From Corallococcus sp. AB032C (GTDB taxonomy: Bacteria > Myxococcota > Myxococcia > Myxococcales > Myxococcaceae): a stretch of 64,000 bases of DNA. The notes beneath the pieces are model-generated. The model worked only from the letters and a program-made list of their open reading frames with translations, was not told the origin of the DNA and did no database searches. Below are positions 1 through 64,000 of the stretch, piece after piece (position 1 is the first letter of the stretch; every line of letters begins with the position of its first letter). Where the stretch lies: NCBI RefSeq assembly GCF_003668935.1, contig NZ_RAWP01000027.1, positions 17,555 through 81,554 of the forward strand. Direction: 5' to 3'. A program made the translations under genes and the position numbers.

Positions 1-9
1 GTCCCGCTG

Positions 10-2112
10 ATGGCCCGCCCGACCGCGCCCGCCGTGAAAACCACCCTCTTCCAGCGCCTGGGCGGCAAGGCCCCCCTGACGGCCGCCGTGCAGAAGCTCT
101 ACGCGCGGGTGATGACGGACGCGCTGCTCAAGCCCTACTTCCGCCGCGCGGACATGATCCCACTGCAGCGCCAGATGGTCGCGTTCCTCACCCAGCACCT
201 GGGCGGGCCCGTCGTCTACAAGGGCCCGTCCATGCGTGACGTGCACGCGCGCATGGAGCTCAAGCCCCATCACTTCGGGCGCGTCGCCGAGCACCTGGCC
301 ACCGTGCTGGATGAGCTGGACGTGCCGGGCTCCGTCGCCCGCGAGCTGCTGGCGGCCGTGGGCACGTTGCACGACGACATCGTGAGCAGGCCCGTCGCGA
401 AGGCCGCATCCCGGACCGCCGCCGTGAAGCGTGCTCCGGCGCGTGCCTCCCGGACGGAGGGACGCCGGGTCGCCACGGCGTCCGTGCCCGCGGCCCGGTC
501 CTCGCGGCGCCGTGCGCCCACGCCGCTCGAAGGCGCCCTGAGCGAGGCGGTGCTGGACGCGGCGAGCGTCAACCTGTTCATCCTGGACGCGGACCTGGCC
601 ATCGTCTTCTCGAACGCGTCCTCCTCGGAGGCCATCGAGCGCATCAGCCAGACGGCCGGCTTCCGCGACAGCGCGGGGGACGCGGGCAGCGACTTCCTCG
701 CCCACTTCGAGCACCAGCTGCGGATGGAGGAGGAGCGGCTGCTTGACCCCTCCGCGCTGCCGCACGAGGCCCACTTCGCGGTGGGCCCCGCCCTGCTCAA
801 GGCGCGCATCGACGGCATCTCGGGCCGGCGTGGAGCGCTCACCGGCTACGTGGTGACGTGGACGGACGTCACGGATCAGCAGCGCGCGGACACGGAATTG
901 GCGCGCCTGAGGGCCATGCTGGAGAACGCGCCCACCTGCGTGATGGTGGCCGACCTGGACCTGAAGATCGTCTACCTGAACCCCGCCTCGCGCCGGCTGT
1001 TGCAGCGCGTGGAGAAGCACCTGCCCATCGCCGCGGACCGGGTGCTGGGTTCCCACATCGACGTCTTCCACAAGGACGTGGCGTACCAGCGGAAGATCCT
1101 GGCCAACGACAAGAACCTGCCGGTGCGCGCGAACATCCCTATTGGGCCGGAGACCGCGGACCTGCTGGTGACGGCGGTGTACGACGGCCAGGGCCGCTAC
1201 CTGGGGCCCATGGTGACGTGGGAGCTGATCACGGAGAAGCTCGCCGTGCAGCAGCGCGAGAGGGATCTGGACAGCACCCTGCGCGGCATCTTCCAGGAGG
1301 TGACGCAGCACTCGCAGACGCTCGCCGCGTCGTCGCAGGAGCTGTCCAGCGTCAGCCAGCAGATGGTGAGCAACGCGCAGGAGACCGCGGCGCAGGCCAC
1401 GCAGGTGTCCGCCGGCGCCGAACAGGTCAGCCGCAACGTGCAGAGCGTCGCGTCCGGCATGGAGGAGGTCAACGCGAACATCCGCGAGGTGGCGCGCAAC
1501 GCGAGCGCCGCCGCCAAGGTGGCCTCGTCCGCGGTCAAGATGGCGGACTCCACGTCCAGCGTCGTCGGCAAGCTGGGGACGAGCAGCCAGGAGATCGGCA
1601 AGGTCATCAAGGTCATCACCTCCATCGCGCAGCAGACGAACCTGCTGGCGCTCAACGCGACCATCGAGGCGGCCCGCGCCGGCGAGGCGGGCCGGGGCTT
1701 CGCGGTGGTGGCCAACGAGGTGAAGGAGCTGGCGCGCGAGACGGCCCGCGCCACGGAGGACATCGGTCAGAAGATCGGCAGCATCCAGGGCGACACCGAG
1801 GAGGTGGTCAACGCCATCCTGGAGATTGGCGCCACCATCGGCCGCATCAACGAGCTGCAGACGTCCATCGCCTCCTCCGTGGAGGAGCAGACGGCCACCG
1901 CGGGGGAGATCCTCCGCAACGTGGGCGAGGCCGCCAAGGGCAGCCAGCAGATCTCCGAGAACATGGCCGCCGTGGCGGAGGCCGCGCGCAGCACCACCGA
2001 GGGCGCGGGCAGCACGCAGCGATCGGCGGTGGAGCTGGCCCACATGGCGCAGTCGCTGCAACGGCTGGTCGTGCAGGTGGACACCTCCGACAAGCAGACG
2101 CGGACGAAGTAG
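10..2112 (+). CDS. Chemoreceptor fusing an N-terminal truncated hemoglobin (2/2 Hb, group I) to two PAS domains and a C-terminal methyl-accepting chemotaxis (MCP) signalling domain
   Basis: Seen: ATG at 10 and a 700-aa ORF. The N-terminus aligns along its length with trHbN (LGG...Y(B10)...Q(E7)...LGGP..Y.G..M..VH(F8)). Two PAS-like segments follow. The C-terminus is a typical MCP HAMP/signalling low-complexity region ([21 protein letters not shown]...[30 protein letters not shown]). Confidence 0.85.
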
Positions 2113-2146
2113 CGCGGGCGGCGTCAGGCACAGGGAGCGACGGCAC

Positions 2147-3676
2147 GTGCGAACCGGATTGAAGCGGTGGTGGGAGCTGGGCCAGGTGGCCCGTGCCTCC
2201 ACGCGTCCGCGGCGGGGGTCCCGGCCCCAGGACGCGGAGCGCGCGCGGCACGAGCTGGCCCAGCGCCTGTTGGGGCTGCGCGGGCTGCCCCAGAAGGTGG
2301 GCCAGGTGCTCACGCTCGCGGAGCTGGGCGCGGACACGCCGGGGTTCGGTTCGCTCGCGGAGGCGCCCTCCCCGCTCGCCCCGGAGGCCGCGCTGGAGGA
2401 GGTGTCCCGCCGGTTGGGCCGTCCCTGGCGGGAGGTGTTCAAGTCGCTGGAGGGCGAGGGCATCGCCGCGTCGCTGGGCCAGGTGCACCGGGGCGTGCTG
2501 CATGACGGGCGCACCGTGGCCGTGAAGCTGCGGCACCCGGGCATCGCGGAGGCCGTGCGGGATGACCTGCGCGCGCTGGGGTGGCTTGCCGCTCCGTTGG
2601 GCGGCTGGCGCGGGAAGCTGGACCTGTCCGCCTACCGCCACGAGCTGGCCCGCATGCTCCAGGGCGAGCTGGACTATCGCCACGAGGCCCAGGCGCTGCA
2701 GGACGCGGGCACTCGCATGGCGGAGGTGCCGGGCGTCGTCATCCCCGTGCCGGTGGATGAACTCACGCGGGAAGACCTGCTGGTGATGACGTGGGTGGAG
2801 GGCACGTCGCTCGCGGAGGGCTGGCGCTGGAGCGAAGCGGACCGCCGCGCGCTGTCCACGACGCTGGTCCGGCTGTTCCTCCACGGCTGCTTCACGTGGG
2901 GCGCGCTCCACGCGGATCCGCACCCGGGCAACTACCGCGTGTCGCGGGGACCGGACGGCAAGCCCGTGCTGGGAGTGCTCGACTTCGGCTGCGTGAAGAC
3001 ACTGCCGCCGGAGCTGCCCGTGGGGCTGGGGCGGTTGATCACGCTCCTGAACTGTCCGAGCACGCCGCCGCGCCCGGAGCAGCTCCTGTCCGCGTGGGTG
3101 ATGCTGGGCTTCGCGCCGGAGCTGCTGGAGCCCATGGCGGAAGCGCTGCCCGCCGTCAGCCGAGTGCTGCTGGAGCCCTTCCTCCTGGACCAACCCTTCC
3201 ACGCGCGAAGCTGGCGCCTGGGCGAGCGGCTCACCGAGGCACTGGGGCCGCACCGCTGGAACTTCCGCGCGGCGGGGCCCGCGTCGCTCTTGTTCGTCCT
3301 GCGCGCGTTCCACGGGCTGGTGCGACACCTGGACGTGCTGGATGCGCCCATCGCATGGGGACCCCTCCTGGATGAGGCCCGCGCCCCGTCACTGCCGCCT
3401 CCGCCATCGCCGTCGGCGGCTCCCGTGGAGGGCACCGCGCGCTACCTGAAGGTCCAGGTGACGGAAGGAGGGCGGACGCGCGTCGCGCTCACCTTCCGCG
3501 CGGACGTGACGGCGCACCTGGAGGACCTGCTGCCGGAGGACCTGCCTCGCAAGCTGGCGGCGCGGGGCGTGGATCCGGCGGCCATTGGTATCGCGGCGGT
3601 CGCGGCGGGTCTGCGGCCGTCGGAGTTGTTCCACCTGGACGAGGGCCGCCGGCGTGTCCGGGTCTGGCTCGAATGA
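2147..3676 (+). CDS. ABC1/UbiB-family atypical protein kinase (AarF domain)
   Basis: Seen: ABC1 motifs (AASLGQVHRGVL.DGRTVAVKLRHPG, GALHADPHPGN, LDFG). The listed ORF starts at 1826 inside the MCP gene. The in-frame GTG at 2147 is preceded by a GGGAG Shine-Dalgarno-like site and is taken as the start (uncertain). Confidence 0.7.
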   Translation: MRTGLKRWWELGQVARASTRPRRGSRPQDAERARHELAQRLLGLRGLPQKVGQVLTLAELGADTPGFGSLAEAPSPLAPEAALEEVSRRLGRPWREVFKSLEGEGIAASLGQVHRGVLHDGRTVAVKLRHPGIAEAVRDDLRALGWLAAPLGGWRGKLDLSAYRHELARMLQGELDYRHEAQALQDAGTRMAEVPGVVIPVPVDELTREDLLVMTWVEGTSLAEGWRWSEADRRALSTTLVRLFLHGCFTWGALHADPHPGNYRVSRGPDGKPVLGVLDFGCVKTLPPELPVGLGRLITLLNCPSTPPRPEQLLSAWVMLGFAPELLEPMAEALPAVSRVLLEPFLLDQPFHARSWRLGERLTEALGPHRWNFRAAGPASLLFVLRAFHGLVRHLDVLDAPIAWGPLLDEARAPSLPPPPSPSAAPVEGTARYLKVQVTEGGRTRVALTFRADVTAHLEDLLPEDLPRKLAARGVDPAAIGIAAVAAGLRPSELFHLDEGRRRVRVWLE

Positions 3677-3698
3677 AGCACGGACAAGGAGGTGACGG

Positions 3699-4034
3699 AT
3701 GGTCACCATCGGCATGAACTACGAAGTGCGTGAGGGCAAGGCGGAAGCCTTCGAGCGGAAGTTCGCGCTGGTGCTGGAGGCGATGCGCACGCTGCCGACG
3801 CACGCTCACACGGAGCTGTTCAAGAGCGTGGGAGCGCCGGGGCGCTACCTCATCGTCTCAGAGTGGCACAGCCGCGAGGGCTTCGACGCCTTCGTCGCGT
3901 CCGAGGCCTTCCACCGCGTGACGGACTGGGGCGCCAGCGCCATCCTCGCGAGCCGTCCGCGCCACGAGGTGTATGGCGAAAGTGCCTCCAGCGCCCTCGT
4001 GGGCCGCTGCCCGGTCGCGCACGCGGCGCGGTGA
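3699..4034 (+). CDS. Antibiotic-biosynthesis-monooxygenase (ABM) domain protein
   Basis: Seen: 111 aa; GGAGG precedes the ATG; fold pattern YxVxxGxxxxFExxF...SEWxSxExFxAFxxSExF typical of ABM/Dabb proteins. Confidence 0.7.
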   Translation: MVTIGMNYEVREGKAEAFERKFALVLEAMRTLPTHAHTELFKSVGAPGRYLIVSEWHSREGFDAFVASEAFHRVTDWGASAILASRPRHEVYGESASSALVGRCPVAHAAR

Positions 4035-4045
4035 AGCGGGTGCGA

Positions 4046-5110
4046 ATGAACGCCATCCGGGTCCTCGTGGTCGACGACGCGGCCGTGGTGCGGCGGCAGG
4101 TGTCGCTGCTGCTGGGCGCGGCTCCGGGCCTGGAGGTCGTCGCCACCGCGCCCAATGGCCGCATCGCCCTGGCGAAGGTGGAGCAGTTCCAGCCGGACGT
4201 CGTGCTGTTGGACCTGGAGATGCCGGAGCTGGACGGGCTGGAGACGCTGAAGCTCCTGCGCCAACGAGCCCCGGAGTTGCCCGTGGTGATGTTCAGCGCG
4301 CTCACCGAACGCGCGGGCGTGTTGACCCTGGAGGCGCTCGCGCTGGGGGCCCGCGACTACGTGACGAAGCCCACGTCCGCGGGCGGGATGAACATCACCG
4401 TGGAGGCCGTGCGGGACGAACTGGTGCGCAAGCTCAAGGCGCTGAACGTGCGCACGCCGTCCGCCACGCCCTCGCCTCCACTGGTGACGCGCGAGCCGCA
4501 GTCCAGACCGCGAGTTCCCGCGCGGGTGGAGGCCATCGTCGTCGGCGCGTCCACCGGAGGCCCTGGCGCGCTGGTGCGCCTGGTGTCCACGCTGCCCGCG
4601 GACCTGCCGGTGCCGGTGTTCATCGTGCAGCACATGCCGCCCCTCTTCACCCGGCTGCTCGCGGAGCGGTTGCAGGGCGTGACGCCGCTCACCGTGCGCG
4701 AGGCGGTGACCGGCGCATCCGTGAATGCGGGCGAGGTTTGGGTCGCTCCCGGCGACTTCCACCTGGCCGTGTGCCGGGATGCGACGGGCGTGCGGCTGCT
4801 CACGCACCAGGGGCCGGCGGAGAACGCGTGCCGTCCGGCGGTGGACCTGCTCTTCCGCTCCGCGGCGGAGGTGTACGGCGCGGGGGTGCTGGCGGTGGTG
4901 CTCACCGGCATGGGCCAGGACGGGCTGCGCGGCTGCCGGAGGGTGAACGAGGCAGGCGGTCAGGTGGTGGTGCAGGACCAGGCCAGCTGCGTCGTCGGCA
5001 GCATGCCGGGTGCGGTGGAACAAGCGGGGCTCGCGGATGCCGTGGTGCCCCTGGAGGCGCTGTCCCTGGAGCTGGCGCGGCGCGTGGATCCGCGCGGACG
5101 GAGGACCTGA
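4046..5110 (+). CDS. cheB: Chemotaxis response regulator protein-glutamate methylesterase CheB
   Basis: Seen: N-terminal receiver (VLVVDDAAVVRR...DVVLLDLEMPELDG) and C-terminal CheB methylesterase (VVGASTGGPGAL, VQHMPP, VVVQDQAS). ATG at 4046 is in frame with ORF 3863..5110. Confidence 0.85.
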   Translation: MNAIRVLVVDDAAVVRRQVSLLLGAAPGLEVVATAPNGRIALAKVEQFQPDVVLLDLEMPELDGLETLKLLRQRAPELPVVMFSALTERAGVLTLEALALGARDYVTKPTSAGGMNITVEAVRDELVRKLKALNVRTPSATPSPPLVTREPQSRPRVPARVEAIVVGASTGGPGALVRLVSTLPADLPVPVFIVQHMPPLFTRLLAERLQGVTPLTVREAVTGASVNAGEVWVAPGDFHLAVCRDATGVRLLTHQGPAENACRPAVDLLFRSAAEVYGAGVLAVVLTGMGQDGLRGCRRVNEAGGQVVVQDQASCVVGSMPGAVEQAGLADAVVPLEALSLELARRVDPRGRRT

Positions 5111-5112
5111 AC

Positions 5113-6003
5113 ATGTCCCTGCTTCCCGACGACTTCGCGTACCTGCGGCAGCGCGTGCTGCGCCGCTCCGGGCTCGTGCTGGAGTCCGACACGTACGCGC
5201 TGGTGGAGACGCGGCTCACGCCCCTCATGCGCGAGGAACGGCTGCCGGACCTCTCCTCCCTGGTCTCGCGGTTGCGCTCGCAGCCGGAGGGCAGTCCGCT
5301 GCACCAGCGGCTGGCGGAAGCGCTGGCCAACCACGAGACGGCCTTCTTCCGCGACGCGCCCGTCTTCGAGGCCCTGCGAACCACGGTGCTGCCCACGCTG
5401 CTGGCCAGGCGCATCCGCACGCGGACGCTGCGCATCTGGTGCGCGGCATGTGCCTACGGTCAGGAGCCCTACAGCGTCGCGATGACGCTGGCCGAGGCCG
5501 GGCTGCTCATCACCGGATGGACGGTGCGCATCCTCGCCACGGACTTCTCCACCCGCGCGATCGTGCGCGCCTGCGAGGCCCGCTACGACGCGAAGGAGAT
5601 CCACCGGGGCCTGACTCCCGAGCTGCGCCAGCGCTACTTCCACCAGGAGCGCGACGGGTGGCGGCTGAGCGAACAGGTGCGCAAGCCGGTGGAGTTCCGG
5701 CCGCTCAACCTGATGGAGGACTTCCCGCTGGAAGCGCCCGTGGATCTCGTCTTCCTGCGCAACGTGATGATCTACTGGGACGCGCCCACCCGGCGCGCGG
5801 TGCTCGCCCGCGTGCGGCGGATGCTCCACTCGGACGGCTACCTGGTGCTGGGCGCCGCGGAGGCCTCGCCCCTGGTGGAGGACGGCTTCACGCGGCACCT
5901 GATTGGACAGACGAGCTGGTACCGCCCCACGCCCGCCTCGACTGGCGTCGGCGCGCCCGTGGAGGACGTGCGGCGCTCGCCCCGCTCCGGCGCTACACCT
6001 TGA
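5113..6003 (+). CDS. cheR: Chemotaxis protein methyltransferase CheR
   Basis: Seen: CheR N-terminal helical region and SAM-dependent methyltransferase region (RIWCAACAYGQEPYSVAMTL, FLRNVMIYWD). ATG at 5113 lies 2 nt after the cheB stop. Confidence 0.85.
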   Translation: MSLLPDDFAYLRQRVLRRSGLVLESDTYALVETRLTPLMREERLPDLSSLVSRLRSQPEGSPLHQRLAEALANHETAFFRDAPVFEALRTTVLPTLLARRIRTRTLRIWCAACAYGQEPYSVAMTLAEAGLLITGWTVRILATDFSTRAIVRACEARYDAKEIHRGLTPELRQRYFHQERDGWRLSEQVRKPVEFRPLNLMEDFPLEAPVDLVFLRNVMIYWDAPTRRAVLARVRRMLHSDGYLVLGAAEASPLVEDGFTRHLIGQTSWYRPTPASTGVGAPVEDVRRSPRSGATP

Positions 6004-6913
6004 GGCGGATGGCGCCCGGCAACAGCGTCATGGTGCAGGGCAGCCGGCCCGGCGTCTCGCCGTCCACGTCCAGGAACACGTCGCCCGTCAGCGGCTCCGC
6101 GTGGAGGGTCCGGCAGCGCAGCCGCCGCGTGCCCTTCCAGGTGACGTGGTCGCCGTTGTAGACGCCCTTGGACTTGAGGACGAAGTCGGACAGGCCGTAG
6201 TTGGACCAGATGGTGACGTCGAAGAGGCCGTCGTGCGTCACCGCGTCGGGCGCCACGAACATGCCGCTGCCGAAGTAGCGGCCGTTGGCGACGGCCACCG
6301 CGGTGACGCTCACCGTCTCCGGCTCGCCGCCGTCCACCGTGAGGCGCACCTGCTGCTCCTGGTACTTGATGAGGCCCTTCACGGTGCCCCACATGAAGCT
6401 CAGGTTGCCGCCCAGCGCCTTGCTGCCCTGGTTCACCTCGCGGGCCACCACCGCGCTCACGCCGAACGAGGCGATGTTGGCGAAGAAGCGCGTGGCCGGC
6501 TTGCCGTCGTTGTCGGTGAACTCCAGCTGCCCCACGTCGAAGGGCTCGGTGGTCTCCGTGCGCAGCCGCTCCAGCGCGGACGTCAGCTCCAGGTCCCAAC
6601 CGAAGGTGCGGCGGAAGTCGCCGCCCGTGCCTCGGGGCAACAGGCCCAGCGTGGCCCGGGGGTTGATGACCTGTCCGTCGCGGAAGAAGCCGTTGGTGAC
6701 CTCGTTGAGGGTGCCGTCGCCGCCCACCGCGACGATGCACTCAAAACCGTCATCGATGGCCTGCCGCGCCAGACGCGCCGCATCCATGCCGCCGCTGGTG
6801 AAGCCGTACCCGAAGTCGCCGAGCACCTTGCCCACCTGCGCGGAGATCTCCACCCATCGCTTCCCCGTCTGCCCGTTGGCGCTGCGCGGGTTGACCACGA
6901 GGAACGTCTTCAT
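5993..6913 (-). CDS. Diacylglycerol-kinase catalytic-domain lipid kinase (YegS/DgkA-like)
   Basis: Seen: MKTFLVVNPRSANG...IVAVGGDGTLNEV motif typical of the DAGK_cat family; convergent with cheR and overlapping it by about 11 nt. Confidence 0.75.
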   Translation of the reverse strand: MKTFLVVNPRSANGQTGKRWVEISAQVGKVLGDFGYGFTSGGMDAARLARQAIDDGFECIVAVGGDGTLNEVTNGFFRDGQVINPRATLGLLPRGTGGDFRRTFGWDLELTSALERLRTETTEPFDVGQLEFTDNDGKPATRFFANIASFGVSAVVAREVNQGSKALGGNLSFMWGTVKGLIKYQEQQVRLTVDGGEPETVSVTAVAVANGRYFGSGMFVAPDAVTHDGLFDVTIWSNYGLSDFVLKSKGVYNGDHVTWKGTRRLRCRTLHAEPLTGDVFLDVDGETPGRLPCTMTLLPGAIRLKV

Positions 6914-7070
6914 TCAGTGCCTTCTCCCTGCTGCGAGAACGACCTGTTTACGCAATTGTGAGCCCAGGCTCCACTCCGTGACCCACGGGAGGGCCTTATC
7001 GCCCGGGGTGTTTGTCACCCGGCCCCGGCCATGCTGGGCTCTCCGCCCCCCATTTCGTCCCGGATCCCGA

Positions 7071-7748
7071 GTGAATGCCCCGTCCTCCACCGAGCAGCTC
7101 GCGCCCCACCGGGAGGCCACACTCGCCCTGGACTGGGCGCTGCCCGCGCTCCGAGCGGACCTGGCGGCGGCGGCGCGTCAGCCCTTCCGGGAGACAGGGG
7201 CCCAGGAGGAGTTCCTGCACCGTCATGACGCACCAGCCCATGAAGCCCAGGGGCCTGCGCGGACGGGGCGCTTCGAACGGGCCCTGGACCGGGTGCGGCG
7301 GTTCGCGGACATGGGCGAGCCGCTGACCTTCGCCCGGATGGTGGAGATCCAGTCGGAGCTCCTGGGGGCGCCCACGGGCTTCCGCACCGGAGACGCGTTC
7401 GCGCGGGGAGGCGCGCACCGCTATGCGCAAGCGCCCGGCCTGGAGGCGACCTTCCGCGACAAGGTGGAAGCGGACGCGCGGGAAGAGCGTCACCCGGTGG
7501 TACATGCCACGCGGTTGTACCTGGACCTGTGTTTCTTCCACCCCTTCCCGGACGGCAACGCCCGCGCGGCGCGGCTGTGGCTGGAATACATGCTGCGCCG
7601 GGGCCAGCTGCCCACGCCACCGTTGGCGCCCGTGGTGCTGTGGCCCAAGCGTCCGGGGGACGCGGTGAACTACACACGGCTGGCGAGGCTGCTGGCCCGG
7701 ACCATCGCGGGGCCGGACGCCCCGTGCCCCAACGAGGTGCCTGAATGA
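7071..7748 (+). CDS. Fic/Doc family protein (putative AMPylator)
   Basis: Seen: core motif HPFPDGNARAARLW (HxFx(D/E)GNxRxxR with Ala in place of the second Gly). The start is uncertain. GTG at 7071 is the first plausible in-frame start after the divergent upstream gene; the listed ORF start at 6285 is antisense read-through. Confidence 0.65.
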   Translation: MNAPSSTEQLAPHREATLALDWALPALRADLAAAARQPFRETGAQEEFLHRHDAPAHEAQGPARTGRFERALDRVRRFADMGEPLTFARMVEIQSELLGAPTGFRTGDAFARGGAHRYAQAPGLEATFRDKVEADAREERHPVVHATRLYLDLCFFHPFPDGNARAARLWLEYMLRRGQLPTPPLAPVVLWPKRPGDAVNYTRLARLLARTIAGPDAPCPNEVPE

Positions 7749-8410
7749 GCAGTGACGCTTCGGCTTTCACGTGGCGCGGCATCCGCGACAGCCTGGAGGC
7801 CTATGCACCGCAAGCGCTGGCGGCCCGGCTGCGGGAGGCCTTGGCCCCCTTGCGGTCCGGAGTCATTGCGCAAGGCCAGCTCAAGCAGGCGAAGAACGTC
7901 GTGAAGGACCTGCTCCAGGCCGAACTGGGGCCCTGGTACACGGAGAGTGGCCTGCCCCTGGGCAATGAAGTGCTGGGGGGCTATTGCTGGTGTCACTCGT
8001 TCTTCAACCAGAACCCGCCGCATCGGACGATGGACGTGGATGCGAACATCCAGCTCATGCTGGAGGCGCTGGAGCGGATCCGTTCGTTTCTGTACGCGCT
8101 GGACGGCGTGTATCAGGCCGCGCGCAGTCAGCTCGAGTTGGCGGCCGACGACAGGGCTCTCCGGGCGAAGGCGCTCGCGGAAGGGCTGGTGCGGACCGTG
8201 GACCTGACGGCGGAGACGACGTCCTGCGAGGAGACCTGGTACCAGGTCGCGCAGGACGCCATGTCGTGGTGCATCGAGGCGATGGGACTGCCCTTGTCGG
8301 ACGCCACGCAGGAGCAGTTGGACACGGCCTTCGTCTTCACGTCCTGGCTGGCGCCGCCCCCGGAGGTCCTCCGGGACGCCGCGGCGCGGGTCGCGGAGGT
8401 GGCCGTATGA
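7745..8410 (+). CDS. Hypothetical protein, paralog A of a Fic-associated pair (conserved LGPWYTE.GL.LGNE...GGYCWCH.FF...CEE.WY motifs)
   Basis: Seen: ATGA overlap with the Fic stop. 221 aa. About 40% identical to the next gene across the full length. Confidence 0.7.
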   Translation: MSSDASAFTWRGIRDSLEAYAPQALAARLREALAPLRSGVIAQGQLKQAKNVVKDLLQAELGPWYTESGLPLGNEVLGGYCWCHSFFNQNPPHRTMDVDANIQLMLEALERIRSFLYALDGVYQAARSQLELAADDRALRAKALAEGLVRTVDLTAETTSCEETWYQVAQDAMSWCIEAMGLPLSDATQEQLDTAFVFTSWLAPPPEVLRDAAARVAEVAV

Positions 8411-9102
8411 CCCGGTCGGCCCTGGGACATTGGCTGCTCATCCGCGACAGCCTGGACGGGTATGACCCGGAGAAGCTCATCCGGTTGCTGCGCGAATACC
8501 TGGCGCCGCGCGTGCCCCCGGGGACGCGCAAGCTCACGGACGAGCAGCACGACACGATGGCGAAGCACATCCAGCGGATGCTCAACCAGAACCTGGGGCC
8601 CTGGTACACGGAGACGGGTCTGTATCTGGGCAATGAGAGCTTCGGCGGCTACTGCTGGTGCCACCGTTTCTTCAGACAGAAGCCCGCCCCTAACATGAGC
8701 GTGGAATACAACATCCAGCTCATCATCAACGCGCTGGAGCAGTCGCGCGAATGGCTGTTCAAGCTGGATGCCCACTTCCAGGCGCTGAAGCGGGACCTGC
8801 CGTCCGGCCCCGGCGACAATGACATCCGGACGCTGGCGCTGGCGGATGGACTCGTCACCACGATGAACCTCACCATGGACGCCACGGGCTGCGAGGAGTC
8901 CTGGTACACCTTCGCGGACGAAGCGCTGTCCTGGATGTTCGACGCCATCGAACTGCGCCCCGGCTATCAGGCCGGGAAGCTGATGCGGAAGCTGTTCGCC
9001 TTCGAGTCCTGGCACTCGCCGCCCGAAGCGGAGCTGCGTGACTCGGCGGAGAAGGTGGCGGCGGCCGTCGTGGAAGACGAGGGCCGCCGGCACACGCATT
9101 GA
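8407..9102 (+). CDS. Hypothetical protein, paralog B of the Fic-associated pair
   Basis: Seen: ATGA overlap with paralog A. Shares LGPWYTETGLYLGNE, GGYCWCHRFF, NIQL and CEESWY blocks with paralog A. ATG at 8407 is in frame with ORF 7984..9102. Confidence 0.7.
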   Translation: MTRSALGHWLLIRDSLDGYDPEKLIRLLREYLAPRVPPGTRKLTDEQHDTMAKHIQRMLNQNLGPWYTETGLYLGNESFGGYCWCHRFFRQKPAPNMSVEYNIQLIINALEQSREWLFKLDAHFQALKRDLPSGPGDNDIRTLALADGLVTTMNLTMDATGCEESWYTFADEALSWMFDAIELRPGYQAGKLMRKLFAFESWHSPPEAELRDSAEKVAAAVVEDEGRRHTH

Positions 9103-9118
9103 TCCGCGCACCCCTCCC

Positions 9119-9787
9119 TCAGTGGATGGGCTTGCCGCGCGTCATCCGCCGGGCCTGCTCGCGCGATCCTCCCTTCACCTCGATGCGCTTGCCCTGGGGC
9201 AGCTCCTCCGGAAGCCGCAGGGAGACCTCCAGGACGCCGTTCTCGAAGTTCGCATGGATCGACTCCGTGTCGATGCCTTCCGGGAGCGGGATGACGCGGC
9301 GGAACAGACCGGTGCTGCGCTCCAGGCTCCAGATGCCCTCGGCCTCCTCTTCCTCCTCCAGTTCGAAGGAGCGTTCGCCTTCGATGATGAGCAGGTCCTT
9401 CAGCACCTCGACGTGGATGTCCTCCCGCCGCATTCCTGGCAGGTCGGCCTTCACGATGAGGTTCCCGTTGCGCTCCAGCACGTCCACCTGCGGTGACCAG
9501 AGGCCCTCCTCCAGCAGGCCGCTCCGAGCGGTGAGGCCCCGGCCTCCGAAGCCGGAGACGAGTTGGTCCATGTCCTCCATCATCCGGCGCAGCAGCCCGA
9601 ACGGACTCGCGGGCGCGGCTTCCCTGCCGATGGCCGGTGCCTGGGATTCGCGGCGGCTGATGCCAGCGCCCGTCCTCGGGTCCTGTCCCGGCGAGGTGGC
9701 GCTCGGCACCTCGGTCTGGGCGTTCTTCATGACGGGCGAGGAGGAGGGTCCCCCCTGCGCGCCTGGGTTCCTGTTGTCGGTTGCCAT
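9119..9787 (-). CDS. Hsp20/alpha-crystallin family small heat-shock protein
   Basis: Seen: alpha-crystallin domain (PQVDVLERNGNLIVKADLPGMRREDIHVEV...GVLEVSLRLP) after a low-complexity N-terminus. ATG at 9787 (MATDN) is preferred over the upstream ATG at 9847. Confidence 0.75.
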   Translation of the reverse strand: MATDNRNPGAQGGPSSSPVMKNAQTEVPSATSPGQDPRTGAGISRRESQAPAIGREAAPASPFGLLRRMMEDMDQLVSGFGGRGLTARSGLLEEGLWSPQVDVLERNGNLIVKADLPGMRREDIHVEVLKDLLIIEGERSFELEEEEEAEGIWSLERSTGLFRRVIPLPEGIDTESIHANFENGVLEVSLRLPEELPQGKRIEVKGGSREQARRMTRGKPIH

Positions 9788-9941
9788 GACGTCCTCCCCC
9801 GGTGGAGCCGGCTGGCGCCTGGCCGCCGGACCGCACCGGTCACTCAAGCGGGGATGGAATCATCCCAACCTCGAACCTGGAGGTGCGCGGCGAGGCCAAC
9901 AAGGGGCCCGGCCCCGCGGTCCGTCACGCGAGTGAGCCTCG

Positions 9942-10829
9942 CTATGCGAGCAGCGTGGCGTCCATCACGGTCAGGGCCACTCCACCGACGCGGGCGCGTT
10001 CGATGTGGCCTGGCTGGCCGGTGACCTGGATGTCGATGCGGCCCGGCTTGCCGAGCGTGTCGCCCTGTTCGATGCGACCCGACACCGTGCCGCCGTGCTC
10101 CGGCAGGCGAAGGCTCCCATGCTCGGCGAGGTAAGCCGCGAGCGGTCCCGCGGCGGAGCCCGTCACGGGGTCCTCCAGGATGCCGAAGCCCGGGACGAAG
10201 TAGCGCGCCTGGGCCACGCTCCCCTCCTCCTTCGCTTCGCGGGTGAAGAGGTAGACGCCGCGCAAGCCGTGCGGCATCAGCAGCGCGTTCATCGCCGCGC
10301 CTCGCGGCGTCAGGGCCTCCAGGTCCGCGAGCCGCCGGAGGGGCACCACCAACCGGTGACCCTGGCGGATCACCGGCAGCGACGGGTCCACCTGCGACGC
10401 GGTCCCGCCCAACGTGGCCATCAGCGCGTCCAGGGCCACGGGGTTGGGCTGCGCGGGAGGCGGGGGCGTGGCGATCCACACCCGAGTCCCACGCGTGCCC
10501 TGGGGCTCCAGCTCGATGCCGAGCGTGCCGCCGGGGCACTCCAGCGTGTACGTCCCCGGGCTTCGCAGGAGTTCCTTCTCCGCGAGCAGGTGGAAGGTGG
10601 CCACCGTGGCGTGGCCGCAGAAGGGAATCTCGTCCACGGGCGTGAAGTAGCGCAGGCGCACGGTGGCGTCACCGGGCCGGGACAGCAGGAACGCGGTCTC
10701 CGACGCGCTGACGGCCGCGGCGGTCCGCTGCATCGTGGGGACATCCAGCGCCGAGGCGTCGAGCACCACGCCCGCGCGATTTCCCGCACCGGCGGTGCGG
10801 GTGAAGGCATCGATGATGTGGACCTGCAT
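9942..10829 (-). CDS. PhzF-family isomerase-like protein
   Basis: Seen: MQVHIIDAFT...AGNRAGVV...SETAFL, FCGHATVA and YFVPGFGILEDPVTGSAAGPLAAYL match the PhzF family. Only the last 296 codons of the 831-aa ORF are coding. The ATG lies at 10829. Confidence 0.8.
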   Translation of the reverse strand: MQVHIIDAFTRTAGAGNRAGVVLDASALDVPTMQRTAAAVSASETAFLLSRPGDATVRLRYFTPVDEIPFCGHATVATFHLLAEKELLRSPGTYTLECPGGTLGIELEPQGTRGTRVWIATPPPPAQPNPVALDALMATLGGTASQVDPSLPVIRQGHRLVVPLRRLADLEALTPRGAAMNALLMPHGLRGVYLFTREAKEEGSVAQARYFVPGFGILEDPVTGSAAGPLAAYLAEHGSLRLPEHGGTVSGRIEQGDTLGKPGRIDIQVTGQPGHIERARVGGVALTVMDATLLA

Positions 10830-10973
10830 GGACGGACTCCGGACAGGGGAAGGGTCTGGGAAACAGCGCAGGCATGCTCCTCCTGGACCGTTGGCGTCAA
10901 GCGCTGGACCGACGCACCGGAGCCCCCACAACAGGGTTGAACGAGAGCGCCAGAGCAGGCACAGCAAGGATGC

Positions 10974-11750
10974 ATGAATCTCCTGAAGTCGGGTGGGTGG
11001 GTGGTGCTGGTGGTGCTGCTCCACGCGAGCGGCGCGGCGGCACAGATCGTCAACGTGCAGGCGCTCTTCGACGAGAAGGCGGAGCCGGGACCGGCCGCGG
11101 CCATCGAGCTGGGTGGCGACTGGCGCACGGGCAGCACGGAGCTGTTCTCCATTCGGGGCTCCCTGGTGGGCCAGCTGCGCTCCGAGCGTGACGTCTGGCT
11201 GGGCGTCATCCGGGGTGAGTATTCGTTCGCCAGCGGCGAGCGCATCGTCAGCCAGGTGCTGGAGCACGTGCGCTACCGGCGCAAGCTCACGGACACGGTG
11301 TCGGGCGAGATCTTCGCGCAGCACGAATACAACGAGTTCCGCCGGCTCCAGCTCCGGATCCTGCTGGGCGCGGGACCGCGCTTCATCCTGCTCAACGAGG
11401 ACCGCCTGGGGCTCACCTTCGGGGTGGCGCTGATGCTGGAGCACGAGCGGCTGCGCAAGGACGGAGAGCCGGACGCGGGAGACCGCTACACGGATCCGCG
11501 AGTCTCCAGCTACCTGCTGGGACGGATAAAGCTGATGGAGAACATCAACCTCGTGGAGACGGTCTACATCCAGCCGCGAGTCACCCGTCCCTCCGACCTG
11601 CGCGTGCTCAACGAGACGATCTTCGCGGTGACACCCAATCCCCGCGTCACAGTGGGCATCGGCTTCAACCTCACCTACGACAGCGCGCCGCCCGCGACAG
11701 TGCCCGCCCTGGACACGCAGCTGCGCACCACGGTGGGTGTGAAGCTTTGA
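10974..11750 (+). CDS. Putative outer-membrane beta-barrel protein (DUF481-like) with signal peptide
   Basis: Seen: N-terminal signal peptide (VVLVVLLHASGAAAQ), alternating hydrophobic beta-strand pattern, C-terminal aromatic/hydrophobic end (TTVGVKL). Family assignment is from memory. Confidence 0.55.
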   Translation: MNLLKSGGWVVLVVLLHASGAAAQIVNVQALFDEKAEPGPAAAIELGGDWRTGSTELFSIRGSLVGQLRSERDVWLGVIRGEYSFASGERIVSQVLEHVRYRRKLTDTVSGEIFAQHEYNEFRRLQLRILLGAGPRFILLNEDRLGLTFGVALMLEHERLRKDGEPDAGDRYTDPRVSSYLLGRIKLMENINLVETVYIQPRVTRPSDLRVLNETIFAVTPNPRVTVGIGFNLTYDSAPPATVPALDTQLRTTVGVKL

Positions 11751-12132
11751 GTGGGTGGCAAGGAGCGCGTTGACGAACCGGGCGCGGAAGCCAGGCTCGG
11801 GAGGAAGCATCTTCTCCAGCGTCAACGGTTCACCCACGGTCACCGCGCGCGGCGTGCGCCTGGGGCCCTGCACCACCAGGCCCCGCGCCGCGATCCACCG
11901 AAGCGCGTCGCGCGCTGTGTCCCGGAATACGGAATAGAGACGCGCCAGCTTCGCTTCCGTTCCGAATCGCGCACGGGCCGTCAGTCTCCCAAGCGAAAGC
12001 CCGCGCTCGAACTGCGCCCCCACATCCACCACGCTCCCCACTCGCACCATCCCCATCCCCTCTTCGTCCCAGCATCGCCATCCAACCACAGGGGTCTGAC
12101 ATGGACTCGACGTCACCCGTCGGGCCAGCACG

Positions 12133-12347
12133 GCCCCGGGCCCCATGCGGCGAAAACCTGTCCGACTGTCGGACAGGTTTGGAGGGAACCGGCCCCGTGC
12201 GGGCGCCGCTGTCCGTGACATCACCTTGGCGTCGGCACGCCCGACGTCGCTCAATGGCGGGGCTGGCGTGGCCCCGGGCCTCATGCAGGGGAAGCCTGTC
12301 CGACTGTCGGACAAGTTTGGAGGTAACCGGCCCCGGGCGGGCGCCTC
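12133..12347. repeat. Two direct copies (12133-12207 and 12271-12347, period about 138 bp) of a ~75-bp element with a 21-bp perfect palindrome core CCTGTCCGACTGTCGGACAGG
   Basis: Seen: the copies are about 85% identical. The palindrome core is at 12157-12177 (perfect) and 12295-12313 (19/21). The element lies in a 745-bp intergenic region upstream of proC. Confidence 0.8.
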
Positions 12348-12495
12348 TCTTCGTGGGCCCGCCCCACCGCCCGCGCCTGCATCCCGTCGGTCCCCATTGC
12401 CGCACCCCGCCAAGGCGCGCGCCGTCGCGGAGACCACAGGGTCACGGACCCTGTTGGCGAACTCCTGGCGGCCTACCTGAGGTTAGGCTTCAGCC

Positions 12496-13347
12496 ATGGC
12501 GTCCCCCTCCATTCCCGCCCCCGTCGTCCTTTTGGGGGGCGGCAAGATCGCCGAAGCCCTCATCCTGGGACTGTTGCGGTCCGGCCACGTACGTCCTTCG
12601 GACCTTCGCGTCACGGTGCGCCGGCCCGAGCGCGGAGAGGAATTGCGCTCCCGGCACGGCGTGCACGTCCTCATGGACAACGCGCAGGCGGTGCGGGGCG
12701 CGGGCGTAGTCGTGCTGGCGGTGCGACAGGCGCAGCTGCGGGACCTGATGGCGGTCATCTCGCCTGCCTTGGAACATGGGCAGACCGTGGTGTCGCTTTC
12801 CGCGGACGTGCGGCTCGCGCAGTTGGAAGCGGCTTTGCCCTCCAGCGTCTCCGTCATCCGCGCCCTGCCCCATACGCCCGTGCGCGTGGGAGCAGGCGTG
12901 ACGCCCCTGACGGCCGGGACCCGAGCGACGGAGACCGCGAGACAGGCCACCGAGTCCGTCTTCGCGGCGACGGGACGGCCCATGTGGATGACCGAGGAAG
13001 CGCTCACCGTCTGCACGGGCGTGTGCGGCACGGGCCCCGCGTATGTCTTCCGCTTCGTGGAGACCCTGGCCCAGGCCGCGATGGCGCACGGAATGGACGC
13101 GGCGGAAGCGGCGGCACTCGCGAAGGAAACGCTCATTGGCGCGGCGAAGCTGTTGGCCGAACCCGGCGCCACCACCCCTCGCCTCATCACGGAAATAGCG
13201 ACCCCGGGAGGCATCACCGAGGCGGGCCTGATGGCGATGGACTCCCACGGCCTCCCTCGCGTCGTGGGCGAAGCGGTCTCCGTCGCCATCCAGCGCACCC
13301 GGGAGCGCGCGGACGCGAACGCCGCGGCCTACAGCGCGCCGAAGTGA
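12496..13347 (+). CDS. proC: Pyrroline-5-carboxylate reductase
   Basis: Seen: N-terminal Rossmann fold (VLLGGGKIAEALILGLL), a P5CR dimerisation-domain motif (GVCGTGPAYVFRFVETLAQAAMAHGM) and TPGGITEAGL. Confidence 0.85.
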   Translation: MASPSIPAPVVLLGGGKIAEALILGLLRSGHVRPSDLRVTVRRPERGEELRSRHGVHVLMDNAQAVRGAGVVVLAVRQAQLRDLMAVISPALEHGQTVVSLSADVRLAQLEAALPSSVSVIRALPHTPVRVGAGVTPLTAGTRATETARQATESVFAATGRPMWMTEEALTVCTGVCGTGPAYVFRFVETLAQAAMAHGMDAAEAAALAKETLIGAAKLLAEPGATTPRLITEIATPGGITEAGLMAMDSHGLPRVVGEAVSVAIQRTRERADANAAAYSAPK

Positions 13348-14013
13348 CGCTTGATCCCCCGCTGGCCTCCAGGCGTGACAATGAGGCCGCGAGAATCGGG
13401 CTGACGTTCCACCCATCCCAATGAGAACACCTGGGCGGCGAGCGCTGCGCCCAACGCCCCTGCAAGGTGATCGCGCCGCTCGCTCCAGTCCAGGCAGCGG
13501 TGGGCGAAGTGGCGCCGCTGCTCGCGCACGGGCGCCAGGTCGATGCCGAAGTCCTGGAACCACGCCTCGCCGCTCGGGGTGAGCGCGAATGCCCGTTTAC
13601 GAAGGGAGAGATGCCCGGCCCGTAGGAGCGCGTCGGTGATGCCCATGCCCAATCTGCCCGCCAGATGGTCGTAGCAATAGCGCGCGGCACGCAGGGGTTC
13701 CGGAGTCACTGACGCACGGGGTCCACGGACCGCCACGGTCATCAGCGCTTCCACCATCCGCGCCACGGTGGGCGTGGCGATCCGGAACACCTTGTTGCGC
13801 CCCTGCCGGGTGACGCGGACCAGCCGGGCCTGCTCCAGCCGCTGAAGGTGCGCGGTCGCCGTCGCGGGGCTGACGCCCGTACCGAACGCGAGCTCCTTCG
13901 CGACGAGCGCCCGTCCCTCCATGAGCAGCTCCAGCATCCGGATCCGCGTGGCGTCACCCACGGCCGTGGCCAGCGTCGTGAGGTCCGGCCCTGCATTCAT
14001 CGTTCGGTCCATG
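13329..14013 (-). CDS. ArsR/SmtB-family transcriptional regulator with C-terminal extension
   Basis: Seen: winged-helix HTH (IRMLELLMEGRALVAKELAFGTGVSPATATAHLQRLEQARLV). ATG at 14013 (MDRTMNAG). Divergent from the P450 gene, 62 bp away. Confidence 0.75.
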
Positions 14014-14075
14014 GCGAACCATTTCCTAGCACACGGACACGGCAACGGCAGCAGAGTGTCCGGCCACGAGGACCG

Positions 14076-15197
14076 ATGACACCGCCCACCGACCCGTATC
14101 AGGCCGTCACCCACCCGGACCCATACCCCTACTACGCGGAGCTTCGCGCCCGGGGCGGACTGCACCGCGTCCCCGGCTTCGGGCCATGGATCGCGGCGGA
14201 TGCGGCCACCGTCCGCGCGGTGCTCACGAGCGAGCACTGCCGGGTCCGGCCACTGTCGGAACCGGTGCCTCCGCATCTGGTGGGCACCGCCGCCGGGTCC
14301 CTCTTTGGCCGGCTGGTGCGGATGAACGAAGGTGGCCCCTACCCCGCCGTGAAGCAGACGCTTTCGCGCGCATTGCCGGAGGCGCTGTGTGAGGTCGAAG
14401 CGGAGAGCCGCCGCCAGGCGGCCCGGCTGTTCGCGACGCCCTCACTGTCTCGGCTGCCGGACGCCGCCCTCCAGCTTCCCGTGTTCGTGCTGGGGTCGCT
14501 GCTGGGCTTCCCGGAAGACACGCTGGAGGCGAGCGTGCAGGACGTGGATGCCTATGTCCGCTCGGCCGCCGGTCCTCCCGCGGGCAGTGAGGGTGCGGCG
14601 AGGCTGAACGAACGCGTGGCGGCCTGCTTCCAGTCCACGGCGAGGACCGCGTTCACGACGCGGCTTCTGGAAGGCCATGGCTCGGAGGACCTGCGCATCC
14701 CGAACGCCGTGGGTCTGCTTACCCAGGCATATGAAGCGACGGCCGGGCTCCTGGGCTCGACGCTGCGGGCCTTCGCTCACGTGCCCGAGTTGCGCGAGCA
14801 ACTCTCACATGGCGCGTGCACGATGGACGACGTGGTCCAGGAAGCGGCTCGACACGATTCCCCGGTCCAGAACACGCGACGCTTCACCCACGCCGCCGCG
14901 ACCATCGCGGGTCAGGCGCTGGAGGCCGGTGCGACCGTGGTCGTCGTGCTCGCCGCCGCGAATCGGGATCCACTCGAGAATCCCCAGCCCGACGCCTTCC
15001 TGCCAAAGCGCGCGCGGCGCCAGAGCTTCACCTTCGGCCTGGGCTCGCATGCCTGCCCCGGGCCCCTGCTCGCGACGACGATGGCCAAGGCGGCGGCGGT
15101 GCGTGTGCTCGCGAGCGGCCTGGACCTGTCACCGTTGTCGGGCCCCGTCACCTGGCGTGCTTCCACCAATGCCCGCGTCCTGGGAGGACTGGAATGA
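14076..15197 (+). CDS. Cytochrome P450
   Basis: Seen: heme-binding loop FTFGLGSHACPG, EXXR (EAARHDSPVQNTRR) and an I-helix-like segment. ATG at 14076 is in frame with ORF 13848..15197. Confidence 0.85.
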   Translation: MTPPTDPYQAVTHPDPYPYYAELRARGGLHRVPGFGPWIAADAATVRAVLTSEHCRVRPLSEPVPPHLVGTAAGSLFGRLVRMNEGGPYPAVKQTLSRALPEALCEVEAESRRQAARLFATPSLSRLPDAALQLPVFVLGSLLGFPEDTLEASVQDVDAYVRSAAGPPAGSEGAARLNERVAACFQSTARTAFTTRLLEGHGSEDLRIPNAVGLLTQAYEATAGLLGSTLRAFAHVPELREQLSHGACTMDDVVQEAARHDSPVQNTRRFTHAAATIAGQALEAGATVVVVLAAANRDPLENPQPDAFLPKRARRQSFTFGLGSHACPGPLLATTMAKAAAVRVLASGLDLSPLSGPVTWRASTNARVLGGLE

Positions 15198-15538
15198 TTG
15201 CTGTCATCTTCGAGGTCTGGACACACGAGTCGCATCGGCAGCGATACCTGGACCTCGCGGCGGAGCTGCGGCCCCTGCTGGCGGACATCGACGGCTTCAT
15301 CTCCATCGAGCGGTTCCAGAGCCTCAGCACCCCGGGGAAGCTGCTGTCCCTGTCCTACTGGCGCGACGAGGCGGCGGTGGCGGAGTGGCGGCGCCAGGAG
15401 GCCCACCGTGAGGCCCAACGCGAAGGCCGGGGTGGCGTGTTCAGCGACTACCGCCTGCGAGTGGCGCACGTCGTGAGGGATTACGGCTTGAAGGACCGGG
15501 CGGCCGTGCCCGCCGACAGTCGCACCGTGCACGACTGA
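15194..15538 (+). CDS. ABM-domain monooxygenase-like protein, translationally coupled to the P450 gene
   Basis: Seen: ATGA overlap with the P450 stop. 114 aa. MIAVIFEVW...YLDLAAELRPLLADIDGFISIERFQS...SYWRDEAAVAEW is typical of ABM-fold proteins. Confidence 0.7.
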   Translation: MIAVIFEVWTHESHRQRYLDLAAELRPLLADIDGFISIERFQSLSTPGKLLSLSYWRDEAAVAEWRRQEAHREAQREGRGGVFSDYRLRVAHVVRDYGLKDRAAVPADSRTVHD

Positions 15539-15621
15539 CGTGGCCGGCGCACGGCGGCTGTCTTCCCGCCCGTCCCTCCCATGCGGGCCATGACTCCCCC
15601 ACCTTCTTTGGGGGGTGGACG

Positions 15622-16020
15622 ATGAAGCGAGGCCATTGGAGAGGTGCCTGGGGGCTGGCTGCCGCGCTGCTCGGGCTTCCGGCGGTGGGGCAGATGGAAG
15701 GCCCACCCGAGGGTGCGTCGCAATACTCCTGCTTCGAAGCGGCGCGCCAGGGCAGCTCGGTGAGTGAGAGCATCGCGGCGCAGCTCTGCCAGGGTGCCCG
15801 TTCCGACACCCCGGCACAGTGCTTCCTCCGGGTGAAGGAGAAGGGCTTCCTCGCCGACCCGCAGGCGCTCCAGCTCTGCCAGTACGCCCAGCCCTCGGAT
15901 GATCCCGCGGCATGCTTCTTCAAGGCGCGGACGTCCTCGTTCCTGGACGAGACCCAGCTCCTGGAGCTCTGCCGCCCGCCCATCGCGCAGATGCTGAAGA
16001 TGTGTCCCTACGGTCCGTGA
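15622..16020 (+). CDS. Small secreted protein with three ~30-aa Cys-containing repeats (LCQ.A..D.PA.CF......FL)
   Basis: Seen: signal peptide (WGLAAALLGLPAVGQ), then three repeats each with two conserved Cys. No homolog recognised. Confidence 0.55.
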   Translation: MKRGHWRGAWGLAAALLGLPAVGQMEGPPEGASQYSCFEAARQGSSVSESIAAQLCQGARSDTPAQCFLRVKEKGFLADPQALQLCQYAQPSDDPAACFFKARTSSFLDETQLLELCRPPIAQMLKMCPYGP

Positions 16021-16038
16021 GGCTTCACGCCGTGGGGC

Positions 16039-18723
16039 TCACCGGGCGCGGAGGAACGCCTTGACGCTCGGGGACTGGAGCTTCTGGGACTCGATGCACA
16101 GCCGGATGGACTCCAGGGCCCGGGTGAGCGCGCGCGGTCCGCCTTCAATCTTGTCCACGCGGGGCGTGAGGAACGTCTCCACCTGCGCCAGGTGGATGTC
16201 ATCGCAGAGGCTCCCCGTCTGGCCAATCAGCCGGCCCAGCTCATCCGAACGCAGCCGCTGGGCCAGCGCATCGAAGTGCGTCTGGTAGAAGTTCCACGCC
16301 AGCGACTGCGACTCCGGCGACATCAACGCCATCCGGAGGATGATCTGCGAGTCGCGCACGTCGAAGTCCGGAGACACCACGAGCCCCAACGCCCTCCACA
16401 ACAGCTCCGGGCTCCGGAAGTAGCCCAGCGACATCAGCAGCCGGGAACGCTCGGTGCGGTCCTGTTCCTTCTTCGCCGCTTCCAGCAGCGCGTCGAACAG
16501 CGCCGCATCGCCGTGCGTCGCCGCTCGGGGCAGCGCGGCACTGAACGCCTCCGGGTCCACCGACTTGCGGTCCGCCAGCCATGCGCGCACCAGGGGCAGC
16601 GCCTCCTTCACCAGCCGAGGGTCATCGCCCAGACCCCCGGCCAGCCGGAGGAACAGGGAGCGTGAATCCTTCACGGAGTCGTCCTCGCCCGGCTTCGGCA
16701 CCCAGCCCATGGCCCGCGCGCGCGCCGAGTAGAGCGAGGCCACCCACGCGCGGAAGCGCTGGCGCTCCTCGGGCGTGAGCTGCTCCAGACGCACGAGCTC
16801 CAGCAGCGAGGCGCCGCTCTGCACCACGAGCCGGTTCGTCGACTTCGCGGAGGCAGGCACCGCCTTCAGCGCCTCCCCCAGCGGCAGGTCGCCCCGGCTC
16901 ACCGCCGCATCCACATCCGCCCAGAGCGCCATCTGCTCCGCGGGAGTGAAGGCGGCGGCCGGAGTCGCGAGCAGCTTCGTCAACTGCTCGCGGGTGTAAC
17001 CGCCGCGGTAGTAACCCGTGCCGCCCGCGTTGAGCAGCACCCACGCCGGGCACTGCTTCGAGGGCAGCGCGACCTCCGTCGAGGGCCCCTGCACCATCGA
17101 GCACACCCGCGACGACTGCGTGCCCGTGCCCACGCGAAGACACACGGGCACCTGCCATTCCTGCCGCGAGTCCGCCTTGGAGCCCACGGGCAGGTACCGC
17201 TCCTGCGACAGCTTCACGGACGGAGCACCGCCCGCCGGGCACGACAGCTGCGCGGTGATCCGAGGCGCCCCGCTCCGCTCGATGAACCCGCCGAAGGATT
17301 GCGCCACCTCCGGCCCCGCCGCCTGGGACAGGTCCGCGAGGAAGTCCTCCATCGTCGCGACCTTCCACGCGTGCTTGCGGACATAGCCCCGGAGGAAGTC
17401 GCGGAAGCGCTCCGGTCCCATCCAGGCCTCGTACATGGCGATGACGGACGAGCCCTTGTCATACGTCGTCCCGTTGTCGAACGAGCCCACGATGTCGTCA
17501 TTGCTCTCCACCGGCTTGCGCACGGGCAGCGCCGACGCCAGCTCATCCGACGCCAGGGCGGAGCGGGTCGCGGACATGGCGCGCTCCTGCTGGTAGTCCC
17601 AGGACGGCTCCAGCCGGTCCACGGTCTGCCGGTCCAACCACGCGGTGAAGGATTCGTTCAGCCAGATGTCGTTCCACCAGGAGCAGGTGACGACGTCCCC
17701 GAACCAGTAGTGGCCCAGCTCATGGTTGGCGATGACCGCGTACGACTTGCGGCGAGCCAGCGTCTCCTCGCCGGGCGGAATGAGCGTGAGCGGCTGTCCG
17801 AGCGCGACGATGCCCGGGTGCTCCATGGTGCCCCAGTACCGGGGCACGACCGCCACATCGAGCTTCTCGTACGGATACGGCTGGTCGAAGAAGTCCTCCA
17901 GTCCCTTCACGATGCGAGGCGTGATGCTCGCGGCGAAGCGAGTCTCCGCACCCCGGCCCTTGGGGACGATGAAGCGCAGCGGCACGTTCGTGCGTCCCAC
18001 GGTGCCTGCCTCCACCACGTCGAACGGCCCCACCATGAAGGCCACGAGGTAGCTGGGCATCGGCTTGCTTTCCGCGAAGGTGACGCGCTCCAGGCCGTCC
18101 GCCAGCGGTTCGCGCGACACGACGGGATGGTTGGCCAGCGCCACGTGTCCGGCCTTCACGGTGAAGCGCAGGCGCCACGGCACCTTGAAGGTCGGCTCGT
18201 CGAAGCACGGGAAGGCACGGCGCGCGTCGATGGGCTCGAAGAACGTGTAGAGGTAGGGCTCACCGCCCTCCTCCACCCCGTAGATGCCCTGGCTGCGCTC
18301 ACGGTCCACCTTGCCCGTGAAGTCGAGCAGGAGCTGGGCCTTGCCCACCGGCAGTTCCTCCGGCAGCAGCAATCCCAGACGTCCTTCGGGCGCGGTGACA
18401 GGCTTCGCGGCGAACGTGCGGCCCGCCACGGTGACACGCGCCCGCGTCACTTCCACGTCCTGCGCATGCAGCCACACCTGGCGCACGGGCTCGCGGACCT
18501 CCACGTCGATGGTGACGCTCCCCGGGTACGTGTCCTCCTTGGGCACGAGCTTCAGGTCCAGCGCGTAGTGCACGGGCCGCACGGTGTCCGGCAACCGTAG
18601 CGCGGGAGGCAGTGCCTCCGGCCACGAGACGGCGGGCGGCGCGGAAGCAGCCGGTGCGGCCTCCGGCGCGTGGGCACAGCGGACGGTCAACACCACCAGG
18701 ACGAGGAGTGGGAGCAGTCGCAT
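16039..18723 (-). CDS. pepN: Secreted M1-family aminopeptidase N
   Basis: Seen: signal peptide; gluzincin motif HELGHYWFGD...WLNESFTAW; GAMEN-like upstream region; 894 aa. Confidence 0.85.
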   Translation of the reverse strand: MRLLPLLVLVVLTVRCAHAPEAAPAASAPPAVSWPEALPPALRLPDTVRPVHYALDLKLVPKEDTYPGSVTIDVEVREPVRQVWLHAQDVEVTRARVTVAGRTFAAKPVTAPEGRLGLLLPEELPVGKAQLLLDFTGKVDRERSQGIYGVEEGGEPYLYTFFEPIDARRAFPCFDEPTFKVPWRLRFTVKAGHVALANHPVVSREPLADGLERVTFAESKPMPSYLVAFMVGPFDVVEAGTVGRTNVPLRFIVPKGRGAETRFAASITPRIVKGLEDFFDQPYPYEKLDVAVVPRYWGTMEHPGIVALGQPLTLIPPGEETLARRKSYAVIANHELGHYWFGDVVTCSWWNDIWLNESFTAWLDRQTVDRLEPSWDYQQERAMSATRSALASDELASALPVRKPVESNDDIVGSFDNGTTYDKGSSVIAMYEAWMGPERFRDFLRGYVRKHAWKVATMEDFLADLSQAAGPEVAQSFGGFIERSGAPRITAQLSCPAGGAPSVKLSQERYLPVGSKADSRQEWQVPVCLRVGTGTQSSRVCSMVQGPSTEVALPSKQCPAWVLLNAGGTGYYRGGYTREQLTKLLATPAAAFTPAEQMALWADVDAAVSRGDLPLGEALKAVPASAKSTNRLVVQSGASLLELVRLEQLTPEERQRFRAWVASLYSARARAMGWVPKPGEDDSVKDSRSLFLRLAGGLGDDPRLVKEALPLVRAWLADRKSVDPEAFSAALPRAATHGDAALFDALLEAAKKEQDRTERSRLLMSLGYFRSPELLWRALGLVVSPDFDVRDSQIILRMALMSPESQSLAWNFYQTHFDALAQRLRSDELGRLIGQTGSLCDDIHLAQVETFLTPRVDKIEGGPRALTRALESIRLCIESQKLQSPSVKAFLRAR

Positions 18724-19305
18724 GGGGGCGCAGCGTAGACCAACGTCCGCCAGCGGTCTTCGCAGCCTGGATGCGGCCGGTGACTACACGACTCCGACGT
18801 CGGCCGGGTCCACCATGATGATGTGTCGAGTCCCTCCGAACAGGGGCACGCCAATGCGGGAAACGTTGAGAACAAGGACGCCGTCGCTCTCGATCTCCTC
18901 GATCGTGAAGACCTGACCGACACATGCCAGGAAGAGGCGCTGAATTCCCTACGAGCCATTCGTTCATGCAAGCACCAGGACATCCAGCCACCAGCCATTC
19001 CCAGGCGTGGGCACACGGATGGTTACGACTTTGTTCCGTCCGTACAGTCAAGACCATCGTGGTCCCACGACGGCGGACACGGATCATGCCTCAGGATGCT
19101 GCGTTTCAGCTCGCGTCCAAAGCCATCCTGGGACGTCTCCAATCCATAGCGCCGCAGACACGACGCGCAGAGCCCCACCCCGCCACGGGGTACTCATAGA
19201 CCCCGATCGGGTTTAGACAGACACCGCAGAACCCCACAACATGTCTGTCTTCATGCGTCCAAACTGATAGATCGCCCTTTCCTCTCACTTCGCCAGGAAC
19301 GTGCG

Positions 19306-21648
19306 ATGCGCCGACAAGCCACACCGCCTCGGGTTTTGTTTTACGCACTAATCAGCGCTGTCATTTCTGTCATGGCCTGCGACACGGGGGGCGAGCCGGA
19401 GCGGGAGACCGGCAACGTCCGGTTCGTCAGCGCGGTGCCCCAGGCGCTCGCGGGCGATGAGATCACCCGCGTGACCGTCACGCTGACGGCGTCCGGCGTG
19501 CCTTCCGCCACCACCGTGCTCACGAAGGGCACGGATGGCTGGAGCGGCACCATGTACCAAGTGCCCGCCGGCACCCAGCGCACCTTCACCGCGGAGGCCT
19601 TCGCCGCGGACGGCGCCCTGCGCTACCGGGGCGCGGCCTCGGACGTCACCATCACCGCGGGCACGACCTCCATCGTGGCCATCACCCTCCAGGCGCTGAA
19701 TGGCCCGGGCCCGTTCGACAACTCGGCCCCGTGCATCGACTCGCTCGTGGCATCCGCGAGCAGCATCCTCCCCGGGGGCTCCATCTCCCTCCAGGCCACG
19801 GCGCATGATCCGGATGCGTCCGACTCCATCACGTACGCCTGGACGGCGGCGGATGGCACCTTCGGTTCGCCCACGCTCACGTCCACGACCTGGACGGCGC
19901 CCGTGACCCCGGGCGTCTATGGGCTGACGTTGACGGTCATCGACTCGCGCGGCGCCACGGCGACCATCCGCATCGACATCACCGTCATCTCCAAGGACGG
20001 CGGCACCACGGCCGGCACCGCGGAGGTGTCCGTCACGTTCAACATCTCCCCCGCCGTCACCCGCGTCACCGCGTCCCGGTCCCCCGTGCCCGTGGGCCAG
20101 AGCACCACCGTCACCGCGGACGTGACGGATCCGGACGGCGACGCGCTGACCTACCAGTGGGCCGCGTCCTGCGCGGGCACCTGGACCGATGACACCTCCA
20201 ACGTCGCCTCCTTCACCCCGACCGCCGTGCCCGCTGGCGACTCGTGCGGCAACTGCGCGCTCACCGTCACCGTGAAGGATCCGAAGGGCGGCCAGACGCA
20301 GGGCACGCTGCGCATCTGCGTGGGCGACGGCGCGACCACCAACGTTCCCCCGCGCATCGTCCTCGCGCACCAGAGCAGCGCGTCCGTGGTGGGCGACAGC
20401 ACCGTGACGTTCCGCGTCCTCGCCGAGGACGGCAACGGTGGCGCCCTCACCTTCAACTGGGCCTCGAGCACCGGCACGCTCGCGGCGCCCTCGTCCGGGT
20501 TCACCTCCAGCGAGACCTCCTGGAAGGCCCCCACCTGCGCGCCCACCGGCGGGAACGCGACCGTCACCGCCACCGTCACCAACGCCCAGGGCTTCTCCGC
20601 GTCCCAGGCCTTCACCGTGGCGGTGCAGAACGCCCCCGCGTGCACGCCGCCCACCACGGTCGCGCGGTGGGACCTCACGGCCAGCATGACGCAGCGCCGC
20701 TTCGGTGCGAGCCTCATCCCCCTGGCCTCCGGGAAGATCCTCGTCTTCGGCGGGACGATTTCCTCCACCGCCCTGGGCACCGCGGAGCTCTACGATCCCG
20801 CGACGGGGACCTGGTCTTCCGCTGGAACGCTGGGCACCGCGCACTACAACCCCGCGGTGACACTGCTGCCCTCTGGCAAGGTCATGGTCACGGGCGGCTT
20901 CGTGGCGTACCCGGCCAGCACCGCGCTGCGCGCCGTGGAGTTCTATGATCCCGCGACCAACACCTGGACGGCTGGCCCGCAGATGGGCTTCGCGCGCGGC
21001 GCCCATACCTCGACGCTACTGCCCAACGGCAAGGTCCTGGTCATCGGCGGCGTCACCACGGGCGACACCGTCAGCAACCGCTCCATCGAGCTCTACGACC
21101 CCGCCACGAACAGCTGGGTGCCGGTGGCGAGCCCGACCTATGCCCGGTCCAACCACCGCGCGGTCCTGCTGCCGTCGGGCAAGGTGCTCACCGTGGGCGG
21201 CAACCTGCCGTCGGAGATCTACGATCCGTCCAACAACACCTGGAGCACCGCCACCGGCCTGACGACGCGGACCTTCACCGACGCCTTCCTCCAGCCGTCT
21301 GGCAAGGTCGTCCTGGTGGATGGGACGCTGGTCGCGACGTACGACCCGGTGCTCAACGTCCAGGCCACGCTGGGCAACTTCACCTACGAGCGCGCCAGCT
21401 CATCCCTGGTCCGGCTGAACTCCGGGAAGCTGCTGCTCGCGGGCGGGAACTCCACGGTGGGCCTGACGACGGAGGTCTTCGACCTTTCAACCGGTACCTC
21501 CGCGTTCTCCACCAGCATGGCGTCCAACCGCTACCTGATGGCCACCACCGTGCTTCCCAGCGGCAAGGTGCTCTTCATCAGCGGCTATGACCGGGACGAC
21601 GGAGCAACCGTCAGCGCCGTCCTCGTCTACACGCCCGCGAGCCCCTGA
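19306..21648 (+). CDS. Lipoprotein with Ig-like/PKD-type domains and C-terminal Kelch-repeat beta-propeller
   Basis: Seen: lipobox (VISVMAC), repeated Ig-like segments rich in T/S/A, then 6-7 Kelch-like blades (LLPSGKVLV.GG, YDP.TNTW). Confidence 0.75.
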   Translation: MRRQATPPRVLFYALISAVISVMACDTGGEPERETGNVRFVSAVPQALAGDEITRVTVTLTASGVPSATTVLTKGTDGWSGTMYQVPAGTQRTFTAEAFAADGALRYRGAASDVTITAGTTSIVAITLQALNGPGPFDNSAPCIDSLVASASSILPGGSISLQATAHDPDASDSITYAWTAADGTFGSPTLTSTTWTAPVTPGVYGLTLTVIDSRGATATIRIDITVISKDGGTTAGTAEVSVTFNISPAVTRVTASRSPVPVGQSTTVTADVTDPDGDALTYQWAASCAGTWTDDTSNVASFTPTAVPAGDSCGNCALTVTVKDPKGGQTQGTLRICVGDGATTNVPPRIVLAHQSSASVVGDSTVTFRVLAEDGNGGALTFNWASSTGTLAAPSSGFTSSETSWKAPTCAPTGGNATVTATVTNAQGFSASQAFTVAVQNAPACTPPTTVARWDLTASMTQRRFGASLIPLASGKILVFGGTISSTALGTAELYDPATGTWSSAGTLGTAHYNPAVTLLPSGKVMVTGGFVAYPASTALRAVEFYDPATNTWTAGPQMGFARGAHTSTLLPNGKVLVIGGVTTGDTVSNRSIELYDPATNSWVPVASPTYARSNHRAVLLPSGKVLTVGGNLPSEIYDPSNNTWSTATGLTTRTFTDAFLQPSGKVVLVDGTLVATYDPVLNVQATLGNFTYERASSSLVRLNSGKLLLAGGNSTVGLTTEVFDLSTGTSAFSTSMASNRYLMATTVLPSGKVLFISGYDRDDGATVSAVLVYTPASP

Positions 21649-21735
21649 AGTCCACCTGAAACTCAGTTGAGGAGCGGTCGGACCCACACAGGTCCGGCCG
21701 CTCCGGGCATTGCGGCGCCGCGCGATTGAGCGAGG

Positions 21736-22566
21736 ATGCGGCCCATGTCCAACCTCCAAGGCAAGACCCTCTTCATCACCGGCGCCAGCCGCGGCATCGG
21801 CAAGGCCATCGCGCTGCGCGCGGCCCGCGACGGCGCCAACATCGTCATCGCCGCGAAAACCACGGACCCGCACCCCAAGCTGCCCGGCACCATCTACACG
21901 GCGGCGAAGGAGATTGAAGAGGCCGGCGGCAAGGCGCTCCCCTGCGTGGTGGACATCCGCGACGAGGCGCAGATCCAAGCCGCCGTCGCCAAGGCCGTGG
22001 AGACCTTCGGCGGCATCGACATCCTGGTGAACAACGCCAGCGCCATCAGCCTCACCGGCACGCTGGAGACGCCGCTCAAGCGCTTCGACCTGATGCACGG
22101 CATCAACACGCGCGGCACCTTCGCGTGCTCGCAGGCGTGCATCCCGTACCTCAAGAAGTCCTCCAACCCGCACATCCTCAACAACTCGCCGCCGCTCAAC
22201 ATGGAGCCGCGCTGGTTCGGCCCCCACGTGGCCTACACCATCGCGAAGTACGGCATGAGCCTGTGCGCGCTGGGCATGGCGGAGGAGCTCAAGGACGACG
22301 GCATCGCCGTCAACACGCTGTGGCCCCGCACCGTCATCGCCACCGCCGCCGTGCAGAACCTGCTGGGCGGCGACGACACCATCAAAGGCAGCCGCACGCC
22401 GGAGATCATGGCGGACGCCGCGTACACCATCCTCACCAAGCCCAGCCGCTCCTTCACCGGCAACTTCTGCATCGACGATGAAGTGCTGCGCGCCGCCGGC
22501 ATCACCAACCTGGACAAGTACCAGTCCGTCCCCGGCGCGGAGCTGCTGCCCGACTTCTTCCTCTAG
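21736..22566 (+). CDS. Short-chain dehydrogenase/reductase (SDR) family oxidoreductase
   Basis: Seen: TGASRGIGKAIA cofactor motif, NNAS, and catalytic Y..K (YTIAKYGM). Confidence 0.85.
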   Translation: MRPMSNLQGKTLFITGASRGIGKAIALRAARDGANIVIAAKTTDPHPKLPGTIYTAAKEIEEAGGKALPCVVDIRDEAQIQAAVAKAVETFGGIDILVNNASAISLTGTLETPLKRFDLMHGINTRGTFACSQACIPYLKKSSNPHILNNSPPLNMEPRWFGPHVAYTIAKYGMSLCALGMAEELKDDGIAVNTLWPRTVIATAAVQNLLGGDDTIKGSRTPEIMADAAYTILTKPSRSFTGNFCIDDEVLRAAGITNLDKYQSVPGAELLPDFFL

Positions 22567-22580
22567 CGCGGCTCGGCCCC

Positions 22581-23501
22581 ATGCCCCCGCGCAAGCTCCA
22601 GCGACACCTGGTCTGGCTCGAGTCCTTCACCGCCGCCGTGGAGGCCGGCAGCATCGACGCCGCCGCGGAGCACCTGGGCGTCGCCCGCTCCGTCGTGAGC
22701 GAGCACATCCGCGCGCTGGAGGAAGCGCTCGCGGATGGCGCCGCCCTGCTGGAGCGGGGGCCGGGCCGGCGCCTGCAACTGTCCGCGCGTGGAGAGCGCC
22801 TCTACGCGGGCACCCAGACGCCGCTGCACCAGCTGGACGTGAAGCGGCTGATGGACCTGGCCCGAGTGGAGCCCACCCTGCGCCTGGGCCTCAACCCCAC
22901 GCTGTCCATGTCGCTGCTGGGCGGCATCGCGCAGGATGCCGCCGCCGCCGACCTCAAGCTGGTGGTGGGCTTCGGCGGCTCGCACGAACTCATGCGGCAG
23001 GTGCAGACGCGGCAGCAGGACCTGGCGCTCGACTTCACCCCCCTGCCCCCACACGAGGGCGTGGACACCGAGTCCCTGCTGCGCATGTCCTTCGTCGTCA
23101 TCGCGGGTCCCGACTCCGCGCTCGCCCGGGAGCACCCCTCCCGCCGCTCGCTGGACGTGAAGGACCTCCAGGGCCAGCGCTTCGTGGACTGGCTTCGAGA
23201 CGACCCCTACGGCGGCGCCAACAGCGCGCGCTTCGCCGCGCACGGCGTGTCCGTCACCGAGGTCGGCCGCGTGGAGAGCTTCCTCCACCTCTACGAGCTG
23301 CTGCGCGCCTACAAGGCCTGCACCATCGCCCCGGACGTACGCCCCACCCAGCCGTTCCCCACCGACCTCCACGTCTGGCCCCTGCGCGAACAGGAGCCCC
23401 AGGTCGTGGAGGTGGTAGCCGTCTGGCCCTCCGGAGGCCTCAGCCCCGCCGTCCAATCCATCCTTGACGGGCTGCGTCGCCGCCTGAACAAACGGCGATA
23501 A
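22581..23501 (+). CDS. LysR-family transcriptional regulator
   Basis: Seen: N-terminal HTH (LESFTAAVEAGSIDAAAEHLGVARSVVSEHIRALEEAL) and a C-terminal substrate-binding-like region. Confidence 0.75.
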   Translation: MPPRKLQRHLVWLESFTAAVEAGSIDAAAEHLGVARSVVSEHIRALEEALADGAALLERGPGRRLQLSARGERLYAGTQTPLHQLDVKRLMDLARVEPTLRLGLNPTLSMSLLGGIAQDAAAADLKLVVGFGGSHELMRQVQTRQQDLALDFTPLPPHEGVDTESLLRMSFVVIAGPDSALAREHPSRRSLDVKDLQGQRFVDWLRDDPYGGANSARFAAHGVSVTEVGRVESFLHLYELLRAYKACTIAPDVRPTQPFPTDLHVWPLREQEPQVVEVVAVWPSGGLSPAVQSILDGLRRRLNKRR

Positions 23502-23594
23502 TCCGACGAAGACGTCGAATTCTGCCGGATTTCCGTCTTGCAGTGGGGTGGGTATTCTTCAGGAGTCCTGCATCTCCTGAAGGAGCCGCTCGCG

Positions 23595-25190
23595 ATGACA
23601 CCCACGGAACGGACCATTGCCCGCCTTCCCGCCCACCTGCGCCGCTACGTGGTGGGCCAGGACTACGCGGCGTACACGCCCAGGGATCAGGCGGTGTGGC
23701 GGCACATCCTGGGGCAGCTGCGCGAGCACCTGAGCGACAAGGCGCACCCCGTCTACCTGGAGGGCCTGGAAGCCACGGGCATTGGCGCGGAGGCCATCCC
23801 CAGCCTGGACGAGATGAACGAGAAGCTGTCCAAGCTGGGCTGGTCCTGCGTGGCGGTGCGCGGCTTCATCCCGCCGGCCGTCTTCACGGAGCTGCAGGCG
23901 CAGGGCGTGCTGGCCATCGCGGCGGACATCCGCACGCACGAGCACATCCAGTACACGCCCGCGCCGGACATCGTCCATGAGAGCGCGGGCCACGCCCCCA
24001 TCATCGCGAACGCGCGTTACGCGCAGTACCTCAAGGCCGTGGGGCTGGTGGGCTTCAAGGCCATCGCCAGCGTGGAGGACCAGGCCGTCTTCGAGGCCAT
24101 CCGCAACCTCTCCGTGGTGAAGGAGGACCCCACCGCGACGGAGGAGGAGATTTCCCACGCCCAGGCCCGCCTGGAGGCCGCCAACGCCAGCCACCGCTAC
24201 ATCAGCGAGAGCACCCGCGCGAGCCGCCTGTACTGGTGGACCGCGGAGTACGGGCTGATTGGCGACCTGAAGCACCCGCGCATCTACGGCGCGGGCCTGC
24301 TGTCCAGCATTGGCGAGGCCCGGCACTGCCTGACGTCCGCCGTGCACAAGCTGTCCCTGGGCGTGGCGTGCGCGGACACGGACTACGACATCACCCGCAT
24401 GCAGCCGCAGCTCTTCGTGGCGCGCGACTTCGAGCACCTCTTCGAGGTCCTGGCCGAGTTCGAGTCCACGCTCGCGTGGAAGCGCGGCGGAGACCTGGGC
24501 CTCAACGAGGCGCTGCGCGCGCGCACGGTCAACCACCTGGTGCTCGCGGACGGCCGCGAGGTGACGGGCAAGGTGGTGGAGCTGCTGCCCGCCGCGAAGG
24601 ACGTGGCCCCGGGCCTGTCCACCGCGCTGGCCCGGCTGGAGGGCCCCATCCTCACGTCCATGAACGGGCACGCCGTGGACATGCCGTTCAGCGGCGCGGC
24701 GCTGGTCGCCTTTGGCCAGGGCACCCTGCCGGAGCGCGGGAGCTTCACGCTCACGCTCGACAGCGGGCTGGTGCTGGAGGGCTTCGCGGTGGGCGGCGGA
24801 GAAGTGATTGCCCTGCGCGGCACGCTGGCCGGCCAGGAGCTGACGCTGCCGTCCATGGCGCGCCTGTACCTGACGGAGCGGCTGCCGTCCGTGGCGGGCG
24901 GCCCCGCCGACCCGGGCACGTGGGACGAGTGGTTCGGGGAGATGGACGCCTTCACCGCGGGCGACGGCGAGGCCCAGGCGCGCGAGCGCAAGGCGCAGGC
25001 CCTGCCCCCGTCGCTGGCCGCCCTCTACACGGAGGTGCGCCGCATCCGCGAGACGGGGCAGCTGGCCGCCGAGCGGCTGGAGCAGATCGCCCGCGCGTCC
25101 ACGGACTTCCCCACCGACTGGCTCCTGCGCGCCGAGGTCGCGGAGCTGCGCGGCGAGGTGCCCGCGCGGCGCGAGGCGGCGCAGGCGTAG
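23595..25190 (+). CDS. phhA: Biopterin-dependent aromatic amino acid hydroxylase (phenylalanine-4-hydroxylase-like) with ~250-aa C-terminal extension
   Basis: Seen: iron-binding motifs PDIVHESAGHAPI and YGAGLLSSIGE, plus YWWTAEYGLI. GGAG precedes the ATG at 23595 (the ORF opens at 23538). The extension beyond about residue 290 has no recognisable family. Confidence 0.75.
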   Translation: MTPTERTIARLPAHLRRYVVGQDYAAYTPRDQAVWRHILGQLREHLSDKAHPVYLEGLEATGIGAEAIPSLDEMNEKLSKLGWSCVAVRGFIPPAVFTELQAQGVLAIAADIRTHEHIQYTPAPDIVHESAGHAPIIANARYAQYLKAVGLVGFKAIASVEDQAVFEAIRNLSVVKEDPTATEEEISHAQARLEAANASHRYISESTRASRLYWWTAEYGLIGDLKHPRIYGAGLLSSIGEARHCLTSAVHKLSLGVACADTDYDITRMQPQLFVARDFEHLFEVLAEFESTLAWKRGGDLGLNEALRARTVNHLVLADGREVTGKVVELLPAAKDVAPGLSTALARLEGPILTSMNGHAVDMPFSGAALVAFGQGTLPERGSFTLTLDSGLVLEGFAVGGGEVIALRGTLAGQELTLPSMARLYLTERLPSVAGGPADPGTWDEWFGEMDAFTAGDGEAQARERKAQALPPSLAALYTEVRRIRETGQLAAERLEQIARASTDFPTDWLLRAEVAELRGEVPARREAAQA

Positions 25191-25229
25191 GGCCCGGTGC
25201 TTCGAATCACAGACGGATGACGCGCAAAC

Positions 25230-25263
25230 GGCCCGGTCGACCTCTTCACGAGGTCGCCGGGCC
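25230..25263. terminator. Bidirectional hairpin terminator between convergent genes
   Basis: Seen: near-perfect inverted repeat GGCCCGGTCGACCTC-TTCAC-GAGGTCGCCGGGCC. Confidence 0.45.
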
Positions 25264-25294
25264 GAATCACTTCCAGGGGCTTTCGCCGCCGGGA

Positions 25295-26908
25295 CTACTT
25301 GTTGATGCGCACCATGGCCACGTCGTAGTGGCGCTCGGTCACGTAGCCGTTCGCGGCCTTGCCGGGGCGGTACATGTTCCCGGTCTTGTCATCCACGTAG
25401 AAGCGGTTGTTCGGGTTCGTGTCCTTGCCCGTGCTGGCGTTCTTCGTGCCCGGGTCGTGGAACGTGTAGTAGGTGCGGCCCTTGTCGTCGACGCCGCGGC
25501 CCGTGATGGTCACGAAGTGGTCCGTGAGGCCGTCCGCGTTGTAGCTCGCGTCCTTGTGGCTCACGCCGACGACCACCGGCTTGCCGGCCTCCAGCTGCTT
25601 GTCGATGTAGCTGCGGCCCTCGGCGGCCTTCTTCGAGTCCACGTTGAGCGCGCCGACGCCGTTCTCGCTCTTGCCCACCTGGATGCGGCGGTCGGGGCCC
25701 AGCACGGTCGCGCCGGAGTCACGCGCCATCGCCGTCGCGGCCTTGAAGCACGCCGTGTCGCTCGCGGTGTAGCCGTGGCCGTTCTCGAACTGGCTGTAGT
25801 ACGGCACCTTCACGTGCACCGCCGGCTTGTCCTTGGACGGGGCCACCTGCTCCGTGTTCGCGGGGGCCGCCTCCGTGGTGGGCTTGGAGGTGTTCGTGCC
25901 CTGCGTCGTGGGCTTGCCTTCCGTGGTGCCCGGCTTCGAACCGTTGTTCACGGACGGGGGAACCACGCCCGTGTTGGTGTTGGCCGGCTTCGTCGTGGTG
26001 CCCGACTTCTCCTGCTTCAGCATCGCGAGGGCGTCCTTCGCCTCCGACTTGAAGCGGTTGGCCACGCCCTTCTGCACATCCTTGGAGCTGCCGGAGAAGT
26101 GCACCAGGGTGCCGCTGGCGTTGGTGCGGCCGCGCTCGGCGTAGATGTCCTTGATGAGCTGCTCGTCGCTCACCTTCGCGGGGTCGCGCCCGTTGAGCGC
26201 CTTCTTGAAGATGTCGTCCGCCTTGCCCGGGCCGTGCTGCACGGAGGTGGACCAGGCCACGTCCCGCAGCGCCGCGGAGCGCTTGTCCAGGTCGATGCCC
26301 GTCGCCTTCTTGATGTTGGCGGCGCCCGCGTCGTAGTGCGTGGTCTTGATGTAGTCGTGCTGCGCCTTGTCGAAGCCCTTCGGGTCCTTCGCGGCCAGCT
26401 GCTTCCACGCGGCGGAGAACTCCGCGGTGCCCGGCTTGCTGCCCGACAGCGCCTTGTGGAACTCCGGGTTCGTCTTCTTCAGCGAGTTGACGAACGACTG
26501 CGCGGACCCGTTCGCGGAGGCGAACTGGTAGGAGCCGTAGGACACGCCGCCCTTGTCACCCTTGCCCGTGGACACGGTGCCGGGGCCGCGAGCCTCATAC
26601 TTGCGGCTCAGCCCGCCCAGCTCCCCGTTGGTCGCGCTGCTGGATGACGTGTTCGTCGCGGGCGTCGTCGCCTTCGCGCCGTCCGTGGACTGCGTGAAGC
26701 TGTCGCCCGACGTCTTCGTCCCCGCGCTCGACTTGTTGGTGCCCTTCGTGTCGAAGCCGTCCTGCACCTTCAGCGTCTGGCCAGCCAGGATCTTGTTCGG
26801 ATCCTTGATGTTGTTCGCCTTGGCCAGCGCGTCAACGGTGGTGTTGTAGCGCTTCGCGAGGCCGGAAAGCGTGTCACCCGACTGGATGCGAACGTTGGAG
26901 ACGGTCAC
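25295..26908 (-). CDS. LysM-domain protein with central unknown domain and C-terminal C39-like (papain-fold) peptidase domain; putative cell-wall hydrolase
   Basis: Seen: LysM ([43 protein letters not shown]). C-terminal VPYYSQ...[12 protein letters not shown]...DHFVTITG resembles Peptidase_C39_2. Preferred start is GTG at 26908, preceded by GAGGGG. The 105 nt further upstream to ATG 27013 are markedly lower in GC. Confidence 0.6.
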
Positions 26909-27101
26909 GGAGAAGACCCCTCTATGTCTGGCCGCGACCAAAGGCGCCGCGGACGTGCTTGGATTGACCGGATTATCGAAAGGCAATGCGATCAGTTTCG
27001 CATTCCCAGTCACAATCGCGTGAAACCAGTGATTCCAGTAACTTCAGTTTCAGCGGATCGATCCGCTGAGGCTGAAGAACCTGCCCAGGAGGACCAGTCC
27101 G

Positions 27102-28136
27102 ATGTCCAGGATCCAACCGGAATTCAAAAGTTTGGCATTGCTGTTTGCCATTTGCGTCACGAGCGCGGTCCCGGACGCCTCGGCTCAGGGGTCCGAGGGA
27201 CTCACGGGGGTCTATTCGAACAAGGGCGGGACGCTCGCCATCGTCGAGGGCAGCAACGAGACGCTCGTGCACTTCTCGGGCTCGTTCCCGCAGGGCAGCA
27301 GCGCGGGCACCTGCGATTGCGCTTTGGTCGTCCAGAAGAAGACAGTCACGAATTGGTCACTTCATCAGGCGGGTGAGGAAGACGCCTGGACGCTGCGCGT
27401 CAATCCCAAGCAATTCGTCCTGGAGTCGGGTCCGTCACCGTCCTGTTGCGGCGCCGGCTACTCAGGCAAGGACACGTTCGCCCGGAGCACCTCCAAGCCA
27501 CTGAGCATCTGCAAGGTGAAGGTGTCCAAGGCGGTCTTCCACGCGTCTGACGCGGCCAACACGCCGCGCAAGGCGTTCGTGGTGTCTGGCGACGCGGTGG
27601 AGGCCTACGTCGACCCGGTGGAGCCGGACTTCCTCGCCGCGCGCTTCCAGGGCCCCCAGAAGGCCACGGCGGGGCTGCTCAAGCGCGAGGACCTGGACTG
27701 CGCGGCGGAAGGCGCGCCCACGGCCGCGAAGGCTCCCGTGGCCGCGGACAAGCTCCAGCCCTTCGCGGGGACGTGGGTGGAGTTGACGCGCCAGGGCAAG
27801 GGCTTCGTGGTGCTCAAGCCCTGCTCGGCCGCGACGCGCAGCTTCACCGTCAAGCCCGCGACGGGTGAGGTGGAGGTGCAGTTGGGGCAGGAGGCCACGA
27901 CGATGAAGGTGACATCCGTGGAGGCCGGCAAGGGCACCGGGACCTGGGTGCTGGGGCTCACGGCCGCAGACGGCAAGCCGGAGGCGCTCCAGTGGAAGAC
28001 GGCCGACGCCGCCAAGGGCACCGTGACCGTGAACAGCCCGGACCTCTTCTCCCAGAGCCACGACTACGTGCGCCAGGAGAAGAAGTCCGCCTTCCCGTCC
28101 AAGCAGGAGACGGGGTGCGACGAGTTCGAGCGCTAA
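27102..28136 (+). CDS. Secreted hypothetical protein
   Basis: Seen: signal peptide (LALLFAICVTSAVPDASAQ), 344 aa, several Cys pairs, no recognised domain. Confidence 0.6.
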   Translation: MSRIQPEFKSLALLFAICVTSAVPDASAQGSEGLTGVYSNKGGTLAIVEGSNETLVHFSGSFPQGSSAGTCDCALVVQKKTVTNWSLHQAGEEDAWTLRVNPKQFVLESGPSPSCCGAGYSGKDTFARSTSKPLSICKVKVSKAVFHASDAANTPRKAFVVSGDAVEAYVDPVEPDFLAARFQGPQKATAGLLKREDLDCAAEGAPTAAKAPVAADKLQPFAGTWVELTRQGKGFVVLKPCSAATRSFTVKPATGEVEVQLGQEATTMKVTSVEAGKGTGTWVLGLTAADGKPEALQWKTADAAKGTVTVNSPDLFSQSHDYVRQEKKSAFPSKQETGCDEFER

Positions 28137-29713
28137 CGCGCCCGTGAACGCCGCCGGGCCCGCAGGCCCCCACCGAGCAGCAGCGCGACGAGCGCACCGG
28201 ACAGGGGGCCACCCGCGGCCTGGCAGCTACCGTCATCCGAGGGCGTGCGCGGATCATCAATGGGATCCACGGGCCTGCCCGCGTCCACGGTCCCCGCATC
28301 GGGGGTGCCCGCATCCGCGCCAGCATCGGGCGTCCCGGCGTCGGTTCCGGCGTCCGTGCCCGCATCCGTCGCATGGAGCGGCGCGCAGGACGCGGCCTGG
28401 CCGGTGACCGCGATGCACAGCCGGCCATAGCGGCCCAGGCCTTCCATCCGGCCGTCCACGACCGCCACCATCACGCGCGTGGCGTCATCCGCGGCCACCT
28501 GGGCGCGCAGGGCGTCCGGCCCGTCCACGGTCGCCACCCGCAGTACGGCGTCATCCGTGACGGCCGCGACGACCAGGTGCACCGTGGCCGGATCGATGCC
28601 CGGCTCGGGCTCATACGAGGCGCCCACGAAGGACGCGCCGCCGGGGACCTCGAAGATCCGCGAGGCCGCCGCCGCGACGCGCACGCGGTCGAGCGTGGTG
28701 GGGAACTCCGCCGCCGTCTTCGCCACCGGTGCATACCCCTCCCCTCGCGCGTAGCCGAACCCCGGCGTCGCGCGCGGGCCGGTGCCCAGGTTCCAGGTGG
28801 CGAATTGGGCGAAGGCCGCGTCGAAGCTGGAGGCGAAGTCGCGGCGCAGACAGGTGTCCAGCAGCACCGGCCAGCGGGCCTCCGGCTGGCGCACGGACTC
28901 CTCCAGCAGCGCGACGAGCGCGCCGTCACCGTAGCGCTCGCCCACGAACTGGAAGAAGAGCCCCGCGCCGTAGATGAAGGTCACGCCGGGCCCTGCGGGG
29001 TCCAGCACCAGCGTGCTGTCCGGAGTCAGCATGTAGCCGCGGGTGAAGTGCTCCAGGTCGTCGAGCGCGGGCTCGAAGCGCTCGGTGGCCCAGACGGCGG
29101 TGCCCTCGGAGGCGACGCCGCCCAGGTCGGGCCGGTAGGCGGCCTGCACCGCGTGGAAGAACTCGTGGCTGGCCAGGATCTCCACGGCCTCTGCGTCGGA
29201 CGGGTAGTTGTAGCCCGTGAAGTCGTTCTCCTGGAGCATGAAGCCGGTGCAGCGCGTGACGCCCTCCAGGCAGGTCTCCTGCCGGAAGGCGCCGTCGCCA
29301 ATCCCCGCGAAGTCCACCAGGTACACGTCGAAGCGGCCGTCGCCGCCGTCGTCCCCGGCCGGATTCGTGTCGTCGGGCGGCAGGCGGAAGCCCAGGTCCA
29401 CGTAGAACGTCGCCACGCGTTCGTAGGTGCGCCCGACGAGCTCCACGAAGTCGGGCACGCCGCTGCCATCCGCGTCCGCTGGCGGCACGGCGTGGGTGCC
29501 CTGGCGGGTGAAGTGGATGCGGAAGCGCCCGCCCGGAGACACGACGGACTCCACCGTGTCCCCGGGCTCATAGCGCGGCGCCTGCGCGCCAGGCGAGGTG
29601 GGCCGCCCGGACTCGGCGACCCGCTTCTGTACGGCCTCCCGCTCGTGCGGGAGGCCACGCGGGGTTCCCGCGCCGGCCAGCAGCAGGAGCAGCGTGGGAA
29701 CCCCGGGGGTCAT
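28133..29713 (-). CDS. Secreted putative zinc metalloprotease with C-terminal MYXO-CTERM sorting signal
   Basis: Seen: HExxH (ASHEFFHAVQ). The C-terminus has Cys, then a hydrophobic stretch, then an Arg-rich tail (GSCQAAGGPLSGALVALLLGGGLRARRRSRAR). ATG at 29713 overlaps the upstream gene stop (ATGA). Contains a TDAGTDAG repeat. Confidence 0.7.
   Translation of the reverse strand: MTPGVPTLLLLLAGAGTPRGLPHEREAVQKRVAESGRPTSPGAQAPRYEPGDTVESVVSPGGRFRIHFTRQGTHAVPPADADGSGVPDFVELVGRTYERVATFYVDLGFRLPPDDTNPAGDDGGDGRFDVYLVDFAGIGDGAFRQETCLEGVTRCTGFMLQENDFTGYNYPSDAEAVEILASHEFFHAVQAAYRPDLGGVASEGTAVWATERFEPALDDLEHFTRGYMLTPDSTLVLDPAGPGVTFIYGAGLFFQFVGERYGDGALVALLEESVRQPEARWPVLLDTCLRRDFASSFDAAFAQFATWNLGTGPRATPGFGYARGEGYAPVAKTAAEFPTTLDRVRVAAAASRIFEVPGGASFVGASYEPEPGIDPATVHLVVAAVTDDAVLRVATVDGPDALRAQVAADDATRVMVAVVDGRMEGLGRYGRLCIAVTGQAASCAPLHATDAGTDAGTDAGTPDAGADAGTPDAGTVDAGRPVDPIDDPRTPSDDGSCQAAGGPLSGALVALLLGGGLRARRRSRAR
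28270..28370 (-). repeat. In-frame tandem DNA repeat encoding a (T/P)DAG(T/A) low-complexity linker
   Basis: Seen: repeated gcgtcc/ggcgtc... units; translation is TDAGTDAGTDAGTPDAGADAGTPDAG. Coordinates are approximate. Confidence 0.45.
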
Positions 29714-30747
29714 CACGGCAGGTAGGCCCACCGCAGGCGGATCGACCCGGCGCTGGTGGAAGAGCTCACCGAGCCCGTCGTGTCGCACTGCGACTGCACG
29801 GTGGGCTCATAGTAGGCCTTGACCTGCAGCTTCGCGTGACGGCCGTCCGCCAACTGGATGAGGAAGACCTTGTTCGTCATCTGCAGGCACTGGGCATAGT
29901 CCCAGAACGTGAGGGTCTGGGTCGCCGGGCTCTGGAGGCCGAACGGGTCCCCGCTGAACGTGCAGGTGTCGGGGGTGTAGTAGTTCTCCGCCTGGAACTG
30001 AGCATCGGTAGGCACGGACGTCACCGCTTCGAACGTCGTGCCGTCCGGCGTCGGTGCCACTGTCACGCACGACGGCCCGGACACGCCGCTGTTGAAGCGC
30101 ACGACGTACCGGCGCACCGCGACGTCCCACGCCGTCGAGCTCAGCGCGGCCTGATCATCGATGTCGACCTTCTGGAGCCCCGTCGGCGTGAAGCGCGCGT
30201 AGGTGTACGACTCCGGAACGCTGGTGCCACCCGCGCGGCCGTCCAGGAACGTGAGGTACTCGCCCTGGGTCGTGCCTTCCTCGGTCACGCCGCCGGTGGC
30301 GACGGTGGTCCGGAGCCGAAGCTTGTCGATGCTCTGCTCCGTGCAGGCCACGGCGTTGCGGCACAGCTCCGCGCCACCGTCCGTGGGAGTGCCGGCGTCG
30401 GTCTCCGTACCCGCGTCGGTCTCCGTGCCCGCGTCCGTGGTCGTACCTGCGTCCGTCGTCGTGCCCGCGTCGGTGGTGGTCCCGGCGTCGGTGGTGGTGC
30501 CCGCGTCCGTCTCCGGCTCTTCGTCCGGCGTCAGGGTGCGCAGCTCGCACTTCTTGTCCGCGTTGCAGGTCCAGGCCTGGCCCGCGGGGGCCGCGCCCTC
30601 ATCACGGCAGTCGAACGCATCCACGCAGTCGTCGCTGCTGCATCCCGGCGCCACCACGGCCAGCGCGAGGGCCGCCAGGGCCCCCATGCCGAACCAACGT
30701 GCACCGCTCTTCCGGACCGCCCCTTCGGGGTTGCTCATCGTCGTCAC
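29713..30747 (-). CDS. Lipoprotein with TDAGT tandem repeats
   Basis: Seen: signal peptide and lipobox (ALAVVAPGC). An 18-bp unit repeated about 7 times gives TTTDAGTTTDAGT.... The C-terminal about 200 aa form a Cys-containing domain. Confidence 0.65.
   Translation of the reverse strand: MTTMSNPEGAVRKSGARWFGMGALAALALAVVAPGCSSDDCVDAFDCRDEGAAPAGQAWTCNADKKCELRTLTPDEEPETDAGTTTDAGTTTDAGTTTDAGTTTDAGTETDAGTETDAGTPTDGGAELCRNAVACTEQSIDKLRLRTTVATGGVTEEGTTQGEYLTFLDGRAGGTSVPESYTYARFTPTGLQKVDIDDQAALSSTAWDVAVRRYVVRFNSGVSGPSCVTVAPTPDGTTFEAVTSVPTDAQFQAENYYTPDTCTFSGDPFGLQSPATQTLTFWDYAQCLQMTNKVFLIQLADGRHAKLQVKAYYEPTVQSQCDTTGSVSSSTSAGSIRLRWAYLP
30389..30512 (-). repeat. 18-bp in-frame tandem repeat, about 7 copies
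   Basis: Seen: gtgccggcgtcggtctcc-like units within the lipoprotein gene. Confidence 0.6.
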
Positions 30748-30832
30748 CTTTCGCCGCGGAGACCCGCCGCCGTTCGATGGGGACGATCTCTATTCGATAA
30801 CGATTATCATTTTCAATATCGACGATCCATTT

Positions 30833-33109
30833 TCAGGCCGAAGTGTCGCCGGGCGGCTTCGGTGCGTTGTGGGCGGACAGGCGGGGTTGTCCGCCGGGGC
30901 CCAGGAGTCCCTGCATGGCGTCGAAGAGGTTGAGGTTGGAGCCGCTGGGGAGGAAGACGACCTTGTCGAGGCCTCCGACGACGGCGGCCTGGGCCTGCGC
31001 GGCCACGGCCTTCACGAAGTTCTCCCCGCCCCCCAGGGATTCCACGCGTTGGCGGAACTGACTGGCCTCCACTTCCGCGAGGCGCGACTGGCGTTCCACC
31101 TCCAGGTCATTGAGGCGCTGCTGGCGCTCCAGGGCCACCTGGGTGGTGAGCCGTTCGCGCTCGAGCTCCGCCTCGGAGCGGATGCGCGAAGCGCGGGCGT
31201 CGGACTCGGCGCGGGCCAGGGCCTCCTCGCTCTCCACGCGGGCGCGCTCCAGCTGGGCCTCCGCCTCCACCTTGGCGCGGCTGAGCGTCTCCAGCTGGTG
31301 GTTGCGGTTCTGCAATTCGATGAGGGATTGGCGCTCCGCCTCCGACTTGCGGTGGCTGGCGATGTCAGCGAGCTGCTTCTCCTCCTCGCTGCGGATGCGC
31401 TTGAGCTCCGCGGCGGCCTGGGCCTCCTGGCGTGAGGCGTCCAGCTGGATCTGGATGTTGGTGTCGATGGCCTCGCGCAGCTTCAGGGCCGTCTTATCAT
31501 CGACGGGGGCGATGTCCTTGATGTCGATGTCGATGATGCGCAGCTGGTTCTCGGAGAAGAGGCGGTCCTTGCGAGCGCGTCCCGCGTCATCCATGCCGAA
31601 GATGGTGCGGCGGATGAGCACGCTGGCGTTCTTGTGGAAGGTCTCGAACTCGTTCTCCGCGGCGACCTGGCGGATGCGCGACGCGAGGTTCTCACACACG
31701 TACCCGATGAAGTCGTTCACCCGGAAGATGGCCTTGTCCTTCTCCGGGTCGCCCTGCACGTCGAACTGCCACTTGTATGAAAGCTTGATGCGCAGCCGCG
31801 CGTGGTCGCGAGTGGCCACCTCGAACAGGTCCGTGGCGAAGTCCGGCCCCAGCCGCAGCATCAGCACCTTGAGCTGACGCGGGCGCTTGGGCGTGCTGCC
31901 GGACAAGTCCAGGACGGTGACGTCCTCGTACGGGCGCAACATCACCTTCGCGGGGCCGAACTCCACGCGCGCGTGATTGGACTCGAAGTCGTTGATGAGG
32001 ACCGCCGTGTTGTCCTCGATGCGCAGCACGATGGCGCGCGTGCGGTCCCCCCTCTCCGTCGCGATCATGGGACGTGGCGCGCGGGCGTCCTTCGCCTCCG
32101 CGGGCGGCAGCGGCGGAGTGAGGCCCAGCAGGGCCTCCGCGTCCGGGGACAGGCGCTTCTCGTGCAGTTCCTGGTGCGCCTCCGGCATGAACTGGCAAGG
32201 CCCCTGGACGAGCGACACCTTGCCCGAGCGCAGGTCGCGCACGTACAGGCCTTCCCCCTGCCCCAATGACAGCGCGGCAATCTCCCGGTGGATGAGGACC
32301 TTCTCGCTGGGCACGTAGGTGCGAGGGCCGCGGACGATCCACGTGTCACCGGCCTTGCGTGCACGCGGCTCGCCGCCCTCGTTCTCGGAGAGGTCGTCCA
32401 GTGCCTGGAGCTTCAGGCCCTGCAGCTCCGACAGGACATGCTTGCGGCGCACGTCCCCTTCCAGCGCCTCGCCGGGTTCGAGGAAGAAGACATCCGGGCC
32501 GGAGACGACCTTGCGGCGGCCCTCCTGCACGCGGCCGGTGGCGCGGTCCACGGGATTGAGGATGACGCAGTACTCGGTCTCCTTGAGGACGCGGGCCTTC
32601 TCCAGCGACACGACGGTGACGGATTCGCCCGGCACGTAGCGGCCGGGGCCTCGCACCAGCCACTCGTCACCGGCTTCACGGCGGCGGGGAGCGTCTGGGA
32701 CGTGGGCGTCCGTGAAGGCGGTGAGCGCGCGCAGACGCAGCGCCTCCGACACGCCCAGGACGTATTCCGGGACGATGTCGCCCTCCAGCTCCTCGCCGGG
32801 GTACAGCGGGAACACCTTCGGGCCCACGCGGACCTCGCGGTCGCCCACCGCGACGCGGGCCTGGCCGAAGTCGTCCAGCGCCACCTGGCCGTCCACGCGC
32901 ACCACGGGGTTGCGCACCACGCACCAGCTGCCGGCGCCCAACTCCACCATCCGCTCCTTCGCCACGAGCGTCAGGTGCGCTTCGAGCGTCAGCACGCGCG
33001 GGCCTACTTCCATGAGCACGACTCCGCGGTTGGCGTCCTCGATGTATGCGTACTCGCGGTTCTTCAGGGAGATGCGCTGGATGGCTTCGGTGCTGGGGGC
33101 GGACGGCAT
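30833..33109 (-). CDS. Major vault protein (MVP) homolog
   Basis: Seen: strong collinear similarity to eukaryotic MVP recalled from memory. MVP repeats match (FPLYPGEELEGDIVPEYVL...AGDEWLVRGPGRYVPGESVTVV vs human FPLYPGEVLEKDITPLQVV...[22 protein letters not shown]). The shoulder domain matches (LRLGPDFATDLFEVATRDHARLRIKLSYKWQF). A cap-helix coiled coil follows, and the C-terminus LNLFDAMQGLLGPGGQP matches human INLFNTAFGLLGMGPEGQP. 758 aa. Confidence 0.85.
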   Translation of the reverse strand: MPSAPSTEAIQRISLKNREYAYIEDANRGVVLMEVGPRVLTLEAHLTLVAKERMVELGAGSWCVVRNPVVRVDGQVALDDFGQARVAVGDREVRVGPKVFPLYPGEELEGDIVPEYVLGVSEALRLRALTAFTDAHVPDAPRRREAGDEWLVRGPGRYVPGESVTVVSLEKARVLKETEYCVILNPVDRATGRVQEGRRKVVSGPDVFFLEPGEALEGDVRRKHVLSELQGLKLQALDDLSENEGGEPRARKAGDTWIVRGPRTYVPSEKVLIHREIAALSLGQGEGLYVRDLRSGKVSLVQGPCQFMPEAHQELHEKRLSPDAEALLGLTPPLPPAEAKDARAPRPMIATERGDRTRAIVLRIEDNTAVLINDFESNHARVEFGPAKVMLRPYEDVTVLDLSGSTPKRPRQLKVLMLRLGPDFATDLFEVATRDHARLRIKLSYKWQFDVQGDPEKDKAIFRVNDFIGYVCENLASRIRQVAAENEFETFHKNASVLIRRTIFGMDDAGRARKDRLFSENQLRIIDIDIKDIAPVDDKTALKLREAIDTNIQIQLDASRQEAQAAAELKRIRSEEEKQLADIASHRKSEAERQSLIELQNRNHQLETLSRAKVEAEAQLERARVESEEALARAESDARASRIRSEAELERERLTTQVALERQQRLNDLEVERQSRLAEVEASQFRQRVESLGGGENFVKAVAAQAQAAVVGGLDKVVFLPSGSNLNLFDAMQGLLGPGGQPRLSAHNAPKPPGDTSA

Positions 33110-33343
33110 GGCACACCTGCTCGCGGGAGTGGGGTTCAGCCGCGAGTCATTGCGAGCCCCATGCCGTCACCGCTCGCCCTGGAACGGCTCCGCACCGCAC
33201 CGGACTGGCGCGGACACTCGCTCCACTCCGGTGCGCGGTGTTCCAGACTGGAGCGCATTTCGAACAACCAGCGCCGGGGTTTCCGCATCGTCCGACCCGT
33301 GTGGCTGGTACCGTTTGATGAGCAGGTATGGAGAACCCTCACG

Positions 33344-34246
33344 ATGGCCTTCACTCCGCTCAACGCGCTCAACGCCTTCGTCGCCGTCGCACGGAAGCTG
33401 AGCTTCGTCGTGGCCGCGCGGGAGCTCGGCGTGTCGACGTCCGCACTCAGCCAGTCGGTCCGCCAGCTCGAGGAGCGCTTGGAGACGCCGCTGCTCATTC
33501 GCAGCTCGCGCAGCGTCGCCCTCACGGAGGCGGGCCAACGGCTCCTTGAAAACGCAGGGCCGGCGGTGGACCAGGCGCTGGAGGCCCTGCAGACGGTGAA
33601 GGCCAGGCGTGGCGAAGTGACCGGACGTGTTCGCATCACCGTTCCGACCGCCGCGAGTTCGCTGGTACTCGAACGACTGATCCCCCGGTTCGTCGAACGA
33701 CACCCAAAGGTCGAACTGGAGGTGAGCGTCGATAATCGACTCGTCGACCCTGTCGCCGAGGGTTTCGACGCCGGCATCCGGCTCGTCGAGTCCATTGACC
33801 GGGACATGGTGCACATCCGGCTCACGGGCCCTTGCCGCGTCGTTGTCGCAGGCGCGCCTTCGTATCTCGACAAGCGCGGTACCCCGCAGAAGCCCGCCGA
33901 TCTGCTCCACCATGATTGCCTCGTGTTCCGGCTGGGACCCGGCGGTGGACTCTGGGCGTGGGAGTTGGAGCGTGGAAAGAAGACGGTCCGCGTCCCCGTG
34001 CGTGGACCGGTCGTGCTCAGTGACAACGAGCTGCGCCGCACGCTTGCCATCGCGGGGGTCGGCTTGACTTACGGACTCGAGCCGACGATGTCCGAGGACC
34101 TCCGCAGCGGCCGCCTGCGGGTGGTGCTTTCCCAGTACGCCCCGACGGTGCCCGGCCTGTTCCTCTACTTCCCGAACCGGGCTCAAATCTCTCCCGCGCT
34201 GCGCGCCTTCGTGACGGTCGCCCGGGAGCTGGCCAGCAGTCGTTAA
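33344..34246 (+). CDS. LysR-family transcriptional regulator
   Basis: Seen: HTH (LNALNAFVAVARKLSFVVAARELGVSTSALSQSVRQLEERL). ATG at 33344 is in frame with ORF 32288..34246. Divergent from the MVP gene (235-bp spacer). Confidence 0.8.
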   Translation: MAFTPLNALNAFVAVARKLSFVVAARELGVSTSALSQSVRQLEERLETPLLIRSSRSVALTEAGQRLLENAGPAVDQALEALQTVKARRGEVTGRVRITVPTAASSLVLERLIPRFVERHPKVELEVSVDNRLVDPVAEGFDAGIRLVESIDRDMVHIRLTGPCRVVVAGAPSYLDKRGTPQKPADLLHHDCLVFRLGPGGGLWAWELERGKKTVRVPVRGPVVLSDNELRRTLAIAGVGLTYGLEPTMSEDLRSGRLRVVLSQYAPTVPGLFLYFPNRAQISPALRAFVTVARELASSR

Positions 34247-34315
34247 GCTTTCCTAAAGCGTCCGTCCCAGAACCGGCGGTTTCGCGGAGGTGCCTTCGCG
34301 CGTACACCTCTGCTC

Positions 34316-35371
34316 ATGCCGATGAAGACCACCGGATACGCGGCGCATTCCGCGGATGCGCCTCTTTCTCCCTATACCTTCGAACGCCGCGAGCTCCGGC
34401 ACAACGACATCGCGATGGAGGTCCTCTATTGCGGCATCTGCCATACGGACCTGCATATGGCGCGCAACGACTGGGGCGCGACCCGGTACCCGTTCGTTCC
34501 CGGTCACGAGTTTGTTGGACGTGTCATCGCCGTTGGCTCGGACGTTTCACGCCACAAGATGGGCGACGCCGTGGCGGTGGGATGCATGCTCGACAGCTGC
34601 CAGCGCTGCGACCAGTGCCGCAAGGGCGAAGAGCAGCTCTGTCGCGAGGGCCATACCCACACGTACAACGGCATGGACCGGGTGACCGGAGATCCAACCT
34701 ACGGGGGCTACTCGAAGTTCATGGTGGTCCGGGAGGAGTTCGCGCTCCGCATGCCGGCCGCGCTCGCCCTTTCGAAGGCGGCGCCGCTGCTCTGTGCTGG
34801 CATCACGACGTACTCCCCGCTACGGACGTGGGGCGTCGGTCCGGGGAGCCGCGTGGGGGTCATTGGACTGGGGGGGCTTGGCCACATGGCGGTCAAGTTC
34901 GCCGTCGCAATGGGCGCCGAAGTCACCGTGCTGAGCCGCAGCGCCGCCAAGGAAGCGGACGCCCTCGCGCTCGGTGCGGATCGCCTGTTGGTGTCGACGG
35001 ATGCCAAGGCGATGGCGAAAGCAGGCTCAAGCCTCGATCTCATCATCGACACGGTGCCGACGAAGCACGAGCTCCTCCCCTACCTGCCGCTCCTGGATAT
35101 CGACGGAACGCTCGTCATCGTGGGTCAGGTCGGGCCACTGGCCGAGACGAGCTCGGTGCCACTTCTCTTCGGCCGTCGCCGCATCGCGGGCTCGCCCATC
35201 GGCGGTCTCGCCGAGACCCAGGAGATGCTCGATTTCTGCAGCCGGAAGCAGGTGCTTCCAGATTGCGAGCTGATTCGCATCGATCAGGTGAACGAGGCCT
35301 ACGAGCGGCTCGGGCAAGCAGACGTTCGGTACCGCTTCGTCATCGACATGGCCTCGTTGCCACAGCCGTGA
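34316..35371 (+). CDS. Zinc-dependent NAD(P)-alcohol dehydrogenase (cinnamyl-alcohol dehydrogenase-like)
   Basis: Seen: CGICHTDLH zinc site, GHEFVGRV, structural-zinc Cys cluster (C...CQRCDQC), GLGGLGHMAVKFA Rossmann motif. Confidence 0.85.
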   Translation: MPMKTTGYAAHSADAPLSPYTFERRELRHNDIAMEVLYCGICHTDLHMARNDWGATRYPFVPGHEFVGRVIAVGSDVSRHKMGDAVAVGCMLDSCQRCDQCRKGEEQLCREGHTHTYNGMDRVTGDPTYGGYSKFMVVREEFALRMPAALALSKAAPLLCAGITTYSPLRTWGVGPGSRVGVIGLGGLGHMAVKFAVAMGAEVTVLSRSAAKEADALALGADRLLVSTDAKAMAKAGSSLDLIIDTVPTKHELLPYLPLLDIDGTLVIVGQVGPLAETSSVPLLFGRRRIAGSPIGGLAETQEMLDFCSRKQVLPDCELIRIDQVNEAYERLGQADVRYRFVIDMASLPQP

Positions 35372-35394
35372 AGTCACCCAAGGAATCCAACATC

Positions 35395-37696
<2,302 letters not shown>

Positions 37697-37819
37697 AGTG
37701 TCCAAGAACTCCTCCAGCGAAGCGGTTCCGTCTTGGCTCGATCCCCGGCGTTTGTTCGAATGCCTTCCTGTCAGCGGGCCAGGATGCTCTGGCCCGGTGG
37801 CCCCCACCCCGGAGGAAGC

Positions 37820-38047
37820 ATGAAGGCATCGCGACTGAAGCAGACGATTCCTGGATTCGCGCTGATCATCGGCATCATGGCGGGCACGGCCCTGGCCATG
37901 GTTCCCGGCTCGACGGCGGAGACGACTGATAGCCAGACGTCCGCGGTCCAGATGATCTGTTCGCGCACCTGCAAGCCGTGCTCGACCCAGATGGAGTGCG
38001 GCACGAGCGGCGGTTCCTGCGGGGTCTGGCGCTGCACCCAGCCGTAA
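37820..38047 (+). CDS. Small secreted Cys-rich peptide (75 aa, 7 Cys in the last 30 residues)
   Basis: Seen: GGAGG 6 nt before the ATG; signal peptide (FALIIGIMAGTALAMVPGSTA); CSRTCKPCSTQMECGTSGGSCGVWRC; followed by a 14-bp-stem hairpin. Confidence 0.55.
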   Translation: MKASRLKQTIPGFALIIGIMAGTALAMVPGSTAETTDSQTSAVQMICSRTCKPCSTQMECGTSGGSCGVWRCTQP

Positions 38048-38052
38048 ACACA

Positions 38053-38084
38053 AGCGCCTCCGAGTCCCAGGACTCGGAGGCGCT
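38053..38084. terminator. Strong hairpin terminator between convergent small-peptide gene and nadC
   Basis: Seen: perfect inverted repeat AGCGCCTCCGAGTCC-CA-GGACTCGGAGGCGCT followed by CTTCT. Confidence 0.6.
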
Positions 38085-38116
38085 CTTCTACGGATTCGTG
38101 AAGACCGCTGACCGCT

Positions 38117-38995
38117 TCAGCCCTGCGCGGAGCGGGGCTTGCGCGTGGACTTCTTCGTCGTCGCGATCTCCAGCGACAGGTCCATGGCCCGCGCCGAGTG
38201 CGTCAGCGCGCCCATCGACACGAAGTCCACGCCCAGCTTCGCCAGCCGGGGCAGCCGGTCCAACGTGACGCCGCCCGACACTTCGATGGGCACGCGGCTC
38301 GCCGTCAGCTTCACCGCTTCGCGGATCTGCGCGTCGTCCATGTTGTCCAACATGATGACGTCCGCGCCCGCGGCGATGGCCTCCTCCAGCTGCTTGAAGT
38401 TGGTGACCTCCACTTCAATCTTCACCAGCCGGGGACCGTTCAGCTTCGCGCGGCGCACCGCTTCGGTGATGTCGCCACCTACCGCCGCGATGTGGTTGTC
38501 CTTGATGAGGATGCCGTCGAAGAGGCCGAAGCGGTGGTTGGACGCGCCTCCCATGCGCACCGCGTGCTTCGCGAGGCCTCGCATGCCCGGCGGAGTCTTG
38601 CGCGTGTCCAGCACCCGCAGCTTCGAGCCCCGCACGGAGGTCATCGCCTGCTGGGCCAGCGTCGCGATGCCGGCGGCGCGCTGCACCAGGTTGAGCGCCG
38701 TGCGCTCCGCGGCCAGCAGCGAACGCAGCTTGCCGTGGACGCGCGCGGCGACCACCTTCGGTTTGATCTCCTCGCCGTCGCGCTTGAGGACCTCCACCTC
38801 CACCTCCGCGTCCACCATGTGGAAGACGCGGACGAAGGCGTCCAGGCCGGCGACGATCATCTGCTCCTTCGCGACCAGCTCACCGCTGCCCTCCGCTTCG
38901 GCGGGGACCACCGCCAGCGAGGTGACGTCCCCCGCAGCACCCAGGTCCTCGTCGAGGGACAGCGCGATGAGCCGATCGAGATAATCCTGCTGCAC
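38117..38995 (-). CDS. nadC: Nicotinate-nucleotide pyrophosphorylase (quinolinate phosphoribosyltransferase)
   Basis: Seen: QAPRTase motifs ([45 protein letters not shown]). Confidence 0.85.
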
Positions 38996-39004
38996 TTCCG
39001 CCTC

Positions 39005-42000
39005 CTACCGGCGCGCCTTGCGAGCCGGCTTGCCCCGAGTGGTCTTCTTCGCCGCGGCCTTCTTCGCGGCGGTCTTCTTCCCCGCCGCCTTCTTCGCCGA
39101 AGCCTTCTTCGCAGGAGCCTTCTTCACCGCCGCCTTCTTCGCGGCCGTCTTCTTGCCCGCTGCCTTCTTCGCGGAAGCCTTCTTCGCAGGGGCCTTCTTC
39201 GCGGCGGACTTCTTGCTCGCCGCCTTCTTCGCGGAGGCCTTCTTCACCGCCGCCTTCTTCGCGGAGGCCTTCTTCGCAGGGGCCTTCTTCACCGCCGCCT
39301 TCTTCGCGGAGGCCTTCTTCGTCGGAGCCTTCTTCACCGGCTTCGCCGAGCCCTCCGGCGCCTCGCGGGCGTCGCCGCCCTCCTTGGCCCGGTCGAACTC
39401 GCGCATCGCGTCGTCCACGAGGCCCATGCTCATGTACGCGACGCCCAGGTCGTGGTGGTCCGCCGGGGACAGCCCTTCCTTGGTGCCCTCGCGCAGCTTG
39501 TTGAGGGCCTCCTCCACCATCGGATCCGCGGCCTGGGGCGCCTGCGAAGCCTCTTCGGCTTCAATCTCGCCCTTCAGCTCCTGGCCCAGGTTCACCGCTT
39601 CGTCCTTCGGTGCCTGCGGCTCGGTGGCCACCTTCACCTGGGCGCTCTCAGGCGCGAGGGACTCGGACGCTTCAGGGGCTTCGGACTCGGTGCTGCCCGG
39701 CAACGGCGACGGCGTCTCGGACATGGGGGGCTCCGGGGCGATGCGCTGGAGGTGATCCTGCAGCTTGACCGTGCGCTCCTGGAGCTCCGCCACCCGGGCC
39801 TTGTCCTTCTCCACCACGTCCGGCGGAGCACGGGCCACGAAGTTCGGGTTGTCCAGCTTGCGCTGCAAACCGGCGAGTTCCTGCTCGGCGCGGACGATCT
39901 CCTTCTTCAGGCGGTCGCGCTCCGCGTCCAGGTCCACCAGGCCCGCCAGGGGCACGTAGATTTCCAGGTTGCCGCTCACGAACGCCGCCGCCTGCGGAGG
40001 CTTGGCGCCCGGGGGGCCCACCACCACCTCGGACAGGCCCGCGAGCGGCATCAGGTACGCGCGCCAACGCTCCAACAGCTCGCGCGTCGTCGCGTCCGGG
40101 CTCTGCACCACCGCCTTCACCTTGGCGGACGGCGGCAGGTTGCTCTCGCCGCGCAGCGTGCGCAGGCCCTCGATGGCCGCGATGACCGGCGCCATCTCGC
40201 CTTCCGAGGCCGCGTCCACCCACGCCGTCTCCGGCGCCGGGTAGGCCGCGATGCAGATGCTCTCCGTGGGCCGGGACATCGGCAGCTTCTGCCAGATCTC
40301 CTCGGTGATGAACGGCATGAACGGGTGCATCAGCCGCAGGATGCGGTCCAGGCACGTCACCAGCACCGCGCGCGTGGTGTCCTTGGCCTCCGCGTCGTCG
40401 CCGTACAACGAGCCCTTCGCCAGCTCGATGTACCAATCGCAGAACTCCGCCCACAGGAACTGGTACAGCGTGGACGCGGCCTCCGCGAAGCCGAACGCCT
40501 CCAGCGACGCGCGCGTCTCCTCGGTGGCCTTCTGCAGGCGGGAGAGGATCCACCGGTCCGCCAGCGTCAGCTTGCGGCCCTCCAGCGGCGTCTTGTCCAG
40601 GCTGAAGTCGCCCATGTTCATCAGGGCGAAGCGGCTGGCGTTCCACAGCTTGTTGCAGAACGCCTTGTAGCCACCCAGGCGGTCCATCGACAGCTTGATG
40701 TCACGGCCCTGCTGCGTGAGCGACGCCAACGTGAAGCGCAGCGCGTCCGCGCCGTGCGCGGGCATGCCCTGCGGGAAGCGGTTGCGCAAGGACGGCTGCA
40801 GCGACTCCGCCTTCGCGCCGAGGATGACGTCCAGGGGATCGATGACGTTCCCCTTCGTCTTGGACATCTTCTCGCCCTTCTCGTCGCGCACCATCGCGTG
40901 CAGGTACACGGTGCGGAAGGGCACGTCGTTCATGAAGTGCAGGCCCATCATCATCATCCGGGCGACCCAGAAGAAGATGATGTCGTGGCCCGTCTCCATC
41001 ACGGACGTCGGGTAGAAGGTCTGGAGATCCGCCGTCTGCTTCGGCCAGCCCAGCGTGGAGAACGGCCACAGCGCGGACGAGAACCAGGTGTCCAGCACGT
41101 CCGGATCCTGCGTCAGCTCCTTGCCGCCGCACTTCGGGCAGGACTCCGGCGCCGTGCGCGACACGATGACGTCCGCCGTGTCCTTCGAGCGCTCTTCCGC
41201 CGGGGTGCACGCCGCGCAGTACCACGCCGGAATCTGGTGGCCCCACCACAGCTGGCGGCTCACGCACCAGTCGTGGATGTTGTTCATCCAGTGGAAGTAC
41301 GTGTTCGTCCACGACTCGGGGACGAACTTGGTGCGGCCCTCCTCCACGGCCTGGATGGCCGGCTTCGCCAGGGGTTCGATCTTGATGAACCACTGCGGCG
41401 ACAGGCGCGGCTCCACCACCGTGGTGCAGCGCTGGCAGGTGCCCACGTTCAGCTTGTGCGGCTCCTCCTTCTCCAGCAGGCCCAGCTCCGTCAGGTCCGC
41501 CAGCACCTGCGTGCGCGCCTCCCGGCTCTCCAGGCCCGCGTACTTGCCGGTGTCCTTCGTCATCCGCGCCGCTTCGTCCAGGATGGACAGCATCGGCAGC
41601 TTGTGGCGCAGGCCCGTCTGGTAGTCGTTGAAGTCGTGCGCGGGCGTGACCTTCACCACGCCGGTGCCGAACTCCATGTTCACCAGCTCGCCGTCCGCGA
41701 TGACCGGAATCTCACGGTCGGTGAGCGGCAGCGCCACGCTCTTGCCGATGAGGTCCTGGTAGCGCGGATCCTCCGGGTGCACGGCGACGGCCGTGTCGCC
41801 CAGCAGCGTCTCCGGGCGCGTCGTCGCCACGGTGAGGAAGCGCTCCGTGCCCTTCACCGGGTAGCGGATGTGCCAGAGCGAGCCGTTCTTCTCCTCGTGC
41901 TCCACTTCCAGGTCGGAGAGGGCCGTGCGGCAGGACGGGCACCAGTTGATCAGCTTCTGGGCCCGGTACATCAGGCCCTCTTCGTACAGCCGGACGAACA

Positions 42001-42484
42001 CCTCGCGCACCGCGGCCGAGGACTGCTCGTCCATGGTGAAGCGCTCGCGGCTCCAGTCCAGGGACGCGCCCAGGTAGCGGTGCTGCTCACCGATGCGCGC
42101 GCCGAACTTGCCCTTCCACGTCCAGACGCGCTCGAGGAACGCCTCGCGGCCCAGGTCGTGGCGGCTCTTGCCCTCCGTCTTCTTGAGCTCCTTCTCCACC
42201 ACCATCTGCGTGGCGATGCCCGCGTGGTCCGTGCCCGGCAGCCAGAGCGCGTTGAAGCCGCTCATCCGCTTCCAGCGCGTGAGGATGTCCTGGATGGTCG
42301 CGGTGAGCGCGTGGCCGATGTGCAGGCTGCCCGTCACGTTGGGCGGCGGCAGCACGATGCTGAACGGCGGCTTGGAGGAAGGGGCTTCGGCGCGGAAGTA
42401 GTCGCGCTCCAGCCAGTGGTTGTACCACCGCGCCTCCACTTCGGAGGGCTCGTAGGCCTTGGACAGTTCAGTCGTGTCAGTCAT
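39005..42484 (-). CDS. valS: Valyl-tRNA synthetase with ~200-aa C-terminal extension ending in a lysine/alanine-rich (KKAxAKK) histone-H1-like tail
   Basis: Seen: HIGH ([13 protein letters not shown]), KMSKT (EKMSKTKGN), ValRS editing and anticodon-binding regions, coiled coil. An acidic low-complexity segment follows, then a TPR-like motif and about 20 KKAxAKK repeats. 1159 aa. Confidence 0.85.
39045..39345 (-). repeat. In-frame tandem repeats (period about 18-36 bp) encoding AKKA/KKAP lysine-rich tail of ValS
   Basis: Seen: repeated gccttcttcgcgg/cgccttcttc units. Confidence 0.6.
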
Positions 42485-42492
42485 TGCAAGCG

Positions 42493-42514
42493 GCCGGCCC
42501 CCGACGGGGCCGGC
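42493..42514 (-). terminator. GC-rich hairpin (9-bp stem, 4-nt loop) between the romR-like gene and the valS start
   Basis: Seen: GCCGGCCCC-CGAC-GGGGCCGGC lying 8 nt from the valS start codon. May act as a terminator or a regulatory structure. Confidence 0.4.
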
Positions 42515-42537
42515 GGGGAATCAGAGGGGACTGCGAA

Positions 42538-43800
42538 TCAATGCTGGGTCTCGCGGTCCTTGATGAGCCGCTCCAGCTCTTCCCGGATGATGGTCTCCGC
42601 CAGCTGCGGAACGACCTCCCAGGCAATCTTCTCGATGACCTCGCGGGACGCCTTCGACAGCGCCTCGCGCAGCAGCGCCTCTCCGCCATCCGCGGCCGGA
42701 CGGGCGCGCGAGGGAGGAGTCGCCGGCGAGGGGCCGCCGATGTCCAGGGAGATCTCCTCCGCGCCGCTGGGCTCGGGCAGCGAGTCCTCGATGCGGATGC
42801 TCTCCGTGCGGGCCTGCGCCGCGGGCGGGGCGGCCGGAGCGCCCAGCCCGAACGGATCCCGGGCACGGGCGGCCGGAGGCACCGCGGCGGGCGGGGGCGC
42901 GGACGGCAGCGGCGCGGCGCCCGGAGGACGCGGGAAGCCGCCCGGGATGTTCGGGGCGCCAGGGCCCGGAGGACGCGCGGCCATGCCCGGAGGCGGCGCA
43001 CCCGGAGGACGCGCGCCCGGAGGCACGGCACCCGGAGGAGGACGCGCACCCGGCGGCATGGCGCCCGGAGGCGGCGCACCCGGAGGACGCGCGCCCATGC
43101 CCGGAGGCGGCGCACCCGGCGGAGGACGTGCACCCGGCGGCATGGCGCCCGGAGGCGGCGCACCCGGAGGACGCGCGCCCGGAGGAACAGCGCCCGGCAG
43201 CGGACGCGCCGCACCCGGAGGAGGAGGCACACCAGCGCCCGGAGGACGCGCGCCCGGAGGCACGGCACCCGGAGGAGGACGCGCACCCGGCGGCATGGCG
43301 CCCGGAGGCGGCGCACCCGCGGGACGCGCACCCGGCGGCACGGCGGCGGCGGGCGGCGCGCTGACCGGAGCGCTCGGGGCGGAGGTCTGGGGCAGAATGC
43401 GCGTCGCGGCGGACGCGGGCATCGTGTTGGACTTCTGGCCCACCAGCGCCTTCACCTTGTCGAGGAGGATCTGGCTCTCGAAGGGCTTGGTGATGTGGTC
43501 ATCCGCCCGGGCGGCCTTCGCGCGGTTCTCGTCGAACGCCTCGAAGGTGCCGGCGAGCAGCAGCACCGGGATGGCCTGCGTGGAGGGGTCGCCCTTGAGC
43601 GCCTCGCAGACCTCGTAGCCGCTCTTGCCCGGCATCATCACGTCGGCGAGCACCACGTCCGGACGCAGCTCGCGCGTGCGGGAGATGGCGTCCAGCCCGT
43701 TGTCCACCGCGGTCACCTGGAAGTCTTCCGTCGCGAAGATCATCCCGATCACCTTGCGGATGGTGAGCGAGTCGTCGGCGATCAGTAGATTCTTGGGCAT
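42538..43800 (-). CDS. romR: RomR-like polarity response regulator (receiver + proline-rich PGA(P/R) repeats + conserved C-terminal region)
   Basis: Seen: receiver domain (LLIADDSLTIRK...DVVLADVMMPGKSGYEV), a central region of about 200 aa of PPGARPPGA repeats, and a conserved acidic C-terminus (EALLREALSKASREVIEKIAWEVVPQLAETIIREELERL). ATG at 43800. The RomR assignment and the 420-aa comparison are from memory. Confidence 0.65.
   Translation of the reverse strand: MPKNLLIADDSLTIRKVIGMIFATEDFQVTAVDNGLDAISRTRELRPDVVLADVMMPGKSGYEVCEALKGDPSTQAIPVLLLAGTFEAFDENRAKAARADDHITKPFESQILLDKVKALVGQKSNTMPASAATRILPQTSAPSAPVSAPPAAAVPPGARPAGAPPPGAMPPGARPPPGAVPPGARPPGAGVPPPPGAARPLPGAVPPGARPPGAPPPGAMPPGARPPPGAPPPGMGARPPGAPPPGAMPPGARPPPGAVPPGARPPGAPPPGMAARPPGPGAPNIPGGFPRPPGAAPLPSAPPPAAVPPAARARDPFGLGAPAAPPAAQARTESIRIEDSLPEPSGAEEISLDIGGPSPATPPSRARPAADGGEALLREALSKASREVIEKIAWEVVPQLAETIIREELERLIKDRETQH
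42880..43340 (-). repeat. In-frame imperfect tandem repeats encoding the Pro/Gly/Ala-rich linker
   Basis: Seen: repeating cccggaggacgcgcgcccggagg... units of about 45-90 bp. Confidence 0.55.
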
Positions 43801-43917
43801 CGGCTCCGGCCTCGGGGGGCGCATACCCCCCTGAATTCGTTTGAGATTTCGGGCGAGCAAGCCTGCCTGCACGCCCTGTGTCAATCGGAGAAGCTTAGGA
43901 TTCGCGCGTTGGGCCGA

Positions 43918-44784
43918 TCAAGAAAACATGCGCTGCAGGTCCAGTAACATCACCGGATCCGGCAGCCCCGGCGCCCGGAACGTTCCGGGAAGCTCGGCCG
44001 GCTTGAACTTCTGCAGCACACCCAGCACCCGGTTGGCCGCCAGCCCCACGTTCCGCCCCGCCATTTCCGTGAGGACGAACAACTCCTCCGCCTGGGCCGG
44101 CGCACCCAGCAGCGCTGGAATCGAACAGATGGGCCATAGCGCCTGCGCGTGGGGATAGACGCCCGCCACCGGCCCGCTCTGCACCGGGAGGACGCTGAAC
44201 GCCTCGCCCCGGGGTACCACCTGGGAGACGCAACCCAGCGGGACGCCGAACAGCACCCCCTGGGACTCCAGCACCAGCGCCCGCTCAGGGGGCTCGTCCG
44301 CATAGTGCACGGGCCGGGGCTCTGGCGGGGTCGCCCGGGGGCCCGCCCGGTGCGGCAGCGCCTCCACGATGAGCTCCAGGTACAGCCGGTCCTTGTGCAG
44401 CACCGCGCCCCGGCTCAGCGGCGCCAGCGAGTCCGCCAGTCCCGGAGGCAGCAGGAAGAACGGATCCCTCGCGACGTCCGCGACCTCCACCACGGCGCGC
44501 ACCCGCACCGCGAGCGTGGGGCTGACGTCCAGGACCACCACCATGCCCGGCACTTCCTCAGGCAGGCCGCCGAGCAACGCGGCGAGGTCCTTCACTTCCA
44601 GTACGCCGCGCAGACTCGCGCCGCGAGCGCCCGGCATCGCGACCTCGATGACGGAGGTGGCCTCCACCGCGTAGCGCGTCTCTCCGGCCTCCACCAGCAG
44701 GCAGAGCCGCCGTCCGCTTTCAAAGGGCACGGCCCGGGACCCTAGCAGCCTTCCAGCGTTGGGTGCTAAGCCCTGAACAGTCAT
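43918..44784 (-). CDS. Protein with two CheW-like domains
   Basis: Seen: two segments with the CheW-like pattern (LLVEAGETRYAVEATSVIEV...LRGVLEVKDLAALLG and LVLESQGVLFGVPLGCVSQVV). ATG at 44784 is back-to-back with the divergent start at 44783. Confidence 0.6.
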   Translation of the reverse strand: MTVQGLAPNAGRLLGSRAVPFESGRRLCLLVEAGETRYAVEATSVIEVAMPGARGASLRGVLEVKDLAALLGGLPEEVPGMVVVLDVSPTLAVRVRAVVEVADVARDPFFLLPPGLADSLAPLSRGAVLHKDRLYLELIVEALPHRAGPRATPPEPRPVHYADEPPERALVLESQGVLFGVPLGCVSQVVPRGEAFSVLPVQSGPVAGVYPHAQALWPICSIPALLGAPAQAEELFVLTEMAGRNVGLAANRVLGVLQKFKPAELPGTFRAPGLPDPVMLLDLQRMFS

Positions 44785-46171
44785 GGCGCGACTGCTCCTC
44801 GTCGACGACGAAAAGATCGCCCGCAATCTCTACGGCGACTACCTCACGGCCGCGGGACACCTGGTCACGGCGGTGCCCACCGTGGCGGACGCGAAGGCCG
44901 CACTCTCCGCGGCGCGGTTCGACGCGGTGGTGACGGACCTCATCCTCCCCGGCGGCGACGGCATGGAGGTGCTTCGCCACGTGCGCGAGCGCTACCCCGG
45001 CGTGGAGGTGCTGGTCATCACCGGCCTGGACAAGGTGGCCCCCGCGGTGCGCGCCATCAAGAGCGGCGCGGCGGAGTACCTGGTCAAGCCCGTGGCGCCG
45101 GAGGCCCTGGAGCACGCGCTGCGCCGCGCGCTCACCACGCGCGACCTGATGCGTGAGAACGCGTCCCTGCGCCAGCACGTCGCGCTGCTGGAGGCGGGCC
45201 AGCGCATCGCCACCACGCTCGACCGCGAGCGGCTGTCCACGGCCGCGTCCGACGCGCTGGAGTCCATGGCCAACGCCTCCGCGGTGATGCTCCTGGAGCG
45301 GGACCCTGGCGGCACGGGCTTCCGCTCGCACGGCATGCGCGGGCTGCCGGTGGACCTGCACGAGGCGCTCGTCCCGCTGCTCATCGAGCGGCTTTCGGGC
45401 ACGCGCACGCAGGTGGAGCTCGACGGACTTCAAGTTCCCTGGCCGCGCACCCTCTCCTTCCCCGCCGTGGACGGCGAGCTGGTGCTGGGCCACGCGGTGC
45501 TCTTCCACGACAACGCGCCCGCGGAGCACCACGCGGAGACCGTGGGCTTCCTCGTGCGCAACTGGGCGCTGGCCCTGCGCAACCTGGGCCGCTTCGCCGC
45601 CGTGGAGGACCTGGCCTACGTCGATGATCTCACCCGCCTGTTCAACACGCGCTACCTGCACCTGGTGCTGGACCGCGAGGTGAACGAGGCCCTCCAGACG
45701 GAGCGCCCCTTCTCCCTGCTGTTCCTGGACCTGGACCGCTTCAAGGCCATCAACGACACGCACGGGCACCTGGTGGGCTCGCGGGTGCTGGTGGAGGCCG
45801 CGCGCGTGCTCAAGGGCTGCGTGCGCGACCCGGACGTGGTGGCGCGCTTCGGCGGCGACGAGTACGTGGTGCTCCTGCGCGGCACGGACTCCGGCGGGGC
45901 CCTCAAGGTCGCCGAGCGCATCCGCCGCACCATGGAGACCCATCAGTTCCTGGGCCGCGAGGGGCTGGCGCTCAAGCTCACCACCTGCATCGGCGTGGCC
46001 AGCTTCCCGGAGCATGCCCAGGACAAGGACCACCTGCTGGACCTGTCCGACCGGGCCATGTACCGGGGCAAGCGCGGCACCCGGAACGTCGTCTACATGG
46101 CGGCGCAGGACCTGGAAGCCACCCCGGCCGAGCGCCGTCAGAATCCCCCGCCCCCGCAGGGCCAGGGCTGA
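44783..46171 (+). CDS. Response regulator with receiver, GAF-like and GGDEF (diguanylate cyclase, GGDEY variant) domains
   Basis: Seen: REC (LLLVDDEKIARNL...DAVVTDLILPGGDGMEV), GGDEF core (LFLDLDRFKAINDTHGH...RFGGDEYVVLL). Confidence 0.8.
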   Translation: MARLLLVDDEKIARNLYGDYLTAAGHLVTAVPTVADAKAALSAARFDAVVTDLILPGGDGMEVLRHVRERYPGVEVLVITGLDKVAPAVRAIKSGAAEYLVKPVAPEALEHALRRALTTRDLMRENASLRQHVALLEAGQRIATTLDRERLSTAASDALESMANASAVMLLERDPGGTGFRSHGMRGLPVDLHEALVPLLIERLSGTRTQVELDGLQVPWPRTLSFPAVDGELVLGHAVLFHDNAPAEHHAETVGFLVRNWALALRNLGRFAAVEDLAYVDDLTRLFNTRYLHLVLDREVNEALQTERPFSLLFLDLDRFKAINDTHGHLVGSRVLVEAARVLKGCVRDPDVVARFGGDEYVVLLRGTDSGGALKVAERIRRTMETHQFLGREGLALKLTTCIGVASFPEHAQDKDHLLDLSDRAMYRGKRGTRNVVYMAAQDLEATPAERRQNPPPPQGQG

Positions 46172-46185
46172 ACGCCGGACGCGCG

Positions 46186-46581
46186 CTACTTGCGCAGGCT
46201 GCCCACGGTGAGGTGCTTGGGCAGCTCCACTTCCGCGGGCACGCCGCCGCCGCCGCCGCCCTCGCCCACCGCCTCCACCTCTTCGTGAGACGCGCCGGTG
46301 GTGATGAGGCGGTACTTCTGCGACGCCTCGCGGTCGTGCTGGGCCTGCTCCGGATCCAACCGCGCGATGAGCTGCCAGAAGAGGGCCGCGTGCTCGCGCT
46401 CCTCGTCCATGACGTGCCGCAGGATGGCCTTCGCCTCCTCGTTGTCCGTCGCGTCCAGGTGCGCGGCGTAGAGGTTGATGGCGTCCAGCTCCGCCTCGAT
46501 GTTGAGCCGGATGGAGCGGGCCAGTTCGGAGTCCGTCAGCTTCCGGGGCACCAGCGAGTGGAACGGGTTCGTCTGCGGCAT
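46186..46581 (-). CDS. encC: Ferritin-like/rubrerythrin-like encapsulin cargo protein (EncC-like) with C-terminal targeting peptide
   Basis: Seen: EExxH-type diiron motifs (EAELDAINLYAAH, MDEEREHAALFW), a Gly-rich linker, and a C-terminal LTVGSLRK resembling encapsulin cargo-loading peptides. About 131 aa; ATG at 46581. Confidence 0.65.
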   Translation of the reverse strand: MPQTNPFHSLVPRKLTDSELARSIRLNIEAELDAINLYAAHLDATDNEEAKAILRHVMDEEREHAALFWQLIARLDPEQAQHDREASQKYRLITTGASHEEVEAVGEGGGGGGVPAEVELPKHLTVGSLRK

Positions 46582-46737
46582 GAGGACCTCAGCGACAGGG
46601 AGGGTTTCCAGCAAGCGAGCGGGCAACGACGTTCCGTCAGGCCGGGCTGGAGGACGTGCGCGAGCATCCGTTCGGTCGCGAGCGCGGTCAACCGAATCCC
46701 GCTGGGGGTGCGTTGCGCGTGAACACCTGCCTCCGCC

Positions 46738-48267
46738 ATGCTCCCGTGCATGGAGACCCCCTCGCCGCTCGCGCAGCTGCTCCAGGCCCTGGACGCGGGG
46801 GACCTGGAGAAGGCACGGGTCGCGGCCGTGGCGCTGCAACGCGCCAACGCCCATACCCATCAGGTCGCCGCGGAGGTCCTCCATGAGCTGCGTCAGCCCC
46901 TCCTGGGCGCGAAGGCCTACGCCCAGCTGCTGGCCGAGGAAGGAGGCTCCAGCGGCCCGCTGAAGCTGCTGCTCGCGCAGGTGGAGCGGATGGAGCAGAT
47001 TGTCTCCGACTTCATCCGCCTGGCCAGCGAGCGGCCGGCCCCGCAGCAGCGGCTGTCCCTGGCCGCGCCCATCTGGGCGGCGGCGAAGGTGTTCAGCGTC
47101 AACCCGGACTCGGCGCGCATCTCGCTGGAGGTGGAGGCCCCCGAGGACCTCACCATCCAGGGCAACGCGCGGCTGATTGAGCAGCTCACGCTCAACCTGC
47201 TCAACAACGCCCGCGACGCCATGTCCGGCCGGGGCCGCGTGAAGGTGACGCTCACGCGCGATGGCGCCTCCGCGGCCCTCTACGTTTCCGACTGGGGACC
47301 GGGCATCCCGGACGAGCTGAAGACGCGCATCTTCGAGCCCTACGTCTCCGCCAGCAAACGCGGCACGGGCCTGGGGCTCGCCGTCTGTCGTCGCATCGCG
47401 CAGGAGCACCACGCGCAGGTTGCCCTGGTGCCGCCCACGACGCTGCGCGAGGTGCCGCCCCCGGCCACGGTGTTCCGCGTGCTCTTCCCGCCCACGGACG
47501 CGCCGCGCCCGCCGCGCAAGCGCCTGCTGGTGGTGGACGACGAGGGCATCATCCGGATGGTCTTCAAGGACCTGATGGACAAGGAGTGCGAAGTCATTGA
47601 AGCGGCCACGGGCGAGGCCGCGCTCGAAATCCTCCGCTCGTCGCGCGTGGACCTCATCGTCACGGACAAGAACCTGCCCGGAATCTCCGGCCTGGAGCTG
47701 GCCCAGCACGCGAGGAAGCTGGACCCCGCGTCGCGCGTCATCCTGATGACGGGCTACCCCTCGCTGGTGACGACGCAGCAGGCGCTGCAGCTGGGCCTGG
47801 TGGACTACCTGCTCAAGCCCTTCGACGACATCCGACAGGTGCGCGCGCTGCTGCGGCAGGCGCTGTACACGCCGGCCGCGCCGCCTGTCCCCGCCCCCAG
47901 CGCTGGCGTGCGCCGGGTGGACGTGCTGGAGGACAACCCGGCCACCGCGCGGCTGATTTCAGAGGCGCTGACGCTGCTGGGCCTGGAGGCGCGCGTCGTC
48001 GCGGGCGCGGAGGTGGCCACCATGGATCCGCCCGTGGGCGTGGTGGTGTCTTGGGACTTCGCGCCGGCCTACGGCAAGAAGGCGCTGGAGCTGGCCCGGG
48101 CCCTGAGCCAGGGCGCGCCCTTCGTCGTCCTGGCCGAGCACCTCACCATGGACACGGCGCTGGCGTCGCTGCGCGCCGGGGCCGCCGCGTGCCTGCCCAA
48201 GCTGCTCTCCGACACCACGGCGCTCAGCCGCGAGCTGGGCCTGGCCTTCAAGAAGACCGCTTCCTGA
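46738..48267 (+). CDS. Hybrid sensor histidine kinase (HisKA-HATPase-REC-REC-like)
   Basis: Seen: H-box (VLHELRQPL), N/G boxes (LLNNARDAM, SDWGPGIP, GTGLGLAV), receiver (LLVVDDEGIIRM...DLIVTDKNLPGISG). Confidence 0.8.
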   Translation: MLPCMETPSPLAQLLQALDAGDLEKARVAAVALQRANAHTHQVAAEVLHELRQPLLGAKAYAQLLAEEGGSSGPLKLLLAQVERMEQIVSDFIRLASERPAPQQRLSLAAPIWAAAKVFSVNPDSARISLEVEAPEDLTIQGNARLIEQLTLNLLNNARDAMSGRGRVKVTLTRDGASAALYVSDWGPGIPDELKTRIFEPYVSASKRGTGLGLAVCRRIAQEHHAQVALVPPTTLREVPPPATVFRVLFPPTDAPRPPRKRLLVVDDEGIIRMVFKDLMDKECEVIEAATGEAALEILRSSRVDLIVTDKNLPGISGLELAQHARKLDPASRVILMTGYPSLVTTQQALQLGLVDYLLKPFDDIRQVRALLRQALYTPAAPPVPAPSAGVRRVDVLEDNPATARLISEALTLLGLEARVVAGAEVATMDPPVGVVVSWDFAPAYGKKALELARALSQGAPFVVLAEHLTMDTALASLRAGAAACLPKLLSDTTALSRELGLAFKKTAS

Positions 48268-48274
48268 AAAAGAC

Positions 48275-48319
48275 TCCGGCCCCGGGCGCCCCGCTTTCGC
48301 GGAGCCCACCGGGGCCGGA
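48275..48319. terminator. Bidirectional GC-rich hairpin between convergent histidine kinase and groEL
   Basis: Seen: TCCGGCCCCGG...CCGGGGCCGGA 11-bp inverted repeat with a structured loop. Confidence 0.4.
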
Positions 48320-48352
48320 AACCCTACGAAGCTACGGAGCCGTCAAGTCGGC

Positions 48353-50044
<1,692 letters not shown>

Positions 50045-50071
50045 TTAGCACTCGGCCATGTCGAGCGCCAA
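50045..50071. promoter_or_regulatory. CIRCE-like operator (HrcA site) upstream of groEL
   Basis: Seen: TTAGCACTC-N9-GAGCGCCAA, versus the consensus TTAGCACTC-N9-GAGTGCTAA (left half 9/9, right half 7/9), 49-75 nt upstream of the groEL start. Confidence 0.6.
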
Positions 50072-50175
50072 CATAAGGGCCGCATCGACGATGTCAACGG
50101 AAAGGGGCAGACGTGTGGGCCTGAGGACGCCTACTGGCCCGCCCGGGTGGGGGGCCCGGGCTGCCCGGGAAGGCC

Positions 50176-50532
50176 CTACTCCGCGAAGCGCACGAGGTTG
50201 AGCAGCTGCCCCATGTCCAGGGGCTTCTGCAGGGTGATGGCGACGCCCTTGCGCAGGCCCCGGTCGGAGATGTTGGCGTCCGTGCTGGCGGTCATCATCA
50301 GGACGGAGATGCGCTGGAAGCGGGGATCCGCCTTCAGCATCTCCGTGAAGTGGATGCCGTCCAGGTGGGGCATCAGGTAGTCGGTGATGACCAGCCCCAC
50401 GGGGTGACGCTCCATGATGTCCAGGGCCTGGAGCGCGTCCGACGCCGAGAACACGGTGTAGCCATGCATCTCCAGGTAGCGAGAGAGCATGGTGCACAGC
50501 TCGTAATCGTCGTCGACGACCAGGATGTTCAC
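50176..50532 (-). CDS. Single-domain CheY-like response regulator
   Basis: Seen: MNILVVDDD...LVITDYLMPHLDG...MMTA with the receiver D/D/T/K pattern; 118 aa. Confidence 0.8.
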   Translation of the reverse strand: MNILVVDDDYELCTMLSRYLEMHGYTVFSASDALQALDIMERHPVGLVITDYLMPHLDGIHFTEMLKADPRFQRISVLMMTASTDANISDRGLRKGVAITLQKPLDMGQLLNLVRFAE

Positions 50533-50620
50533 GGGGTTCGGGCCGAAACGGGGCGCTGGAAGGTAACAGCGACGCCGGTCGTTGACAACGCGAAGGACGG
50601 CTTCTTAGCTGCCGGCCCGA

Positions 50621-51694
50621 ATGGCGAAGCGCATGGCGAAGCAAGGGGAGGCGCGGGACATGGACGCGCGGCTGGAGGGAGTCGCGGACGCCTTCGAGGC
50701 GAGGGACTTCGAGGCCGCGCTCACCAGCGCCGACGCCCTGCTCCGGGACGTTCCGGACTCACCAGAAGCCCTGCACTACCGGGCCGCCGCGCTGGTGGAG
50801 GTGGGACGCCTGGAGGACGCGGGCAAGGCCTATGGCGCCGCCCTCAAGATGGCCCCGGAAGACCTGGAGATCCTCTTCGGCGCGGCGGAATTCCTCGTGT
50901 GCCGCACCGGCGAGGACCGCGAGGCGGTGGAGGAAGGGCTGGAGTGGTGCGGCCGCGGGCGGAAGCTGGCGCAGCGGGCCGATGACGTGGAGCTCGTCTA
51001 CGAGTTCCTCCTCCTGGAGGGCATGGGCCTCAACCAGTTGGGGGAATGCGAGTCCGCGCTGAAAATCCTGGACCAGGCGCTGACGCACATGCCGCGCTCG
51101 ACGGACGCGCAGCTGGAGCGGGGCATCGCGCTGTTCGAGTTGTGCCGCTTCGCGCCCGCGCAGGAGGCCTTCGAGCGGGTGTTGAAGGACGCGCCGGACG
51201 AGGCCTGGGCGCACCACTACCTGGGGCTGGTCGCGGAGCGGCGCCAGGATGCGAAGGAGGCGAAGAAGCGCTTCTCCCGGGCGCAGGCGCTGGCCCCGGA
51301 GGAGCTGCCGCCGCCGGTGGCGCTGGAGGAGGCGGCGTTCGACCGCGCGGTGGAGGACGCGATGCGCGCCCTGCCCTCCCAGGTGAAGCAGTACATGGAC
51401 AACGTGACGCTGGCGGTGGAGGACCTGCCGTCGGATGAGGACCTGCTGGGTCAGCAGCCGCCACTGTCACCGTGCATCCTGGGGGTGTTCCGGGGCACGC
51501 CCGTGGGCGAGCGCAGCGTGATGGACGCGGCGGATCACTTCCCGCCCTCCATCGTGCTGTACCAGAAGAACCTGGAGCGCTTCGCGCGCACCCGCGAGGA
51601 ACTCATCGAACAGATTGGCATCACGGTGATGCACGAAGTCGGTCACTTGATGGGTCTGGATGAAGACGACCTGTGGGAGCGGGGGCTGGACTAG
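50621..51694 (+). CDS. TPR-repeat protein with C-terminal zincin-like metallopeptidase motif
   Basis: Seen: TPR-like helical repeats, then a C-terminal HEVGHLMGLDEDDL (HExxH) in a Zincin_1-like context. Confidence 0.6.
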   Translation: MAKRMAKQGEARDMDARLEGVADAFEARDFEAALTSADALLRDVPDSPEALHYRAAALVEVGRLEDAGKAYGAALKMAPEDLEILFGAAEFLVCRTGEDREAVEEGLEWCGRGRKLAQRADDVELVYEFLLLEGMGLNQLGECESALKILDQALTHMPRSTDAQLERGIALFELCRFAPAQEAFERVLKDAPDEAWAHHYLGLVAERRQDAKEAKKRFSRAQALAPEELPPPVALEEAAFDRAVEDAMRALPSQVKQYMDNVTLAVEDLPSDEDLLGQQPPLSPCILGVFRGTPVGERSVMDAADHFPPSIVLYQKNLERFARTREELIEQIGITVMHEVGHLMGLDEDDLWERGLD

Positions 51695-51715
51695 CGCCGT
51701 TCTCCCCTGCCCTGA

Positions 51716-52017
51716 TGCGCGCCATGCATGCATGGACGAAGCTGGGGCTGATGGCGGTGCTGGGTCTGACGGGCTGTCTGGGCGACGACGACGAGGAGCC
51801 GCGCACGTGTCCGCAGGTGGTGGTGTTCGCGCGCTCGGACAGCGAGACGTGCCAGTCCTTCCCGACGCCGTGTGACGTGCCGGAGGGGTACGTCGAGTGC
51901 TGCGGCGGCCTCTTCGGGGGCTGCGCGGGGAACGTGTCCGGAAACACCTGCGTGGATGATCCGTCCGACACGTGCCAGCCCGGGGGCAGCGCGGACTGCC
52001 CGGGCATCTGCCAGTAG
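51716..52017 (+). CDS. Small Cys-rich lipoprotein
   Basis: Seen: signal peptide and lipobox (LMAVLGLTGC), 12 Cys in about 80 mature residues. The start at ATG 51716 is uncertain (the ORF opens at 51673). Confidence 0.5.
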
Positions 52018-52022
52018 GCGTC

Positions 52023-54422
52023 TCAGGCGGCGCGAGAGCCCTTGTCCTCGAAGTAGGCGCGGCGGGCGCGGGCGCAGGTGGGGCACTGCCACTGCACCAG
52101 GGTGAGGTGGCGGTCGCCCAGGACGACGGCCTCGTGGCGGAGCGACTCCCGTGGGGCCTCGCTGGTGGCTCCGCAGGCGCAGCGCAGCCGGCCCAGCGTG
52201 GAGAGCAGCTCCTGAGGGCTGGTGATGGGGATGGCGGACCCGGCGCTGTCGCCCCGGTGGTCCGCGTCGAACTTGCGTGCGAAGGCGCGGCGCCGGCCCC
52301 AGGCGCGGCCCTTGCGCCAGAGCGCCACCGGGCCGCCCTGCGCGATGACGAACCACAGCACGAGGCACGTCGTGATGACGCCCAGGAGGATGGCACCCGC
52401 CTCGCCGGACGGAACGGACGAGGCCTGGTGGCGGGCGGCCCGGCTCCTGAGTTGGATGGCGTAGCCGCGCTGGGCCTCGGTGGCGCGCACGGCCTTCACG
52501 TACTCGGCGATGCGCTCGGGCGGGACCGAGTCCGCGGTGCTGCGGTAGCTGTAGTCGAGCAGCAGCGTCTTGCCTTCGGCGCGGGTGTCGGCCACGAAGC
52601 GGAAGGCCGGACCGTCCACGACCTCGTACTCCGTTTTGACAGGGGGCAGCTCGCCGGCCTTCAGCGTGATGCGGTGGCGGGCGAAGACGGGGTGCTCCAC
52701 CTCCAGCGGGAAGGCGCGGTGGGAGTAGTTCGGCACGGCGAGGTGCTGGCGGAGGCCATGCGCGCGGAACTCCCGGCGACCGTCCGAGGTCCAGAAGTCC
52801 TCGATGCGGTAGTGCTCTTGCGTGACGAGCACGTTCGTCACGGTGTCGTCGTCCACCGACATGGGCTTCGCGATGGAGATGTCCGCGTCCGTCTTCGCGT
52901 AGTAGTTGAAGTAGAGGCGGGACACCTCGGACAGGGACGTGCCCGCGAGCGCGCGGCGCATGGAGTTGGCGTCCGCCCCCGTGCGCGTGGTGACGACGTC
53001 GAGTGTCGCGGCCCCGTCGCGGCCCATCGCGACGTAGGTCTCGTCCACGAAGAGGGAGGGCTCCGTCAGCGTGGGCGTGGGGATGACGGAGAGCGCCGTG
53101 GTGGCGGGGGCGACAAGGAGGGCCCGGCCGTAGGAGGGCGGTTCGTAGCTTTCCAGCCCGCCGCGCTCCAGCGTCGCCGTGGGGTCCACCCACAGCTCGC
53201 GGCCGGCCACGGTGGCGTGGACGATGACGTGGTTGAACGCGGTGGCGGTGGGACGCAAGCCGTCCAGCAGCTGCGTGAGGTCCGTGCTCACGAGCGCCGG
53301 CTGCGCGTCGATGCCCAGCCCCTTGAGGAGCGATACCAAGAGGAGCGACTTGTCCTTGCAGTCGCCGAAGCGGCGCTGGAGGACCTCGTCGGGCGGATGG
53401 GGCTGGTGGGAGTTGGGGCCCATCTCGATGCCCAGGTAGCGCACCTCGTCCTGGACGAAGCGAAGCGCGGCGAGGAAGCGCGCCTCAGGGGTCGGCTCCT
53501 TCGACAGCCGGCGGACCTCCTGTTCCAGCGACTTCGAGCGGGCGGGCACCTGGAACAGCGTGGAGGCCCAGCGCGCGACGTCGTTCCAGTCCTTGTATTC
53601 GCTGAACTGGATCCACGGGTAGACGGGCTGCCAGCCGGGGACGTTGTCCTCGTGGCGGACCGCGGGCACGTGGTGGCGCTCCAGGATGATTTCACGCTCG
53701 CCGTTCAGCATCGACTCCGAGCGCGACAGGCCCGGCGCGGCGAAGTCCCGGATGAAGAGCGTGCGACCCCGCCCTTCCGGCCACAGCAGCCGGTAGGCGA
53801 AGTGGACCACGGGATAGGAATGGCCCACGCCGACGACGTCGGAGAAGCGGCCGCCAAAGACGGGGTTGGCGCCTTCGAAGGAGTACGCGACCTCCACGGT
53901 GTCGCCCACCCGCACGTCGTGGAGGAAGGGCACCACGGAGAGGTTGCCGTTGTAGAGCCGGTTCTGGAGCTCGGTCTCCTGCTGGATGACCCGGGCCTCG
54001 GCGGGCTGGAAGACGTCCTCGCGGCGGCCGTCGCGGATGCGCCAGATGCCGTGGACGGTGAGCTTCTGGTACGTCGGATCGAAGCGGAACTGGATGTCCG
54101 TGACGCGGTCGATGCCCCGCGGCGAGAGGACCTTCTGGGCCGAGTGCAGGTAGTGCACGCGCGATGGGCCGGACACGCGCACCTGTTCCTCGATCAGCAG
54201 CTGGGAGACGCTGGTCTCCTCCTCGCCCTCGGGAGTCGGGCCGGGGTCTGGAGGAATGGGAAGCGGCTTCACCCACGCGGCGGGAGGCCCGACGCGGAAC
54301 GGCCTGGCGTTCGTCGCCGCCGGTGCTGCCCGGGCGATCAAGGACAGACACAGACACAGCAGCAGGACGAGCGCCGGCGGGAAGCCCGGTGCCAGGGGGA
54401 CGGAACGGAAGGTTCGGCGCAT
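52023..54422 (-). CDS. Exported transglutaminase-like cysteine-protease-fold protein with N-terminal DUF3857-like region and C-terminal TM plus zinc-ribbon-like Cys pairs
   Basis: Seen: signal peptide (LVLLLCLCLSLIARA at the preferred ATG 54422), transglutaminase-like core (FGDCKDKSLLLVSLLKGLG), C-terminal hydrophobic helix, then CACG...CPTC. Confidence 0.65.
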   Translation of the reverse strand: MRRTFRSVPLAPGFPPALVLLLCLCLSLIARAAPAATNARPFRVGPPAAWVKPLPIPPDPGPTPEGEEETSVSQLLIEEQVRVSGPSRVHYLHSAQKVLSPRGIDRVTDIQFRFDPTYQKLTVHGIWRIRDGRREDVFQPAEARVIQQETELQNRLYNGNLSVVPFLHDVRVGDTVEVAYSFEGANPVFGGRFSDVVGVGHSYPVVHFAYRLLWPEGRGRTLFIRDFAAPGLSRSESMLNGEREIILERHHVPAVRHEDNVPGWQPVYPWIQFSEYKDWNDVARWASTLFQVPARSKSLEQEVRRLSKEPTPEARFLAALRFVQDEVRYLGIEMGPNSHQPHPPDEVLQRRFGDCKDKSLLLVSLLKGLGIDAQPALVSTDLTQLLDGLRPTATAFNHVIVHATVAGRELWVDPTATLERGGLESYEPPSYGRALLVAPATTALSVIPTPTLTEPSLFVDETYVAMGRDGAATLDVVTTRTGADANSMRRALAGTSLSEVSRLYFNYYAKTDADISIAKPMSVDDDTVTNVLVTQEHYRIEDFWTSDGRREFRAHGLRQHLAVPNYSHRAFPLEVEHPVFARHRITLKAGELPPVKTEYEVVDGPAFRFVADTRAEGKTLLLDYSYRSTADSVPPERIAEYVKAVRATEAQRGYAIQLRSRAARHQASSVPSGEAGAILLGVITTCLVLWFVIAQGGPVALWRKGRAWGRRRAFARKFDADHRGDSAGSAIPITSPQELLSTLGRLRCACGATSEAPRESLRHEAVVLGDRHLTLVQWQCPTCARARRAYFEDKGSRAA

Positions 54423-54600
54423 GGCGGAAGGGCGCACATCATGGAGCCCGGATGACGCGCCGGGCAAGGCGCCCCCTGGGACACCGGGCGAGCGGCCCCG
54501 CTTCATTCACCAGTGAAAACCGTCATGCAGGCCAAGCCTGGAATCGCCGTGACACGGGCTAGGGTTCCGGCCATCGGGTGGACGGCCCAGGAGGCTGGCG

Positions 54601-55569
54601 ATGGTCAACGTGAGGCAGGTCGCGACGCGGCTGAAGAGTGCGTTCCTGGCGGACCCGGAGCGCTTCTATACGAACGAGACAGGAGCCTGGGTGGCGGGGA
54701 TGCCGGCGCCGAGCGACATCCGGGTGACGACGGGCCGGGAGCCCTTCTGGATCAACCTGGGCTACTGGAAGCACGTGGAGAAGGTGGACGACTCCAACGT
54801 GGAGCGCGTGGGGGAGCTGTTCCGGTCCGCCCAGGCGGAGATGGCGCGCCTCCTGGCGAGGACCGCGAAGCTGGGGCCCGGGGATGCCGTCTTGGACTGC
54901 GGCTTCGGGTACGCGGACCAGGACCTGCTGTGGGCGGAGGAGTTCAAGCCCGCGAGCATCGTCGGGGTGAACATCACGCCGAACCAGGTGAAGGTGGGCC
55001 GGGAGCGCGTGAAGCTGACGGGGCTGGAGGGCGTGGTCCGGCTGGAGGTGGGGAGCGCGACGGCGCTGCCGGGACCGGAGGGAGCGTTCGACGGGGTGTT
55101 CGCGCTGGAGTCCGCGATGCACTTCCGGATGCGGCAGGACTTCCTGCGCGAGGCCTTCCGGGTGCTGAAGCCGGGAGGCCGGCTGGTGATGGCGGACATG
55201 GCGCAGAAGACGGACCGTGAGGCTGGAGCAGGACTCCGAGCGCGGCTGCGCTACCGCTACTGGCGGGGGCTGATTGCCTTCCCGGAGGAGAACGTCTGGT
55301 CGACGGAGCGCTACCGGGAGGAGCTGCGGCGGGCGGGGTTCCAGGACGTGAAGGTGGAGTCCATCGCGGAGGATGTGTACCCGGCGGTGAACACGGCGCT
55401 GGTGGCGCTGCGGGGCATGACGCAGCTGGAGCGCAATCCAGGGAGCACGTCCCTGCACCAGGTGCGCGCGGACGTGCACAAGGCGATGCGGATGACACCG
55501 GAGCAGCTCCAGTGGCCCGCGCTGTTCAACTGCGATGAGTACGCCGTGGTGTCCGCGCGCAAGCCGTGA
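54601..55569 (+). CDS. Class I SAM-dependent methyltransferase
   Basis: Seen: VLDCGFGYADQDL (motif I) and LKPGGRLVMAD (post I/II). Confidence 0.75.
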   Translation: MVNVRQVATRLKSAFLADPERFYTNETGAWVAGMPAPSDIRVTTGREPFWINLGYWKHVEKVDDSNVERVGELFRSAQAEMARLLARTAKLGPGDAVLDCGFGYADQDLLWAEEFKPASIVGVNITPNQVKVGRERVKLTGLEGVVRLEVGSATALPGPEGAFDGVFALESAMHFRMRQDFLREAFRVLKPGGRLVMADMAQKTDREAGAGLRARLRYRYWRGLIAFPEENVWSTERYREELRRAGFQDVKVESIAEDVYPAVNTALVALRGMTQLERNPGSTSLHQVRADVHKAMRMTPEQLQWPALFNCDEYAVVSARKP

Positions 55570-55611
55570 CCGTGGTTGACGGACTGGGGCGGAGCGGCGG
55601 TAATCGGAAGC

Positions 55612-55710
55612 GGTAGGGCCTCCGGACCTGGTGGCCGGCCCGGTCTTCAAAACCGGTGAGGGGCTGCGAGAGCAGTCCCTGGCGAGTTCGATTCCCGTGC
55701 CCTACCGCCA
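55612..55710 (+). tRNA. selC: tRNA-Sec (selenocysteine tRNA, anticodon UCA)
   Basis: Seen: 8-bp acceptor stem (GGTAGGGC/GCCCTACC) followed by G73 and an encoded CCA. Anticodon stem-loop CCGGT-CTTCAAA-ACCGG gives TCA. Long variable arm (GGGGCTGCGAGAGCAGTCCC), T-loop GTTCGATTCC, 99 nt. Overall collinear with E. coli selC as recalled from memory. Confidence 0.8.
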
Positions 55711-55853
55711 ATACTTCCGAGGGGTTACGCCCCACCTGCCCTGTGGATACCGTACCCTGCTGCGTCCAGGCGCGTCCAGACCAGTCCACTCGACTGCGTT
55801 ACCGCTGCGTTACTGCGCAGCAGGCAACGGCGAGGACTCAGCAACGGGCTCCC

Positions 55854-56768
55854 TTAGGGGAACATCACGTTGCCAAACACGACAGTACGCGACCCATCTT
55901 CCTCCCAGAGCTTGAGTGAGAAGGGCCCTCGGGTTGTTTCTGGTGAGGCCTCGGCTTCCACAACAACCCGACCGACGTTTCCTCCTGGAATTGGCATTCG
56001 CTGCCATACGCGGATCACCTTCAACTCCACGCCAGCCTTGCCTTTGAGCGTTGCGCCCTTCGCGAGCCATGGCTGAGCCCCGGCCTTCACGTCCAACTTG
56101 ATGTCCACCGCTACGCCCGTAGTGGAGCGATAGCTCGTGATGTAAGAGGCCGTCAGGTCACTCCCAGAGACTTGGGAGAACTCAAGGGTCACGACTTGCC
56201 CGGCCACACCACGCTCGTCCATTCCTCCGGTGGAGATCAGGCCCGCCAGCCCTCCCGGAGCATCGTGCTCGGCCATCAGTCTTGCGTTCTCATTTTGGCA
56301 GCGAAGCAATTCCGCATGCGCCTCGCGGGCTTCCTGCTGGTACGTCTCAATCGTCCGCTTTCCGCGATAGACCTCAATGAGAGACTCGGCCTTTGCCGGA
56401 TGGATCCGCAAAAGGAAGAATGCACTCAAGGGGGCTGCGCCATCCCTGAATCGCACGACCAGACGAAACCGCTCGCCTGGAGCTACACGCGACGAAGGCA
56501 CCAGTCGGATTGTGGCTTGCCCCACATCCACCAGTGCAAAGCGATCTCGCCCCTCCAACTCGACACTGTCGCGCATCAGGTCGGAATCGAAGAAGAGAGC
56601 CGTCGAGAGTCCAGAACTGATCGCGATCTCGGGGGCGACTTGAACATCGTCCGGCGACAATTCGATGCGTCGTGCGCCCGGCACCGACGCTGAACCCTCT
56701 GACTGAGCGACGGCCGTTTCGGCCACGAACAGCAGGCCCAGGAGCACGACGAAAGAAGAAGATGACAC
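55854..56768 (-). CDS. Secreted DUF2381-like protein (myxobacterial family usually paired with Ser/Thr kinases)
   Basis: Seen: signal peptide (FVVLLGLLFVAETAVAQ), 304 aa, directly downstream of a kinase gene on the same strand (26-bp gap). Family assignment is from memory. Confidence 0.55.
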   Translation of the reverse strand: MSSSSFVVLLGLLFVAETAVAQSEGSASVPGARRIELSPDDVQVAPEIAISSGLSTALFFDSDLMRDSVELEGRDRFALVDVGQATIRLVPSSRVAPGERFRLVVRFRDGAAPLSAFFLLRIHPAKAESLIEVYRGKRTIETYQQEAREAHAELLRCQNENARLMAEHDAPGGLAGLISTGGMDERGVAGQVVTLEFSQVSGSDLTASYITSYRSTTGVAVDIKLDVKAGAQPWLAKGATLKGKAGVELKVIRVWQRMPIPGGNVGRVVVEAEASPETTRGPFSLKLWEEDGSRTVVFGNVMFP

Positions 56769-56794
56769 TCGGCGATTACTCCCAGGTGGTGCTG

Positions 56795-58642
56795 TTACTC
56801 AAACTCGCTCACCGCCCTCACGTATTCGCTCGTGAAGATACGGCCATTGGAGGGTGAGTCGTTTCCGGGCTCGCGTGCCATTCCTCGTTCCCCGTCTTTC
56901 ACGTCGTAGACCTCCAGGCAGACAGGAAAACTGTCGCCCTTTGGCGTAGTCGCCGAGGTGAGTCGCCCGTAAACGCGGTCTCGCACGATTAGCCGACCAG
57001 ACAGAACTGTCCCGTGCGGCATTTCCTCCCAATCGCCGTACAAGAACACCTGGGCAGGGCCTTCCCGAACAGAAATGAATTGCGGGCGGTCACGGGTGAA
57101 AACGGCTTCGTGCCTGTCTCCAATGTCGATGCCCAGCTTCGCCATGGCCTTCACAGCACCCTTTGGGCACGGCTCCGGAGGTGGTGCCGGACGCACCTGC
57201 GGCCCTGGGCAGCCGAGCGCTGTGCAAGCCGCCGCCATTCCGACAGCACGGGCCATGACGCTCATGCCCTTCTTCGTGGGCTTCGAGGGGAGCTGAAGGG
57301 GCTGCGTCTCTTTCGGCTGCGTCGTCACGGTGGCTGAAACCTCCTGGAGCGTCGCGGGGAGAGCGACGGCCGCAGCAGTGGCCTCCGGCCCGGTGGGAGC
57401 TGCGGCGCGGTCAGCTTGAGGCGACTTGCCAGAGGGCGCTACTTCCTGACGGGTGGGGACTGGCCCTGCGACGCGCGACATCCCGAGGCCCCACGCCGCC
57501 CCTGACAGGACGAGCACCACCGCGAGCGCCGCCCAGGCGCGGAAGGCCCCACGCTGCGCAGGCGTCACACGCACGGTCGTCGCGGGCGGCGGTGTCTCAT
57601 CCGCAGCAGCCGCGTCCTCCGCTGGCACCTGTTTCTGGGGAATGCGTTTGCCGCGACGCGGGCGGTGTCGGGGTTGGTGCCGCCACTGCTCGAAGCTGTC
57701 GATGTCCTCTCCTTCCGTCGTCGCGGAATCCTCGTCGTAGGCGTCGCAGAGCGGCACGTCCCACGTCTCGTCCGCACCGCGCAGCGCCTGCTCCAGCAAC
57801 TCGCAGAGAGCCTGGGCGCTGGGCGTGCGCGCCTCGGGCGTCTTCTCCAGGAGCTGCAAGCACACGTCGCTCAGCGCCCGAGGCACCCGCTCGTTCTCCT
57901 CGTGCGGCGGTGTGGGAGGGCTGGAGAGAATCGCCTCCGTCAAGCTGGCGCCGTCCTCGCCGTCAAAGGGGAAGCGCCCCGTCAGCAGCCGGTAGGTGAC
58001 GAGTCCCAGCGCCCACAAGTCGTCCGCCGGCCCCGCTGTGTAACGGGCGTCCCTTGCCTCAAGGTGAGCACGCAGGAAGCGCCACGCCTCCGGGGAGCGG
58101 TAGTCCACCGTCCCGGGCGGGAGAATGTCCGCCGTCAGCTCGCGCGCGCCCGTGTAGTCGCCGATGCCGAAGTCCACCAGCTTGGCCAGGCCGTCCGAGG
58201 CGCGCACCATGACGTTGGCCTCCTTCACGTCCCGGTGCACCACCCCATCCGCGTGGGCAGCGGCGAGCGCCCGTGCCACGCCCAGCAGCACGCGCGTCAC
58301 CTGCCGCGCCGTGGGGTTCTCCGCGTCGGCCCACGCGTCCAGCTGACGCCCTTCCACGTACTCCGTAACGATGACGATGAATTGAGGCTGGGCCACCGGC
58401 CAGTAGCCATGGCCCAGAATCCGCACCACGTTGGGGTGATGCAGGCGAGTGAGGATGGAAACTTCGCGCTCCGCCCTCTCGCCTACGCGCGGCAGGTGCA
58501 GCAGCTTCAGAGCGAAGCGCTGGCCCTCGCAGTGCGCGAGGTACACCGTGCCGAAGCCGCCCTGCCCCAGCTGGCGCTCCACCGTGTAGCCCAGCACCTG
58601 GGCCCCAGGAGACAGCACGGCCGGAGGTGGCCCCCGCATCAT
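56795..58642 (-). CDS. Ser/Thr protein kinase (predicted active) with C-terminal non-catalytic region
   Basis: Seen: GQGGFGTVY, ALKLL, HRDVKEANVMV, DFG, SPE/APE motifs. A TM-like segment (ALAVVLVLSGAAWGL) is followed by a Cys-containing extracytoplasmic domain. Confidence 0.85.
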   Translation of the reverse strand: MMRGPPPAVLSPGAQVLGYTVERQLGQGGFGTVYLAHCEGQRFALKLLHLPRVGERAEREVSILTRLHHPNVVRILGHGYWPVAQPQFIVIVTEYVEGRQLDAWADAENPTARQVTRVLLGVARALAAAHADGVVHRDVKEANVMVRASDGLAKLVDFGIGDYTGARELTADILPPGTVDYRSPEAWRFLRAHLEARDARYTAGPADDLWALGLVTYRLLTGRFPFDGEDGASLTEAILSSPPTPPHEENERVPRALSDVCLQLLEKTPEARTPSAQALCELLEQALRGADETWDVPLCDAYDEDSATTEGEDIDSFEQWRHQPRHRPRRGKRIPQKQVPAEDAAAADETPPPATTVRVTPAQRGAFRAWAALAVVLVLSGAAWGLGMSRVAGPVPTRQEVAPSGKSPQADRAAAPTGPEATAAAVALPATLQEVSATVTTQPKETQPLQLPSKPTKKGMSVMARAVGMAAACTALGCPGPQVRPAPPPEPCPKGAVKAMAKLGIDIGDRHEAVFTRDRPQFISVREGPAQVFLYGDWEEMPHGTVLSGRLIVRDRVYGRLTSATTPKGDSFPVCLEVYDVKDGERGMAREPGNDSPSNGRIFTSEYVRAVSEFE

Positions 58643-58836
58643 GGCGACCTTCTTTCGGGCTCCCAGGCCTCTCGCATGCGGCGTCCTCCCAGCGGGGCGC
58701 GGACCCTACCAGAAGCGCGAGAAGCCCGGGAATCCCTCCCTCTGGCTGCACTCTCCAGAAAGGACTCAGGGAGTCCATTGTATTTCGCACAACCTCCAGC
58801 ATTCACTCTTAGCGAACCTTCGGTTACGCTTCCGCC

Positions 58837-59178
58837 ATGGCGCGCCCCTCCTCGCAGCCGGCCCATCCCCTCGCCAGCACCATTGGTGACGCCGCGCGAG
58901 CGGCACGCACCCGCCTGGGCCTCACCCAGGCCGAAATGGCCCAGCGCGTGGGCCTCGCGCATGCCGTCTACAGCCGCATGGAGCGAGGCCGCATGCTTCC
59001 CCGAGTCTCCACGCTCCAACGCCTGTGCGGCGCGCTGGGCGTCACCCCGGACGAACTGATGGGCCACACGCCCCCTTCCGACGACTTGCCTGCGCGGCAC
59101 CAGCTCCTCCTGCGTGTGCGCACCCTGGAGGAGCCCCAGGTGCGGGCGCTGCTGCTGTTGCTTCCCGAGTCCCGGTAG
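58837..59178 (+). CDS. XRE-family HTH transcriptional regulator (paralog 1)
   Basis: Seen: LGLTQAEMAQRVGLAHAVYSRMERGRMLPRVSTLQRLCGALGVTPDELMG, a Cro/CI-type HTH. Confidence 0.75.
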   Translation: MARPSSQPAHPLASTIGDAARAARTRLGLTQAEMAQRVGLAHAVYSRMERGRMLPRVSTLQRLCGALGVTPDELMGHTPPSDDLPARHQLLLRVRTLEEPQVRALLLLLPESR

Positions 59179-59205
59179 CGTGCCCTCGGCTACGCTGCGC
59201 CCGCC

Positions 59206-59565
59206 ATGAATGAGGAACTCGGCATCACCATCGGCACGGAGGCCCGCGCCGCCCGCCAGCACCTGGGCCTTACGCAGGCCGAAGTCGCGGAGCGCGTTGG
59301 GCTGGTGCACCCCGTCTACAACCGCCTGGAGCGCGGGAAGATGCTTCCCAGCGTCCCCTCCCTCTACCGCCTCTGCCGGGAGCTGCGGGTGTCGCCCGAG
59401 AAGCTGATGGGCCTGACGCCCACGGGCGACGTGCGCAAGGCCACGAAGCCCAAGCCCAAGGAAGAGGACGCCCCGGAGCTGCGGCGCCTCCTCCACCTCG
59501 CGCGCAAGCTGGACGCGGAGGACCTCGCGGCCCTCCTCCACGTCGCCTCGGCCCTGGCGCGCTGA
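59206..59565 (+). CDS. XRE-family HTH transcriptional regulator (paralog 2)
   Basis: Seen: LGLTQAEVAERVGLVHPVYNRLERGKMLPSVPSLYRLCRELRVSPEKLMG; about 60% identical to paralog 1 across the HTH. Confidence 0.75.
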   Translation: MNEELGITIGTEARAARQHLGLTQAEVAERVGLVHPVYNRLERGKMLPSVPSLYRLCRELRVSPEKLMGLTPTGDVRKATKPKPKEEDAPELRRLLHLARKLDAEDLAALLHVASALAR

Positions 59566-59569
59566 AGCC

Positions 59570-60739
59570 CTACTCCCGCTTCAAGCCCTCCAACTCGTGG
59601 GCCTCCAGACCCTCGGGGAAGAAGCGCTCCTCGCCGAACTCCACCTCGTCGCGAAGGACGCTGCCCTCCGCCAGCACCTGGGCCCATTCCGCTGCGGCTT
59701 CCTGCCGGCCGTAGCCCGGGTGCCGCCTCGCCAGGGCGACTCGCATCGCGTCGCGCATGTCCGCCGCCGTGGCAAATCGCTCCTCGGGTTTGGCGCGCAA
59801 CGCGACATGCAGCATCGCCTTCACGTCCGGAGATAGTGTGGCCACGGCCTCCTCGACGTCCTCCGGTCCGAAGCTCGCCAGCAGCACCTGCATTTGCGTG
59901 AGGGGCAGCGAAGGGAGGATTTCAGGCTGGAGGTGGACCAGCCCCTTGAGCGGACCCGGCACGTCCTCGACGTCGAAGAGGTGCTTGCCGGTGAAGAGTT
60001 CCACCAGCAGCACGCCCAGGCTGAAGACATCGGAGCGCGGAGTCAGGGGCTGCCGCGTCAGGTACTCCGGCGAGGCATACGCCACGTCGCCCCGGACGAG
60101 GCTCGCGGGCGACTCCTCGCGGCCCACCACCAGCGAGTAGGCCGCACCGAAGTTCGTCAGCTTCACCTCGCCTTGCGTGCCCACGTAGACATGCCGGGGG
60201 TTGACGTCGCGGTGGATGATGCCCAGCGACTTGCCGTCCGCGTCCGTCAGCGTGTGCGCGTGGTGCAGGGCCTCCGCGAGTTCCGCGCCGACGTAGAGGG
60301 CGAAGGCCTCGGAGACAGGCCGGCCGCGCGCCACCCCCGCACTCACCAGCGTCTCCAGCGAAGGGCCGTCCACATACTCCATGACGGCGTGCAGCGCGCC
60401 CTTGTGCACCTTGCGGTGAAACACGGTGGCGATGGCGGGGTGGCGCAGACGGAAGGCCAGCTGAATCTCCTCCCCCAGCCGCGTGCGCTGCATGAAGGTG
60501 GAGGGGTTCGCCAGCCGCCGCACGAAGCAATAGCTGGGCAGCTTGTTGCCGCGCTCCGTGAAGCGCTGGGCCAGCATCAGCACCTCGCCCGTCTCCATCA
60601 GCACCAGCTCGCGGACGGCTTCGTAGCGGATGCCGTCGATGGTGAAGAGGAGCAGGGGCCTCTCAGGCGTCGGCGGAAGCTGCCTGCGGCGCGCGGAGGC
60701 TTCGGTGCGCGCCAGGTCATCGGTTGTCGTGTCGGGCAT
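59570..60739 (-). CDS. Protein-kinase-like protein, predicted pseudokinase
   Basis: Seen: kinase fold (HRDVNPRHV, APE-like SPEYL) but no Gly-rich loop, HRDxKxxN degraded to HRDVNPRH, and DFG replaced by NFG. Confidence 0.65.
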   Translation of the reverse strand: MPDTTTDDLARTEASARRRQLPPTPERPLLLFTIDGIRYEAVRELVLMETGEVLMLAQRFTERGNKLPSYCFVRRLANPSTFMQRTRLGEEIQLAFRLRHPAIATVFHRKVHKGALHAVMEYVDGPSLETLVSAGVARGRPVSEAFALYVGAELAEALHHAHTLTDADGKSLGIIHRDVNPRHVYVGTQGEVKLTNFGAAYSLVVGREESPASLVRGDVAYASPEYLTRQPLTPRSDVFSLGVLLVELFTGKHLFDVEDVPGPLKGLVHLQPEILPSLPLTQMQVLLASFGPEDVEEAVATLSPDVKAMLHVALRAKPEERFATAADMRDAMRVALARRHPGYGRQEAAAEWAQVLAEGSVLRDEVEFGEERFFPEGLEAHELEGLKRE

Positions 60740-60838
60740 GGCTCCTCGGGAGGCGGGAGAGAAGGCGCGGCGGCGCCTCCCGAGGAGTTTGAGCGCAGTT
60801 AACTTTTAAAGTCCATAACGACGGACTCTAAAGAGCCA

Positions 60839-61135
60839 TCATCGCACCCGGGCGAGGGCGAAGCCTGCCCCCGCGCCGAGCACCACCGCCAGCACTACAG
60901 CCAGAACAGGGACGGGGCGCGGCTGCTGGCGGAGCACCTCGTTCTCCGCCTGGAGGCGGCGCAGCTCGCGAGCCGTGAGGATGCAGCGCTCCGTGGACAG
61001 CCAGCAGCCCTCAGCCACCACCACCGTGCGCCCGTCCTGAAGCGTCACGGTGGCGCGGGCCACATCCAGCACCTCCCCTTCGGCACGCGCCCCGCCTGCT
61101 ATCAGCAGGGCCAGCGCTAGCACCAGGCCCCTCAC
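60839..61135 (-). CDS. Small exported protein with coiled-coil segment and C-terminal TM helix (possibly spanin-like)
   Basis: Seen: N-terminal signal-like segment, ARELRRLQAENEVLRQQ, C-terminal hydrophobic helix. The start overlaps the upstream gene stop. Confidence 0.4.
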   Translation of the reverse strand: MRGLVLALALLIAGGARAEGEVLDVARATVTLQDGRTVVVAEGCWLSTERCILTARELRRLQAENEVLRQQPRPVPVLAVVLAVVLGAGAGFALARVR

Positions 61136-61641
61136 CGCTTGTCGCCCGGCTGGAGTGCATCGAGCGCGGCCACCGCCGCCGCCTTACCGGCAATCTCCCC
61201 GGCCGCCACCTCCCCCGCCTCGCGCGCCGCGTCCGCCACCGAGTCACCGAAGAGGAGCGTCTTCACCACCGTGAAGCCGCCCGCCGCCCCGAGGCCGATG
61301 GTGAGCGCCTTCAGCAGCAGGGCCACGGTGAAGGACTCGCCCGCCAGCAGCGCGTTGGACACCGCACCCGCGACGGACAGCAGCAGCGCCAGCACCGCGC
61401 CCGCCCGCGCCGTGCGCAAGAGCGGCCACCACGCGCCCACGAAGCGGCGCAGCACGTAGACGAGAGCGATGACGGCCAGGGACGCGACGAGGGCCCAGTT
61501 GCGGGCCGTCACCGCGTCGAGGATGAGGCGCGCGAAGGCCTCCATGTTGCCCGGGTCGGGCGTGCCGCTCGCCTGCGCAAAGGCGACGGAGGGGAAGACG
61601 AGGCAAAGGAAGAGGACGGCGAGACGTCGCAACATGGGCAT
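61132..61641 (-). CDS. Membrane protein with signal peptide and about three TM helices (holin-like position in a lysis-cassette-like arrangement)
   Basis: Seen: ATG at 61641 (MPMLRRLAVLFLCLVFPSVAFA), hydrophobic helices, charged C-terminus. Confidence 0.45.
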   Translation of the reverse strand: MPMLRRLAVLFLCLVFPSVAFAQASGTPDPGNMEAFARLILDAVTARNWALVASLAVIALVYVLRRFVGAWWPLLRTARAGAVLALLLSVAGAVSNALLAGESFTVALLLKALTIGLGAAGGFTVVKTLLFGDSVADAAREAGEVAAGEIAGKAAAVAALDALQPGDKR

Positions 61642-61682
61642 GCCTTTCGTGGGTGAGGCGCGGCGAAGTGCCGCGCGGGAAG

Positions 61683-62249
61683 TCAGAAGCCGAGCCGCGC
61701 CAGGGAGGCCGCGAGCGCCGGGTGCATGGCGCGCCACTCCGGCATCGAGCGCAGCGTGTCGAGGAAGCGCCAGACGGCGGCGAGCCGCTGCGCGTCCGTG
61801 CTGCCCTTTGGCTCCGAGTGGAAGAGGCCGCGCACGGGCTCCAATTGGCTGCCGCTCACGAGGCTCGGCCACTGGCAGTGCGGCGCGTCCCCGAAGGAGC
61901 CACCCCAGGCGAGGCCCGCGCTGCGCGTCTCCTCGCCAAGAATGGCGTAGGCAGGACCATCCCAGCGCGGCTGAAGTCCCGGGCGGTTCACGTCCGCATC
62001 GCGGCAGAAGTCGTTCGCCAGCCCGTAGTTGTGCGCGGAGAGTCCTTCCGGCGCCGCGCGCCCACCCTCTCCCTTCAGGTAGCGCAGGTGCAGCACGCGC
62101 TGCTCGGCGAAGGTGGAGTAGCCGCGCGTGGCGACGTAGTCCGCGCCTCGCGCTCGGCAACGGGCGATGACTTCCCCCATCACCGCCTGGAAGGGCGGAT
62201 AGAGGGGCTTCAAGTCGAGGCGGGAGAAGAGTTCAGGGTTGGGAATCAT
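61683..62249 (-). CDS. M15-family (VanY/DD-carboxypeptidase-like) zinc peptidase, endolysin-like
   Basis: Seen: LSAHNYGLANDF (H..D zinc ligands of the LAS/M15 fold), 188 aa, no signal peptide. Confidence 0.65.
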   Translation of the reverse strand: MIPNPELFSRLDLKPLYPPFQAVMGEVIARCRARGADYVATRGYSTFAEQRVLHLRYLKGEGGRAAPEGLSAHNYGLANDFCRDADVNRPGLQPRWDGPAYAILGEETRSAGLAWGGSFGDAPHCQWPSLVSGSQLEPVRGLFHSEPKGSTDAQRLAAVWRFLDTLRSMPEWRAMHPALAASLARLGF

Positions 62250-62289
62250 CCCCCACTGAATGGGGGCGGGTTTCGACGTGTGGCGTGAG

Positions 62290-63903
62290 TCACCCTTCCG
62301 CGCGGAATCGCACTCCGTCGAGGCTCACCCAGGCCGCCCCCGTGGGCAGGCTAAAAACTTGGAGGCCACCGTCCACGTTGAGCTGCCCCATGGCAAAGCC
62401 GTGGCTCGTCGGCAGTGACAGGATGCGGTTGGAGCTGGCCCGGTAGCCCACTGGGAAGCGGTACGCGTTCACGTAGCCCACCGCCCCTGGGCGGATGAGG
62501 CCGCGTGCGGACACCTCGTTGTCGCTGTTCTTGTAGAAGCCCAGGGGCCAGTTGGTCGCATCCCACGCCACCCAGCCATTCTCCAGGTCGCTAATCTGCC
62601 CCGTGCGGATGGCCGCCCACGGCTCGACGAGGCCGCCGATGCGCTCCAGGCGCACCGAATCGACGAACACCCACGGCAAGCCTTGCGTTGCATGGGCCAG
62701 CAGACGCACCTGGACGTAGCGCGTCCCGGTGGGCGCATTGTGGAAGCCTGTCGTCCGCTCCCAGCCACTCGTCGGCAGCGTTTTCGTCGTGCTCACCGTA
62801 CCCAACACGTTGAAGGCGCCGCCGTACCAGACGAGTTGGACAGAGAAGGCCGCCCCTACCTGTGACGCCCTCGCGAGGGCATCCACGCTGTACCTGTCGC
62901 CCGGCCGGGCAATCATCGCCTGCGAGTCAAGCCGCGTCCCGCTCGCCATGAGGCGGACGGCACGAGCCCCCGTGTACGCGTCCGCCGTCACCTGGGCATG
63001 CGCACCCCAGAGGCCCACGCCCATAGTCCAGGCGTCTGGCGGCAGCTCCTCGAAGGAGTGCGCCTCGAAGTCGGGGTTGGGTGGCGATTCCCCGAAGGCT
63101 ACGGCGGGCTGCAGCGTGGCGGGCGTCACATAGCCCGTCGTGACGGACACCTCGGCGGATGGCGCGCCCAGGTTGCCAGAGGCATCGCGGCCCACGACCC
63201 GGCAGTAATACGTCGCGCCGGGGCGCAGTTCGGACAACGGGAAGCGCGTCGCCGAGGCCCGCCCCTGGAAGGTGGCCTCGGAAGGCTGGAAGCCCGGCGT
63301 TCGCGACGCATGCACCTCGTACTCGGCCCAGGCTGGGCCGGTAGTCGCAGGGGTCCACGTCACCACGCACCCGTTGACGGTCGGCACCGCCCTCACCTCC
63401 TGCGGCGCGGCCGGGCCCGTGAAGGCCGCGCTGGGAGCGATGCCCGGTCGACTGTCACGCTCCAGCCACTCACGCAGCGAGGTAGAAGGCTGGCCGCGCA
63501 GCACCAGTTTCATGCGCGCCGTGCCGTCCGTGGCGCACTGGTGCTCCAGCTCCTGCACCGCAAGCCGCTGCGCCGTGTCCAACCGCACGCCATCCGGAAG
63601 CACGAGCACCAGGTCCGCCAGCTCCAGGCCCGGGTGCGGATCCACCGTCATGGTGACGGCGAGGGGAGAGACGGAGAGATCCGCGATGGCCGCGTCCGCG
63701 AGCCGTTGCGCTTCGGGCTCCGTGTCGATGTTGCTGGAGGACTCCTCCGCCACCTGCATCCAGCGGCGGCCCACCTGCGCGCGAGCCGTGGGGTTGCTGG
63801 CCGCCACCGTCTTTCGCTTCGGTGTTCCCGAGGCGTCCAAATCGTATTTGTCGCTGTAGACGACTTCGACGTCCGTGCGGATGTCCGCCAACTGCCGCGT
63901 CAT
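62290..63903 (-). CDS. Phage tail-fibre/host-specificity-like protein with fibronectin type III domain
   Basis: Seen: FN3 segment (CVVTWTPATTGPAWAEYEVHASRTPGFQP...YYCRVVGRDASGNLGAPSAEVSVTT), 537 aa, directly upstream and co-directional with the peptidase/holin-like genes. Confidence 0.45.
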   Translation of the reverse strand: MTRQLADIRTDVEVVYSDKYDLDASGTPKRKTVAASNPTARAQVGRRWMQVAEESSSNIDTEPEAQRLADAAIADLSVSPLAVTMTVDPHPGLELADLVLVLPDGVRLDTAQRLAVQELEHQCATDGTARMKLVLRGQPSTSLREWLERDSRPGIAPSAAFTGPAAPQEVRAVPTVNGCVVTWTPATTGPAWAEYEVHASRTPGFQPSEATFQGRASATRFPLSELRPGATYYCRVVGRDASGNLGAPSAEVSVTTGYVTPATLQPAVAFGESPPNPDFEAHSFEELPPDAWTMGVGLWGAHAQVTADAYTGARAVRLMASGTRLDSQAMIARPGDRYSVDALARASQVGAAFSVQLVWYGGAFNVLGTVSTTKTLPTSGWERTTGFHNAPTGTRYVQVRLLAHATQGLPWVFVDSVRLERIGGLVEPWAAIRTGQISDLENGWVAWDATNWPLGFYKNSDNEVSARGLIRPGAVGYVNAYRFPVGYRASSNRILSLPTSHGFAMGQLNVDGGLQVFSLPTGAAWVSLDGVRFRAEG

Positions 63904-64000
63904 CCCATCGAGGTTGCCGTACTCGTCCGGACCGTAGCTCCAGTCCTCCTCCGTCTGGAGTCGGTTGGGCGCGGCGAGCGTCAGTGCGTAGGCGCTTGCA

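What the first reader, a model, noticed from the sequence alone, without database searches (positions are those of the whole stretch)
60839..64000. Phage-like late/lysis block: FN3 tail-fibre-like protein, M15 endolysin-like peptidase, holin-like membrane protein and small coiled-coil membrane protein, all co-directional
Four consecutive minus-strand genes with the order tail-fibre-like, endolysin-like (zinc D-Ala-D-Ala peptidase fold, no signal peptide), 3-TM membrane protein, small membrane protein. The last two overlap by ATGA. This matches the canonical order of phage late regions. No capsid, terminase or integrase gene is seen, and the block runs off the window. It could be a prophage remnant, a tailocin or phage-tail-like bacteriocin, or a predation/lysis device.
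Basis: partly seen in the sequence, partly recalled or inferred. Interest (0 to 1): 0.5.

Follow-up and report, generated by a model that had tools for sequence, protein, structure and literature searches.

The report
Prophage tail-tip and lysis genes
The four genes are the last genes of the late operon of a roughly 40-kb tailed prophage inserted next to the selenocysteine tRNA gene of a Corallococcus-like myxobacterium; this is an ordinary kind of element, but its two small membrane proteins belong to uncharacterised families.

Summary
The "537-aa" gene is cut by the window edge. Its frame stays open to base 63999, and relatives encode about 800 aa. It is a tail-tip hub protein (gp27/Tal/J-like fold, then FN3, then a carbohydrate-binding-like sandwich), not a fibre. 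The overlap between the last two genes is GTGA, not ATGA.

The M15 protein is a cytoplasmic Ply500/LysB4-type L-Ala-D-Glu peptidase. The next protein has a signal peptide plus three transmembrane segments. The 98-aa protein has a type-I signal, a beta-hairpin, a helix and a C-terminal anchor.

In the closest relative (Corallococcus coralloides; 95% aa identity in the tail protein, 87% nt over 11.7 kb), the 10 kb upstream encode protease, HK97-type capsid, connectors, tail tube and tape measure. More distant copies add portal, terminases, primase-helicase, PolA and integrase. The 3' 66 nt of tRNA-SeC (window 55645-55710) recur just beyond that integrase.

So this is a temperate siphovirus-type prophage at tRNA-SeC, not a tailocin. 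The holin assignment is inferred. The 98-aa protein fails the spanin definitions. The prophage end also carries Ser/Thr-kinase, XRE and DUF2381 cargo genes.

The parts
62290..64000 (-). 3' part (569 of about 800 codons) of the tail-tip hub / host-recognition protein (Tal/J-like). The gene runs off the window.
   Evidence: The frame is open to 63999. It is 94.6% identical to L001:9905-11611, inside an 800-aa ORF. The full-length homologue hits phrog_1887 'tail protein' at E=4e-9. An AF2 model of the 800-aa homologue P0001 has pLDDT 85. Foldseek matches the model to gp27/Mu gp44/MuSo2/80alpha Tal/lambda J/T1 tip proteins.
63448..63999 (-). C-terminal part of the gp27-like hub domain (residues about 232-415 of the 800-aa protein).
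   Evidence: Domain limits come from the AF2 model. Hub-fold matches reach TM(target) 0.70-0.77 over about 400 columns, for example 3d37, 8fqc_C1 and 6u5h. Coordinates are approximate.
63142..63408 (-). Fibronectin type III domain.
   Evidence: Pfam PF00041, E=6e-8, residues 166-254 of the 537-aa numbering.
62635..63045 (-). Beta-sandwich resembling carbohydrate-binding modules (CBM4/CBM16-like); probable receptor-binding part.
   Evidence: Foldseek matches 2y64, 3jxs, 2y6j and 2zey with TM(target) 0.68-0.76 over 154-174 columns. Assignment of those hits to this stretch is inferred from the model's secondary structure. Coordinates are approximate.
62293..62595 (-). C-terminal beta domain of the tail-tip protein (residues about 700-800); function unknown.
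   Evidence: AF2 secondary structure with pLDDT 86-93. There is a weak phrog_26792 hit (E=0.0024, unknown function).
61683..62249 (-). Endolysin: M15/LAS zinc peptidase of the Ply500/LysB4 (L-alanyl-D-glutamate endopeptidase) type. It has no export signal.
   Evidence: Pfam Peptidase_M15_4. PHROG endolysin families at 2e-10, 5e-7 and 4e-5. tblastn hits to phage endolysins, including Listeria A500 Ply500. PDB 2vo9 and 6akv match at E about 1e-5, with the SxHxxGxAxD and DxPH motifs aligned. No hydrophobic segment. dN/dS 0.06-0.16.
61132..61641 (-). Holin candidate: 169-aa membrane protein with a signal peptide, three TMDs (predicted N-out/C-in) and a charged C-terminal tail.
   Evidence: Hydropathy. 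It is conserved in all five relatives with dN/dS 0.14-0.32. The family is found only in Myxococcaceae and is annotated as hypothetical. It has no Pfam, PHROG, PADLOC or PDB match. Homologues again sit beside M15 genes in other phage backgrounds (L040, L043; more weakly L041).
60839..61135 (-). 98-aa last gene of the late operon, overlapping the holin candidate's stop codon (GTGA; translational coupling is inferred). It has a type-I signal peptide, a beta-hairpin, a conserved GCWLSxxRC motif, an LRAEN helix and a C-terminal TMD.
   Evidence: AF2 pLDDT is 77. dN/dS 0.07-0.26. The family has 394 representative clusters at E<=1e-3. Of 119 members examined, all have a C-terminal TMD and 4 have a lipobox-like motif.
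60803..60833 (-). AT-rich palindrome directly after the stop codon of the 98-aa gene. It may mark the operon end or act as an operator.
   Evidence: It forms a hairpin in the fold of 60760-60860 (z=-2.7). The core AAGTCC…GGACTT is kept in 7 of 8 related loci. It is not followed by a T-run, so it is not a canonical intrinsic terminator.
55854..60739 (.). Cargo module between the lysis genes and the attachment site: Ser/Thr kinase (59570-60739, -), two XRE regulators (59206-59565 and 58837-59178, +), Ser/Thr kinase (56795-58642, -) and DUF2381 protein (55854-56768, -).
   Evidence: Pfam. The module is part of the DNA shared by all related elements, and homology ends at about 55,850. The same module lies at the prophage end in Myxococcus.
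55612..55710 (+). tRNA-SeC gene. Its 3' 66 nt (55645-55710) are the left attachment-site core.
   Evidence: ARAGORN and Rfam RF01852 at 70.5 bits. The 66 nt recur (91% identical, same orientation) at L021:14124-14189, just beyond the integrase of a related copy. Copies in L001, L037, L038 and L046 also abut tRNA-SeC.

Best explanation
The block is the distal end of the late operon of a temperate, siphovirus-type (non-contractile tail) prophage of about 40 kb, integrated into the 3' end of the tRNA-SeC gene of a Corallococcus-like myxobacterium.

Proposed mechanism, gene by gene:

1. The tail-tip protein is truncated by the window. It is the trimeric tail-tip hub that follows the tape-measure and distal-tail proteins. 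Its FN3 domain, carbohydrate-binding-like sandwich and C-terminal domain probably recognise a surface glycan on the host.

2. The M15 enzyme accumulates in the cytoplasm, because it has no export signal. It cuts the L-Ala-D-iGlu bond of the peptidoglycan stem peptide once the inner membrane is breached.

3. The 169-aa protein (N-out/C-in, three TMDs) is the most likely holin, the protein that makes that breach.

4. The 98-aa protein is translationally coupled to the holin candidate and anchored in the inner membrane, with a 55-residue periplasmic head. It most likely acts with the holin candidate, either in lysis timing or in the final envelope-disruption step.

What is shown and what is inferred:
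- Shown here: gene content, folds, synteny, the attachment repeat and purifying selection.
- Inferred: the holin role, the role of the 98-aa protein, the bond cleaved by the peptidase, and the completeness of this particular copy beyond base 64000.
For: Context:
- The window is collinear at 87% nt identity over 11.7 kb with C. coralloides KYC2213 (L001).
- The 10 kb upstream in L001 encode prohead protease, HK97-type major capsid, head-tail adaptor and connectors, major tail protein, an 892-aa tape measure, a 275-aa protein and the 800-aa hub.
- IMG/VR proviruses whose capsid is 97% identical to that of L001 add small and large terminase, portal, a sigma factor and primase-helicase. A third, related IMG/VR provirus (capsid 91% identical to L001's; L011/L020/L021) adds a PD-(D/E)XK nuclease, PolA, a RuvC-like resolvase and a tyrosine integrase (phrog_1, E=2e-12).

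Attachment site:
- The 66-nt 3' part of tRNA-SeC is repeated just beyond the integrase.
- Several relatives also lie at tRNA-SeC.
- Ordinary chromosomal genes lie on the other side of the tRNA.

Tail protein: fold matches to phage, T6SS and CIS hubs and to lambda J and T1 tip proteins.

Endolysin.

Lysis-cassette reading of the two membrane genes:
- They are a conserved pair across diverged phage-like contigs.
- They always lie at the end of the late genes.
- They sit directly after an M15 gene in the window, in L001-L005, and behind a different tail module in L040 and L043.
- All four genes are under purifying selection.
Against: - The window itself contains no head, packaging or integrase gene, so whether this copy is complete cannot be known.
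- In M. xanthus and M. stipitatus relatives the M15 gene is missing, yet the two membrane genes remain. They are therefore not strictly tied to an endolysin.
- Neither membrane protein matches any known holin, antiholin or spanin family.
- A cleavable signal peptide is unusual for a holin.
- No canonical spanin is present. A scan of the coding strand over 60700-62400 found no lipoprotein ORF.
- The periplasmic part of the 98-aa protein looks too short to span the periplasm.
Confidence: 0.85

Rival explanations
1. It is a defective prophage remnant. The genes derive from the phage described above, but this copy can no longer excise or form particles. The tail, lysis and kinase end is kept because the cargo genes, or the lysis genes themselves, benefit the host.
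For: - M. xanthus copies are visibly decayed. IS21 elements interrupt the tail module (L043, L046), and the endolysin gene is absent in L037, L038 and L046.
- The element is multi-copy in some genomes: two copies in C. coralloides KYC2213 and three or more in M. xanthus DK1622.
- The window gives no information upstream of base 64000.
Against: - The nearest relative, L001, has an uninterrupted head-to-tail gene string.
- dN/dS of the structural and lysis genes is 0.06-0.32.
- A related copy has an integrase and an intact attachment repeat.
Confidence: 0.25
2. The two small membrane proteins are not lysis proteins. They are lysogenic-conversion or superinfection-exclusion proteins expressed from the prophage, and the true holin lies elsewhere.
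For: - The pair persists in copies that lack the M15 gene.
- Both proteins carry Sec-type signals, which is unusual for holins.
- They have no similarity to known lysis proteins.
- Some relatives carry an extra small gene before the endolysin, with one TMD plus a coiled coil. That gene could be the real holin (L040, L043, L045).
Against: - In the window and in L001-L005 no other membrane protein lies near the signal-less endolysin.
- The pair is co-oriented with the late operon and tightly packed against it, with overlapping stop and start codons.
- The pair accompanies M15 genes behind unrelated tail modules.
Confidence: 0.2
3. It is a phage-tail-like bacteriocin (F-type tailocin) or a dedicated predation or autolysis device of the myxobacterium.
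For: - Only tail and lysis genes are visible in the window.
- Myxobacteria are predators and lyse during development (general knowledge).
Against: - Relatives carry capsid, protease, portal, both terminases, replication genes and an integrase in one collinear block.
- The element is bounded by a tRNA attachment repeat.
- It sits at different chromosomal sites in different genomes.
Confidence: 0.03

Closest known systems
Holin-endolysin-spanin lysis cassettes of phages of Gram-negative hosts (lambda S-R-Rz/Rz1; T1 holin-endolysin-gp11)
   Same: - The genes are clustered at the end of the late genes.
- The cassette combines a signal-less muralytic enzyme with a small multi-TMD protein.
- The last gene encodes a small envelope protein with a C-terminal TMD.
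- Stop and start codons overlap.
   Different: - The order is endolysin first.
- The holin candidate has a cleavable signal peptide and no known family.
- There is no i-spanin/o-spanin pair.
- The last gene lacks the lipobox that defines u-spanins, and it has two periplasmic cysteines. None of the 58 u-spanins surveyed in PMC6139136 has a periplasmic cysteine.
Ply500 (Listeria phage A500) and LysB4 endolysin catalytic domains; CwlK; M15/LAS L-alanyl-D-glutamate peptidases
   Same: - About 30% identity over about 110 residues.
- The SxHxxGxAxD and DxPH zinc/catalytic motifs align.
- It is annotated as a phage endolysin in PHROGs.
   Different: - There is no C-terminal cell-wall-binding domain of the Gram-positive type.
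- Instead there is a 50-residue C-terminal extension of unknown role.
- The host is diderm.
- The bond specificity has not been measured.
Tail-tip hub proteins: T4 gp27, Mu gp44 / MuSo2 43-kDa protein, siphophage Tal (80alpha), lambda gpJ, T1 tip protein
   Same: - The N-terminal half, about 400 residues, has the hub fold (TM up to 0.77).
- The gene lies after the tape-measure gene and a 275-aa protein, at the position where siphoviruses usually encode the distal tail protein (no family match).
- FN3 domains occur as in gpJ (phrog_31).
   Different: - Sequence identity is only 8-16%.
- The C-terminal half combines FN3, a CBM-like sandwich and a novel domain.
- No separate fibre or receptor-binding gene follows it.
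Myxophages and Mx alpha (Myxococcus xanthus)
   Same: - The host clade is the same.
- The prophage is multi-copy and strain-variable.
- It carries cargo relevant to social behaviour (PMC6070905).
   Different: - No sequenced phage in the INPHARED collection matches the tail protein.
- No myxophage is among the listed capsid or endolysin hits.
- Mx alpha is described as units of about 80 kb giving tail-less particles at 2.1-2.25 Mb of DK1622.
- This element is about 40 kb, encodes a tail, and lies at tRNA-SeC (about 5.46 Mb in M. xanthus CP017170).

Membership tests
Temperate tailed prophage (Caudoviricetes, siphovirus-type) | Head, packaging and tail morphogenesis genes in one collinear block | tested here: met
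   Met in relatives only. L001 has protease, major capsid, adaptor/connectors, major tail and tape measure. L006 has terS, terL and portal. The window itself shows only the last tail gene.
Temperate tailed prophage (Caudoviricetes, siphovirus-type) | Integrase plus direct repeat of the attachment core at both ends | tested here: met
   The left end is in the window: tRNA-SeC, with core 55645-55710. The right-end repeat and the integrase were seen in related copy L021. They cannot be tested for this copy.
Temperate tailed prophage (Caudoviricetes, siphovirus-type) | Excision and particle production | not testable with these tools
   Needs induction experiments.
Peptidase M15 / LAS endolysin (Ply500 type) | Profile match above the curated threshold, and conserved H-x6-D … H zinc motif | tested here: met
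   PF13539 scores 25.8 bits against a cutoff of 25, so it passes only just. Independent support comes from PHROG endolysin families and from PDB 2vo9 and 6akv, with the motifs aligned. The roles of the motifs as zinc ligands come from general knowledge of LAS enzymes.
Peptidase M15 / LAS endolysin (Ply500 type) | Cleavage of the L-Ala-D-Glu bond of peptidoglycan | not testable with these tools
   Needs a muropeptide analysis.
Holin (class I-like) | Small membrane protein with at least one TMD and a charged C-terminal tail, encoded next to the endolysin | tested here: met
   It has three TMDs after a signal peptide and a charged tail, and it is adjacent to the M15 gene.
Holin (class I-like) | Membership of a described holin family | tested here: not met
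   No significant Pfam, PHROG or PDB match. The only hits are non-significant: TrbC at E=0.007, below the cutoff, and phrog_16123 at E=0.09.
Holin (class I-like) | Timed lethal permeabilisation of the inner membrane that releases the endolysin | not testable with these tools
   Needs expression experiments.
Unimolecular spanin (T1 gp11 type) | N-terminal outer-membrane lipoprotein signal with a lipobox cysteine | tested here: not met
   There is no cysteine in the signal region of the window protein or of its seven aligned orthologues. Only 4 of 119 family representatives have a lipobox-like motif. The definition is taken from PMC6139136.
Unimolecular spanin (T1 gp11 type) | C-terminal TMD; last gene of the lysis cassette | tested here: met
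Two-component spanin (Rz/Rz1 type) | An i-spanin with an N-terminal TMD and periplasmic coiled coils, plus an o-spanin lipoprotein that is embedded, overlapped or adjacent | tested here: not met
   No lipobox ORF of at least 25 aa lies on the coding strand between 60700 and 62400. The window has no gene with an N-terminal TMD plus a coiled coil. Some relatives have such a gene upstream of the endolysin.
Phage-tail-like bacteriocin (tailocin) | Tail and lysis genes without capsid or packaging genes | tested here: not met
   Capsid, portal and terminase genes are present in relatives. This is not testable for the window's own copy.
gp27-like tail hub / Tal | Hub fold, and gene position after the tape-measure gene and one further tail gene (275 aa, no family match; the usual position of a distal tail protein) | tested here: met
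   AF2 pLDDT 85 and Foldseek probability 1.0, with TM(target) 0.6-0.77 to many hub proteins. Gene order is from L001.

The most novel reading that the evidence does not exclude
The signal-peptide-bearing three-TMD protein and the translationally coupled protein of about 100 aa form a previously undescribed two-gene lysis module of Myxococcota phages. The small protein has a type-I signal, a disulfide-stapled beta-hairpin, an LRAEN helix and a C-terminal anchor. The small-protein family alone comprises at least 394 sequence clusters. In this reading the module takes the place of canonical spanins or antiholins, and the small protein would be a new class of outer-envelope-disruption or lysis-timing factor in a host with an unusual envelope.
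Probability: 0.25. Interest if true: 0.55.

Novelty: new member of a known kind. Interest (0 to 1): 0.3.

Why it matters
As a prophage end, this is ordinary biology. It still has some value:

1. It defines a family of tailed temperate phages of Corallococcus and Myxococcus that use tRNA-SeC as the attachment site. No relative was found among the sequenced phages searched. Few myxophages have been characterised.

2. It gives a testable lysis cassette for a diderm host in which no canonical spanin is present.

3. It shows that Ser/Thr-kinase, XRE and DUF2381 gene clusters are carried at the end of these prophages, next to the lysis genes. In M. xanthus such clusters have been linked to yellow/tan phase variation. 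This suggests that those regulators are phage cargo.

Tried and rejected
- An exact-sequence look-up of the 537-aa product found nothing, as expected for a truncated ORF.
- tblastn of the tail protein against 50,697 phage records gave no match.
- An IMG/VR scan with the tail protein gave no relative. The capsid of L001 had to be used instead.
- Pfam did not recognise the integrase at E<=0.001. PHROGs did.
- I suspected that the 178-aa protein upstream of the membrane pair in metagenome contig L045 is a cysteine-peptidase endolysin. Pfam, PHROGs and the PDB sequence search gave nothing, so I dropped the claim.
- I guessed that the M. xanthus copy at tRNA-SeC corresponds to MXAN_4479-4481. It could not be verified, because no DK1622 names appear in those clusters, so I do not assert it.
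- The Mx alpha identity was rejected on size, particle type and map position.
- PADLOC hits of the two kinases to PD-T4-6 are at the level of the generic kinase domain. I did not take them as evidence of a defence system.
- The promoter and terminator scan found nothing meaningful in the block.
- The weak TrbC/VirB2 hit of the membrane protein (E=0.007, below the cutoff) was treated as noise.


Full report
**Observation**

The window has about 70% G+C. Four co-directional minus-strand ORFs lie between 60839 and the window end.

- The first ORF was reported as 537 aa. No stop codon lies between its ATG at 63903 and base 63999.
- The 32 extra codons align with homologues, giving 94.6% identity over 569 residues to L001.
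- In L001 the same frame is an 800-aa ORF, and all full-length homologues are 796-805 aa or longer. The window therefore cuts this gene.
- The last two genes overlap by GTGA, with a GTG start, not ATGA.
- All four genes are conserved in five related loci, with pairwise dN/dS of 0.06-0.32. They are real genes under purifying selection.

**Where the block sits**

A scan of one genome per species found five related loci. They are two in Corallococcus coralloides KYC2213, and one each in C. praedator, C. exercitus and a Myxococcaceae MAG. The window is collinear with L001 over 11.7 kb at 87% nt identity.

The 10 kb upstream of the tail gene in L001 encode the following:
- a prohead protease and an HK97-type major capsid protein (phrog_617, E=3e-42);
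- a head-tail adaptor and two connector proteins;
- a major tail protein and an 892-aa tape-measure protein;
- a 275-aa protein, followed by the 800-aa protein.

IMG/VR holds predicted proviruses whose capsid is 88-97% identical to that of L001.
- Upstream of the capsid these carry portal, large and small terminase, a sigma-factor-like gene and a divergent primase-helicase.
- In one of them (capsid 91% identical to L001's; loci L011, L020, L021), a PD-(D/E)XK nuclease and a family-A DNA polymerase follow.
- Further on in the same provirus lie a RuvC-like resolvase and a tyrosine integrase (phrog_1, E=2e-12).

**Attachment site**

Homology between the window and all five loci stops near 55,850. 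A tRNA-SeC gene lies at 55612-55710 (ARAGORN; Rfam 70.5 bits).

- Its 3' 66 nt (55645-55710) recur at 91% identity, in the same orientation, at L021:14124-14189. That is about 100 nt beyond the integrase gene and just before unrelated sacsin-like and NERD-helicase genes. This is the classic signature of integration into the 3' end of a tRNA gene.
- The copies in L001 and in three M. xanthus loci also abut tRNA-SeC.
- L003 has only the partial tRNA copy at this end, which suggests tandem elements at the site.
- L002, L004 and L005 lie elsewhere in their genomes.
- To the left of the tRNA the window carries ordinary chromosomal genes: a methyltransferase, a DUF3857/transglutaminase protein, a TPR-zincin protein and GroEL. 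The same neighbourhood flanks the M. xanthus copies.

Adding the distances measured in L001 and in the related IMG/VR provirus (L011/L020/L021) gives an element of roughly 40 kb.

**The tail protein**

An AlphaFold2 model of the full-length homologue P0001 (91% identical to the window fragment, 53-sequence alignment) has mean pLDDT 85.

- Residues 1 to about 415 match baseplate-hub and tail-tip proteins. Matches include the Neisseria and MuSo2 43-kDa tail proteins, Mu gp44, T4 gp27, R2 pyocin hub, phage Milano and 80alpha hub/Tal, lambda J, the T1 tip protein, and VgrG and CIS spikes. TM(target) reaches 0.77 at probability 1.0.
- Among viral models the matches are siphophage minor tail, Tal and receptor-binding proteins.
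- The full-length sequence hits phrog_1887 'tail protein' at E=4e-9.
- An FN3 domain follows, then a beta-sandwich matching CBM4 and CBM16 modules, then a further beta domain.

The protein is thus the tail-tip hub with a built-in receptor-binding extension, not a fibre. The family is confined to Myxococcaceae genomes and is annotated only as an 'FN3 domain protein'.

**The endolysin**

- The 188-aa protein passes the Pfam threshold for Peptidase_M15_4, though only just.
- It matches three PHROG endolysin families and endolysins of Bacillus, Listeria and Clavibacter phages.
- It matches the solved L-alanyl-D-glutamate peptidases Ply500 (2vo9) and LysB4 (6akv), with the SxHxxGxAxD and DxPH motifs aligned.
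- It has no hydrophobic segment, so it needs a holin to reach the wall.

**The two membrane proteins**

The 169-aa protein:
- It has a signal-like segment (…AFA|QA), three TMDs and a charged tail.
- Variants in L040 and L043 lack the signal peptide but keep a short N-terminal tail. This is consistent with an N-out/C-in, lambda-S-like class I topology.

The 98-aa protein:
- It has a short h-region with AxA-type cleavage motifs, a beta-hairpin and a conserved GCWLSxxRC turn.
- A 23-residue helix with an LRAEN motif follows, then a Pro-rich linker and a C-terminal TMD.
- A profile search over 1.84 billion representative proteins found 394 clusters at E<=1e-3, nearly all 95-115 aa long.
- All 119 members examined have the C-terminal TMD, and only 4 have a lipobox-like motif.

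By the definitions in PMC6139136, the 98-aa protein is therefore not a u-spanin. No o-spanin-like ORF is present, and the periplasmic head of about 55 residues looks too short to bridge the periplasm. Neither protein matches any Pfam, PHROG, PADLOC or PDB entry.

Genomic context supports a lysis role but does not prove it:
- The pair follows an M15_4 gene behind a different tail module in Myxococcus sp. AM011 and in M. xanthus (L040, L043).
- A weak homologue of the 169-aa protein follows an M15_3 gene in a myovirus-like metagenome contig (L041).
- Homologues of both proteins close the late gene block in two further phage-like contigs (L044, L045).
- Against this, M. xanthus L037, L038, L046 and L047 and M. 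stipitatus L039 keep the pair but lack the M15 gene.
- Some relatives carry an additional gene before the endolysin with one TMD plus a coiled coil. That gene could be a holin or an i-spanin-like protein.

I put the holin assignment at about 0.6. I put a direct lysis role for the 98-aa protein at about 0.5, with its mechanism open.

**Comparison with known systems, and verdict**

The element is a new member of a well-known kind: a temperate siphovirus-type prophage at a tRNA gene, with a late operon ending in tail-tip and lysis genes.

- It is not related to sequenced myxophages at the level searched.
- It does not fit the description of Mx alpha.
- A tailocin reading is excluded for the relatives.
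- Whether the copy in this window is intact cannot be decided from 64 kb.

**Side observation**

The DNA between the lysis genes and the tRNA carries kinase, XRE, XRE, kinase and DUF2381 genes. This module is conserved at the prophage end across genera.

In M. xanthus DK1622:
- The homologues of the holin candidate are MXAN_2174, MXAN_1229 and MXAN_4846.
- The 98-aa homologue is MXAN_2175.
- An M15 copy is MXAN_4847.
- These genes lie a few locus tags from MXAN_2177, MXAN_1234 and MXAN_4841.

MXAN_2177, MXAN_1234 and MXAN_4841 are three of the four near-identical kinase paralogues reported as 35- to 46-fold down-regulated in tan phase variants (PMC3986340). That paper does not mention phage.

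Noticed in passing
window 55854-60739; L043:6722-12467; L037, L039, L040, L046: The Ser/Thr-kinase, XRE and DUF2381 cargo module lies directly after the lysis genes at the prophage end in Corallococcus and Myxococcus. In M. xanthus DK1622 the homologues of the holin candidate and of the 98-aa protein are MXAN_2174 and MXAN_2175, with paralogues of the former at MXAN_1229 and MXAN_4846 and an M15 copy at MXAN_4847. These sit a few locus tags from MXAN_2177, MXAN_1234 and MXAN_4841. Those three are kinase paralogues reported as 35- to 46-fold down-regulated in tan phase variants (PMC3986340), in a paper that does not mention phage. The phase-variation kinase clusters therefore look like repeated prophage-end cargo. 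Adjacency is inferred from locus-tag numbers and from the gene order in L043.
   Followed up: partly
window 60803-60833 and about 60742-60790: An AT-rich palindrome (CTTTAGAGTCCGT…ATGGACTTTAAAAG) follows the stop codon of the 98-aa gene. Its core AAGTCC/GGACTT is conserved in 7 of 8 related loci. A second long palindrome (CTCCTCGGGAGG…CCTCCCGAGGAG) covers the ribosome-binding region of the downstream kinase gene. Either could be an operator, a terminator or a translational control element.
   Followed up: partly
L037:9907-10001, L038, L046, L047, L039:9647-9931: The M15 endolysin gene is absent from the M. xanthus copies, where a 94-nt gap separates the tail gene from the membrane gene. In M. 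stipitatus a 94-aa Cys-rich single-TMD gene takes its place. The two membrane genes are retained in both cases.
   Followed up: partly
window 58837-59178 and 59206-59565: The two XRE-family regulator genes are a diverged tandem duplicate (214 nt at 71% identity). They are transcribed opposite to the flanking kinases.
   Followed up: no
L039:15614-17965; L040:14537-16709: In M. stipitatus and Myxococcus sp. AM011, a Tox-REase-5 / Imm52 polymorphic toxin-immunity pair follows the kinase/DUF2381 module at the prophage end.
   Followed up: no
L003:18166-18254: At the DUF2381 end, the C. praedator copy has only the 3' partial tRNA-SeC segment and no complete tRNA. This suggests that another element is integrated in tandem at the same site.
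   Followed up: no
L001:3545-4720 (minus strand); L037:1399-2454; L039:1423-2136: A gene of variable size (237-391 aa) with no family match lies on the opposite strand inside the head-tail joining and tail-tube module. It is a candidate moron.
   Followed up: no
L043:1-1579; L046:73-2450: IS21-family elements (rve/IstB) interrupt the tail modules of two M. xanthus copies. This shows that these copies are decaying.
   Followed up: no
L006:7545-8450 (minus strand): An Mrr_cat restriction-endonuclease-like gene lies on the opposite strand between the portal and protease genes of an IMG/VR relative.
   Followed up: no
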